A stretch of 44,474 nucleotides of DNA from Spirochaetota bacterium (GCA_030673105.1 DAOVJS010000003.1:1-44474), one strand, 5' to 3'. Shown: positions 1 through 44,474, numbered from the stretch's first letter. Notes: generated from the sequence alone by a model not told the origin. Numbers and translations: made by a program.

Positions 1-80
1 ATCACCATATACCGAAAATATGTGTGTCGGTGCAATACACTTAGTTCCCCTCCCAGTTAACTAATTTTGTTGCGTCCGAT

Positions 81-108
81 AAGACTAGCGTTACGCTAGT
101 CTTTTTTT
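81..108 (+). terminator. Rho-independent terminator-like hairpin
   Basis: AAGACTAGCG-TTA-CGCTAGTCTT perfect 10-bp stem running into a T tract. Confidence 0.65.
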
Positions 109-145
109 ATTGCCTGAGCCTCATGTTAATTCAATTATTACCTCT

Positions 146-174
146 TGACTTTCAATTTTTGATTTATTAAAGTT
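146..174 (+). promoter_or_regulatory. Putative sigma70 promoter of the PBP1A gene
   Basis: TTGACT-N17-TAAAGT, about 33 nt before the start. Confidence 0.45.
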
Positions 175-207
175 CAATTAGGATTTAAAAATCAGGAAAT
201 GTAAAGA

Positions 208-2955
208 TTGAAGAAATTAGAACTAATACTCATATTCATCCTTTTATTTCTCTCCATAGTACTTGGAATCGGTATGGGCGTCCTGATTTCATCTTTTGAA
301 AATACCACAGATATTTCCAGCCTTGAAGACTTTAGACCGGAAATACCCTCTAAAATTTACGATAGAAACGGTATTCTTATCAGCGAAATCTTTACGGTAA
401 AACGGGAGCCGGTTACATTCGAAAAACTACCAAAGAACCTTATCAATGCCCTTCTGGCGATAGAAGACGATCAATTTTACTCCCACAGAGGTATTAATAT
501 TAAAAGGGTATTCGGAGCTTTTATAGCCAATGTAAAGTCCAAAAGGATAACCCAGGGGGCTAGCACAATAACAATGCAGCTGTCCCGAACACTTTTTACC
601 GGTAGAGAAAAAACTTATACCAGAAAAATTAAAGAAGCCTGGCTTTCTTTGAAGATAGAAAAAAAATATTCAAAAAATGAAATTCTTACTCTATACTTCA
701 ACCAGATATATTTCGGGCACGGTGCATACGGTATTGAGGCAGCATCTCAATTCTATTTTTATAAACACGTCCAGGATCTTACACTCGCCGAATGTGCGCT
801 TCTTGCCGGCCTCCCTCAATCACCTAACAGGTTATCTCCTATAAAAAATCCTCTCCTGGCTCGACATAGACAGGAGAGGGTACTTGAAAGCATGGTAAAA
901 CACAAAATGATCCCCCCAAATGATGCTTATGACTCGTTCCAGGATTTCTGGATAAACTTCAGGCTCCAGATGCGTTCGCCATCACAGTCTGTTTATAAAC
1001 TTACAGAAAACAGAGCTCCTCACTTCGTTGAATATGTAAGGCAGAAACTCGAAAGACTATACGGCTCAAAAAGAATTTACACAGACGGTCTTAAGGTATA
1101 CACATCACTTGACCTGTATCAACAGGGACTCGCGGAACAATACCTGATAGAAGGACTGGAAAGACAGAATGAAATTCATAAAAATATAACGAAAATCGTA
1201 AAAGAAAATCTTGATAAAAAAATTCTTGATTCTCTCGATATGCTCTCTCTTATTTACAATCTTGAGACCCTTGACATTGGGGCTCATAAAGACGAAGAAA
1301 GAATCCTGACTTATCTGGGTGATAATATCCTTGCCCCCCTTGATATGCTATCTTCACTTTTCAGTGCCGATCAGGTTAACCGTATTCTTCAGAGATCTTT
1401 TTCAATTAAAAAAAGCACCGGAGATTTTCAAACCGTTGAAGGTGGAATAATTGCTCTTGAACCGAAAACAGGATATATTACCGCAATGGTCGGAGGGAGC
1501 TCATTTTCAGAAGATAACCAGATTAATAGGGCGGTCCAAATAAGAAGACAAACCGGTTCTGGGTTTAAGCCTTATATTTACACGGCAGCTATCGATACAA
1601 AAATATTTACTCCTGCCACAATAATTGTGGACAGCCCCGTTATCTTTTTTGATGGTGAAAAGCAGTGGATCCCTGACAACTATGGGGGTTCCTACCGGGG
1701 AAAGGTAAGACTAAGAGAAGCGTTAAGACGATCCATAAATGTAATAACGGCAAAAATAGTTGACAGACTGGGCGTTGATGTTATTATAAAGTATGCGTCA
1801 GGCATATTAGGTATAACAGATCCCGAAAAGATACGCGAAAGATTTCCAAAAGTTCATTCAATAGCACTTGGAGTTGTAGAGCTCTCGCCTTACGAACAGG
1901 CAAAAGGTTTTGCTACCTTTGCAAATAAAGGAAAAGAAGTCACTCCTATATCGATTCTCTACGTTCTTGACAGAGATGGAAATCTCATTGATAACTTCGA
2001 GGCTGAGCTTCGAAAGGATCAGATGTCCCGGGGTGAGAAGCAGATAATCTCGGAGCAGACAAATTATATAATCATCGATATGCTTAGAGATGTTTTAAGA
2101 CCCGGAGGCACAGGGTACAGGGCAGCACAGCAGAATGAGTTTGACAAATCTGCGGCCGGTAAAACCGGAACAACTCAGAACTGGAAGGATGCGTGGTTTA
2201 CCGGTTTTACCCCGGACCTGGTCGCATCTGTCTGGATAGGCTTTGATAGAAACAGCATATCCCTTGGCAGGGGCCAGGCTGGCGGCGTGGTTGCGGCTCC
2301 TATATGGGCAAAGTTTATGAGGGATGCTCTAAAAGATATGCCTTCAACCTGGTTTTCAAGGCCCAGGGGAGTATACGCGGTCAAAATATGCAGAATATCC
2401 GGGCTTCTTCCAACTGAGATGTGCGATGATATAATGACAGAACTTTTTCTTGAAGGGACATTACCCACCGAATATTGCTATGATTGTAAAGGGGGCAAAG
2501 AGGACAAATCCTTTAACATTGATATCTTCAACAGGAAAAAGTCTTCATCAGATAGATTTCTAAACAAAAAAATAGAAAAAGACAATTTATTTGATTTTGA
2601 ATTAAACATTGAAGAATATGAATTCCCCGGTGACACAACCACACCGATCTTTCCTGAGGACTATAATTCCGAAGATATTGATTCAGGTGAAAATCGGGAA
2701 CCTTCTCTTGAATACTCACCCGAAGATCTAGAAACTGCTGAAATAAGTGAAGAAACTTTCAATGAAATTGAACCAGAAACTGCTGAAATAAGTGAAGAAA
2801 CTTTCAATGAAATTGAACCGGAAACTGCTGAAATAAGTGAAGAAACTTCTAATGAAATTGAACCGAAATTAAAAATTATTATTGACGAAAAAGAAGTTCC
2901 TGTGGAAAATACGGCTCCGGATGAAACACAATACATAGAAAGTCCACCTGAATGA
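208..2955 (+). CDS. mrcA: Class A penicillin-binding protein 1A (transglycosylase/transpeptidase)
   Basis: N-terminal TM; GT51 motifs EDDQFYSHRG, GASTITMQL, RKIKE; transpeptidase SGFK, SIN, KTG; acidic repetitive C-terminal tail. Confidence 0.93.
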   Translation: MKKLELILIFILLFLSIVLGIGMGVLISSFENTTDISSLEDFRPEIPSKIYDRNGILISEIFTVKREPVTFEKLPKNLINALLAIEDDQFYSHRGINIKRVFGAFIANVKSKRITQGASTITMQLSRTLFTGREKTYTRKIKEAWLSLKIEKKYSKNEILTLYFNQIYFGHGAYGIEAASQFYFYKHVQDLTLAECALLAGLPQSPNRLSPIKNPLLARHRQERVLESMVKHKMIPPNDAYDSFQDFWINFRLQMRSPSQSVYKLTENRAPHFVEYVRQKLERLYGSKRIYTDGLKVYTSLDLYQQGLAEQYLIEGLERQNEIHKNITKIVKENLDKKILDSLDMLSLIYNLETLDIGAHKDEERILTYLGDNILAPLDMLSSLFSADQVNRILQRSFSIKKSTGDFQTVEGGIIALEPKTGYITAMVGGSSFSEDNQINRAVQIRRQTGSGFKPYIYTAAIDTKIFTPATIIVDSPVIFFDGEKQWIPDNYGGSYRGKVRLREALRRSINVITAKIVDRLGVDVIIKYASGILGITDPEKIRERFPKVHSIALGVVELSPYEQAKGFATFANKGKEVTPISILYVLDRDGNLIDNFEAELRKDQMSRGEKQIISEQTNYIIIDMLRDVLRPGGTGYRAAQQNEFDKSAAGKTGTTQNWKDAWFTGFTPDLVASVWIGFDRNSISLGRGQAGGVVAAPIWAKFMRDALKDMPSTWFSRPRGVYAVKICRISGLLPTEMCDDIMTELFLEGTLPTEYCYDCKGGKEDKSFNIDIFNRKKSSSDRFLNKKIEKDNLFDFELNIEEYEFPGDTTTPIFPEDYNSEDIDSGENREPSLEYSPEDLETAEISEETFNEIEPETAEISEETFNEIEPETAEISEETSNEIEPKLKIIIDEKEVPVENTAPDETQYIESPPE
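2731..2865 (+). repeat. 3 x 45-bp in-frame tandem repeat encoding ETAEISEET(F/S)NEIEP
   Basis: Units at 2731, 2776 and 2821, near-identical at nucleotide level. Confidence 0.95.
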
Positions 2956-2996
2956 CCTGTTTTATCAAAAAAAATACATGAAAGGACTGGCTAATT

Positions 2997-3785
2997 GTGC
3001 CGCCCACAAAAAAAAGACCTTTTCGATTTATGTATTCCGGGGAAAACAATGGATACATAAATATGTCGATGGATGAAGCAGTAATGATGGGTTTGAAAGA
3101 TCACCATTCTACACCTGTGTTGAGAATTTACAAATGGAAACCCCCTACAATTTCTATTGGATATTTCCAGAGCGCGTCTGACATCGATTTTGAAAATATT
3201 GAAAAAGACGGAGTAGGCGTGGTTCGCAGGCTCACAGGAGGGAGAGCAGTGCTCCATGATGAAGAGCTAACCTACAGCATTCTCTTTACGGAAGAAGATT
3301 TTAGCCCTTTCAAAAAAAGGGAAATTTTCATTTTTATAGCACGATGCCTTGTGGATGCGTTGAACCTGATTGGCATTGATTCAAAAATAGTCGAGAAAAC
3401 GAAAGGTGACCTAAAATCCCCGAACTGTTTCGCTTCTCCAGCGCAGTATGAGATTGAAGCAATGAAGGAGGGAAAACTGATCGGAAGCGCCCAGATGATT
3501 AAAAATGGGGTTGTAGTCCAGCATGGGGCAATACCTCTAACCGGATCATACACTCGAATTGTCAAATATTTAAAATCAGGCTCACCAGCCTTTAAATCCG
3601 TTTCTTCCTTAGCACAGGCTTCATGTAATGATATAGGTGAAAAAGAACTTCTCAAGGCATTAAAAAAAGGATTCGGAAACCATCTTCACCTTATTGAGGG
3701 CAGGCTGAGTGACTACGAAAACAAAATAACAGAAGAACTGTCAGTAAAGAAATACTCACAAAAATATTGGATGTATAGAAAGTAA
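2997..3785 (+). CDS. Lipoate-protein ligase A family protein (LipM-like octanoyltransferase)
   Basis: NMSMDEA, LRIYKW..TISIGYFQ, VRRLTGGRAVLHD, CF, KLIGSAQ, QHGAI motifs. Confidence 0.88.
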   Translation: MPPTKKRPFRFMYSGENNGYINMSMDEAVMMGLKDHHSTPVLRIYKWKPPTISIGYFQSASDIDFENIEKDGVGVVRRLTGGRAVLHDEELTYSILFTEEDFSPFKKREIFIFIARCLVDALNLIGIDSKIVEKTKGDLKSPNCFASPAQYEIEAMKEGKLIGSAQMIKNGVVVQHGAIPLTGSYTRIVKYLKSGSPAFKSVSSLAQASCNDIGEKELLKALKKGFGNHLHLIEGRLSDYENKITEELSVKKYSQKYWMYRK

Positions 3786-3790
3786 ACTTA

Positions 3791-4441
3791 CTACTCCTGT
3801 GCTTGTGCCTGGCGTTTACTTTTAACCAGGCGGAACATTTCATACAGATTTTTCACGATGATCCTGTCTTCGTACAACTGTATTTTTCCGGTATTGGAAA
3901 AACTAACGAGGACATCTTTCACCTTATTCACCTTTTCCCCGCACCAATTGGCGATCCCCTCAGTTGTGCTGCTAAACGTCGTTGCTGAGGTTGTCTTTGG
4001 TGAAATATTTCGATTTTCGGCAAGCATCAGAAAAACATCACAAACCTTCGAAGTAATATCAGGCAGAGACAGGATCAGAAGTTTTCGTTTTGCGTCATAG
4101 ATTCTATTAGAGAAAACTCTAAGAAGTTTAACAGCCAGTTGTGGATTGCCCTGGAGAAGAAGGTTAAAATTTTCTTTATTAAATTTCAATACCTTTACCC
4201 TGTCCATTGCTATGGCCGTAGCACTTCTTGGTTGGTCTTCAAGAATTGCCATTTCTCCGAAAATATCGCCGGGATTTAAAATATCAAGTGCCTTTTCCAT
4301 ATCTGATACGATTTTTGTTACCTTGACTCTTCCTTCCTGAAGGATATAAAATTCATTGCCAGGTTCATATTCACAAAAAAGAATATCTCCCGGCTGATAC
4401 GTTACCCCGAACTTATCTATCATGTGACTATCCATTTTCAT
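3791..4441 (-). CDS. Crp/Fnr-family cyclic-nucleotide-binding regulator
   Basis: cNMP pocket FGEMAILEDQPRSATA, C-helix, C-terminal winged-HTH-like region. Confidence 0.88.
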   Translation of the reverse strand: MKMDSHMIDKFGVTYQPGDILFCEYEPGNEFYILQEGRVKVTKIVSDMEKALDILNPGDIFGEMAILEDQPRSATAIAMDRVKVLKFNKENFNLLLQGNPQLAVKLLRVFSNRIYDAKRKLLILSLPDITSKVCDVFLMLAENRNISPKTTSATTFSSTTEGIANWCGEKVNKVKDVLVSFSNTGKIQLYEDRIIVKNLYEMFRLVKSKRQAQAQE

Positions 4442-4480
4442 AAGCCGGTTTCATTCCTCACTTTAAATAAGATTAAAATC

Positions 4481-5509
4481 TCACATAAGCTCGGCAAGCT
4501 CCTTTTTAGCCTTCCGGTCAACCTGACTTTCCGGCGGCATTTTTATAACTTTATCGAAAAAGGAGACTGCTTTTTCTCTATTTCCCTCATGCTTATAAAT
4601 CAGGCCAATATTAAAGAGAGCATCCTTTACATTATCATCCTTTGGATACCTTTTTATCATGTTCGTAAAAATTAAAACAGCTTCTTTATAGTTTTTTAAA
4701 GCTATGAGGCACCTTCCCATTTCAAATTCAATTTTGGGGATATATTCTTTGGCATTTTCATCGAGCGATCCTGACGTATGAAGGGTTTTGAAAAGTTTAT
4801 AAGCATCTTCATACCTCTCCTGTGAAAATAGACTGATAGCATCATAATATTTTGTCGCTATATCGATATCTTCTTTTATTTCAGATTCCTTATTTTCCTC
4901 CTGGGGCTGTAAATCACTATCTGTTTCCCCCGCCTCCTGTAATATACTTGTATAAGTGCCGGAACCTTTACCCTCGAGCGCGTCCTTTACACTGGCAAGC
5001 CGCTCTTTTGCCTGAGAAGCATAACTTCCATTTTGATAGTGTTTCAGATAAGTCTCATATACATATTGAGCCTGTTTGTACTTATGTTTCTTTAAATAAT
5101 ATTCACCGATTTTAAAGAGTTCAATCTGGCTATCTCCAGCCTCGTCATGGTCCAGGAAACTGCGTGCTATTTTACCGGCTCTTCTCAATTGATTGCTGAA
5201 GACTCTAAGAAAGTTAGTTATGATTTTAATATTCTTTGTAATGAGGTTTTCAAACTCCTCATTTGTCAGAACCAGGGCTATTGCGTCTTTGATAACCAGT
5301 ACAGTCTCCTCCCGCGGTCTTTTCGCAAGCGCTGATTTAACCCCAAAGAATTCTCCATTCTTGAGAGTATCTCTTACCTCTTCACCTGTTTCAATCGAAA
5401 GGTGAACGAGACTGACTACACCCGACTTTAAAATATAGATATTATCCCCTAGATCCCCACGGAAATAGATAACAGAACCTGTTTTATATTTTCTTTGAAT
5501 TCCTGGCAC
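4481..5509 (-). CDS. Cyclic-nucleotide-binding domain + TPR protein
   Basis: N-terminal cNMP fold (IYFRGD..IYILKSG..GEFFG..PREETV) followed by TPR helices (LFKIGEYY, FEMGRCL, ALFNIGLIY). Confidence 0.85.
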   Translation of the reverse strand: MPGIQRKYKTGSVIYFRGDLGDNIYILKSGVVSLVHLSIETGEEVRDTLKNGEFFGVKSALAKRPREETVLVIKDAIALVLTNEEFENLITKNIKIITNFLRVFSNQLRRAGKIARSFLDHDEAGDSQIELFKIGEYYLKKHKYKQAQYVYETYLKHYQNGSYASQAKERLASVKDALEGKGSGTYTSILQEAGETDSDLQPQEENKESEIKEDIDIATKYYDAISLFSQERYEDAYKLFKTLHTSGSLDENAKEYIPKIEFEMGRCLIALKNYKEAVLIFTNMIKRYPKDDNVKDALFNIGLIYKHEGNREKAVSFFDKVIKMPPESQVDRKAKKELAELM

Positions 5510-5534
5510 GATTCCTTCCTAAATCGATTCCTTC

Positions 5535-6752
5535 CTAAATCGGTAAAAACGGCAGCTCTTTATGGAAACCAACAATTTCTCTCATCTTTTCCATAAGGCT
5601 CCCCGGATCCCCTATGATAATTTTGTCTTTCCCTTCAATGTTTATCCTGGTGCAATTCAGACCGAAATCATTAAATATATTTTCAAATTTATCATCACCA
5701 TAAATGGGGGTCCCTTCCATAAAAACAAGGGAAATGTCTTTCAGGTGAGCGTTCACAAGAGATGAATAAGGGTTGTTTTGATCTCCGGAGATGATCAATA
5801 AATCACCAAGTTTACCCTTTGCCAATGATCCTAACTTATCCTGAATCCTGAATGCTTTCACGGGATTTTCAGTAATCATCCGTACAATAATCTCATCATC
5901 AAGTTCTTCATTATACATCTCTTTGTACACTTTTTTTGCAAATCTTATTTCATCCAGTATATTCAATTCACCGGTCGCAGGTGAATCCGTACCGATAGAG
6001 ACATTGACACCTGCATCAAGTAATTCTCTTATTTTTGCGGTTCTCCCAAACATATATACATTGGAACCTGGGCACCAGACAAAATGAGCCTTTTTCCTGG
6101 CAACTTTTTTTATATCTTTTTTTGAAAAACCTATGCCATGTACAAGAACAGAATGTTCACCAAGTGCATGGTGCCCTTCAAGAATTTCTATCCCTCTCAT
6201 GGACTCAACATCAAATCCTTCTTCAATATGAGTAACAAAAGGGATGTTATTCTCAACAGCCTTTTTATATTCTACGTCAATCCCATCTCCCCATTTAAGA
6301 TCATAAACAGAAACCTCATGAGCAAGTGAATAATCTTTTAATACTCTTATTGGAAGCTTATCAATAAATGGATTATTTATATGGTGAGGCATATGGTCAT
6401 GTACTGTTGTTATACCGGAGATAAGATTTTTATAAGTACCTACCAGATAAAGATCGAATGGCTCACTTTTATTCCTTTCTTCATATATCGGAGAATTTTT
6501 AAGGTCATAATCCCACGGTAACCAGCAGATATACGGGCTGGTGCCTATCCTGGGATAATAGGTCCCAAATAGATGATCATGTGCGTTCATGAGAGCAGGA
6601 AAAAGGATGTACGAACCATCGATCTCATAATTCTTTACTTTAGATTCCGTAAAACTATCTATTTTTCCGTTTGATATCTTAATACTTGCATCATGTTTGA
6701 CCTCATCGGGTGTTACAATGGTTAAGGGACTTAATGAATATTCATCAATCAT
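5535..6752 (-). CDS. Metal-dependent amidohydrolase (nucleoside/base deaminase-like)
   Basis: PALMNAHDH (HxH), HIEEG, HGIG, GTDSP, GKLGDL motifs. Confidence 0.88.
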   Translation of the reverse strand: MIDEYSLSPLTIVTPDEVKHDASIKISNGKIDSFTESKVKNYEIDGSYILFPALMNAHDHLFGTYYPRIGTSPYICWLPWDYDLKNSPIYEERNKSEPFDLYLVGTYKNLISGITTVHDHMPHHINNPFIDKLPIRVLKDYSLAHEVSVYDLKWGDGIDVEYKKAVENNIPFVTHIEEGFDVESMRGIEILEGHHALGEHSVLVHGIGFSKKDIKKVARKKAHFVWCPGSNVYMFGRTAKIRELLDAGVNVSIGTDSPATGELNILDEIRFAKKVYKEMYNEELDDEIIVRMITENPVKAFRIQDKLGSLAKGKLGDLLIISGDQNNPYSSLVNAHLKDISLVFMEGTPIYGDDKFENIFNDFGLNCTRINIEGKDKIIIGDPGSLMEKMREIVGFHKELPFLPI

Positions 6753-6781
6753 AACATGAGATCCTTGCCATGGATTGTGAA

Positions 6782-6810
6782 ATTATATGGGAATAAACTA
6801 TCCAGGTCAA
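6782..6810 (-). promoter_or_regulatory. sigma70 promoter of the amidohydrolase-cNMP-Crp operon
   Basis: Minus strand TTGACC-N17-TATAAT, about 30 nt upstream of the ATG. Confidence 0.7.
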
Positions 6811-7032
6811 TAAAAATTTAATTCTTCTGCTACTGTGACAAACAATGAAAATTCGATAGTACACTTAATATATTATATCGTCAAATCAACTCAATAACAA
6901 AAGTTTAGATTAAAAAAGTTACATCTAAAACAAATTATAAGTGAATAATATATATAAATGCCAATAATTAACACACTTTTTAACATAAAAATATAATTAG
7001 TAATGAGATCTATCAAACAGGATAAGTAACCT

Positions 7033-7557
7033 TTATTCTTCAGAATATTTAACTATAGAGAATACAGGTTCATTTATACCTTCTCTCCCGCCTAAAAACT
7101 CCAGCTCTACCAGGAACGCTGCTTCAATAAGATTTCCTCCAAGTAATTCTACAATTTCAATCATCGCTTTTAGTGTCCCCCCTGTTGCGAGAAGATCATC
7201 GACGATGAGAACATTTTCCCCTCTATCTATCGCATCTTCGTGGACCGCCAGGGTATCGGTTCCATATTCTAATTCATAAGTCACCTCAATTTGTTTACAA
7301 GGTAGTTTTCCCTTTTTTCGAACCGGTATAAATCCCGCATTTAGAAGATATGCAAGAGGGCCCCCTACAATAAACCCCCTTGATTCCGCTCCTACAACTT
7401 TACTGATCTTTTTCCCTTTATACCTTTCATAGAGGATATTAATTGATTCTTTGAAGGCTTTACTATCCTTCCAGAGAGTCGTGATATCTTTAAATCCAAC
7501 ACCGGCTTTTGGAAAATCCGGAACATTCCTGATAAATTTTCTCAAATCCATAAACAT
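7033..7557 (-). CDS. apt: Adenine phosphoribosyltransferase
   Basis: PDFPKAGVGFKDITT, ESRGF, YELEYG, VDDLLATGGT. Confidence 0.96.
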   Translation of the reverse strand: MFMDLRKFIRNVPDFPKAGVGFKDITTLWKDSKAFKESINILYERYKGKKISKVVGAESRGFIVGGPLAYLLNAGFIPVRKKGKLPCKQIEVTYELEYGTDTLAVHEDAIDRGENVLIVDDLLATGGTLKAMIEIVELLGGNLIEAAFLVELEFLGGREGINEPVFSIVKYSEE

Positions 7558-7560
7558 TCC

Positions 7561-8538
7561 TTACTCATTAAAGGTAAATTCCTTAAGGTCTTTCGAGAGT
7601 TTAAAACTCTTCAATTTTCTCAGGGCACTGTTCTGTATCTGTCTTACGCGTTCTCTTGTTATCCCGATAGCCTTTCCAGTCTCTTCAAGGGTATAGGGCC
7701 CTTCACCATCCAGACCGAATCTTAACTCTATTATCCTTTTTTCCCTGGAACTTAGCTTATTCAACACCTGCTTTAAAAGTTCCTGCAGAGCCATAAAAAA
7801 GATTACATCCTCATACATTACGCTTTCTGTATCTTCAATAAGATCAGACAGTTCCGATGAGCCGTCTATATTCACGGGAGCTTCAAGGGAACCCGGCTCC
7901 TGGGCAATGTGCAGGATTTTTACCACTTTTTCTTTCGGGATACCCAAATGTTCTGATATTTCAATTGGAGTAGGTTCCCGGCCAAGTTTTTGGGTAAGCT
8001 GCTTAGTCATATAGTAACATTTTTTAATTGTATTAAGCATATGTATCGGCAATCGAATCATCCGTCCCTTATCTGCTATCGCTTTAATAATCGACTGACG
8101 GATCCACCATGTACTGTACGTGCTAAATTTAAACCCTTTGGTATAATCAAAACGATCAATCGCCTCAATAAGACCAATATTACCCTCATCTATCAGATCA
8201 ATTAAGCTCAAGCCTCTATGCTGGTACTTTTTTGCAATACTTACCACCAGCCTTAGATTTGCCGTTACCAGTTTATTTTTTACGTCAATCAGTTTTTGTT
8301 CGTACGCTTTCCTTTCATTTTTACATGCCCGTCTATCGATCTCCTCAATCTTTAACTTATATGAAAACTTATTCAAAGTGTCCTTAAAATATCCTATTTC
8401 GATATAACACTTTTTTTCTTCTTCAGGGCGTAATAGAGGGATTTTGTTAATCTGCTTTAAATAATAGGCTATAGGGTCATCCTCATCCTTATGCAAATTG
8501 TGATCAGATTTCTGAAGTTTATAATTCTGCATTTCCAT
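7561..8538 (-). CDS. rpoS: Group 2 (RpoS-like) sigma70-family factor
   Basis: Regions 1.2 (DPIAYYLKQI), 2 (NLRLVVSIAKKY, FSTYSTWWIRQ) and 4.2 (TLEE..ITRERVRQIQ); no region 1.1; nlpD-sigma-apt context. Symbol is based on synteny. Confidence 0.8.
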   Translation of the reverse strand: MEMQNYKLQKSDHNLHKDEDDPIAYYLKQINKIPLLRPEEEKKCYIEIGYFKDTLNKFSYKLKIEEIDRRACKNERKAYEQKLIDVKNKLVTANLRLVVSIAKKYQHRGLSLIDLIDEGNIGLIEAIDRFDYTKGFKFSTYSTWWIRQSIIKAIADKGRMIRLPIHMLNTIKKCYYMTKQLTQKLGREPTPIEISEHLGIPKEKVVKILHIAQEPGSLEAPVNIDGSSELSDLIEDTESVMYEDVIFFMALQELLKQVLNKLSSREKRIIELRFGLDGEGPYTLEETGKAIGITRERVRQIQNSALRKLKSFKLSKDLKEFTFNE

Positions 8539-8714
8539 ATTATAATATAAAGATAGGCAAGTAAACTTTCAATCATTATGATATTTAATTGCTCGCCTCG
8601 TTATTTGTTTTTAGCAATAAAGCCGGTATTAAAATACCGGAGAGAGCTGGTACAAAATACCCGCTTCCTCTGGTACGAAGTACCAGCTATTAATAGATAA
8701 AACCATAAGACAAG

Positions 8715-9401
8715 CTAAGGTAAATAATAAAGAGGGTTTACAGGTTTGCCTTTATAAAAGAGCTCATAGTGTACCACTTCTTTGTCAGAGCCTTTTACAC
8801 CATTTACTCTTGCAATAACAGCATTGATTTTTACAGTTTGTCCTTCTTTGACAAGACTTGTTATATTCCTTGAATAAAGGCTGTAGAAATCATTACCATG
8901 CTCTATTATGATTGTATTTCCATATCCACGGATAGTACCCGATATTACAACAACACCCGACTGTGCAGCAACAATATCCTGGTTTCCATTTGGCTTCAGA
9001 TCAATACCATAGTTAAAATCAGTTTGATGTTTGCCATAAGATCTTATTACCTCACCTTTAAGAGGCCACACAAAATCCAACTTTTCATATTCCCGGGGGG
9101 TATCAATTTCATTCCCCTGGACAAATAGGATACTTGTTGCTTCGGGTATAAAAATCCATGTACCCTGCGATATATGCACAACATCTTCTATATCATTCAC
9201 TTTTTTTATTTCCTCTAAGGAAACCCGGTAAGTTTTTGCGATCCTCCATAGTGTTTGTCCCTCTTTAACCCTGTGCCAGACCCCTCTTTCATAAGAAGTG
9301 TCTACCTGCCGGTAGATGTTCTGAGTTGTCGTACATGAAAAGAAAAAAACTATAAAAAACAATAATAGAAATTTCAATTTTACAGGGGCACTTATATTCA
9401 T
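8715..9401 (-). CDS. NlpD-like LysM/M23 lipoprotein
   Basis: Lipobox FFFSC; LysM (HRVKEGQTLWRIAKTY); degenerate M23 domain (WPLKG, NYGIDL, GYGNTIIIEH, HYEL..VNPL). Confidence 0.85.
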   Translation of the reverse strand: MNISAPVKLKFLLLFFIVFFFSCTTTQNIYRQVDTSYERGVWHRVKEGQTLWRIAKTYRVSLEEIKKVNDIEDVVHISQGTWIFIPEATSILFVQGNEIDTPREYEKLDFVWPLKGEVIRSYGKHQTDFNYGIDLKPNGNQDIVAAQSGVVVISGTIRGYGNTIIIEHGNDFYSLYSRNITSLVKEGQTVKINAVIARVNGVKGSDKEVVHYELFYKGKPVNPLYYLP

Positions 9402-9454
9402 AGTATTTCTCTTTTTACTATTAATCGGTATCTATTAACGTTTTATTAAATTTC

Positions 9455-9483
9455 TTGACAATACAACCCGGTTTCATTAGATT
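9455..9483 (+). promoter_or_regulatory. sigma70 promoter of the tRNA pair
   Basis: TTGACA-N17-TAGATT, 20 nt before tRNA-Asp. Confidence 0.65.
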
Positions 9484-9502
9484 ACACACTGCTGACAAAG
9501 CT

Positions 9503-9576
9503 GGGAACGTGGCGAAGCTGGTTATCGCGCCGGCCTGTCAAGCCGGAGATCGCGGGTTCAAATCCCGTCGTTCCCG
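9503..9576 (+). tRNA. tRNA-Asp(GTC)
   Basis: Acceptor GGGAACG/CGTTCCC; anticodon arm CCGGC-CTGTCAA-GCCGG; T arm GGTTCAAATCC; CCA not encoded. Confidence 0.95.
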
Positions 9577-9616
9577 AATCAATAGTTAATTAGAATAATT
9601 AATGTCACCAGATAAA

Positions 9617-9690
9617 CGGGCTATAGCGCAGTTTGGTAGCGCGCACGGTTCGGGACCGTGAGGTCGTGAGTTCAAATCTCACTAGCCCGA
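9617..9690 (+). tRNA. tRNA-Pro(CGG)
   Basis: Acceptor CGGGCTA/TAGCCCG; anticodon arm CACGG-TTCGGGA-CCGTG; T arm GAGTTCAAATCTC. Confidence 0.95.
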
Positions 9691-9750
9691 TTTTTTTCCT
9701 CTCGTTACTCCAGTGTTATTCTACCTTCATTAATAAATAAATTTTCACAA

Positions 9751-10632
9751 CTATAAGTCGCACATATCAAGCAGCTCTGGAACGTACTTTTCCCATCCCA
9801 TGGCCATTATGTGAAGGCCCTGACACATTGGCTTTACTTCTTTTATAAATTCTACCATGAGCTCAATGCTCTTTTTCGGCCTATCCTCTTTGGATGCCTC
9901 CTTGAGAGGTGTAATCATGGAATCAGGAACCTGTACCCCGGGTACAAAGTTATTCATATAGTTGGCCATTCCTGCGGATTTGATAATGACAATTCCGCAT
10001 AGGACAGGAACCTTATATTTAGAAGCTTTGTCCATGAAATTTTCAAATACTTTAGAGTCATAAATTGCCTGTGTCTGGAAAAACTGGGCTCCTTCCTCTA
10101 TTTTTCTCTCCATTTTTATAAGCTGCATCTCTATTGGATCAGCGCCTGGAGTTACAATGGCACCGCAGAAAATATCCCCGGGAACCCCTTCCAGTTCCTG
10201 CCCGGCAAGGTCTTTTCCATTTTTTAAAGAGTTCATAGCCGTGAGTATACTCACGGAATCAAGATCGAACACGGGTTTACTTTCAGGATGATCTCCGGCT
10301 GAATTATGATCGCCTGTAAGAGCAAGTATGTTCCTGATACCCAGCACATAGCCCCCTAGAATATCTCCCTGTATGGCAAGCCTGTTTCTATCCCTGGCGG
10401 TTATTTGCAGTATAGGCTCCAATCCCTGCCTGGCCAGAAGTGTACAAATACTCAATGAACTGATACGCATCACTGAGCTCTGGTTATCTGTGACATTAAT
10501 TGCAACGACACGGTCTTTTATATATGAAACCTCCTTATCCATGCAGTGTTCCAAATCTACACCTTTCGGAGGCCCTACTTCCCCGGTAATTGTGAATTTG
10601 CCCTGCTCCAAGCTTTCCTGTAATTTACTCAT
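9751..10632 (-). CDS. metF: Methylenetetrahydrofolate reductase, MetF subunit
   Basis: ITGEVGPPKG, NVTDNQ, RDRNRLAIQ, ALTGDH, GAQFFQTQ, GLHIM. Confidence 0.93.
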   Translation of the reverse strand: MSKLQESLEQGKFTITGEVGPPKGVDLEHCMDKEVSYIKDRVVAINVTDNQSSVMRISSLSICTLLARQGLEPILQITARDRNRLAIQGDILGGYVLGIRNILALTGDHNSAGDHPESKPVFDLDSVSILTAMNSLKNGKDLAGQELEGVPGDIFCGAIVTPGADPIEMQLIKMERKIEEGAQFFQTQAIYDSKVFENFMDKASKYKVPVLCGIVIIKSAGMANYMNNFVPGVQVPDSMITPLKEASKEDRPKKSIELMVEFIKEVKPMCQGLHIMAMGWEKYVPELLDMCDL

Positions 10633-11347
10633 TCGATGCCTCCTCCTTCTCTGAATTCAGCACAGGTGCTGAATAAATTTCAGCTTTTTCCAGTGCCCAG
10701 CGCGTTGTGGTCCTCTCCTTATCAGGCACATCCATTTTTCTGTAGTCCCGTAAACGCGGGAGCTTCTTTAAATTTTCCAGTTTTCCAAGCTCGTTCAATC
10801 TTATATAAATAAGATTCCAACCACAATCCCTTTCATTTTCCACCTCGCATTTGCCATCATGCTGGCCGCCGCACATTCCATTAATCAGGCTCTTTGAGCA
10901 CATTGTTATGGGGCATATACCGCCGGTAAGTGCAAGATAACAGGTGCCGCAGCCCGCGCATCGCTCGCTGGAAGGCCATAGTCCCTGCATACCCTGGCTT
11001 GATAACGTATCGTTGGCAGGTATGACCGGAATATCTATCATATTTCCAGTAGCCTGAACACCGATGCCGCAGGATATTACGAGTACTGCCTGTGATTTTT
11101 TAAGCTTCTCAATATGGTATATAAGCTTTGATCCAACAAGGGCCTTGTTACACAGAAAGTCTATTTCAGTGCTTCCCTCAACTTCTATGCCATTCTTTGA
11201 AAGCTGCTCTGTTAGTTCATCGATTCTCGGTTTTCCGCCTGAATCACACCCTACAGGGCACCCTCCGCATGCGACAATAAACAGGCTCTTGTAACCTGAG
11301 ACCATCTCAATAAGTTCTTTACCTGGCTTTGGAACATTGACAACCAT
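10625..11347 (-). CDS. metV: MetV, Fe-S/Zn subunit of MTHFR
   Basis: CGGCPVGC, SCGIG, CAGCGTC..GGICP..CSK..NGMCGG..CEV..CGW; overlaps metF by 8 nt. Confidence 0.88.
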   Translation of the reverse strand: MVVNVPKPGKELIEMVSGYKSLFIVACGGCPVGCDSGGKPRIDELTEQLSKNGIEVEGSTEIDFLCNKALVGSKLIYHIEKLKKSQAVLVISCGIGVQATGNMIDIPVIPANDTLSSQGMQGLWPSSERCAGCGTCYLALTGGICPITMCSKSLINGMCGGQHDGKCEVENERDCGWNLIYIRLNELGKLENLKKLPRLRDYRKMDVPDKERTTTRWALEKAEIYSAPVLNSEKEEASNE

Positions 11348-11386
11348 TCATGTGCCTCCTTATTTAAATGCTGGTTTTTTATAGTC

Positions 11387-11872
11387 TTAACTGACTGTTT
11401 CGATGCCTTCCTTCTTTAATTCATCCAGAACTGTTGCTATGATGTAGTTCATTTTTTCTTTTATTTGCGGAGAAAGCTCCATTGAGAGTTCAATTTTATA
11501 AGGCTCGATACCGAAAAAAACGACCTCATCCGGAAATTTTCCCAAAACCCTCTCCAGTTTAATCGATTCCAGGACTCCAAAATCATGAAGAGATATCGTC
11601 ACAGGCCTTCCTGCCTCTTCAATATCGCCCGGTTTAAATCGATAAACGGTTCCCGCCTCCCGGCCTCCGTTTACAGCATCGATAATAATAACCTTTTCAA
11701 AACTTCTAAGATCGGATACGATATTGAAAAAAGAAGTTCCCGCATCTATTAACTCAATGTCCCCTGTATACGATTTCTTTTCCAGTATATTTACTACTTC
11801 TATACCGACGCCTTCGTCTCCCATCAGTATATTTCCAACTCCAACCACTGCTATCTTTTTCTGAGCCGTAAT
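11387..11872 (-). CDS. Hydrogenase maturation endopeptidase (HybD/HycI family); start uncertain (ATT 11872 or GTG 11848)
   Basis: KKIAVVGVGNILMGDEGVG, IDAGT, IIDAV, SLHD motifs. Confidence 0.9.
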   Translation of the reverse strand: MTAQKKIAVVGVGNILMGDEGVGIEVVNILEKKSYTGDIELIDAGTSFFNIVSDLRSFEKVIIIDAVNGGREAGTVYRFKPGDIEEAGRPVTISLHDFGVLESIKLERVLGKFPDEVVFFGIEPYKIELSMELSPQIKEKMNYIIATVLDELKKEGIETVS

Positions 11873-11884
11873 TGTATACCCTTT

Positions 11885-13444
11885 TTAGACAACTCTTAGA
11901 GCTCCAAGCTTCTTCCCTTTTATATTTAAAGTATGAACCGAACACGCCAGGCATGGATCAAAGGATCTGGCAATACGGACAAGCTCATAAGGATTTTCAG
12001 GATTTTTCACCTCTGTTCCAATGAGCGCCTGTTCCATTGGCCCCGATTGTTCCTTTTCATCTTTCGGAGAACCGTTCCATGTGGTAGGCACAACGAGCTG
12101 GTATCTTTCTATTTTTTTATTTTTGATCTTTATCCAGTGGCCCAGTGCCCCACGCGGCCCATCGACGATTCCCATGCCCTCTGATTCCTCCGGTATTTCA
12201 TAGGCTACGCATACAGGCTCTCCTGCCTTTAGTTCCAAAACCCAATCGGCCATACTGTCCGCGATCAGCTTGGCATCCAGAGCGCGAGCCGCATGTCTTC
12301 CGAGAACCGAGTTAAGGTCCTTTGTTTCAATATTCAATGCTTTCATGCAACCCTCAAGCGCTTCTTTTACCTGTTTCTGACCGGAAAGATACGACACTAC
12401 CCATCGAGCGAGCGGTCCGACTTCATAAACCTTTCCTTCGTACCTTGGTGACCTGATCCAGCTGTATCCTTCTTTTTTCCGTGCATTGGGTTTTGTATCT
12501 TCTTTAGTAGGATGTAAAGCATCCTCACCTTCATACCACGAGTGTTTTATACTTTCGGTAATGCTGTCGGTATTCAATTTTTTCAAGGCACTCAGGCCTT
12601 CAACAGCACCCTGAGGAATCAATCGTTTCCTGGTCGTATAATCATCTGACTTCCCATCAAGGTCAAAAACTCCGTAGCTGAGAAAGTTTCCGGGACCTGC
12701 GCCTATGTTGAAATAATCAGAGTAGGTTTTTGCTACCGCTATTACGTCCGGAATATATGTGTTATCAATAAAATATCTCAGCTTATTAAGCCTCCATAAA
12801 AACCGTGTGATTTTATCTATTGAAGGATGCTCCGTTACCCCGCCGGGAACGACCGACGCGTTATGAGGCATCTTTCCACCAAACAGGGTAAGCATTTCAT
12901 GTGAGAGCCTTCTCATTTCCAGGGCTGTCAGATAGTGTTTTGTCAGTTCCTGGTTTGTTTCTTTATCAAACCGGTAATCACCCTCATACCTTGGAACAAA
13001 AGGCGAAAGCTCACCCCTTGCTATGAAGTCTTTTAAAGAATTCAATTCAGCATCTTTACCGCTGTAGTCAGCTACGGCAGTCACATCTGCAAAATCAAGC
13101 GCCGCTAAATGGTAAAAGTGAAGAATATGTGATTGGATATAATTGGCCCCGAGGATGAGATTTCGAAGGATTCTTCCATTATCCGGAACTTTATCTGCAA
13201 TACCAAACGCACTGTCAAGATTCAGGGTCGATGCTGTTCCATGCACCGTAGGGCAGACACCACAGACTCTCTGCGTGATTCTCTGCGCGTCTCTCGGATC
13301 TCTATCCCTCAAGAAGATTTCAAAACCTCTGAAGAGTGTTCCTGAACATTGAGCATCCTTAACCACTCCATCCTCAAGATAGGCATCTATCTTCATATGA
13401 CCTTCAATTCTGGTCAATGGGTCAATTGTTATCTTGGTCGACAT
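11885..13444 (-). CDS. [NiFe] hydrogenase large subunit, group 1a/Hys-like (Cys, not Sec)
   Basis: IDPLTRIEGH; L1 RGFE..RVCGVC; L2 SFDPCLACSVH plus a cleavable C-terminal extension. Confidence 0.93.
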   Translation of the reverse strand: MSTKITIDPLTRIEGHMKIDAYLEDGVVKDAQCSGTLFRGFEIFLRDRDPRDAQRITQRVCGVCPTVHGTASTLNLDSAFGIADKVPDNGRILRNLILGANYIQSHILHFYHLAALDFADVTAVADYSGKDAELNSLKDFIARGELSPFVPRYEGDYRFDKETNQELTKHYLTALEMRRLSHEMLTLFGGKMPHNASVVPGGVTEHPSIDKITRFLWRLNKLRYFIDNTYIPDVIAVAKTYSDYFNIGAGPGNFLSYGVFDLDGKSDDYTTRKRLIPQGAVEGLSALKKLNTDSITESIKHSWYEGEDALHPTKEDTKPNARKKEGYSWIRSPRYEGKVYEVGPLARWVVSYLSGQKQVKEALEGCMKALNIETKDLNSVLGRHAARALDAKLIADSMADWVLELKAGEPVCVAYEIPEESEGMGIVDGPRGALGHWIKIKNKKIERYQLVVPTTWNGSPKDEKEQSGPMEQALIGTEVKNPENPYELVRIARSFDPCLACSVHTLNIKGKKLGALRVV

Positions 13445-13465
13445 GATTACCCTCCGTTTTTGAAG

Positions 13466-14350
13466 TTAACGTGTTTTAATTTTAAATCTTTCAAGCGCGT
13501 CTTCATTTAGCTTTGTAAACATGGGTGCAAGTTTATCTTGAAAGTCGGGCTCCACACATCCTATACACTGCGCACCTGCACCTATACACCAGTTTGTTCC
13601 ATTATTCCACTGCCTGCTGGGACAGTCAGCATAACTATATGGTCCTTTACAGCCGATTTCATATAGGCAGCCTGGCTCGCTGGGGTTTCGCGCGAACTGA
13701 CCTGCATCAAAAAATGCACGGCGAGGGCAGTTGTCGTGAATAAGATCTTTAAAAAACGCTTTTGGTCTTAATTTTTCGTCCAGGTCATCAGGTGACGGAA
13801 GACCATTAATAAGAACATGCGCTATTGTCCCGACTATCCAATCGGGGTGCGGCGGGCATCCCGGAATATTAATCAACGGTGTGGATATACCCTCATTTTT
13901 GAAAAAATCAGCCACAGACAGTGCTCCGGTGGGGTTTGGAGCCCCTGATGGTATACCTCCGTAGGAAGAACACGTTCCCACAGCAAGCACGGCAAGCGCG
14001 TCTCTAGCGAGCTCAGCCGTCATATCTTTCATTACAACTTCCTCTCCATCAAGTTTACCAATTGTGCAGTAGAGTCCATCCTCTGCAGTCGGAACAGACC
14101 CTTCCACCATGAGAATGTACTCATTCGGCTTTTGAGAAATAGTTTCTCTCAATATCTTTACGACAGGCTCACCCTGCCCTGCCATTAATGTGGCGTGAAA
14201 TATGAGAGATACATGCTTCCCGGGAAGAACAGGATCAACTAAAACGTTCTGGATACTCGGACTAATTGAATTTAACAGCGAAACAGAACACCCTGAACAG
14301 GCAGCCCCTGCTATCCAAATCGCTGGAAACTCTACGACTTTTGAAGACAC
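13466..14350 (-). CDS. [NiFe] hydrogenase small subunit without a Tat signal
   Basis: CSGC, GTC, PGCPP, HDNCPR, CLYEIGCKGP, ADC, WC..QCIGC; the protein starts only about 17 aa before the first Cys. Confidence 0.93.
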   Translation of the reverse strand: MSSKVVEFPAIWIAGAACSGCSVSLLNSISPSIQNVLVDPVLPGKHVSLIFHATLMAGQGEPVVKILRETISQKPNEYILMVEGSVPTAEDGLYCTIGKLDGEEVVMKDMTAELARDALAVLAVGTCSSYGGIPSGAPNPTGALSVADFFKNEGISTPLINIPGCPPHPDWIVGTIAHVLINGLPSPDDLDEKLRPKAFFKDLIHDNCPRRAFFDAGQFARNPSEPGCLYEIGCKGPYSYADCPSRQWNNGTNWCIGAGAQCIGCVEPDFQDKLAPMFTKLNEDALERFKIKTR

Positions 14351-14517
14351 GATCAGCCTCCTTTGTGGTTTTAATTATTAATTTTTCCAATTTGTTTTGG
14401 CAATTAATATTCTGTCTTATTGAAAATTTACCTGATTTCAATTTTTGATGATTTATAAGACGAAGTTTAAGGAGCTCCCACATTTTTCTGTGTGTTTAAA
14501 ATTTAACAATTTAGTAA

Positions 14518-14546
14518 ATTATAGACAGGCGCGAATGTAAAGTCAA
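14518..14546 (-). promoter_or_regulatory. sigma70 promoter of the hydrogenase-metVF operon
   Basis: Minus strand TTGACT-N17-TATAAT. Confidence 0.75.
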
Positions 14547-14585
14547 GAAAAAATTAATCATCATATTAGCCATTCATTCACGGGT

Positions 14586-15296
14586 TCATGACCCGGATGG
14601 AATTGACTTTATAAATGTAAATAGTTTCCTGTAAATGTTTAATGTATCGGTAAATGATACATCAAAATAATTAACAATCTCAACCCTTTTAAACATAAGC
14701 GCGATAATCAGGGCAAGAACAATCACAGACCAGGTAAATATAAAAATCAAGGATGAAAAATGTCCGTATCTTTTTAGATCGGGTTGATCTATTTGAATAT
14801 AATGAATGGTTGCAATTACATGAAAAGAAAGCGATATTCCAATAAAAAAATAGAAAATACCGGAAAGCAAGGCGCTCTGAAAAAATATCCATACAATTTT
14901 AAAAACACATATTATCACAAGAGTATACAGGGGCAGGGAATATGGAGCAAGAGCAATGATTATATTAACTCTTTCAGTCTTTACAAACCCTTCATTTCTC
15001 TTGAGAGACATGCTCTTTACCTTCACCCCGCTGATTAGGGCAAACAAGACATGTGACAGCTCATGTTCGAGAATATAACTTTTCGCAGGAGGGCCGAATA
15101 AAAGGAAAAGTATGAGAAAAATTACGAATCCGCCCGCAGAAGACAGCATCCCGGGAGTAAATGTATGGTAATCTGCAAATAAAACCGGCATATGCAACAC
15201 GAGAGAAACAGCAAGCGGAATAATCCCTAGAGAAATTACTAAAAGGAGTGGCTTGAGAACTACTTTGTTATTTCTTTTTTTTGTTTTTCGCCTCAA
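14586..15296 (-). CDS. Membrane protein, possible M50-like zinc metallopeptidase
   Basis: About 5 hydrophobic segments, HELSH (HExxH), IALAPY, QPDL; start uncertain. Confidence 0.6.
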   Translation of the reverse strand: MRRKTKKRNNKVVLKPLLLVISLGIIPLAVSLVLHMPVLFADYHTFTPGMLSSAGGFVIFLILFLLFGPPAKSYILEHELSHVLFALISGVKVKSMSLKRNEGFVKTERVNIIIALAPYSLPLYTLVIICVFKIVWIFFQSALLSGIFYFFIGISLSFHVIATIHYIQIDQPDLKRYGHFSSLIFIFTWSVIVLALIIALMFKRVEIVNYFDVSFTDTLNIYRKLFTFIKSIPSGS

Positions 15297-15669
15297 CTAT
15301 CTTTGCTAACATGTCCCGGGCTAATTTTTTTGCTGCAGGTTCCTGAAACTCATTCGTAACTTTTCGAAAATATATTTCAGCTTTATCGTATTCTTCCTTT
15401 ACATAATAACAAAAGCCGATCTCATAATGGGCCCAGGTACTTGCCCTCAATTTATCCGGATAATTTGTTATTATTGCCTCGTAAGCTGTTATCGCATTAT
15501 CAAATCTGTTGTTATCAAACTCTTTCTGAGCTATTTTGTCATATTCGATTATTGTAAGTGGCTTTCCATCCTTATATAAAGCCGGCATCTTTGAAGCACA
15601 GGAAAGAAAAATATATGAAATAGTCAGTATTATTATGAGATATAGATATGTATATAAATTTTTTCTCAT
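15268..15669 (-). CDS. Small TPR lipoprotein
   Basis: Lipobox IFLSC; TPR helices (AITAYEAII, AHYEIGFCYY). Confidence 0.75.
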   Translation of the reverse strand: MRKNLYTYLYLIIILTISYIFLSCASKMPALYKDGKPLTIIEYDKIAQKEFDNNRFDNAITAYEAIITNYPDKLRASTWAHYEIGFCYYVKEEYDKAEIYFRKVTNEFQEPAAKKLARDMLAKIVEAKNKKKK

Positions 15670-15693
15670 TATGACCTTGTTGTATATTAAACC

Positions 15694-15999
15694 CTAAAAT
15701 GAGTAGATTTCATCTTTTATTGGAAGGCTCTTTCGTAGTTCTTTAATAAAAGATTTTTCTTCACCCATTGGATCATAAAATTCACATTCTGGAAGTGTTC
15801 GCCTGACTATGGTAAAATACTTATAAATTTTTTCTTCGCCTGATTTTTTCTTCCACAATCCGTTACTGCATTTGACCCTGAGCACATATGAACCTTTTTC
15901 ACCTACCGATTGCTTGAAAAGCACGCAGTGCCTGCAGTTAGCGCAGTAAATCTTATCAATATCCACGTTGGTGCCACCATCATGATGGTCTGATTCCAT
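15694..15999 (-). CDS. Small Cys-rich hypothetical protein
   Basis: YCANCRHC..VKC..EC; ATG 15999 preceded by GGAG (ORF track start 16068 is less likely). Confidence 0.7.
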   Translation of the reverse strand: MESDHHDGGTNVDIDKIYCANCRHCVLFKQSVGEKGSYVLRVKCSNGLWKKKSGEEKIYKYFTIVRRTLPECEFYDPMGEEKSFIKELRKSLPIKDEIYSF

Positions 16000-16136
16000 T
16001 TCAACTCCGGCATTAACGATATCTCTTTTCCGATAAAATATACCTCTATTTAAAAAAGTCAACAACAAATTAAACTTGACAGTATAGTTATTAATAGTTT
16101 TATTTAAAAAAATTGTTAGTATGAGTATGGTTTTAA

Positions 16137-16209
16137 GGGGGTGTAGCTCAGCTGGGAGAGCACTTGAATGGCATTCAAGGGGTCAGGGGTTCGAATCCCC
16201 TCACCTCCA
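16137..16209 (+). tRNA. tRNA-Ala(GGC)
   Basis: Acceptor GGGGGTG/CACCTCC; anticodon arm CTTGA-ATGGCAT-TCAAG; GGTTCGAATCC. Confidence 0.95.
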
Positions 16210-16246
16210 AAACATTCCATGAAGTCAAAAGGTAAAGGGGTAAGCA

Positions 16247-17818
16247 GTGGTTGAAAATGAGAAATTGGATCCGGAAATAGCTGATCTGCTGGGTATTCAA
16301 TCCGGGACAGCAGATCCGGAAATCGGTACAGCAGGACAAACCGCACCTTCAACAGATAAAATCCAAAAAACTGAAATGCGCTCACTTAACCTGCATGGTT
16401 TTTTAACCGATAAAAATCATTATTCAAAAATTATTGATATGACAGGAGAATACGGAACGAGGTTAAACGAGATATTGTCAAAGTTCTTAAAAGCGACGGA
16501 TAAAGACGAAAAGTCCATGTACCGTGAAAGACTTACCCCAGCCTACTGGAATATGTTAACACACCTTATTAACAATTTTTTTAGTAGCCTGACTGACGAA
16601 AAACAGGCCCTTTATCGTTATGGATTACTCAATAATACCTTCATCGATGCGAGCCAGAGGAACATCCTCATGAGTATAAATACCAGCACTACACAGGATG
16701 ACTTTTCTTTTGTAGATGAATGGTTATTAAAGGTTGGCAATGGAATAATATCACCAAGCTCCATAGATGAGACTGTTAAGGCAAAAAAGAAATCACCATC
16801 TGCTGTTAAAGCAAAACTGGATAGAAAAAGAGGTTCAAAAGATGCTGAACATGTAAATTTCAAGCAAAAATCAGAGCAGCATCGAATGATAGAGAAAAGT
16901 CTTAAGAGCTGCATCACGATTATTTTAAATCATGATCTTATTTCGGAATATGAGAACGTACTAGCCCCTTACAATTCTGAACAAAAAAAAGCACTCTTAC
17001 AGGTTCAAAATATTACAAAAAGTCTGATTAAATCAAATAAGGATATAGAAGCTTCCTACAGGACCCTTGTGGGTCTTGATGGGGATATAAAATCCCTTCA
17101 GAACTCAGGCATTGACCTGTCAGTGGAAGTTGACACAAAAACAGTGACAGAGGAATTCTTATCAATTCGACAGATGATCAAATTAACAGTTGGAAGGCAG
17201 GGGAACCATTTCCCTTTTCTCATTAAATACTATATGCCAAACAGTGATATTGAAGTATGTACTAAAAACAACCTTGAGAAAACCCTGAAAGAAATAGAGG
17301 CAATTGATCCGGGTGTTTTTATTAGAAAATATAAACAGGAGGAACACAGGATAGTTCCTCGTTTTATCATTGTACCCGCTTATGGTAATTATGGAATATG
17401 CTGGGAGCCTTTTGAAAGGATGAACAAGGCCACGAGCAAGGGCAGAATTGCGGTTCCCATGTTCCCCCGTGATTTAAAAATTGCAGTTTTAAATGCGCTC
17501 GGTGATTTGAGATGGCAGATTGCTAAAGAGAAGGCGCTCCATTACTGGATGGAAGAGGGGCTGACAGGGCACTACTACGAATATTCACAAAAAAATAAAT
17601 TAAAAGGCGACTTAAAGCAGGCGTTTATTCAGGATTACATTCTGTGGATCAAATTTGAATCACAGGGAATGCAAAAACTGAATCGGGAAGTCCGAACCAT
17701 TTTCTGGAGATATATCCCATTCACTCAAGAACTTAAAGAAACATTGAAAAACAGGGGCTTTTACTATTCTGAACTCTATAAAAAGGACCAAACGCGGGCA
17801 ATGTCAAGGGGTTATTAA
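16247..17818 (+). CDS. Hypothetical cytoplasmic protein, probably conserved in spirochaetes
   Basis: 523-aa ORF with central coiled-coil and aromatic-rich C-terminal domain; no motif recognised. Confidence 0.8.
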   Translation: MVENEKLDPEIADLLGIQSGTADPEIGTAGQTAPSTDKIQKTEMRSLNLHGFLTDKNHYSKIIDMTGEYGTRLNEILSKFLKATDKDEKSMYRERLTPAYWNMLTHLINNFFSSLTDEKQALYRYGLLNNTFIDASQRNILMSINTSTTQDDFSFVDEWLLKVGNGIISPSSIDETVKAKKKSPSAVKAKLDRKRGSKDAEHVNFKQKSEQHRMIEKSLKSCITIILNHDLISEYENVLAPYNSEQKKALLQVQNITKSLIKSNKDIEASYRTLVGLDGDIKSLQNSGIDLSVEVDTKTVTEEFLSIRQMIKLTVGRQGNHFPFLIKYYMPNSDIEVCTKNNLEKTLKEIEAIDPGVFIRKYKQEEHRIVPRFIIVPAYGNYGICWEPFERMNKATSKGRIAVPMFPRDLKIAVLNALGDLRWQIAKEKALHYWMEEGLTGHYYEYSQKNKLKGDLKQAFIQDYILWIKFESQGMQKLNREVRTIFWRYIPFTQELKETLKNRGFYYSELYKKDQTRAMSRGY

Positions 17819-17840
17819 AACTGCGGTAATAAAACAAGCC

Positions 17841-18686
17841 TCAATCCCGGAGAAATTCCTTTAAATGGCTAAAATGCTCTCGTATTTTTTTCAACGCTCT
17901 TAACTCAATCTGCCGCACAGTTTCAGGAGAGATAAAAAGCTGTTCTCCTATATCTTTCAAAGTATATTTTTCACCTTTTAAGAAAGAATAACGATAAAGA
18001 AGAACTTTCTTCTCCTTTTCCGTTAATATATCCAGCATCTCTTCGGTCTTTTCTTTTAAATAATTTTTCATTACAATATTATCAGGGTTGTATTTCGGGT
18101 CTTCAACTGTATTTTTCAATGAGAAACTATCATCATTATTCGATGATTCAATCGATAAAACTTTGTCCGGCAGGTTAAGAATTGATCTTATCTCATCCTG
18201 ATCAATTTTTGTCTCTGACGCCAGTTCAGAATTATCAGCTGTTCTCCCGAAATCTTTTGAAAGTTTCTGCTGGGCCCGTGTCACTTTCCTCAGTTTTTCT
18301 TCTTTTCTGTGAGGAAGCCTTATCAGCCTGCTTTTGTTTGAAAGCGCACGAGCTATACTCTGTTTGATCCAGAAAGAGGCGTATGTACTGAATCTCACAT
18401 TTTTCCTGAAATCAAACTTGTCAGCGGCTTTTATTAATCCCAGGTTTCCTTCCTGAATTAGATCGAGCAGATCCATTTCACGAGAAATATAACCTTTTGC
18501 AATTTTAACAACCAGACGTAGATTAGACTTAATAAGAGTCTCACGCGCCTGCCCGTCACCCTGTAATATTTTTTTTGATAGTGACTTTTCCTCATCAGCT
18601 GTTAGAAGCTTATCCTTCTTAAGCTGATAGAGATAGGCACTTAAATTGCTTTCTGATCTGGGTTCTTTTTTTATTGTCATTTCCAT
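17841..18686 (-). CDS. Second RpoS-like sigma70-family factor
   Basis: NLRLVVKIAK, DLIQEGNLGL, RFSTYASFWIKQ, TLKDIG..ISPETVRQIE; no region 1.1; possible starts 18689, 18686, 18680. Confidence 0.88.
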   Translation of the reverse strand: MEMTIKKEPRSESNLSAYLYQLKKDKLLTADEEKSLSKKILQGDGQARETLIKSNLRLVVKIAKGYISREMDLLDLIQEGNLGLIKAADKFDFRKNVRFSTYASFWIKQSIARALSNKSRLIRLPHRKEEKLRKVTRAQQKLSKDFGRTADNSELASETKIDQDEIRSILNLPDKVLSIESSNNDDSFSLKNTVEDPKYNPDNIVMKNYLKEKTEEMLDILTEKEKKVLLYRYSFLKGEKYTLKDIGEQLFISPETVRQIELRALKKIREHFSHLKEFLRD

Positions 18687-18701
18687 CACTCAACATATTA
18701 A

Positions 18702-18717
18702 AGCAATTTATATGCCA
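18702..18717 (-). promoter_or_regulatory. sigma54 (RpoN) -24/-12 promoter
   Basis: Minus strand TGGCATATAAATTGCT = GG-N10-GC, a close match to TGGCAC-N5-TTGCW. Confidence 0.75.
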
Positions 18718-19086
18718 TATTTTTTTATTTTGATGTTTTTGTAATTCCCCTATTATAATCAGTTAGAAGGATATAATATTGCCTGCATTATTAATTAACT
18801 TATTTGTATAATTTTTCATAACATAATGACCAAAATTAACAAAATCAGTGTAAATAAACCAGCCCTCCTTAATTAATTATATATCAAATGTGTTTATTCT
18901 CCAGAATTATTACCAATTTCAATGAATAAGTTCAGTAAATCAGAAAACAGCACCTGCGAATAGGGAATTTTTAATAGGAAACATAAAAACAATTGACAAT
19001 CCATAACATTAATTGCAAAAAAACTGATATTTCTGTCGTATAATCAGGGTTATGTATAAAATAGTATACATTGATTGTATGATTTT

Positions 19087-20022
19087 TTATACTACAGCTT
19101 TTACTGCTTCCAAAGCGACTTCAAGCTGGTTTTCATCAGGCTCTTTTGTTGTAATTCTCTGGAGTAAAAGGCCAGGAGCAACCAGGACTTTCATGAATAG
19201 ACTATTTCTAAATTTGTCAGATAACTTTAAAAGTTCGTAAGAGAGAGACGCGATTACAGGTAATGCAACTATAATGTGAAGGAATAAAGTAATTATTTTC
19301 CTGTATACAATGTGCATGGTAGCAAAATCCTTGTACAGTAATTGTGTGGCTACCGTGATAAGTGGAAAGACAATTATCGTAATGAAAAATACAAAGAATA
19401 GAAAAGATGTTCCGCACCTGGGATGAAGAGTATTAAAACTTTTCGCTTCCTGAATAACGAGGGGCCGGTCAGCCTCGTAACAAAAAATTGACTTATGTTC
19501 AGCCCCATGGTACTGGAAAGTTCTCTTGATATCCTTAATAAAAGAAATAAAGATGATATAAAGGAGGAATACAGCGAGTCTGATCACACCCGCTATTATA
19601 TTAAAGAAAAATGGGCTATCTTTCTCTATAATACCGAGGAAATGAGTAGAAAGATTAGGTAATACCATAAAGAGACCGATTCCTAATGCCAGGGCCGGAA
19701 TCATCCCGAAAACAATAATAAAACTCGAACTATTCTTAGATTTTTTCTTTTTATCATCCTCGGGCATGGCAATTTCTGCTGAATACAGCAGTGATTTTAT
19801 ACCAAGAACAAGATTTTCAATAAGAGCTGAAATACCTCTCACAAAAGGTGCTCGTAAAATCTTATAAGACTGAACAGGGCTCTTTATATTATTTTTTACA
19901 ACTTCAATTGACCCATCGGGTTTGCGAACTGCAATTGTGTATACGTTCTTATTCCTGATCATTACACCCTCGATAACCGCCTGCCCCCCGATGAGAGACC
20001 TTTTTGTCTCACTCTTACCCAT
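19087..20022 (-). CDS. DUF1385 (YqhQ-like) membrane protein
   Basis: GGQAVIEGVM, FQYHGAEHK, HPRCGTSF, LQRITTKEPD; usual position after rpmE. Confidence 0.9.
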   Translation of the reverse strand: MGKSETKRSLIGGQAVIEGVMIRNKNVYTIAVRKPDGSIEVVKNNIKSPVQSYKILRAPFVRGISALIENLVLGIKSLLYSAEIAMPEDDKKKKSKNSSSFIIVFGMIPALALGIGLFMVLPNLSTHFLGIIEKDSPFFFNIIAGVIRLAVFLLYIIFISFIKDIKRTFQYHGAEHKSIFCYEADRPLVIQEAKSFNTLHPRCGTSFLFFVFFITIIVFPLITVATQLLYKDFATMHIVYRKIITLFLHIIVALPVIASLSYELLKLSDKFRNSLFMKVLVAPGLLLQRITTKEPDENQLEVALEAVKAVV

Positions 20023-20210
20023 AACTTCCACTCCAATGCACAATTCAAAAAATATTCCAGGCAAGTAAACTGTCAATCTTGATTAAAAAATATTTCTTGC
20101 CTCATGGTTTCGAATAATAACATAATAGATAACCTTATCAATGTACATAAAATTTTAATTGCCGGACCAGCTTCCAAAATATAAGGGAGGCTGTCCAACA
20201 ACCTCTAATT

Positions 20211-20304
20211 AGGCTGTCCCATAACTACAGATTATATATTTGATGCTATATATTACACAGGTTATTATGTTTAAATAGTCATTTTATATGTTAAGGATCA
20301 GCCT
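20211..20304. mobile_element. Possible degenerate MITE or IS-end remnant
   Basis: Imperfect terminal inverted repeats AGGCTGTCCCATAAC / GTTAAGGATCAGCCT (12/15) around an AT-rich core; extra GAGGCTGTCC at 20187. Confidence 0.35.
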
Positions 20305-20400
20305 GAAGGAATTAAGATTAGTGAACGATTATATAAGGCAGGCTTTAAAAATACATAGAAAATATCATTGAAGCATTTTTAGAAATATTTATCGTATTAC

Positions 20401-20613
20401 CTATTTTACCGTTTCTTTAATATTATACTTCTTCCTGAACCTCTCAATCCTTCCTGCAGTGTCAACTAACTTCTGTTTACCGGAAAAAAATGGATGGCAT
20501 GCTGAACATATCTCTATATGCTTTATATCCACTGTCGACCTTGTCTCAATTTTATTTCCACAGGCACAGGTAATGACAACGGGTTTATAATCAGGATGAA
20601 TACCATTTTTCAT
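20401..20613 (-). CDS. rpmE: 50S ribosomal protein L31 (Zn-binding type)
   Basis: [27 protein letters not shown]. Confidence 0.97.
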
Positions 20614-20692
20614 ACGCTGCTCCAGTTTCCATGTAATTTATTAAAATATAATAATAAAAATTAATTTATACAAATTATTTGGACTGACAGTT

Positions 20693-22207
20693 TTATGCCG
20701 AATTATTCATCGAACGCAGAAAAGCCGCGTTATTCTTTGTTGCTTTCATTTTTTCAATTAATAGTTCCATTACTTCTAATTCATCCATAGGATGAAGGAC
20801 TTTTCTTAAAACCAATAATTTCTGCTGCTCTTCCCCTGTAAGCAGCAGCTCTTCTTTTCGCGTGCCGGATTTCCAGACATCGATAGCAGGAAATATCCTT
20901 CTTTCTACCAATCTTCTATCAAGATTAATTTCCATGTTGCCTGTTCCTTTAAACTCTTCAAATATCACCTCGTCCATTCTGCTCCCTGTATCAATGAGAG
21001 CCGTTGCCAGAATTGTAAGGCTGCCGCCCTCTTCAATATTTCTAGCCGCGCCAAAAAATCTCTTTGGTTTATGGAGAGCGTTTGAATCAACACCACCGGA
21101 CAGTATCTTACCTGATGTCGGGACAACCTGGTTGTATGCCCGGGCAAGCCTTGTAATGCTGTCAAGGAGGATCACAACATCTTTTTTATGCTCAACAAGT
21201 CTCTTGGCTTTTTCTATGACCATCTCCGCAACCTGAACATGTCTCGTCGCAGGTTCATCAAAGGTTGAACTGATTACCTCACCGCTCACACTTCGCTGCA
21301 TATCAGTGACCTCTTCGGGCCTTTCATCTATGAGGAGAACAATAAGAACAATATCGGGATGATTGGTTGTGACAGAGTTGGCTATCTGCTGAATAAGTAT
21401 CGTCTTGCCGGTTCTTGGAGGAGCCACGATAAGCCCCCTCTGCCCCTTTCCGATCGGAATAAATAAGTTGACGACTCTCATCGCTATATTGTCCGGGATA
21501 GTTTCGAGAGAGATTCTTCCATCTGGATACAGGGGCGTTAAATTATCGAAAAGGATTCTCTTCTGCGAAACCTCAGGGTCCTCATAATTCACAGCTTCAA
21601 CTCTTAATAGAGCAAAGAACCGCTCGTTTTCTTTTGGAGGACGTACCTGTCCGGACACGGTATCTCCGGTTTTTAATCCGAATAATCGAATTTGAGACGG
21701 TGAGACATAAATATCATCCGGACCTGGCAGGTAATTATAGCTGGGGGACCGCAGGAAACCGTACCCGTCCTGTAATATTTCAAGCACACCTGACGCAAAA
21801 ATCAGGCCATGTTTTTCAGTCTGAGCCTGAAGAATTGCAAAGATCAGGTCCTGCTTTTTCATTCTGCCGGTGCCTTCAATACTAAACTCCATTGCAAGAG
21901 AGGAAAGTCCCGAAATAGTCATGTTTGTGAGCTCATTTATATTCAACTTGGCAAAATTAATCTTTTTTTTCTCTTCTGCCTTCTTCTTCTTCTTCACCTT
22001 TCTAATAATTGCTATTTTCCCTACACCACTCTCTGTCATAGATTCTGTTTCGAAGGATGCAGACACAGATTCAGAAATGATTTCAGGTTTTGATTCGATG
22101 GCTGAATCAGCATCAGGTTCTTCTGTCTTTCCTACCGGACTCCCGGCAGGAGTCTCTTCGTTGATATAATCTTCACCCGGTTCGCTGAGATTGTCTGGTA
22201 TTCCCAT
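20693..22207 (-). CDS. rho: Transcription termination factor Rho with N-terminal extension
   Basis: [49 protein letters not shown]; ATG 22207 follows GGTGGAG. Confidence 0.97.
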
Positions 22208-22468
22208 ATCCACTCCACCATTCAATTGTATTTTTATACAAGCTGCAATAATGCACGTATAAATTGACGGTAATAACCAGTAGGGCACACTACTCTTTGT
22301 GTAATTTATCAGGTGTCACATATCTAATAAACCATCACACTTTATTGTCTATACAGTAAAATTTAAGAAGCGTTATAAGAATAAAACCCCGTAATAGAAC
22401 AGTTACTCCTGCGGCCTTTTAAAGAGGTTTTTAAAAAGCAGATAATAGGTATGCATATTATACTGTTC

Positions 22469-22497
22469 AAGTTAAACGATTTTTTACTCAGTGTCAA
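22469..22497 (-). promoter_or_regulatory. Putative sigma70 promoter of rho (about 250-nt leader)
   Basis: Minus strand TTGACA-N17-TAACTT. Confidence 0.4.
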
Positions 22498-22512
22498 TAG
22501 AAAAATACAAAC

Positions 22513-23508
22513 TTATTTAATAAAATTATCCATTTTTTCAAATAATTCAGGGATCTGCTTAAAAAGAGGTTTTATCTCATACTCCAGTACATCTCCTACA
22601 GTGATCATATCTCCATTTTTAAAAGCGCTTTCAACGGATTTTAAACGATCAGTTATTTCATAGAATAAGTCATCGATACTCTTATCGGATATTAACATGG
22701 ACTTAAAATCAATAGTATACATAATTTTCGTAATTTTCAGGATCGATATCACCTCATCCAGAAGCTCCGTTATGTAGCAAAGATCACCTAATGCCTTTCT
22801 ATCTCTCCCGATCTGTAAATCTTTTGAAATACTATCAAATTTTTGAAATGAACTGCTGCAGACATAGGACAGGTCCTGAAAAATCTCCCCTAAAAAAGAA
22901 GATGTCTTGGTTTTATCCCAGTCCTTAAAAAATAAAATATTTTTAATAACCGCCCACTTAAAAACTATGGCAATAAAATACAGCATATTCTTCAGTAAAT
23001 CCTTCAGCTTTTTTATTCCTTCAGGGTCAATATATTTTTTTTCATAAATTAGAATAAATTCATTCATTTCTAAAAGAACGTCCTTAAGTGTAATTCCTTT
23101 CCTGTTAACTATAACAATCGAATTTACGTTTAAAATTCTCAAAGAATCAACGATTCCTGAATAAATAAGCTTCATTCCTTCCAGAATAGAATCATAGTAT
23201 GTCAGACTATCTGAGTCGTCATACTCACTCAGTATTCTGATAATATACTCACCTAAAGACACAATAGTATTTACTGCGAGCTCAATCTGTGTTAAAGTAA
23301 TTACCTTTAATTCCTTGACCAATGATATACTTCTGCTGAATTCAGAGCAGTTATAATCAAAAGGAACTGTTACGCTGTCAATTGAAATAGATTCTATCAC
23401 GTTATCGTTTTCCACAATCCAGCTTTCAAGACCTTTAATTATTTCCCCCACATTCTTTTCAGTTTCGAGTTCAAACTCAATCTTTTCCTCATTAATGAGA
23501 ATCTCCAT
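22513..23508 (-). CDS. Hypothetical helical protein downstream of fliD
   Basis: 331-aa ORF with SD AAGGAG; C-terminal GDVLEYEI segment. Confidence 0.75.
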   Translation of the reverse strand: MEILINEEKIEFELETEKNVGEIIKGLESWIVENDNVIESISIDSVTVPFDYNCSEFSRSISLVKELKVITLTQIELAVNTIVSLGEYIIRILSEYDDSDSLTYYDSILEGMKLIYSGIVDSLRILNVNSIVIVNRKGITLKDVLLEMNEFILIYEKKYIDPEGIKKLKDLLKNMLYFIAIVFKWAVIKNILFFKDWDKTKTSSFLGEIFQDLSYVCSSSFQKFDSISKDLQIGRDRKALGDLCYITELLDEVISILKITKIMYTIDFKSMLISDKSIDDLFYEITDRLKSVESAFKNGDMITVGDVLEYEIKPLFKQIPELFEKMDNFIK

Positions 23509-23577
23509 TTACTCACTCCTTCAAGAATGCCGGTATAAAACTATTATTAGTAAAAACGATACAAACCATCTTATTGT

Positions 23578-25560
23578 CTATTTTTGAAACTGCCTGGAAA
23601 AATTCTCTATACTTTTCTGATTTAATTCCAGCTCATTGAGCGCCTGCTGCATAACCGTAAAATCACGTTCAAGTTTTTTCCTGTATACCTCTATATGTAC
23701 ATTCCAATTATCAATACTTTTTTCCTGCTCCTTGATTCCAGTATCGGTATTTTTTATCCTGTTGATTATTATTCCATTACGGGGACTTGTATAACCCTTT
23801 AAAGTTTTATCCATCACATACGCGGTCCCATTATCGATGGCCACATCATTATTGGTGTCCGAGCCAAAGAGCTGCTTTACTATTTCAGGAAATTTTTCAA
23901 ATGCGGTAATAAATTTATCCTCATCAACATGTAAATATCCTTCTTTTATATCACTCCAATCAGACCCGTACGCTCCCGTTGATATACCTATCTGGGCAAG
24001 CAGCGAAAGTTCTTTTCCCATATCGGTGGGATAGGGATTCATCATTATTCTCTGTAACTTGCTCTTTAATCCCATGACAGTAATATCTCCTGAAAGTATG
24101 CCTGTCTCATTTTCTTCGGAAAGTACTTCACTCACAGTCGCCCCTGTTTGCTCGTTAATATACTTAAGAAGTTCATTATACCTGGACACCATGTCCACAA
24201 TTTTACCCGTTATTTTTTCATAATCCCTGTCTATTTTTAACAACACCTCTTCTTCGGATTCTTTTCTCAATTTAATTTTCACGCCTTTAATAACATCCTC
24301 AAACTCATTTGTATCTCTGATAATCTTTACACCATCAATATACAATACGGCATCTCTCCCGGTCTGAACAGGATGTTTGGGGGATATCCCTTCTCTAACC
24401 AAGGTGTCTTCAAGAACAAGGTCCCTGTATTCTATTCGCCTGCCTGTATTCCTGTTTATAAAGAAGATTCTGTTTATCTGCTCACCCTCTTTGAGAATAT
24501 CGGTAAGCCTGTAAGTATACTCCGTGAAATTATCCGCGAGTGTGTCTACATCCAGCTTACCCACAAGGCCCGCCTCATTCCCAATGCCGATTACGTTATT
24601 GTCGATGACTACAGGCTCCACTTTCTCTTCCTCCGGTACTTCAATCTTTGAAATGGACCGGCCGCCTTCAACCCTTACCTCCCTGATGGTTACCTCTCCT
24701 ATATTTTTAAGCTCTGGCCACAGAACAGGTTCTTCCGGTTTTTCTTCTTCTTTAACTTCAACAGCTCTTATTTTAATCTTTAAATAAACATTCGGGTCAG
24801 CCGTAACACTTTCCCCCAGAATAAACTCCACACTATTTTCCGGTTCAAGGGTTAATATTTCATCATATACCCTGTATCCAGAAGATTCCTCAATGGGAAA
24901 AACTCTCTCCTGCTTAAACTCAGTATCAACCTCTAAACCTGATTCTTCTTTAAACAGGCCTATATCTTGAAAAAAATCGGAAGTTGCTCCATCATCCACG
25001 GCAATTCGATTCTTTTCACCCGTCTTATTTACTTCCAGGACGAGAACAGAAGTTTTATCTGTATCTCTGGTTATTTTAGCGGTCAGGTACGCACCCGCCT
25101 GTCTGTTAATTGCCTCAGCGAGGTCGTCAATTCTTCCTCCTCCGAACCGGACACCCACTTCTTCTTCACCGATATTAATTTTAAGATAAGTTTCTCCTAA
25201 TATTCTATTACTCTTAACCGGATCAGAAAGAATTTTTTCGTTGAGGGCAATACGCTCCACATTAACAGTGCTGGTTGAAGGCTGTGCAATCCTCGTCGCG
25301 TCGGCAATTAATGCGCCCTCATCACTTGAAACGGCAATTTTGTCTTCAAAGGGTGAGCGGAACCCGTATAAAGCCGCAGAAGCTTTCTGTAAATTATTGA
25401 TATTATTGTTGAGGGTTATCCAGGCGGTTTTTTCTTTATTTAACTCTTCTTTGACAGCTTCAAACCTGTCGATCTTTCTACTCTCTACACTGACAAGTTT
25501 ATCAATGACCCCTTTTATATCTATATTACTTGAAATCCCAGGAAGGTTGAAATCGGGCAT
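23578..25560 (-). CDS. fliD: Flagellar filament cap protein, long spirochaete type
   Basis: PGISSNIDIKGVIDKLVSVE N-terminus, DAVLYIDG..DVIKGV, LAQIGI, C-terminal FTVMQQAL; follows flaG. Confidence 0.92.
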   Translation of the reverse strand: MPDFNLPGISSNIDIKGVIDKLVSVESRKIDRFEAVKEELNKEKTAWITLNNNINNLQKASAALYGFRSPFEDKIAVSSDEGALIADATRIAQPSTSTVNVERIALNEKILSDPVKSNRILGETYLKINIGEEEVGVRFGGGRIDDLAEAINRQAGAYLTAKITRDTDKTSVLVLEVNKTGEKNRIAVDDGATSDFFQDIGLFKEESGLEVDTEFKQERVFPIEESSGYRVYDEILTLEPENSVEFILGESVTADPNVYLKIKIRAVEVKEEEKPEEPVLWPELKNIGEVTIREVRVEGGRSISKIEVPEEEKVEPVVIDNNVIGIGNEAGLVGKLDVDTLADNFTEYTYRLTDILKEGEQINRIFFINRNTGRRIEYRDLVLEDTLVREGISPKHPVQTGRDAVLYIDGVKIIRDTNEFEDVIKGVKIKLRKESEEEVLLKIDRDYEKITGKIVDMVSRYNELLKYINEQTGATVSEVLSEENETGILSGDITVMGLKSKLQRIMMNPYPTDMGKELSLLAQIGISTGAYGSDWSDIKEGYLHVDEDKFITAFEKFPEIVKQLFGSDTNNDVAIDNGTAYVMDKTLKGYTSPRNGIIINRIKNTDTGIKEQEKSIDNWNVHIEVYRKKLERDFTVMQQALNELELNQKSIENFSRQFQK

Positions 25561-25615
25561 CTATAATCCCCGGAGTTAAAATGAATTCCCCGGGCCGCCT
25601 TAGCTTATCGCAATT

Positions 25616-26008
25616 TCACCTTTCTTCATCAACAAGAAGACCGATCATTTCCTGAATTCTTGCAGCAAGCTGTAATATTTGCTCCGGAGGAATCTCTTTT
25701 ATAACCTTATCGGTTTCGGTATCAATTACCTTTACAACTACCCTGTGGGTTTCTTCATGTATCCTGAAATCCAGTCTCCTGTTGAAAATTTCACCTGTAT
25801 GCTTTAATTTCTCTAAAGCCTCACTGATATGGGCCTTGCCTTCAAAATATCCTGTATCTTTAGCCCTGATATCATCAGAATGCAGAGAAATATTATCAGA
25901 AGTTCCTTCATTTTTAAAAATCTCTTCCCTATTGTCAAGTTTACTCCCGGGAATTCCTTTCAGGTTATACTCTCTTCCAGGGTGTCCCCTGATGATTTCT
26001 ATCCCCAT
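25616..26008 (-). CDS. flaG: Flagellar protein FlaG
   Basis: LDFRIHEET.RVVVKVIDTETDKVIKEIPPE..GLLVDEER; SD GGAGGTG before ATG 26008. Confidence 0.92.
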   Translation of the reverse strand: MGIEIIRGHPGREYNLKGIPGSKLDNREEIFKNEGTSDNISLHSDDIRAKDTGYFEGKAHISEALEKLKHTGEIFNRRLDFRIHEETHRVVVKVIDTETDKVIKEIPPEQILQLAARIQEMIGLLVDEER

Positions 26009-26082
26009 TATATACACCTCCCGGCTAATTTCCGGATTTCGTCTCTGACAACAGACCCGGAAAAAAGCGTAATTTTTTAACA

Positions 26083-26108
26083 ATACCTGCGGCAAAAGCC
26101 GCAGGTAT
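26083..26108 (-). terminator. GC-rich hairpin after the flagellin genes (terminator or stabiliser)
   Basis: ATACCTGCGGC-N4-GCCGCAGGTAT perfect 11-bp stem; weak U tract. Confidence 0.55.
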
Positions 26109-26125
26109 GTGATCGGCGTGACTGC

Positions 26126-26938
26126 CTAACCCAATAACCTCATAACTGACTCCGTTTTCAGATTGGCCTGCATCAGCATAGCAACTCCTGAGTCCTTTAA
26201 GATCTTCAGACGCATGAAATTGACAATTTCCGAAGCCATTTCAGTATCTCTTATTCTTGACTCTGCCGCCTGAAGGTTCTCTGCCGCTACTGAAAGATTA
26301 GAAACAACATACTCAAGCCTGTTCTGTACTGCTCCATAGGAGGCCCTCTGTTTCGAGACAATACCGACAGCTTGATCAACCCTGTTAAGGGCTTCATTCG
26401 CAGAGTTTATAGTAGACATTGTCAATCCGGATACGCCGATAGCCGCAGCTGTCATGGTTTTCATAACCGCTGTGATATCCTGTCCCGGATTGGGGCCAAC
26501 CTGAAACTTAAAACTCAGGTTTGAACCATCCAAAATCTTAAACTTGTTAAACTCTGTAGTTTCAGCTATACGGTCTATCTCCTCTATCAACTGAGAGACC
26601 TCGACCTGAATAAGGCTTCTGTCCTCTTCAGAATATACGGCATTGGCAGACTGGACAGCAAGCTCCCTCAAACGATGAAGGATCGCGTGTACAGACTGCA
26701 AAGAGCCTTCAGCTGTCTGAATAAAAGAAATGCTGTTTAAGGCATTCTTCTGCGCCTGTTTCAGTCCTCTGATCTGGGATCTCAGTGTTTCAGATACAGC
26801 CAATCCCGAAGCGTCATCACCTGCCCTGTTTATCCGCAAACCCGACGCAAGCTTTTCAATAGACTTTGAGAGTTCCCTCTCATGCTGTGTCAGAATCCGG
26901 TTTGCGAAGATAGCAGATATATTGTGGTTAATGATCAT
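26126..26938 (-). CDS. flaB: Flagellin, divergent short FlaB-like paralogue (270 aa)
   Basis: [32 protein letters not shown]; lacks the central FlaB loop found in the other two. Confidence 0.9.
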   Translation of the reverse strand: MIINHNISAIFANRILTQHERELSKSIEKLASGLRINRAGDDASGLAVSETLRSQIRGLKQAQKNALNSISFIQTAEGSLQSVHAILHRLRELAVQSANAVYSEEDRSLIQVEVSQLIEEIDRIAETTEFNKFKILDGSNLSFKFQVGPNPGQDITAVMKTMTAAAIGVSGLTMSTINSANEALNRVDQAVGIVSKQRASYGAVQNRLEYVVSNLSVAAENLQAAESRIRDTEMASEIVNFMRLKILKDSGVAMLMQANLKTESVMRLLG

Positions 26939-27147
26939 ACTATCTCCTCCCTCCATAGAGATTCGGTGGCTGAAAATTCCATTTTCAGCCAATTACGGTC
27001 AGGTACTTGAATAATAATCTAACCGATCACCAGACCATTCTTTCCCGTACCGTAAATTTCCAAATCCTGCCGGGTTTACCGCCTTTGCATGATCAACATT
27101 ATGACGCCTGGATCAGGCCTTTCTGTACCACCCCTAAATACCGGCCT

Positions 27148-28002
27148 CTACACAAGAAGCTGCAGCACAGCCTGCGGCTTCAGGTTAGCCTGGGCAAGCA
27201 TTGCAGTGCCCGACTGGACCAGTATTGTGTTTTTTACGAACTCAACCATCTGCGCTGCCATATCCGTGTCACGAATTAACGATTCAGCGGCCTGCATATT
27301 TTCAGCCCCCACAAGGACTCCGCGTACAGCCATTTCGAACCTGTTCTGATAGGCCCCAAGATCGGCCCTTAGACTGGATACTCTTTGTAAAGCCTCGTCA
27401 ACGATACCGATCGCGGCATTAGCAACGCCTGGAGTTGAGAGACTGATAGATCTCCCCTCAGGTTTTAAAGCAAGCGCCTCCGAAGTCATGGTGCCTATAT
27501 AGGCCCTTTCCCTCTGGTCCATGTTTGCCCCAACGTGAAACCACATTGAAGCTGTGGGAGTTCCGCCTGCAGCGGGGTTCGCAAATGAGCCTGTAAGCAT
27601 ATTGTACCCGTTGAACTGAGCATGAGAAGCGACCCGGTCGATCTCATCAACAAGCTGAGATACTTCAACCTGGATCTGCATCCTATCCTCGGGGGTGTAT
27701 ATGCCGTTTGCCGCCTGAACAGAGAGTTCTCGTATCCTGTGAAGAATATCCTGGTCTTCCTGCAGATACCCCTCGGTGGTCTGGATAAAGGAAACTGCGT
27801 TTTCAATATTTCTCGCAGCCTGTTTTAATCCCCTTATCTGAGACCTCATCTTTTCAGAAACAGCAAGGCCCGATGCGTCGTCACCTGCTCTCGTAATTCT
27901 CTCACCTGATGACAGCTTGGCGATGTCTTTATCCACGTCCAGATTTTTAAACTTCAAAATCCTGTTGGCGTAGAGAGCACTCATATTGTGGTTGATGATC
28001 AT
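27148..28002 (-). CDS. flaB: Periplasmic flagellar core protein FlaB (284 aa)
   Basis: [34 protein letters not shown]. Confidence 0.95.
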
Positions 28003-28466
28003 AAATCTACCCTCCTTGATTAGTCTCATGCCTCCCTGCATGAGGATCTTTTTACAAGGTTTTTCTCCTTGTAGCTGCGTATCCCAAAGGGACGGGCGAT
28101 TACTCCGATACGCGTTTTCGTTTCATCCCCTTCTCCGTCCTCTCCTCTCGAGCAGGAAAGGCCGGTATACCGCTTTAAAGACCAGCAACTAAAATTATGC
28201 CCCTTTGTGGAAAAACAGGCTCCTTCAAGTCAAGGGTAAAAGAGCCTCTTTCCTCAAATCAGAGCACCCTATGAAACAAAATACTATGTTTCATATTGCA
28301 GCCTCAAATACTTTAAAGCCCCGGGAGGGGCATAAAATAAGTTGCTGGAACTCCATAATCAAGGACAGGTTAAACCACTACCCGATACCGGGGTGGATTA
28401 ATTCCTATTTCAAAGATCAATTTATACAGGTGACCATAAATTACAGTCACCGGTAAATAATACTCA

Positions 28467-29327
28467 TTACCTGAAAAGCTGAAGAACACTCTGCGGCATT
28501 AAATTTGCCTGAGCCAGCATCGCAGTTCCTGTCTGCACCAGGATCTGGTTCTTCGTAAAATCTACCATCTGTTCCGCAATATCTGTATCTCTGATTCTCG
28601 ATTCAGACGCCTGGAGATTCTCATATCCCGACATCAATCCCTTCGTAGCAAATTCAAGCCTCGTTTGATACGCACCGAGATCAGCCCTTTGCTTGGCTAC
28701 TTCCGTTAACGCAGCGTCTAAGGTTCCTATTGCCCTGTTTGACAATTCAGGTGTCCCGAGTGATATTGAAGAGCCGGTTGCCGCCTGCTTTACTCTCAGC
28801 CCACGAGAAGTCATCGTCTGAATAAAAACCTGCTCTCTCTGATCCATATTCGCCCCGATTTGGAACCACATTGATGCGGTAGGCGTATTCTCTCCAATCG
28901 GCCGCGCGAACCTGCCTGTCAGCATATTCATACCGTTAAACTGGGCATGTGAGGCCACCCTGTCGATCTCATCGATAAGCTGGGAAACCTCCACCTGGAT
29001 CATCATTCTATCCTCCTCGGTATAAATACCGTTGGAAGCCTGAACAGAGAGTTCTCTTACTCTCTGAAGAATATCCTGGATTTCCTGTAAATATCCTTCC
29101 GCGGTTTGAATAAAAGAAATTCCATCTTCCGCATTCTGCGCCGCCCGTTTCAAACCCCTTATCTGGGATCTCATTTTCTCGGAAACTGCAAGACCTGACG
29201 CATCATCACCGGCACGGTTTATCTTCATACCTGATGCCAGCTTTTCAATGTTTTTGTTGATATTCCAGTTGTTAAATTTGAGAGTCCTGTTCGCAAAAAT
29301 AGCGCTGATGTTGTGATTAATAATCAT
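28467..29327 (-). CDS. flaB: Periplasmic flagellar core protein FlaB (286 aa)
   Basis: [39 protein letters not shown]. Confidence 0.95.
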
Positions 29328-29332
29328 ATTTT

Positions 29333-29364
29333 CCTCCTTGAAATTTTTCTTCGGCATCCGTGCC
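29333..29364 (-). promoter_or_regulatory. Paired CsrA-type sites in the flaB leader
   Basis: Hairpin GGCACGGATGCC plus CAAGGAGG overlapping the SD; same layout as in CsrA-regulated flagellin mRNAs. Confidence 0.7.
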
Positions 29365-29635
29365 TGCAAAAAAAATATCGTAATCAAAATTTTGCGCTAA
29401 ACAAATTTCATTTGATTACGATAAATAAAGTAATTGAAAATAAGAGCATCACCTCCTTGCGTTTATGATGCTAAAAACATCCATGTTTTTAGTGATTTTT
29501 ACCCCTGATAAACGGCAAAGGACCAGGGGGAGGGTTTACTCCCTCTTTATTTCCTCCCTAAATGGAAAAATAAGAAACGGAAAAATAAGCCGCGGTGCTT
29601 CTTTGCAGCACCTGAGCGGTATTTCCTCTTTCATT

Positions 29636-29663
29636 ATATCGGACGAATCTATACAAAACTTTA
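29636..29663 (-). promoter_or_regulatory. sigma28 (FliA) promoter of the flagellin cluster
   Basis: Minus strand TAAA-N16-TCCGATAT. Confidence 0.75.
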
Positions 29664-29672
29664 AATAATATT

Positions 29673-31376
29673 TTAGTTTGAAAATCGTTTCAAAGCCAGA
29701 ACCTCGAGGTCATCTATCCTGTCCCTGATCAAGAGATATAATTCCGGTTGATTGGCCCTGATTTTTCTTGCTCTTTCCAGCCATAAGAAAAACTTATCTT
29801 TGTACTTTTTATGCGCAAATTTCCTGATCGTGTCGGGTATCAACTTTAGGAAATATTCTTTATCACAATCCTCCCCGCCTATTTTTTTAAATAATTCCTC
29901 TAATTCCTCCTCTTTATCCTTACATAACGATTTTTCCAATTTTTCAGTCAATCTCAGTCTCTTCATGTCACTCAGACCCTCAATATCACCTGCCGGCATT
30001 AATTCAAGAAAGTCTCTCGTATTTATTTTAATATGTAAATCCTCCAATTCTAAGGTCTTATTTTTTAGATCGATCGAAAAATTCTCTTTCAATCTTATTA
30101 AAGAATATTTTTTATTAAATAATAACGCAAGTCTCTTTTTAACCAGTATATTATCCAGCTGTTTCAGCCCATATTTAGTGCTTCTTCTTGATGTATCAAT
30201 TATCATTACAAATTCGATATTCTTGTTTAATCTTTTAATGCTCTGCTTACCACCGCGGTATTTGGTATATTCATTCGTTACAATATCTATTTTACCTTTT
30301 TCCGAACATATGCCCTTCAATTCATCAAAAGGTATTATCCCTTCAGTACTGTAGCTCAATAAAATATATTTTGATTTAATATTATCAATCAAAGTATAAA
30401 AAGTGTCCCTGGCCCTGTCAGCGTAGCAGTAATCAGATTTGGTAATGACCCAATCTTTTCTGATAGCCGCCTTCTCCATTAAAATTCCCTTTTCATTTAA
30501 ATTATTATTAACCGGCAGCCTGTCCCATAAGCCGATTGTATTGAGCATATGGTAATTACTTCCGTACTGGTGCTGGTTATAGGGAGGGTCTAAATAAACC
30601 ATGTCAAAATCGGTGCCTCTTAAATCTTCCATCAAAATCAGCTTATTCGCATCTTCTCTAAATACTGTCGCATTGTGCTTTGACGTTATCAATACAGGCA
30701 TCCTGAGTCTGATGGGTGCCAGTATTCGGCTCAAAGCATCCCTGCCGTGCCCGCCGAATCCTTTATGATACGCTTTAAATACACCTGATGTGTTAGTGTG
30801 GGTTGCAGCTTCATAAAGCAGTAATGAAATAAGAAGATACTTTTCTCTTAGTTTATCAGGTGATTTATTGTTTTCTCCTGCGGGGTACAGGTCTTCGATT
30901 TTATTTCTGATTTTATCGATAATTAGACCGTTTGACCTGGTGTAAAACATCCTTTCTTTTCTGAAGTCTAAACCTTCAATTTTGCAGGTGGATGGAGAAT
31001 AATGTTTAGCGATATACTGATCATTCACGGACGGCCGTGGCAGAGAATTCAAAGTATCCAACAGCCCGGCAAGCCCTCCATATTCACGGTACATGTTTTT
31101 TAAATCTACTTCATCAATTTCCAGAAACGATTTATTTATTATGTAGGTGTAAGGTTCCCAATCATTCGAATAAACTTTAAAACCCAAATATTTTGCAAAT
31201 TTTGAAACAACGCCGCCACCCGCAAACATATCAAGGAAAGTTAAACCTTCCGGTATATCCGGATAACACTTCGTAATTGCTTCATATATGAGGGGAAGGA
31301 GCCGCCTCTTATTTCCTATGTACGCGATTATATGCTGCGTTAAATATGGATGTCTGTAATCGACTTTCTTTCCCAT
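29673..31376 (-). CDS. DNA N6-adenine methyltransferase (D12/alpha class), orphan
   Basis: YIGNKRRL, motif I DMFAGGGVVS, motif IV YLDPPYN, LSYS. Confidence 0.88.
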   Translation of the reverse strand: MGKKVDYRHPYLTQHIIAYIGNKRRLLPLIYEAITKCYPDIPEGLTFLDMFAGGGVVSKFAKYLGFKVYSNDWEPYTYIINKSFLEIDEVDLKNMYREYGGLAGLLDTLNSLPRPSVNDQYIAKHYSPSTCKIEGLDFRKERMFYTRSNGLIIDKIRNKIEDLYPAGENNKSPDKLREKYLLISLLLYEAATHTNTSGVFKAYHKGFGGHGRDALSRILAPIRLRMPVLITSKHNATVFREDANKLILMEDLRGTDFDMVYLDPPYNQHQYGSNYHMLNTIGLWDRLPVNNNLNEKGILMEKAAIRKDWVITKSDYCYADRARDTFYTLIDNIKSKYILLSYSTEGIIPFDELKGICSEKGKIDIVTNEYTKYRGGKQSIKRLNKNIEFVMIIDTSRRSTKYGLKQLDNILVKKRLALLFNKKYSLIRLKENFSIDLKNKTLELEDLHIKINTRDFLELMPAGDIEGLSDMKRLRLTEKLEKSLCKDKEEELEELFKKIGGEDCDKEYFLKLIPDTIRKFAHKKYKDKFFLWLERARKIRANQPELYLLIRDRIDDLEVLALKRFSN

Positions 31377-31481
31377 GATTTATCTGCCTTTAATGCCATT
31401 AGTCGAGCTTTTTGTTAAGCAGCACATAAAGTTTGAGTTTCTACCTGGCGCATATCCCCGGGGATATTAATTTAACCGGTT

Positions 31482-33185
31482 TTACATCTCCTCCACTGCC
31501 TTCAGCCCGAGAAGTTCCAATCCCTTCTTTAACACCATTTTTACGCCATAAACGACAAGCGCACGGGACAGTGAAAGCGAGTGATCATCAGTAATGATCC
31601 TATGGGTATTGTAGAAGCTGTTAAACTGTGAGGCAAGATCAAGAAGATAACGTGAAATGATGGATGGTTCAAACTCTTTTGAGGCATGTATGACAACATT
31701 TTCAAAATTGTTTATTAGAAGCACGATCCCGTAGCCTTCAGCACCAAAAGAAAGTCCTTCCTCAAACCTCAATTCTCCGTGTATTTCTTTGAACTTTTTT
31801 AAAAGACTGTTGATACGGGCGTGTGTGTACTGTAAATATGGGCCGGTCTCGCCGTTGAAGTTCAAAACCTCATCCCAGACAAAAGCAACATCCTTAATTC
31901 TGTAATTTTTAAGACTATTGAAAATAACTGAACTAACTCCCACAGCCTCAGCGACTTCATTTTTATGATTAAGTCCCGGATTCTTTTCTTCAATGATGCT
32001 CAGTGCGAGCTCTGAAGCTTTATCAAGAACTTCTTCAAGAAAGACTATATTCCCTTTCCTAGTGCTCATGGAACCTTCAGCAAACCGTACATGTCCAAAG
32101 GGGACATGGTGGCAGTTTTCATTCCATCCGAGGCCCATTTTACCCAGGACACTGAACAGCTGCCTGAAATGAAGCGCCTGCGGGCTGCCGACCACATAAA
32201 GTGCCAGGTCAAAGTGAAATGTTCTGTGTCTGTAAAGCGCGGCTGCTATATCCCGTGTGAGATAGAGGGTCGCGTCATCACTCTTCCGGAGCAAAGCCGG
32301 CTGCATGTCATCACCAAGGGGAACAATGAGCGCTCCATCACTCTCAGAAGTAATGCCAATCTCCTTCATACTCTTTATAGTATCTTCAAGCACACTGCTG
32401 TAAAAACTCTCTCCTGTATAATAATCAAACTCAACACCGAGCCTCCCATAAATCTTTTTAAACTCTTTTACACTGAGATCTCTAAACTGCCCCCACAGCC
32501 GCCCTGCTTCTTCATCGTTATTTTCCAGCCTGGAAAACCAGCTCCGTGCTTCATCTTCCAGTTCGGGCGTATTCTCCGCTTCCGAATGGAACCTGACATA
32601 AAGGTTAAACAGGTACTTAACGGGGTCGGATTTCAGCTGTTCCGTACTCCCCCACCTTTTATATGCCGTAATAAGCTTACCGAACTGTGTGCCCCAGTCT
32701 CCCAGGTGATTTATTCCGATAACTTTATAGCCAAGAAAAGAGAATATTTTATAAAGTGAGCTCCCGATTACAGTAGAGCGAAGATGGCCGACTCCAAAGG
32801 GTTTCGCAATATTGGGGGATGAGTAGTCAATAATTACCGTCTTGCCGGTGCCGTGAAGACCAGGGAACCGGCTTTTAAAAACATGCCGGACTACTTCCCT
32901 TACGATATACACCTTATTAACGAACATATTAAGGTAAGGGCCGTTGGACTTTACTTTCTGAATCACTTCATTATTTTTAGCTTTTTTTGAGAACAGCCGT
33001 TCGAAATCCGATGCGATCTGCGCCGGATTCTTCCTGCTCTCCTTCGTGAATGCAAAACAGGGAATAGCAAAATCCCCGAAACCGGTATCAGGAGGGGTTT
33101 CTATCAGGGAATAACATTTTTCGGCAGGAATATCGAGGACCTGTGATAGATTTTCGGAAAGCCTCTTATTAATATCTATGCTCAT
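31482..33185 (-). CDS. argS: Arginine--tRNA ligase
   Basis: DYSSPNIAKPFGVGHLRST, HLGDWGTQFG, MSTRKG, GPYLQYTHAR. Confidence 0.97.
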   Translation of the reverse strand: MSIDINKRLSENLSQVLDIPAEKCYSLIETPPDTGFGDFAIPCFAFTKESRKNPAQIASDFERLFSKKAKNNEVIQKVKSNGPYLNMFVNKVYIVREVVRHVFKSRFPGLHGTGKTVIIDYSSPNIAKPFGVGHLRSTVIGSSLYKIFSFLGYKVIGINHLGDWGTQFGKLITAYKRWGSTEQLKSDPVKYLFNLYVRFHSEAENTPELEDEARSWFSRLENNDEEAGRLWGQFRDLSVKEFKKIYGRLGVEFDYYTGESFYSSVLEDTIKSMKEIGITSESDGALIVPLGDDMQPALLRKSDDATLYLTRDIAAALYRHRTFHFDLALYVVGSPQALHFRQLFSVLGKMGLGWNENCHHVPFGHVRFAEGSMSTRKGNIVFLEEVLDKASELALSIIEEKNPGLNHKNEVAEAVGVSSVIFNSLKNYRIKDVAFVWDEVLNFNGETGPYLQYTHARINSLLKKFKEIHGELRFEEGLSFGAEGYGIVLLINNFENVVIHASKEFEPSIISRYLLDLASQFNSFYNTHRIITDDHSLSLSRALVVYGVKMVLKKGLELLGLKAVEEM

Positions 33186-33191
33186 AATTCA

Positions 33192-33830
33192 TCATAAGTC
33201 AACTTCATCGTTCCTGATGACCTTTGCTTCCCCTTTGAGCTCATCAACTAACTCATTAAGATAGTCGTTGTACTGCCTCTGAAGAAGCTGCATCTTTATC
33301 TGCTGCCGGGCGACATCAATATCAACACCGGCAAACAGCTTTTTATTCTGGTTGTAAATTGATTCTATCTGCTCATCAGGAATATCCTGCAGTTTCGGCT
33401 CTATCTTTTCGTTCAAATAAACCTGAATGATTGCTCTTCTTTCCACAGCCTTAATGAGATCCTGTACATCTTTTCTTTTATCATAACCTTTCCGGAGCGC
33501 CTTTTGATAAATAAGGTATTCATTTATGAGGTTTATTAAAAACTTCTTTTTATTAATAGTATCGTTCTGGTACAGGTCCTTCTGCTTTTCATCAATAGGT
33601 AAAGAATAAACATGCACATTAAACTCTCTTTCAAACTCATTCAATGTGATAGTCTTATTGTCTATTTTCGCGACCCAGTCACCCGGTTTTGACGTCTTTC
33701 TGGTTGTCTGTGCAATAATGAAGTAATTTTCATCCGCTGCCGCATCCTGCGCTGATATTATATAGCGGTCAATAAAAATACCCGTCAAGATCAAAAAAAT
33801 CGACACCGCAAATACTGCTAATTTCCTCAT
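33192..33830 (-). CDS. Exported SurA/PrsA N-terminal-like chaperone domain protein
   Basis: Signal/TM segment, VAKIDNKTIT, LINEYLIYQKA, ELKGEAKV; no parvulin domain; near mfd. Confidence 0.6.
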   Translation of the reverse strand: MRKLAVFAVSIFLILTGIFIDRYIISAQDAAADENYFIIAQTTRKTSKPGDWVAKIDNKTITLNEFEREFNVHVYSLPIDEKQKDLYQNDTINKKKFLINLINEYLIYQKALRKGYDKRKDVQDLIKAVERRAIIQVYLNEKIEPKLQDIPDEQIESIYNQNKKLFAGVDIDVARQQIKMQLLQRQYNDYLNELVDELKGEAKVIRNDEVDL

Positions 33831-33928
33831 TTTACATACCTTTGTCTTTTAAGAGCTATAACCATAAAAGTAATCTAACCATTATACCCTGTAAGGACAA
33901 TATAATTTTCTTCAGCCCGCATTCGACC

Positions 33929-35107
33929 TTATAGATGCTGAATGGATTCATCGGTTTTATTGATGCTCTTTCCCCCTCTCCTTCCTATACAGTACATATT
34001 TTCATACCCCACAGTGCCGCTTTCAAAAACGAATTTCGGTTCAAAGGCAATCACCATACCCGACTTTATGCGCCCCTCAAAACGATCACTTATCACAGGA
34101 AACTCATCCAGCTCAAGGCCGACTCCATGGCCCATAAACTTCGCCTCCCCCATATACACGTCTTGAAGACCCCTCCCGGCCACAAAATCGTTTATTTCTT
34201 TACAAATGTCAGGGATGGCCAGACCCTCTTTCACCTTCTCAAGAAATATTTCATGGCAGCCCTTTGATACACTGTGAGCTTTCTCAAATATCGGGTCAAT
34301 ACTGCCTATAGCAAAAATACGGGTACAGTCCACAATATACCCCTCATGATTAAACGCAGCATCAATTAGTATCGGCTCGCCCTTCTTCAACTTTTTGTGC
34401 CCTGAACCGGAAGGAAATGCCGCATTTATCCCGTCACCACCTCCTGACGGAGAATCCATGAAGGAGTGTTTGTACGCGCTCCTCCCGCTCAAAACCTCAT
34501 TTGAATGCACCTCCATATTGAACATCCTGGTTCTCACAATGAGGACAGAATCTTCCTTTAAAAAAAGAGCTGAGAGCTTCATGCTTAATTCAAACTCTGA
34601 AATCCCCGGTTTAATCTCATCCTTTAATTTAGTAAAAATGCTGTCCAGTCTTTTTCCGCCCTCTACCAGCAGCGATATTTCATAATTTGATTTTACAGCC
34701 CGCATATTACGTATCTCAATGGAAATGTCGACAAAACGCGCATCAGGGAAATTGGATAAAATTTTTATATACAGCTTTGCAGGGAGAACATCCATTTCAA
34801 GTCCGATTACCTCCCGCTGAAGGTTATGGTCCCGGATGTAATTATAAATCTCATTTATGTTTTCATAGCCGATAACCGTATTTATTGGAGATTCTTCCCT
34901 GGCTCTTTCAAGAGTTCTCTTAATAAAAAGCACGGGCTGGCCATCCCTCCGTACCAGTAAAACACCGTCCTGAAAGGTTCCTGTATAGTAGTACCTGTCC
35001 ACGTTCTGTACTATCAGGCAGAGGTCAATTTCATTTGCATTTAGGCATCTCTTCAAAGCTGTGCATCTTGAAAATATTTCATTTTCAGGTGTTTTCTTCA
35101 TAATCAA
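33929..35107 (-). CDS. M24 Xaa-Pro aminopeptidase family protein
   Basis: RAVKSNYEI, DAAFNHEGYIVDCTR, GHGVGLELDE, FEPK, GYEN. Confidence 0.9.
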   Translation of the reverse strand: MIMKKTPENEIFSRCTALKRCLNANEIDLCLIVQNVDRYYYTGTFQDGVLLVRRDGQPVLFIKRTLERAREESPINTVIGYENINEIYNYIRDHNLQREVIGLEMDVLPAKLYIKILSNFPDARFVDISIEIRNMRAVKSNYEISLLVEGGKRLDSIFTKLKDEIKPGISEFELSMKLSALFLKEDSVLIVRTRMFNMEVHSNEVLSGRSAYKHSFMDSPSGGGDGINAAFPSGSGHKKLKKGEPILIDAAFNHEGYIVDCTRIFAIGSIDPIFEKAHSVSKGCHEIFLEKVKEGLAIPDICKEINDFVAGRGLQDVYMGEAKFMGHGVGLELDEFPVISDRFEGRIKSGMVIAFEPKFVFESGTVGYENMYCIGRRGGKSINKTDESIQHL

Positions 35108-38100
35108 AAAAATCCTTTAAAAACTCTAATTTTGCTGTATTATCCTGGAACATCCGGTATACGTAGAGAGTATTGTAATCCTTCGGCGATATACTGAACA
35201 GCCTTTTATTTTTATTAACCTTCTGTACCAATTTTATAATATCAACCCTGCTTTTTTCAAAGATCAACTGAAGCTCATTCTCCTTCTCTCTCAGGCATTT
35301 GATTCCCACATTTCTACAAAGCACTCTGAGCCTGACAACGGTAAAAAGTTCCTGAAGCTGCCAGGGGATTGCTCCAAAACGGTCAAGCAGCTCAACTTTA
35401 AACTCATCCAGCTCTTCCTCTCTCTTCATACCGGCCAGCCGCTTATAGATCTCAATCCTAAGCTTCTCGCTTTCAACATAGGTCCCGGGTATAAACCCTC
35501 TATATTTTATTTCTAAAACCGGATCAATCTCCACTTCCACTGGCTGCCCGTGCTGCAGCTCCCGTATTGCTTCGTCAAGAAGCTTCACATACATTTCAAA
35601 ACCAACGGTAAGCATATCTCCGTGCTGCTCCCTTCCAAGTATGTTGCCCGCGCCTCTGATTTCAAGGTCCTTTAACGCAATCGAATATCCGGATCCCAAT
35701 TCGGTATGATCGTTTATTACTGAAAGTCTTTTCCGGGCCTGCTCTGTGATAACTTTTCCGACAGGATACAGAAGGTACGCGTATGCTTTTCGCTTGCTTC
35801 TACCGACTCTGCCTCGCAACTGGTAGAGCTGGGACAATCCAAATCTGTCAGCCCGCTCTATAATAATCGTGTTAACGTTGGGAATATCGAGTCCGGATTC
35901 AATTATGGTCGTTGTCAACAGGGTATGGAACTCCATATCAAAGAAAGCCTTCATTATTTCTTCAAGGTCACGCTCTTCCATCCGGCCGTGGGCAATTTCA
36001 AATGTCACCTCAGGCATGAGCCGCCTGAGTGATTCAGCTTTTTCCTCAATAGTTCTTACCCTGTTGTGTACATAATACACCTGTCCGCCTCTCTCGATCT
36101 CACGCCTGATCGCTCTTTTTATTATTTCTTCATTATATTCAACCACATAGGTCTCAATCGGTATCCTGTCGCGGGGAGGAGTTTCAATAATGCTCATGTC
36201 TCTGATTTTCGTCATCGACATGTAGAGTGTTCTGGGTATGGGGGTGGCCGTCATTGTAATTACATCTACCAGCTTCCTCAACTGCTTGAACCGTTCTTTA
36301 TGCTCAACACCAAACCTCTGCTCTTCATCTATTACTACGAGCCCCAGGTCCTTAAACTTCACATCTTTCTGTATCAGACGGTGAGTTCCGATCACCACAT
36401 CAATAAGCCCGTTTTTCAGGTTCTCCAGAATTATTTTCTGCTCCCCGGGGGTTCTAAAACGCGAGAGCATTTCAACATTCAAAGGGTATAGAGAAAATCT
36501 ATCACGGAAGGTGCCGAGATGCTGTTCAGCAAGAATTGTAGTAGGAACAAGAACTGCCACCTGTTTTCCATCCATTACTGCCTTAAAAGCAGCCCGTACC
36601 GCGACCTCGGTTTTTCCAAAACCAACATCACCGCATATCAGCCTGTCCATAGGTTTTGGATTTTCCATGTCATTTTTAAGCTCCTCAATTGTCCGTATCT
36701 GGTCCGGAGTTTCTTCATACCGGAACCCTGATTCAAACTCATACTGCCACTCGGTATCTCTCGAAAAAGAATATCCTTTCTGGCTCGCACGGATTGAATA
36801 TATTTCCATTAAATCCTTTGCCAGATTCTTTACCGATTTCTTTACATGATCTTTAATTTTTTTCCATGTCCCGGAGCCCAGCCTGTCAATTCTCGGGGGC
36901 CTTCCCTTATGGCCGATATACTTCTGCACCCGGTTTATCTGGTCAACCGGAATAAATATCTCATCACCATCCCTGTACTCGATTTTAATAAAATCTTTTT
37001 CCACACCGCCTGTAGACAGTTTTTCAATGCCCCTGTAAATACCAATACCGTGCTCCACATGGACAATATAATCTCCATTATTGATGTCAAGCATCCCCTC
37101 GATCCGCTCTGATCTCACATCAAGAAATTGCCTTTTATACCTTTTTTTCCTGCTGAAAATTTCCCTGTCAAGAATGACAGCAAGCTTCATCCTGCGTGAT
37201 ATAAATCCTTCGTGTATGTCCAGAGTCATGACTATCAGTTTTCCATTGACTTTCGGCAATGCTTTAAGCACTTCCCTCAAACGATTCGTCTGGCCTTCGT
37301 AGCTTGCCCCCACAATGACGGTATATCCTTCGATCAGTAGATTTTTAATGTCTTCCTTTAAATGTTTTATCTGCCCTCTGTACCCCCTTTTCTCAGTAAT
37401 ATTAAAATCAATAAAATCACACTCAGTCTCAGGCAGAACAGACATGTTCCCGTATTTTCCCGCCTCCATCAAAAGATTATTGAGCTCAGCCATTACCCTT
37501 GCAGGAGGAAGGAGAAAAGTCTTTCCTCTTTTTTCTTTATAGAGCCTTACGGCCTCATTTTTAAAGAAATCGGCCTCTTTTGTACACTCTCTTAGAGAGT
37601 CAACTATGAAAGTATATCCACGATTCGCGTAATCTAAAATAGTGCCCGGGGGCTCATAAATCATTGATATGTAATTATCTATTCCGGGAAAGACACCGAA
37701 TTCCTTTATATTCTCCACCACTTCCCTGTTCTCTTCATCTAATATGCTTTCCAGACCCTTTTTTATTAAGGGAGTAAGAATGATTTCTCGCGCCGGCAGT
37801 ACCGTAATTCCGCTCACTTCCTCTATTGATCTCTGTGTCACATATGAAAATTCACGGATTGACTCTATAGTGTCATCAAAAAACTCTACTCTGAAAGGAT
37901 ACTCGTTCCCGTATATGAATATGTCGAGGATATCTCCACGGATTGCAAAGCATCCCTGATATGATACCCTGTCTTCCCTCTCATAACCCAGGCGGATAAG
38001 GTATCCCTCCAATTCGCTAAATGAAACATCCGCGCCTTTTATCAGCCTGATACAGCTTTGCTCAAAGATACTTTTAGGTATAAAAAAGTCTGTAAAGGTT

Positions 38101-38471
38101 CTTACAGGAAGAACAAAAACACCCCTTTGCTTTTTTACCAGCGCGTTGAGAGCGATAATTCTTTTAACAATTATTTCCTTAAAGGGTTCAGCATCATCGT
38201 AGGGAAGGGTTTCTCTGGAAGGAAATAAGAAGATTTCATTCTCTTTCAAAAATAGCGACAGATCACCGTAGAAGTCTGAAGCGTCCCTGTTGCTCCTGGT
38301 AATAAGGATAATACCGCCACTCAGTCTTTGAAAGAGCGCCGAAATAAAAAGAGCCCTTGCAGAACCGTTCAATCCTGTAAACTCGGTTCTCTTTTTTTCG
38401 AGCGTTCCGGGAATGTCTCTTATATTAAATGTACGGTCAAATAACCGTAAAAAGGTTCTGAAGTCCGTCAT
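35085..38471 (-). CDS. mfd: Transcription-repair coupling factor
   Basis: VHVEHGIG, MDRLICGDVGFGKTEV, DEEQRFGV, TATPIPRTL, QLRGRVGR, DLEIRGAGN. Confidence 0.97.
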   Translation of the reverse strand: MTDFRTFLRLFDRTFNIRDIPGTLEKKRTEFTGLNGSARALFISALFQRLSGGIILITRSNRDASDFYGDLSLFLKENEIFLFPSRETLPYDDAEPFKEIIVKRIIALNALVKKQRGVFVLPVRTFTDFFIPKSIFEQSCIRLIKGADVSFSELEGYLIRLGYEREDRVSYQGCFAIRGDILDIFIYGNEYPFRVEFFDDTIESIREFSYVTQRSIEEVSGITVLPAREIILTPLIKKGLESILDEENREVVENIKEFGVFPGIDNYISMIYEPPGTILDYANRGYTFIVDSLRECTKEADFFKNEAVRLYKEKRGKTFLLPPARVMAELNNLLMEAGKYGNMSVLPETECDFIDFNITEKRGYRGQIKHLKEDIKNLLIEGYTVIVGASYEGQTNRLREVLKALPKVNGKLIVMTLDIHEGFISRRMKLAVILDREIFSRKKRYKRQFLDVRSERIEGMLDINNGDYIVHVEHGIGIYRGIEKLSTGGVEKDFIKIEYRDGDEIFIPVDQINRVQKYIGHKGRPPRIDRLGSGTWKKIKDHVKKSVKNLAKDLMEIYSIRASQKGYSFSRDTEWQYEFESGFRYEETPDQIRTIEELKNDMENPKPMDRLICGDVGFGKTEVAVRAAFKAVMDGKQVAVLVPTTILAEQHLGTFRDRFSLYPLNVEMLSRFRTPGEQKIILENLKNGLIDVVIGTHRLIQKDVKFKDLGLVVIDEEQRFGVEHKERFKQLRKLVDVITMTATPIPRTLYMSMTKIRDMSIIETPPRDRIPIETYVVEYNEEIIKRAIRREIERGGQVYYVHNRVRTIEEKAESLRRLMPEVTFEIAHGRMEERDLEEIMKAFFDMEFHTLLTTTIIESGLDIPNVNTIIIERADRFGLSQLYQLRGRVGRSKRKAYAYLLYPVGKVITEQARKRLSVINDHTELGSGYSIALKDLEIRGAGNILGREQHGDMLTVGFEMYVKLLDEAIRELQHGQPVEVEIDPVLEIKYRGFIPGTYVESEKLRIEIYKRLAGMKREEELDEFKVELLDRFGAIPWQLQELFTVVRLRVLCRNVGIKCLREKENELQLIFEKSRVDIIKLVQKVNKNKRLFSISPKDYNTLYVYRMFQDNTAKLEFLKDFFDYEENT

Positions 38472-38571
38472 TATTTCTACATTTTAGTAATGAAATTGCT
38501 GCAAAGGTTTCACGCGTGTAATATGGTAAACATAAGCGAGATTTTGAAAAAAGTGACGGTATTTTGTAGAA

Positions 38572-38937
38572 TTAGCCCTTTTCAAGCTCCTCATCATAAA
38601 TTTCAAATATTTCTCTAGTCTTCCTTAAAAATTCAGGATTGAGCTCTACAATATTTAACCCTCTATCTTTTATCTCCCTGATAAATATTTCCGCTTTGAC
38701 CTCCACCTTCACAATAGCATTATCTTCAGCGTAGGAATCTATGATCCCGTATTTTCTTTCCTTCTTTAACTCCCTGATGATTGCTATTAAATCCTCGAAG
38801 ATTTTTATATTACGGTCAGAAGAATCATACAATTGCTGCGAAGTCCCGAATCTCTCGGCATTAACAGATGTGTCGCGAAACTTCTGTGATGTAATTTTGT
38901 AATTATAATTAAGCCGATCTCGTATATCTTCAATCAT
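38572..38937 (-). CDS. Hypothetical protein
   Basis: About 121-aa ORF with plausible composition; no motif recognised; start uncertain. Confidence 0.55.
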   Translation of the reverse strand: MIEDIRDRLNYNYKITSQKFRDTSVNAERFGTSQQLYDSSDRNIKIFEDLIAIIRELKKERKYGIIDSYAEDNAIVKVEVKAEIFIREIKDRGLNIVELNPEFLRKTREIFEIYDEELEKG

Positions 38938-39185
38938 TGAGCACATCCCAGGTTAATGTTTTTCAAATCATCGTTAACTTCCACCTATGGTATTGATCAT
39001 TAAGTTGTAACTTATTTATTTTTATCCGATAATTATATTATAAACCAGATTACGCAATAAATTCTATCTTTTTTTGTAAAATATCTCAAATTTTCAAAGT
39101 TACCTATAAGATATACTATACTTAAAAGATTGCAAGAATAATTTCATCATTTTTAAAATAACCAAACATTAAGTCTGGAAATCTG

Positions 39186-40019
39186 TTGCTAAAAACAAAA
39201 GGAAAACACACAAAATATACAATAATTATCGTTATAATCCTTATATTTTTTCTAATCCTTTTTTTAAAAGTACCTCATGTTATAAAAAAGAAAAAAGAAC
39301 TCCCTCCGGAGCAAAAAATTGAAGAGATAAAACCTGAAATAAAAGAGAAAGAGAAATACAGAATAGCGATAATTATAGATGATGTCGGATATCCATCAAA
39401 CAACCTGAATGAGTATAAAAATTTTAAAGGCAAACTTACTTTTGCCGTACTCCCCTTTCTTAAAGAATCAAAGGAACACGCAAATATTCTATATGATCAC
39501 GGATTTGAAATATTGATACACATACCCATGGAACCTCTAAATTACCCGCAAACAGACCCCGGTCAATATGCTCTCCTCGCAAATAATACAAAACAGGAGA
39601 TTGAAAAAAAACTAATGATGATGATAGAGGACAACCCCCACGCTGTGGGCACCAACAACCATATGGGGTCACGGGCTACACAGGAGTACCAACCAATGCT
39701 CTGGACGCTGGGCTTTTTAAAGGACAAAAACCTGTTTTTCATAGATACCCTTACCACCGCCGATTCATGCGCGTATGCAGTAGCATTAAAACTAAACGTT
39801 GATACCGCGAAAAGAGACATCTTTCTGGATAACGAGGATACCTTCTCTTCTATTAACGCACAGTTTGAAAAACTAAAAGGGATGGCAAAAGCCAATGGCA
39901 CGGCTATCGGTATTGGCCATATTAATAAAAACTATACAATAAAAGTTCTTAATTATCAACTCCCTATTCTAAAAAAAGAAAATTATACTCTCATTTTTGC
40001 TTCTGATGCTGTTATGTAA
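39186..40019 (+). CDS. Divergent polysaccharide deacetylase (YibQ family)
   Basis: N-terminal TM, IAIIIDDVG, HIPMEP, NNHMGS, RDIFLDN, AIGIGH. Confidence 0.9.
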   Translation: MLKTKGKHTKYTIIIVIILIFFLILFLKVPHVIKKKKELPPEQKIEEIKPEIKEKEKYRIAIIIDDVGYPSNNLNEYKNFKGKLTFAVLPFLKESKEHANILYDHGFEILIHIPMEPLNYPQTDPGQYALLANNTKQEIEKKLMMMIEDNPHAVGTNNHMGSRATQEYQPMLWTLGFLKDKNLFFIDTLTTADSCAYAVALKLNVDTAKRDIFLDNEDTFSSINAQFEKLKGMAKANGTAIGIGHINKNYTIKVLNYQLPILKKENYTLIFASDAVM

Positions 40020-40075
40020 TACCGGTTTGAGTTTTTTTTTATTATATTATCCTGATTCTAAATGTAGAGTCCATT

Positions 40076-41104
40076 TTGAAAATTCTTGGTTTAGAAACAA
40101 CCTGCGACGAAACATCCGCGTCCATTGTGGTGGATGGTAAAACCATCCTCAGCAACATTGTCGCGACTCAATTTGAATTTCACAGGAAGTACGCGGGAGT
40201 AGTACCGGAAATCGCGTCCAGAAGGCACCATGAGGTGATAAACTTTGTCATTGAAGATTCTTTGAAAGAGGCAGATCTCACTTTAAAAGATATCGATGCT
40301 GTCGCGGTTGCCTATTATCCCGGCCTTATCGGCTCATTGCTCATAGGGCTGACCGTTGCTAAAACACTGAGTTTTACCCTTGGAAAACCGCTTGTCGGGA
40401 TCAATCACCTTGAAGCCCACCTCTATTCTATTCATTTCAACAATAAAGTCGTATATCCCGTTATAGGATTAATCATTTCAGGTGGTCATACTTTACTGGT
40501 GTTGTCCGATAAAATCGGGCACTACGAGATTCAAGGGAGCACCCTCGACGACGCGATAGGCGAGGCTTTTGATAAAGTTTCAAAACATCTGGGGCTTGGT
40601 TATCCGGGCGGACCCGCAATTGAGAGTACCGCAAAGAAAGGAGACGAAAAAGCCTTCAGTTTTCCCCGCGTAATTTTAAATGGAGGATATGACCGGTATA
40701 ATTTCAGCTACAGCGGTTTAAAAAATGCTGTCATCAATCAAAGAAAGCGTTTTTTAAAACAGGGCCGGATGAATTCAGTTGAAAACATAGCTTCATCCTT
40801 TCAGGCCGCGGCAACAGATGTTCTGCTGACAAAAGCGCTATGGGCATGTAAAGACTTTAAAATCAATAGAATAGCTCTCGCGGGCGGGGTCGCGAACAAT
40901 GAGCGGATCAGATACATTTTTAAAAAGGAAAAATCCCTCATTACCTATTTTCCTGAAAAGGCTTTAACACAGGACAACGCGGCAATGATCGCGGGGCTTG
41001 CCTATCACAAATATCTAAACGGAGAAATTATGAACCTGACACTTGAACCACGATCCAGGATAGAAAATATAGTAAAGGGGAAGAGGAAAAAACATGGGAA
41101 TTGA
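40076..41104 (+). CDS. tsaD: tRNA N6-threonylcarbamoyltransferase
   Basis: LGLETTCDET, GVVPEIASRRH, HLEAH, SGGHT, DDAIGEAFDK, DNAAMI. Confidence 0.96.
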   Translation: MKILGLETTCDETSASIVVDGKTILSNIVATQFEFHRKYAGVVPEIASRRHHEVINFVIEDSLKEADLTLKDIDAVAVAYYPGLIGSLLIGLTVAKTLSFTLGKPLVGINHLEAHLYSIHFNNKVVYPVIGLIISGGHTLLVLSDKIGHYEIQGSTLDDAIGEAFDKVSKHLGLGYPGGPAIESTAKKGDEKAFSFPRVILNGGYDRYNFSYSGLKNAVINQRKRFLKQGRMNSVENIASSFQAAATDVLLTKALWACKDFKINRIALAGGVANNERIRYIFKKEKSLITYFPEKALTQDNAAMIAGLAYHKYLNGEIMNLTLEPRSRIENIVKGKRKKHGN

Positions 41105-42557
41105 AGAGAGAGATATCAGAATCGGAAAACTTAAATTGATAAGAGAAAAGGGCGTTAATCCCTACGTTGACCGCTTTGAAAAAACCCACAGCCTTTTACA
41201 GGCAAAAAAGCTGCCGCTGAATACTGAAGATGTGCGAACGGCAGGCAGGATATTGACAGTAAGGCTCTTCGGAAGGCTAATATTTGCGACCCTCAAGGAT
41301 TTTTCAGGTAAAATGCAGATTGCACTCCAGGAAAAGGTAATCGGTAAGGAAATGTTCTCCTTTTTTAAAAAATTTGTTGACATTGGAGATTTCATCGGAG
41401 TGGAAGGATCAATATTCAAAACCAGGGCAGGAGAGATCACGCTCGATACCGGTAAGTTTGAATTACTTTCAAAAACACTCAGGCCGCTTCCGGAAAAATG
41501 GCACGGACTTACAGGTCAGGAACTCATATACAGGCAGAGATATCTTGACCTTGTAATGAATGACGGTACAATAGAAAGATTCTTGAAACGAACACGCATC
41601 ATAAAATCCATCAGAGATTTCCTCGATGCAAGCGATTTCGTCGAAGTGGAGACACCTGTGCTTCAGACCAAACCATCAGGAGCAATTGCGACACCTTTTG
41701 CAACTCATCACAACGCCCTTGACCTCGACCTCTACCTTAGAATAGCTCCGGAAACCTACTTAAAGAGATGTATCGCGGGGGGGTTTGAAAAGGTTTATGA
41801 GTTCGCGAGAAGCTTTCGCAACGAGGGATTGGACCCATCCCACCTGCAGGACTTTACCATGCTTGAGTACTACGCCGCGTACTGGAACTACGAGGACAAC
41901 ATGCGGTTTACAGAGAACCTCATAAAACATGTTCTTGAAGAGGTAAATGGTTCTCTTAACCTCGTCTTTGGTGAAAAGGGGCTGAATTTTAACAAAGAAT
42001 GGCGCAGGGTCCCGATGCGTGATATCATCAAGGAAACCACCGGAATAGATTATACACTTTTTTCAAATGCTGAAGACCTGCGAAAAGAGCTAATAAAAAG
42101 AAATATAGAGATTCAAGACGTCGAAACCATGGGGTTTGGCTCGATCATCGACAGCATCTTCAAAAAAGCAGTACGGCCTGAGATTATAGACCCGCTTTTC
42201 ATAATACATCACCCCATTGAGCTGTCCCCCCTTGCGAGAAGGAATGATTCCAATCCAATGATTACTGATCGATTTCAACTTGTCGTAAATGGATGGGAAA
42301 TAGTAAATGCCTACAGCGAGCTCATTGATCCGGTTGACCAGAGAGAGAGACTTGAAGAGCAGGCAAGACTCCACAGCAAGGGCGATGCTGAAGCAATGGT
42401 GATGGACGAAGATTTTCTAACAGCAATGGAACACGGCATGCCCCCTATATCCGGCCTCGGAATGGGCATCGACCGTTTTGTCTGCCTCCTCACAAACCAG
42501 GAAAACCTGAGGGATATCATACTCTTCCCGCTGATGAAACCAGCGGGCAATGAATGA
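41094..42557 (+). CDS. lysS: Lysine--tRNA ligase, class II
   Basis: OB fold, PLPEKWHGL, YRQRYLDL, YLRIAPE, FRNEG, GMPPISGLGMGIDR. Confidence 0.96.
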   Translation: MGIEERDIRIGKLKLIREKGVNPYVDRFEKTHSLLQAKKLPLNTEDVRTAGRILTVRLFGRLIFATLKDFSGKMQIALQEKVIGKEMFSFFKKFVDIGDFIGVEGSIFKTRAGEITLDTGKFELLSKTLRPLPEKWHGLTGQELIYRQRYLDLVMNDGTIERFLKRTRIIKSIRDFLDASDFVEVETPVLQTKPSGAIATPFATHHNALDLDLYLRIAPETYLKRCIAGGFEKVYEFARSFRNEGLDPSHLQDFTMLEYYAAYWNYEDNMRFTENLIKHVLEEVNGSLNLVFGEKGLNFNKEWRRVPMRDIIKETTGIDYTLFSNAEDLRKELIKRNIEIQDVETMGFGSIIDSIFKKAVRPEIIDPLFIIHHPIELSPLARRNDSNPMITDRFQLVVNGWEIVNAYSELIDPVDQRERLEEQARLHSKGDAEAMVMDEDFLTAMEHGMPPISGLGMGIDRFVCLLTNQENLRDIILFPLMKPAGNE

Positions 42558-42658
42558 TACATTGAACAAGCCTGTCGGTACCAGCGGATACACCGGATTC
42601 GACAAGATTAGAAGTGTATTTTTAAAATTTGCCTGTTGCTGTAAAGCAGCGTGCTCAG

Positions 42659-43972
42659 TTAGTTCGTCAATCCCGCGATCGCGGCACCTATCAAGGGCGC
42701 ATTTTCTACATTTACAAACTCATAGTACCTTTTCATGCTTTTAATAAGGAAACCTCTCAAATAATACTCCACCTTTTCTTTAAGTGTTTTTAAACCATGA
42801 AATACAGTTCCATCTGCCGTTATGCACACAGGGTAACAGGGATTTTTTCCTTTATCTGACTTGATCACCACTGAAGATAGATTTATGGCTGTTAACTTCG
42901 CCGCCCTTTCAATCAACCGGTCAATTATGTAGAATAACGCGCTCCTGTCATCATCGTTATCATCACCCAGAGAAGACGCCAGCGGATTATCTACTCCTGC
43001 CGGATACAGCATGAAATCATTTATATCCTTTGCTCCAAGACTCAAAATAGCTTTCAGCTTTTTATTTGCAGAAGTAGAAAAAAGACTGTTATCCGCAGCC
43101 GACTGTATGGTTCCGAGGCATAGTTTCCCAAAATACGCGCCGGATATCTTCTTCTCGAAAGTATACTTCCCCGGATTAATTGTGGCTTTATCAAGGGCGT
43201 CGTCGATAGCGCCCTTCGGGGCCTTTCCGAAATTTCCTGACTCAACATTTATAATCTGATTTTTATTTATATCGAGGTTTAGACCCTTTTTTATATTACT
43301 ATTCTTTTCTATATAACAGCAGTTAGTGCCTGTACCAAGTATGAAGCCCACATAACTGCCATAGACTCTCTCCAGAAAAGCTGAACGCCCGGCAAGCAGG
43401 GTCGCCACGGTATCATTCAATAATACAATATGTTTTTTATCTTTATAGCCGCGTGACCTTATCGCGGAGACAAGATTTCGCCCAACAAGCTCACCCTCTA
43501 CCTCCCTGGCCTTGATTTCCTTTGAGAAATGAATCAGCCTCCCGTCTTTATCCGGAAGAATTTCAACCGGGTAGGAAAAACAAAACCCTATTTTCCGGCT
43601 TAAATCTAAAAAATCCTCTATATATTCCGCGATAATCCTGAAAAATTCCTCTTTTGAAACTTTTCCTTCATATCCGGGCATAAAATACTTTTTAAGATTT
43701 TTTATGACCGGCTTTTTCTCTTCATTAAAATGTACCGACGCAATCCTGAAATTTGTACCGCCAGCGTCAAGCACAATAACAGGCTCATTAAGCGGAATTT
43801 CTTTATCAACGTCAATATACGTGGGAATCATCTGCAGGCTGCTTTCCCGGCCTGCCAAACCCAATTCCATTTCTTCGAGAAAAATATTTGTGTAAGTTTC
43901 AATGTCTACCTCTTCATAATCCATATGGCAACTTTTCAAGAATTCAATTACACGTTTCTCAATTTTATCCAT
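42659..43972 (-). CDS. Hexokinase (eukaryote-like family)
   Basis: MIPTY, LDAGGTNFR, GFCFSYP, LLNDTVATL, GTGTNCCY, ESGNF, EKKISGAY, ADG. Confidence 0.92.
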   Translation of the reverse strand: MDKIEKRVIEFLKSCHMDYEEVDIETYTNIFLEEMELGLAGRESSLQMIPTYIDVDKEIPLNEPVIVLDAGGTNFRIASVHFNEEKKPVIKNLKKYFMPGYEGKVSKEEFFRIIAEYIEDFLDLSRKIGFCFSYPVEILPDKDGRLIHFSKEIKAREVEGELVGRNLVSAIRSRGYKDKKHIVLLNDTVATLLAGRSAFLERVYGSYVGFILGTGTNCCYIEKNSNIKKGLNLDINKNQIINVESGNFGKAPKGAIDDALDKATINPGKYTFEKKISGAYFGKLCLGTIQSAADNSLFSTSANKKLKAILSLGAKDINDFMLYPAGVDNPLASSLGDDNDDDRSALFYIIDRLIERAAKLTAINLSSVVIKSDKGKNPCYPVCITADGTVFHGLKTLKEKVEYYLRGFLIKSMKRYYEFVNVENAPLIGAAIAGLTN

Positions 43973-44035
43973 GGCATTTTTCTCCTCTTAATTTCTCTCT
44001 GAAAAAAACAGAAGGCGCCTGCCGGCTGAATTCTA

Positions 44036-44064
44036 TTTACAAAATTGATTTTGGCTATTAAATT
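44036..44064 (+). promoter_or_regulatory. sigma70 promoter of 6S RNA
   Basis: TTTACA-N17-TAAATT, ending 7 nt before the RNA. Confidence 0.55.
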
Positions 44065-44070
44065 CTAAAT

Positions 44071-44250
44071 ACCTGCTGTGTTCGTGATGCCGGTTTACCT
44101 ATTTTTGAGCCAACACCTACAAAAATGGGATGTCAAAATTTACCTGCGTAATGCGCTCGCCCAAGAGGTTTTAGAGCACAGGAAACAGGTGTGAGACGGC
44201 CCACCTGATATTCAGGTTCAAAATGGCCCCGGCACACGGCACAAGCGGGT
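44071..44250 (+). ncRNA. ssrS: 6S RNA
   Basis: About 180-nt rod: 5' ACCTGCTGTGTTCGTG..GCCGG pairs with 3' CCGGCACACGGCACAAGCGGGT; TTGAGCC/GGTTCAA; TGGG/CCCA around a central bubble; ends in a T run. Confidence 0.8.
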
Positions 44251-44261
44251 TTTTTTATCAG

Positions 44262-44474
44262 TCATCCCCATTTTTCATAAAATACAACCTGCTCCGGATC
44301 AAGCCTTTTTTTTGGCCTTTGAGTAACACTCTCCGGATATCCAAGGGTAAGCAGTTCCACAACCTTGATCTTTTCAGGTATATTGAGGATCTTCTTTACT
44401 TCTTCTTCGTGAAATGCGCCTAGCGAGCATGTACCAAGACCGGGCTCGACAGCCCTGGGTGTGGTGTGATCAAT
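44262..44474 (-). CDS. Nitroreductase family protein, C-terminal part (runs off the window; not in the ORF track)
   Basis: Manual translation IDHTTPRAVEPGLGTCSLGAFHEEEVKKILNIPEKIKVVELLTLGYP..FYEKWG*. Confidence 0.8.
   Translation of the reverse strand: MDHTTPRAVEPGLGTCSLGAFHEEEVKKILNIPEKIKVVELLTLGYPESVTQRPKKRLDPEQVVFYEKWG

Follow-up and report, generated by a model that had tools for sequence, protein, structure and literature searches.

The methylene-tetrahydrofolate (methylene-THF) reductase step is the most exergonic of the Wood-Ljungdahl pathway. Cytoplasmic hydrogenases that are hard-wired to a C1 reductase, with no free carrier between the two, are found in the MvhAGD-HdrABC complex of methanogens and in the hydrogen-dependent CO2 reductase (HDCR) of Acetobacterium woodii. 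Neither involves MetVF: Mvh belongs to group 3c, uses MvhD and bifurcates electrons, and HDCR combines an [FeFe] hydrogenase with formate dehydrogenase. PMC7325909 and PMC10472528 mention both systems.

The natural electron donor of the MetVF-type methylene-THF reductases (MTHFRs) is an acknowledged open problem, and the ferredoxin use that MetVF displays in vitro would rule out growth on H2 + CO2 on energetic grounds (PMC8760232). Type II enzymes, as in Clostridium ljungdahlii, Thermoanaerobacter kivui and Eubacterium callanderi, consist of MetF and a cysteine-rich Fe-S MetV, with metV preceding metF, and are encoded alone (PMC8760232). In type III (RnfC2-MetV-MetF of A. woodii) and type IV (HdrCBA-MvhD-MetVF of Moorella thermoacetica), an electron-input module, which is a NADH-oxidizing flavoprotein, is encoded beside metVF and forms a complex with it (PMC8760232, PMC5736913). 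The four-type scheme, as laid out in the available part of PMC8760232, contains no hydrogenase-linked type.

Two papers on metagenome-assembled genomes (MAGs) mention such an arrangement in passing. In “Ca. Syntrophonatronum acetioxidans,” [NiFe] hydrogenase 2 is encoded around metF (PMC6295475), and in Ca. Bipolaricaulia, HysAB adjoins MetVF, the homologue being assigned to group 1a by HydDB (PMC11287216). Both describe a signal-less or group 1a [NiFe] hydrogenase by metF or metVF and suggest electron exchange at the MTHF step, each in one or two sentences that, in the available text, come without survey, model or assay; the likeness to the locus studied here is by description. The hydrogenase-MetVF arrangement is thus not wholly new. 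The sequence-only reading of this DNA had not recognized it as a described MTHFR type, which holds for the four-type scheme, whereas the adjacency and the idea were already present in these two papers. A literature search found no biochemical, genetic or structural evidence on a hydrogenase-MetVF enzyme.

The locus described here lies in a window of 44,474 nucleotides, the whole stretch of DNA analyzed, from Spirochaetota bacterium (GCA_030673105.1 DAOVJS010000003.1:1-44474). On computational grounds, we lean towards the view that its products form a soluble cytoplasmic enzyme, HydS-HydL-MetV-MetF, with H2:methylene-tetrahydrofolate oxidoreductase activity, which would catalyze the reductase step of the methyl branch in the Wood-Ljungdahl pathway.

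Gene organization and expression signals

The minus strand from 14350 to 9751 carries five open reading frames (ORFs) in the order small subunit (SSU), large subunit (LSU), maturation protease, MetV and MetF, preceded by putative expression signals, as follows:

14518..14546, minus strand: sigma-70-type promoter TTGACT-17 nt-TATAAT, 11 of 12 positions matched
14492..14509, minus strand: palindrome TTGTTAAATTTTAAACAC, a candidate operator immediately downstream of the -10 hexamer
14357..14363, minus strand: ribosome-binding site AAGGAGG, read from the sequence, 6 nt ahead of the SSU GTG start
13466..14350, minus strand: [NiFe] hydrogenase SSU, 294 amino acids (PF14720 and PF01058), GTG start
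11885..13444, minus strand: [NiFe] hydrogenase LSU, 519 amino acids (PF00374; NF033181)
11387..11848, minus strand: HyaD/HybD-type maturation endopeptidase, 153 amino acids (PF01750; TIGR00072)
10625..11347, minus strand: MetV, Fe-S subunit of methylene-THF reductase, 240 amino acids (PF12225)
9751..10632, minus strand: MetF, flavin TIM-barrel subunit of methylene-THF reductase, 293 amino acids (PF02219)

Along the unit, the ORF coordinates give intergenic spacings of 21, 36 and 39 nt and an 8-nt overlap in which metF starts inside the end of metV. ORFs and domains agree with the sequence-only reading, which had placed the five genes on one strand with gaps of 40 nt or less and a metV/metF overlap. 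The unit is flanked by genes for a TPR protein and an M23 peptidase, an unassigned 236-amino-acid ORF and two convergent tRNA genes. Domain searches of the unit and its flanks retrieved no cytochrome b, diaphorase, Hdr, MvhD or RnfC in or adjoining the unit, bearing out the earlier claim that it holds no other redox partner, and no RnfC/NuoF-like domain occurs among the ten ORFs of 7033-15669. The hydrogenase-metVF unit contains no kinase gene and no hdrA, hdrBC or mvhD. Identity with the type III MTHFR was rejected because rnfC2 is not next to metVF here, and identity with type IV because hdrA, hdrBC and mvhD are not.

The promoter at 14518-14546, which had been called from the sequence, ranks first among 19 promoter-like sites between 9000 and 15000, a class of sites barely enriched over shuffled sequence (19 versus 13.3 ± 4.0). 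When 11 spirochaete loci are aligned, its -35 and -10 hexamers line up in register in 10 of them. No minus-strand promoter-like site lies within the 150 nt preceding metV; no promoter of its own is predicted for metV, which favors the sequence-only reading. The AGG-G core of the ribosome-binding site is invariant across the 11 aligned loci. The palindrome is the sole match in the window to TTGTKAANNNNTWAACAA at one mismatch or fewer, a search in which 15 of 100 shuffles gave at least one match, and it is retained in 7 of the 11 spirochaete loci, with one further degenerate copy. It resembles the Rex consensus, and a Rex N-domain gene (PF06971) was found in genomes G000, G005, G006 and G013 and not in G008. 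We infer that the palindrome is a candidate Rex-like operator. In an RNA library (a metatranscriptome), pieces of the SSU, LSU and metF genes are matched at 99% or higher by contigs, none of which bridges any gene junction of the unit; these contigs count weakly in favor of the H2:methylene-THF oxidoreductase reading.

Conservation of the hydrogenase-MetVF linkage

Linkage was surveyed in 80 loci holding the closest relatives of the large subunit. MetV and/or MetF lie beside the hydrogenase in 74 of these 80, which are not 74 independent events, since most rows of the survey are MAGs of related lineages (rows L051 to L067 largely duplicate genomes of another sample in the analysis). In four of the six unlinked loci, the contig ends less than 600 nt past the large subunit, and the remaining two are ordinary Tat + HybA + NrfD enzymes. 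According to the record titles, the linked loci fall under nine phylum-level labels. In the large-subunit tree, 78 rows (the 74 linked loci and the 4 without downstream DNA) share one side of a branch with an SH-aLRT of 90. The linkage is therefore conserved far beyond the lineage of the window, although an orthologue of the linked hydrogenase is missing from one genome of the same genus, G001 (88% complete).

MetV, rather than MetF, is the constant neighbor of the hydrogenase; it still adjoins the hydrogenase in loci where a histidine kinase displaces metF or metF is missing (G008 and L094). Simple loci number 52, and none of them holds a gene for Hdr, MvhD, another flavoprotein or a kinase. 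More elaborate clusters also occur. In 13 Anaerolineae loci, the hydrogenase is situated between a HdrA-like flavoprotein of 1,489 amino acids and HdrCB-FolD, with two MetVF sets, and a cNMP-binding histidine kinase with two response regulators is found inside the cluster in these 13 Anaerolineae and in 4 Dehalococcoidia loci.

Properties of the hydrogenase

The best solved matches of both subunits are periplasmic group 1a [NiFeSe]/[NiFe] hydrogenases (1CC1; Desulfovibrio vulgaris Hildenborough 2WPN/5JSH). The SSU is closest to 1cc1_S, the mature chain from Desulfomicrobium baculatum (E value of 8e-84), and the LSU to a chain of the NiFeSe/1a type (3e-125), as are the nearest NCBIfam models. 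The LSU scores 522.8 bits with PF00374 and 696 bits with NF033181 (cut-off of 600 bits), and the protease scores 132.6 bits with TIGR00072 (cut-off of 47.45 bits). The Ni-Fe ligand motifs of the LSU, RVCGVCPTVH toward the N terminus and DPCLACSVH toward the C terminus, are of the Cys type and not Sec, and the C-terminal extension comprises 15 residues after the histidine; all 83 large subunits checked have both motifs and a tail of 14 to 16 residues. In the SSU, the cluster cysteines C18, C21, C127, C165, C208, C228, C234, C243, C255, C262 and C265 are invariant among 33 sequences, and H205, a ligand of the distal cluster, is conserved in at least 90% of them. The SSU carries ligands for three [4Fe-4S] clusters (proximal, medial and distal), and NWC at the medial cluster aligns with NWC of the NiFeSe enzyme 1cc1_S. 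Because the Ni-Fe motifs, the cleavable tail, the dedicated protease and the cluster ligands are all kept, the hydrogenase looks catalytic.

The alignment of the SSU with mature 1cc1_S begins at residue 7 in both proteins. The open frame ahead of the first CxGC motif spans no more than 25 codons and contains no RR motif. The SSU ends 33 residues past the first cysteine of the last CxGC motif, without the hydrophobic anchor that is present at the C terminus of Tat-bearing relatives. Alignment, upstream codons and tail thus agree with the claim, made from the sequence at the outset, that the SSU has neither a Tat leader nor a membrane anchor. All linked loci with the SSU start on the contig have a short frame before CxGC and no Tat-type RRxFL motif. 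Among four relatives without MetVF, three have Tat-type leaders, RRDF or RREF (L111, L114 and L047), and three have SSU membrane anchors (L111, L114 and L048); L111 and L114 combine the anchor with a HybA-NrfD partner, unlike the hydrogenase of the window. From the missing leader and anchor, the hydrogenase is predicted to be cytoplasmic, and its clade as a whole appears to have lost the export signal together with the gain of MetVF.

Judged by its nearest solved chains, NCBIfam models and motifs, the enzyme would be a group 1, 1a-like hydrogenase. It shares with group 1a the Ni-Fe motifs, the three [4Fe-4S] clusters with a fourth medial cysteine, the cleavable extension and a specific endopeptidase of the HybD type. 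It differs from group 1a in lacking the Tat signal peptide, the membrane anchor and a cytochrome or HybA-NrfD partner, in having Cys for Sec, and in being, by prediction, a cytoplasmic, MetVF-linked enzyme with a short SSU C-terminal tail that is modelled on MetV.

A hydrogenase that is cytoplasmic and free of a signal peptide recalls the regulatory hydrogenases, and it could serve as a H2 sensor that controls C1 metabolism rather than supplying electrons. The kinase and response regulators in the Dehalococcoidia and Anaerolineae clusters would suit this role. Regulatory (group 2b) hydrogenases have no C-terminal extension and no protease, and they have a partner histidine kinase. The cleavable extension in every large subunit checked, with its dedicated protease, speaks against a sensor, as do the lack of a kinase in the operon and in the 52 simple loci and the modelling of the SSU tail on MetV and not on a kinase. 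Group 2b identity was rejected on the extension, the protease and the kinase gene not being in the unit, and a sensor, although regulation is among the possibilities listed by Timmers et al. (PMC6295475), is very improbable.

MetV, MetF and the SSU-MetV complex model

MetF matches PF02219 with 138.9 bits over model positions 1 to 285 of 287, and its matches to solved MTHFRs are full length but weak. MetV matches PF12225 at residues 110 to 202 with 102.6 bits and has twelve invariant cysteines and one nearly invariant cysteine among 33 sequences; no solved homologue was found by sequence, and the fold search gave generic matches only. The features of MetVF-type enzymes are present, namely a MetF with the MTHFR TIM barrel and, directly before metF, a PF12225 MetV with conserved cysteines. 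The type is further marked by activity with a low-potential donor in place of NAD(P)H. In contrast to type II, a complete hydrogenase, modelled as bound to MetV, precedes metVF, and this [NiFe] hydrogenase stands where types III and IV have their flavoprotein.

The SSU and MetV were modelled together, as two chains alone, from custom-built, unpaired alignments. Three runs gave ipSAE values of 0.71, 0.61 and 0.71, which are the model's own confidence, against 0.01 for the best control; the score mark is attained by 58 of 80 solved complexes and by 2 of 110 mismatched pairs. The three runs share at least 92% of contacts, with a partner pLDDT of at least 83. The modelled interface on the SSU comprises residues 203, 205-206, 237-238 and 285-294, which cover ligand H205 of the distal cluster, the neighbors of C234 and the C-terminal tail; on MetV it comprises residues 60 to 85, adjoining the invariant C66. 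Sequence and fold searches with MetV found no similar solved complex. MetV is thus predicted to dock on the SSU at its distal-cluster face and C-terminal tail, and the controlled prediction favors the physical interaction at the distal Fe-S cluster that a direct transfer from hydrogenase to MetV entails.

Alternatively, the hydrogenase and MetVF may be co-regulated but unbound, with a diffusible ferredoxin or flavodoxin carrying electrons to a type II-like MetVF. Operons often group pathway steps without contact between their products, the gene for such a carrier need not sit in the operon, and purified type II MetVF takes reduced ferredoxin in vitro (PMC8760232). The same source, however, argues that ferredoxin cannot serve as the physiological donor (PMC8760232), and transfer from H2 to ferredoxin without bifurcation should be uphill at low H2. 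Unbound partners also fit poorly with a complex model that scores 0.70 above controls and sits on the distal cluster, with MetV and not MetF being the invariant neighbor, and with the loss of the export signal alongside the gain of MetVF across the whole hydrogenase clade. This arrangement is unlikely.

Pathway context and energetics

Acetyl-CoA synthase (ACS), formyl-THF synthetase (FTHFS) and HypD are each present in the high-quality genomes of the relatives G005, G006, G008 and G013, so that the proposed check for fhs and acs genes places the enzyme among organisms with a Wood-Ljungdahl pathway. The three were not found in G000 itself, a genome only 61% complete, of which contig C115 begins inside an acs-cluster orthologue. 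The PF02219 search of G006 (97% complete) retrieved a single MTHFR, the linked MetF. The spirochaete family (G008) has a second MetVF set beside a HdrA-MvhD fusion at a separate locus, and the linked enzyme is therefore not the sole route in most members; contig C174 of G000 carries orthologues of the MetF and histidine kinase of this G008 locus, and those only. In Planctomycetia, the gene order is Fhs-Fch-FolD-[Hyd-MetVF]-CooS-CooF-NuoEF.

By our calculation, passing electrons from H2 (-414 mV) straight to an acceptor at -200 mV wastes about 41 kJ/mol under standard conditions, a loss that would be difficult to bear, except at very low H2, for an acetogen growing at the thermodynamic limit. 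This energy would be recovered if HydSL-MetVF were the core of a larger bifurcating complex, in which a Hdr/MvhD-like flavoprotein encoded elsewhere allows methylene-THF and ferredoxin to be reduced together. The flavoprotein and HdrCB genes around the hydrogenase in the 13 Anaerolineae loci and the HdrA-MvhD fusion next to the second spirochaete MetVF are in line with such a complex. Yet genes for Hdr, MvhD or another flavoprotein are missing from the unit, its surroundings and the 52 simple loci, and MetV already occupies the distal-cluster face in the model. MetF, moreover, gives a hydride (two electrons) to its substrate, so its flavin is an unlikely site of bifurcation. Such a complex is distinctly improbable, and HydSL-MetVF is probably neither electron-bifurcating nor directly energy-conserving.

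The same calculation bears on direction. From -414 and -200 mV, the couple would be near equilibrium at about 1e-6 to 1e-7 atm H2, values that are plausible where H2 consumers are active. NiFeSe-type hydrogenases, the type of the closest solved relatives, are good H2 producers. The complex could then run in reverse, oxidizing methyl-THF from methyltransferase systems or acetate oxidation and giving H2 to a hydrogen-consuming partner. A further MetF of G008 adjoins a URO-D-type methyltransferase and a pterin-binding protein, and Timmers et al. proposed H2 production in syntrophic acetate oxidation with the same arrangement (PMC6295475). However, the complete carbonyl and methyl branches of the relatives fit either direction, the Planctomycetia module, set among Fhs, Fch, FolD and CooS, is neutral, and nothing in the sequence fixes the direction. 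Operation in reverse as the main role is rather unlikely.

A putative hydrogen-dependent methylene-THF reductase

In the favored reading, that of an H2:methylene-THF oxidoreductase, the protease would mature HydL without being part of the four-subunit enzyme. The [NiFe] site in the large subunit would cleave H2, and electrons would travel via the three [4Fe-4S] clusters of the SSU, from the distal one to a cysteine-bound cluster in the N-terminal domain of MetV. This domain would lie on the distal-cluster face, clamped by the short SSU C-terminal tail. Electrons would pass via MetV to the flavin of MetF, which would reduce methylene-THF to methyl-THF, and the enzyme would serve these spirochaetes as the reductase of the methyl branch in the Wood-Ljungdahl pathway, the reductive direction being the presumed one. 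The computational evidence supports the sequence-only reading, in which electrons from H2 pass directly to MetV, or the reverse, and those of its refuting conditions that the analysis covered all came out on its side.

That HydSL-MetVF constitutes a fifth MTHFR class, one that depends on hydrogen and had a single origin, is an evenly balanced proposition. A periplasmic group 1a hydrogenase would have shed its Tat leader and anchor while the N-terminal domain of MetV took the distal-cluster face, and transfer would then have carried the enzyme into nine or more phyla of anaerobes from sediments and the subsurface.

The conserved pairing in uncultured anaerobes suggests that H2 may feed one step of the Wood-Ljungdahl pathway directly. 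If this is true, MetV would be a universal plug for input modules (hydrogenase, RnfC2 or Hdr-MvhD), and the question of which donor feeds MetVF would be answered for these organisms. A MetV-wired hydrogenase would define a new enzyme class and would suit many uncultured Chloroflexota, Spirochaetota and other sediment bacteria as the answer to the donor question. The methyl branch of the pathway would be tied directly and reversibly to the ambient H2 level, and for subsurface acetogens or methyl-group oxidizers, both H2 thresholds and ATP yields would have to be calculated differently.

The hydrogenase and MetVF genes form one unit

The hydrogenase and MetVF genes occupy the minus strand of the window, which is contig C165 of a 2.32-Mb genome (G000) in 240 contigs with an estimated completeness of 61%; the nearest relatives of the window are MAGs with the title Spirochaetota. 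The features are as follows.

Features of the hydrogenase-MetVF unit
14546-14518, minus strand: promoter TTGACT-17-TATAAT; 11 of 12 positions match, top site of the region
14509-14492, minus strand: 18-nt palindrome TTGTTAAATTTTAAACAC, directly 3' of the -10 box; candidate operator
14350-13466, minus strand: [NiFe] hydrogenase small subunit (SSU), 294 aa; PF14720 and PF01058
13444-11885, minus strand: [NiFe] hydrogenase large subunit (LSU), 519 aa; PF00374 (522.8 bits) and NF033181 (696 bits; cut-off, 600)
11848-11387, minus strand: HyaD/HybD-type maturation protease, 153 aa; Pfam and NCBIfam
11347-10625, minus strand: MetV, 240 aa; PF12225
10632-9751, minus strand: MetF, 293 aa; PF02219

The genes are separated by gaps of 21, 36, and 39 nt, and metV and metF overlap by 8 nt. 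The SSU starts with GTG behind an AAGGAGG box, and two convergent tRNA genes close the unit at its downstream side. Since the open reading frames (ORFs), Pfam and NCBIfam names, spacing, overlap, and promoter all agree, the five-gene unit proposed in the sequence-only reading is confirmed in all sequence-visible particulars. The remaining genes of the window are housekeeping genes (PBP1, lipoate ligase, two sigma-70 paralogues, Rho, three flagellins, FliD, and ArgRS). A 6S RNA lies at 44067-44255 on the plus strand (RF00013, 78.9 bits), and three ORFs match no Pfam family above threshold, namely, 16247-17818 (plus strand, 523 aa), 22513-23508 (minus strand, 331 aa), and 14586-15296 (minus strand, 236 aa). 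Across the order, the last of these and the preceding TPR gene keep synteny with the operon.

The hydrogenase is predicted to be catalytic and cytoplasmic

The LSU presents the motifs RVCGVCPTVH and DPCLACSVH, the latter followed by a 15-residue tail. These features mark it as a Cys-type rather than a selenocysteine-type enzyme, and as one predicted to be made for cleavage by the adjoining protease. Both motifs and a tail of 14 to 16 residues were found in all 83 extracted LSUs. A sensory (regulatory) role is unlikely because the cleavable tail and the protease are kept, neither of which regulatory hydrogenases are known to have. Selenocysteine was also considered for the shorter LSUs of three related loci (L081, L110, and L113) and was ruled out by their normal end after DPCLAC..H and a tail; those of L081 and L113 are short owing to the choice of start codon.

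The closest solved relative of the SSU is that of the [NiFeSe] enzyme of Desulfomicrobium baculatum (1cc1_S; E, 8e-84), and in the alignment its mature periplasmic chain is matched from residue 7 onward, which leaves a signal peptide no room. Only 25 open codons precede the first CxGC motif, with no twin arginine among them. Counted from the first Cys of the last CxGC motif, the chain runs on for 33 residues to its C terminus without a hydrophobic stretch; in contrast, Tat-bearing relatives display a clear membrane anchor at this position. The N terminus, the search for twin arginines, and the C-terminal tail all bear out the claim that the SSU has neither Tat leader nor membrane anchor. Across 33 aligned sequences, no cysteine ligand of the proximal, medial, or distal cluster varies, and at least 90% of the sequences have the distal-cluster ligand H205; the medial cluster has a fourth Cys, as in NiFeSe enzymes. 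Judged by its sequence, the hydrogenase is catalytic in build, yet cytoplasmic.

Linkage to MetVF is kept across genomes

An LSU orthologue is present at 73% identity or more in 14 of the 16 genomes of the family, and at 70% or more in all three genomes that represent two further families of the order, whereas the LSU relatives in 21 searched genomes from other orders of the phylum reach 46% at best. G001, an 88% complete genome of the genus to which G000 belongs, gave no orthologue of the linked LSU with this query. Sixteen orthologous regions were fetched; 14 encode MetV and MetF, one (from the related genome G008) encodes MetV only, and one ends just past the protease.

When one genome per species was scanned, 357 LSU relatives were returned, and the best 80 were analyzed, the first 17 of which largely duplicate the same spirochaete genomes. 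Linkage to MetV and/or MetF, the conservation of which the proposed coupling implied, is kept in 74 of these 80 loci, under nine phylum-level labels in the record titles (Spirochaetota, Chloroflexota, Armatimonadota, Latescibacterota, Poribacteria, Thermodesulfobacteriota, Planctomycetota, Elusimicrobiota, and Lentisphaerota). The order LSU-(protease)-MetV-MetF occurs in 52 of the best 80 loci, and a cNMP-binding histidine kinase stands between MetV and MetF in 4. Thirteen loci, from Anaerolineae, read MetV'-SSU-LSU-kinase-MetF'-RR-RR-MetV-MetF-HdrCB-FolD, with a 1489-aa HdrA-like protein preceding the series and a cNMP histidine kinase as the kinase, and one has a rearranged version of this arrangement. 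MetV alone was found in four loci, two of them at contig ends, and the DNA ends less than 600 nt past the LSU in another four. MetVF is absent despite available DNA in two loci (L111 and L114), in which the SSUs (approximately 352 to 382 aa, depending on the start) have RRDF/RREF leaders and anchors and are accompanied by HybA-like and NrfD-like genes, features of ordinary periplasmic hydrogenases. A Tat-type motif occurs in none of the linked loci that have the SSU start on the contig; all have a short frame before CxGC.

A quick maximum-likelihood tree of 83 LSU sequences placed 78 (74 linked, the other 4 lacking downstream DNA) on one side of a branch with an SH-aLRT value of 90, with the two Tat-type enzymes as sister; the long-branched linked sequence L120 was unresolved near the root. 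Identity to the window proteins at 56 loci correlates between MetV and LSU (r = 0.95) and between MetF and LSU (r = 0.89), values that are inflated by relatedness. Since MetV and MetF identity tracks LSU identity, the module appears to travel as a unit. At L097 (6989-9473, a Desulfobacteraceae MAG), integrase-core and DDE transposase genes follow the module, which fits horizontal transfer.

MetV is the predicted partner of the small subunit

MetV remains beside the hydrogenase where the kinase displaces metF or where metF is absent (G008 and L094). Complex models were built from SSU and MetV only, without LSU and MetF, each with a 33-row alignment; these alignments cover 33 of 38 loci, five having been left out as their ORF coordinates enclosed a stop codon. 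The SSU-MetV pair gave ipSAE values of 0.71, 0.61, and 0.71, versus 0.01 for the best control. In calibration, 58 of 80 solved complexes reached this ipSAE mark, as did 2 of 110 mismatched pairs, rates that are approximate for self-made alignments. At least 92% of the contacts were common to the runs, with partner pLDDT of at least 83.

In the model, the SSU contributes residues 192-193, 203, 205-206, 215, 217, 237-238, 267-269, 273, 281, 285-286, and 288-294, which include the distal-cluster ligand H205, residues adjoining C234, and the C-terminal tail. The MetV side is formed by residues 60, 63, 67-73, 75-79, 82-83, 85, 103-106, and 121-125 and adjoins C66, an invariant residue of the N-terminal domain. 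No MetV-like chain was found in the PDB by sequence or by fold, so the score is not the memory of a solved complex. With an interface predicted at the distal-cluster face and tail, and with the controls failing, the modeling favors MetV as the partner subunit that would bind the hydrogenase. The AF2 model of MetV itself has a mean pLDDT of 76; its PDB fold matches were rejected as a clue to function, being generic Rossmann-like lobes.

Two loci without MetF at the usual place differ in what follows MetV. L059 (10040-12067, on the closed chromosome of G008) still encodes the hydrogenase, the protease, and MetV, the last of these longer (271 aa); in place of MetF there are two ORFs, one of 212 aa and one of 124 aa, that have no Pfam matches, and MetF copies are encoded elsewhere on the chromosome. 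In L094 (5443-8063, a Dehalococcoidales MAG), a B12-binding radical SAM protein and an amidohydrolase replace MetF after hydrogenase, protease, and MetV.

Leader and transcription

The leader of approximately 160 nt matched no Rfam riboswitch family at gathering score, and its conservation among aligned spirochaete loci is limited to the palindrome and the ribosome-binding site. The palindrome (TTGTnAAnTTTTAAACAA-like) is kept in 7 of 11 such loci (upstream regions of L051, L052, L054, L056, L057, L061, and L062), with one further degenerate copy; its pattern matches once in the window and at least once in 15 of 100 shuffles. The palindrome at 14509-14492 resembles the Rex operator consensus, and a Rex N-domain gene was found in G000 (contig C116) and in three of four relatives, which hints at control of the operon by the NADH/NAD+ ratio.

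A terminator scan returned 4 sites against 5.0 expected, and the one on the minus strand inside metV was disregarded as weak. Seven short metatranscriptome contigs (151 to 296 nt; two runs of one sample, DNA carry-over being possible) fall on the SSU, LSU, and metF genes, six at least 99% and one 95 to 99% alike to the window. None of the seven has 31 nt on both sides of any gene junction; gene parts without cover by these contigs are not informative.

Pathway context and other MetF loci

Wood-Ljungdahl genes, for which a genome check had been proposed, are present in four high-quality related genomes (G005, G006, G008, and G013), each with one acetyl-CoA synthase, one formyl-THF synthetase, and HypD. 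The single methylene-THF reductase (MTHFR) match in G006, which is 97% complete, is the hydrogenase-linked MetF, so by gene content the module there must serve this pathway. G000 gave no match to acetyl-CoA synthase, formyl-THF synthetase, or HypD, which in a genome 61% complete is not evidence of absence; its contig C115 starts with three genes 74 to 86% identical to the acsE end of the acs cluster of G008. In a Planctomycetia MAG (L107, 69-13180), one co-directional block reads Fhs-Fch-FolD-SSU-LSU-protease-MetV-MetF-CooS-CooF-NuoE-NuoF, where Fch is FTCD_C, CooS is a CooS-type CODH, and CooF is CooF-like; it also includes a 2Fe-2S/4Fe-4S protein.

The family is not limited to hydrogenase-linked MetVF. 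A second MetVF set, in G008 (L134, 2682-8412), consists of a MetV-like protein and a MetF of 332 aa; it lies behind a 701-aa HdrA/GltD-like flavoprotein fused to MvhD (FlpD), is followed by a GAF histidine kinase, and looks like a compact type IV-like MTHFR; G000 contig C174 (1-2660) matches its MetF (79%) and kinase. A third MetF of G008 (L133, 3717-7074; 288 aa, 47% identical to the window MetF) has a pterin-binding protein and a URO-D-family methyltransferase as neighbors, a possible entry route for methyl groups into THF.

Relation to described reductases and proposed mechanism

Four MTHFR types have been distinguished, namely, I (MetF), II (MetVF), III (RnfC2-MetVF), and IV (HdrCBA-MvhD-MetVF); this scheme holds no hydrogenase-linked type and treats the physiological donor of type II as unresolved (PMC8760232). 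The sequence-only reading had not recognized the module as a described MTHFR type. This stands as far as the four-type scheme goes, but the association itself was already in print in two MAG papers: in "Ca. Syntrophonatronum acetioxidans," a [NiFe] hydrogenase that lacks a signal lies around metF, with H2 production or regulation as a possible role (PMC6295475), and a HydDB group 1a HysAB adjoins MetVF in Ca. Bipolaricaulia (PMC11287216). Beyond these two passing mentions, no biochemical or structural study of hydrogenase-MetVF was found in the full-text literature, subscription journals and supplements being outside the scope. In the module, a group 1a-like hydrogenase is joined in an uncharacterized way to a MetVF reductase, a pairing noticed in print and never studied.

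In the reading with the best support, H2 would be oxidized at the [NiFe] site, and the electrons would pass through the three SSU clusters, from the distal one to the N-domain cluster of MetV, and on to the MetF flavin, where methylene-THF would be reduced. From standard potentials of -414 mV (H2) and -200 mV (methylene-THF) (PMC9586279, PMC6295475), -41 kJ/mol is calculated at 1 atm H2 and approximately -13 kJ/mol at 1e-5 atm, with equilibrium near 1e-7 atm. The step would thus be near-reversible, at low cost, at H2 levels plausible in anoxic sediments. The same energetics allow the reverse reaction, oxidation of methyl-THF to H2, and the sequence gives no direction.

Bifurcation seems unlikely in the simple five-gene form, because a second flavoprotein is absent from the unit and MetF delivers hydride. 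The Hdr-embedded Anaerolineae form may differ and is a candidate H2-driven bifurcating variant. L074 (1487-17310) and 12 similar loci match, with the hydrogenase added, the hdr-metVF cluster of marine Chloroflexi, for which Sewell et al. described two metVF sets and a two-component system and reported no hydrogenase (PMC5736913).

The reading of the five-gene module as an H2-coupled methylene-THF reductase, as first put forward from the sequence, is supported by the computational tests run, with linkage, predicted interface, and pathway genes all in agreement; the mechanism is a proposed one. With H2 used directly, the cell would not need a bifurcating hydrogenase for the methylene-THF step.
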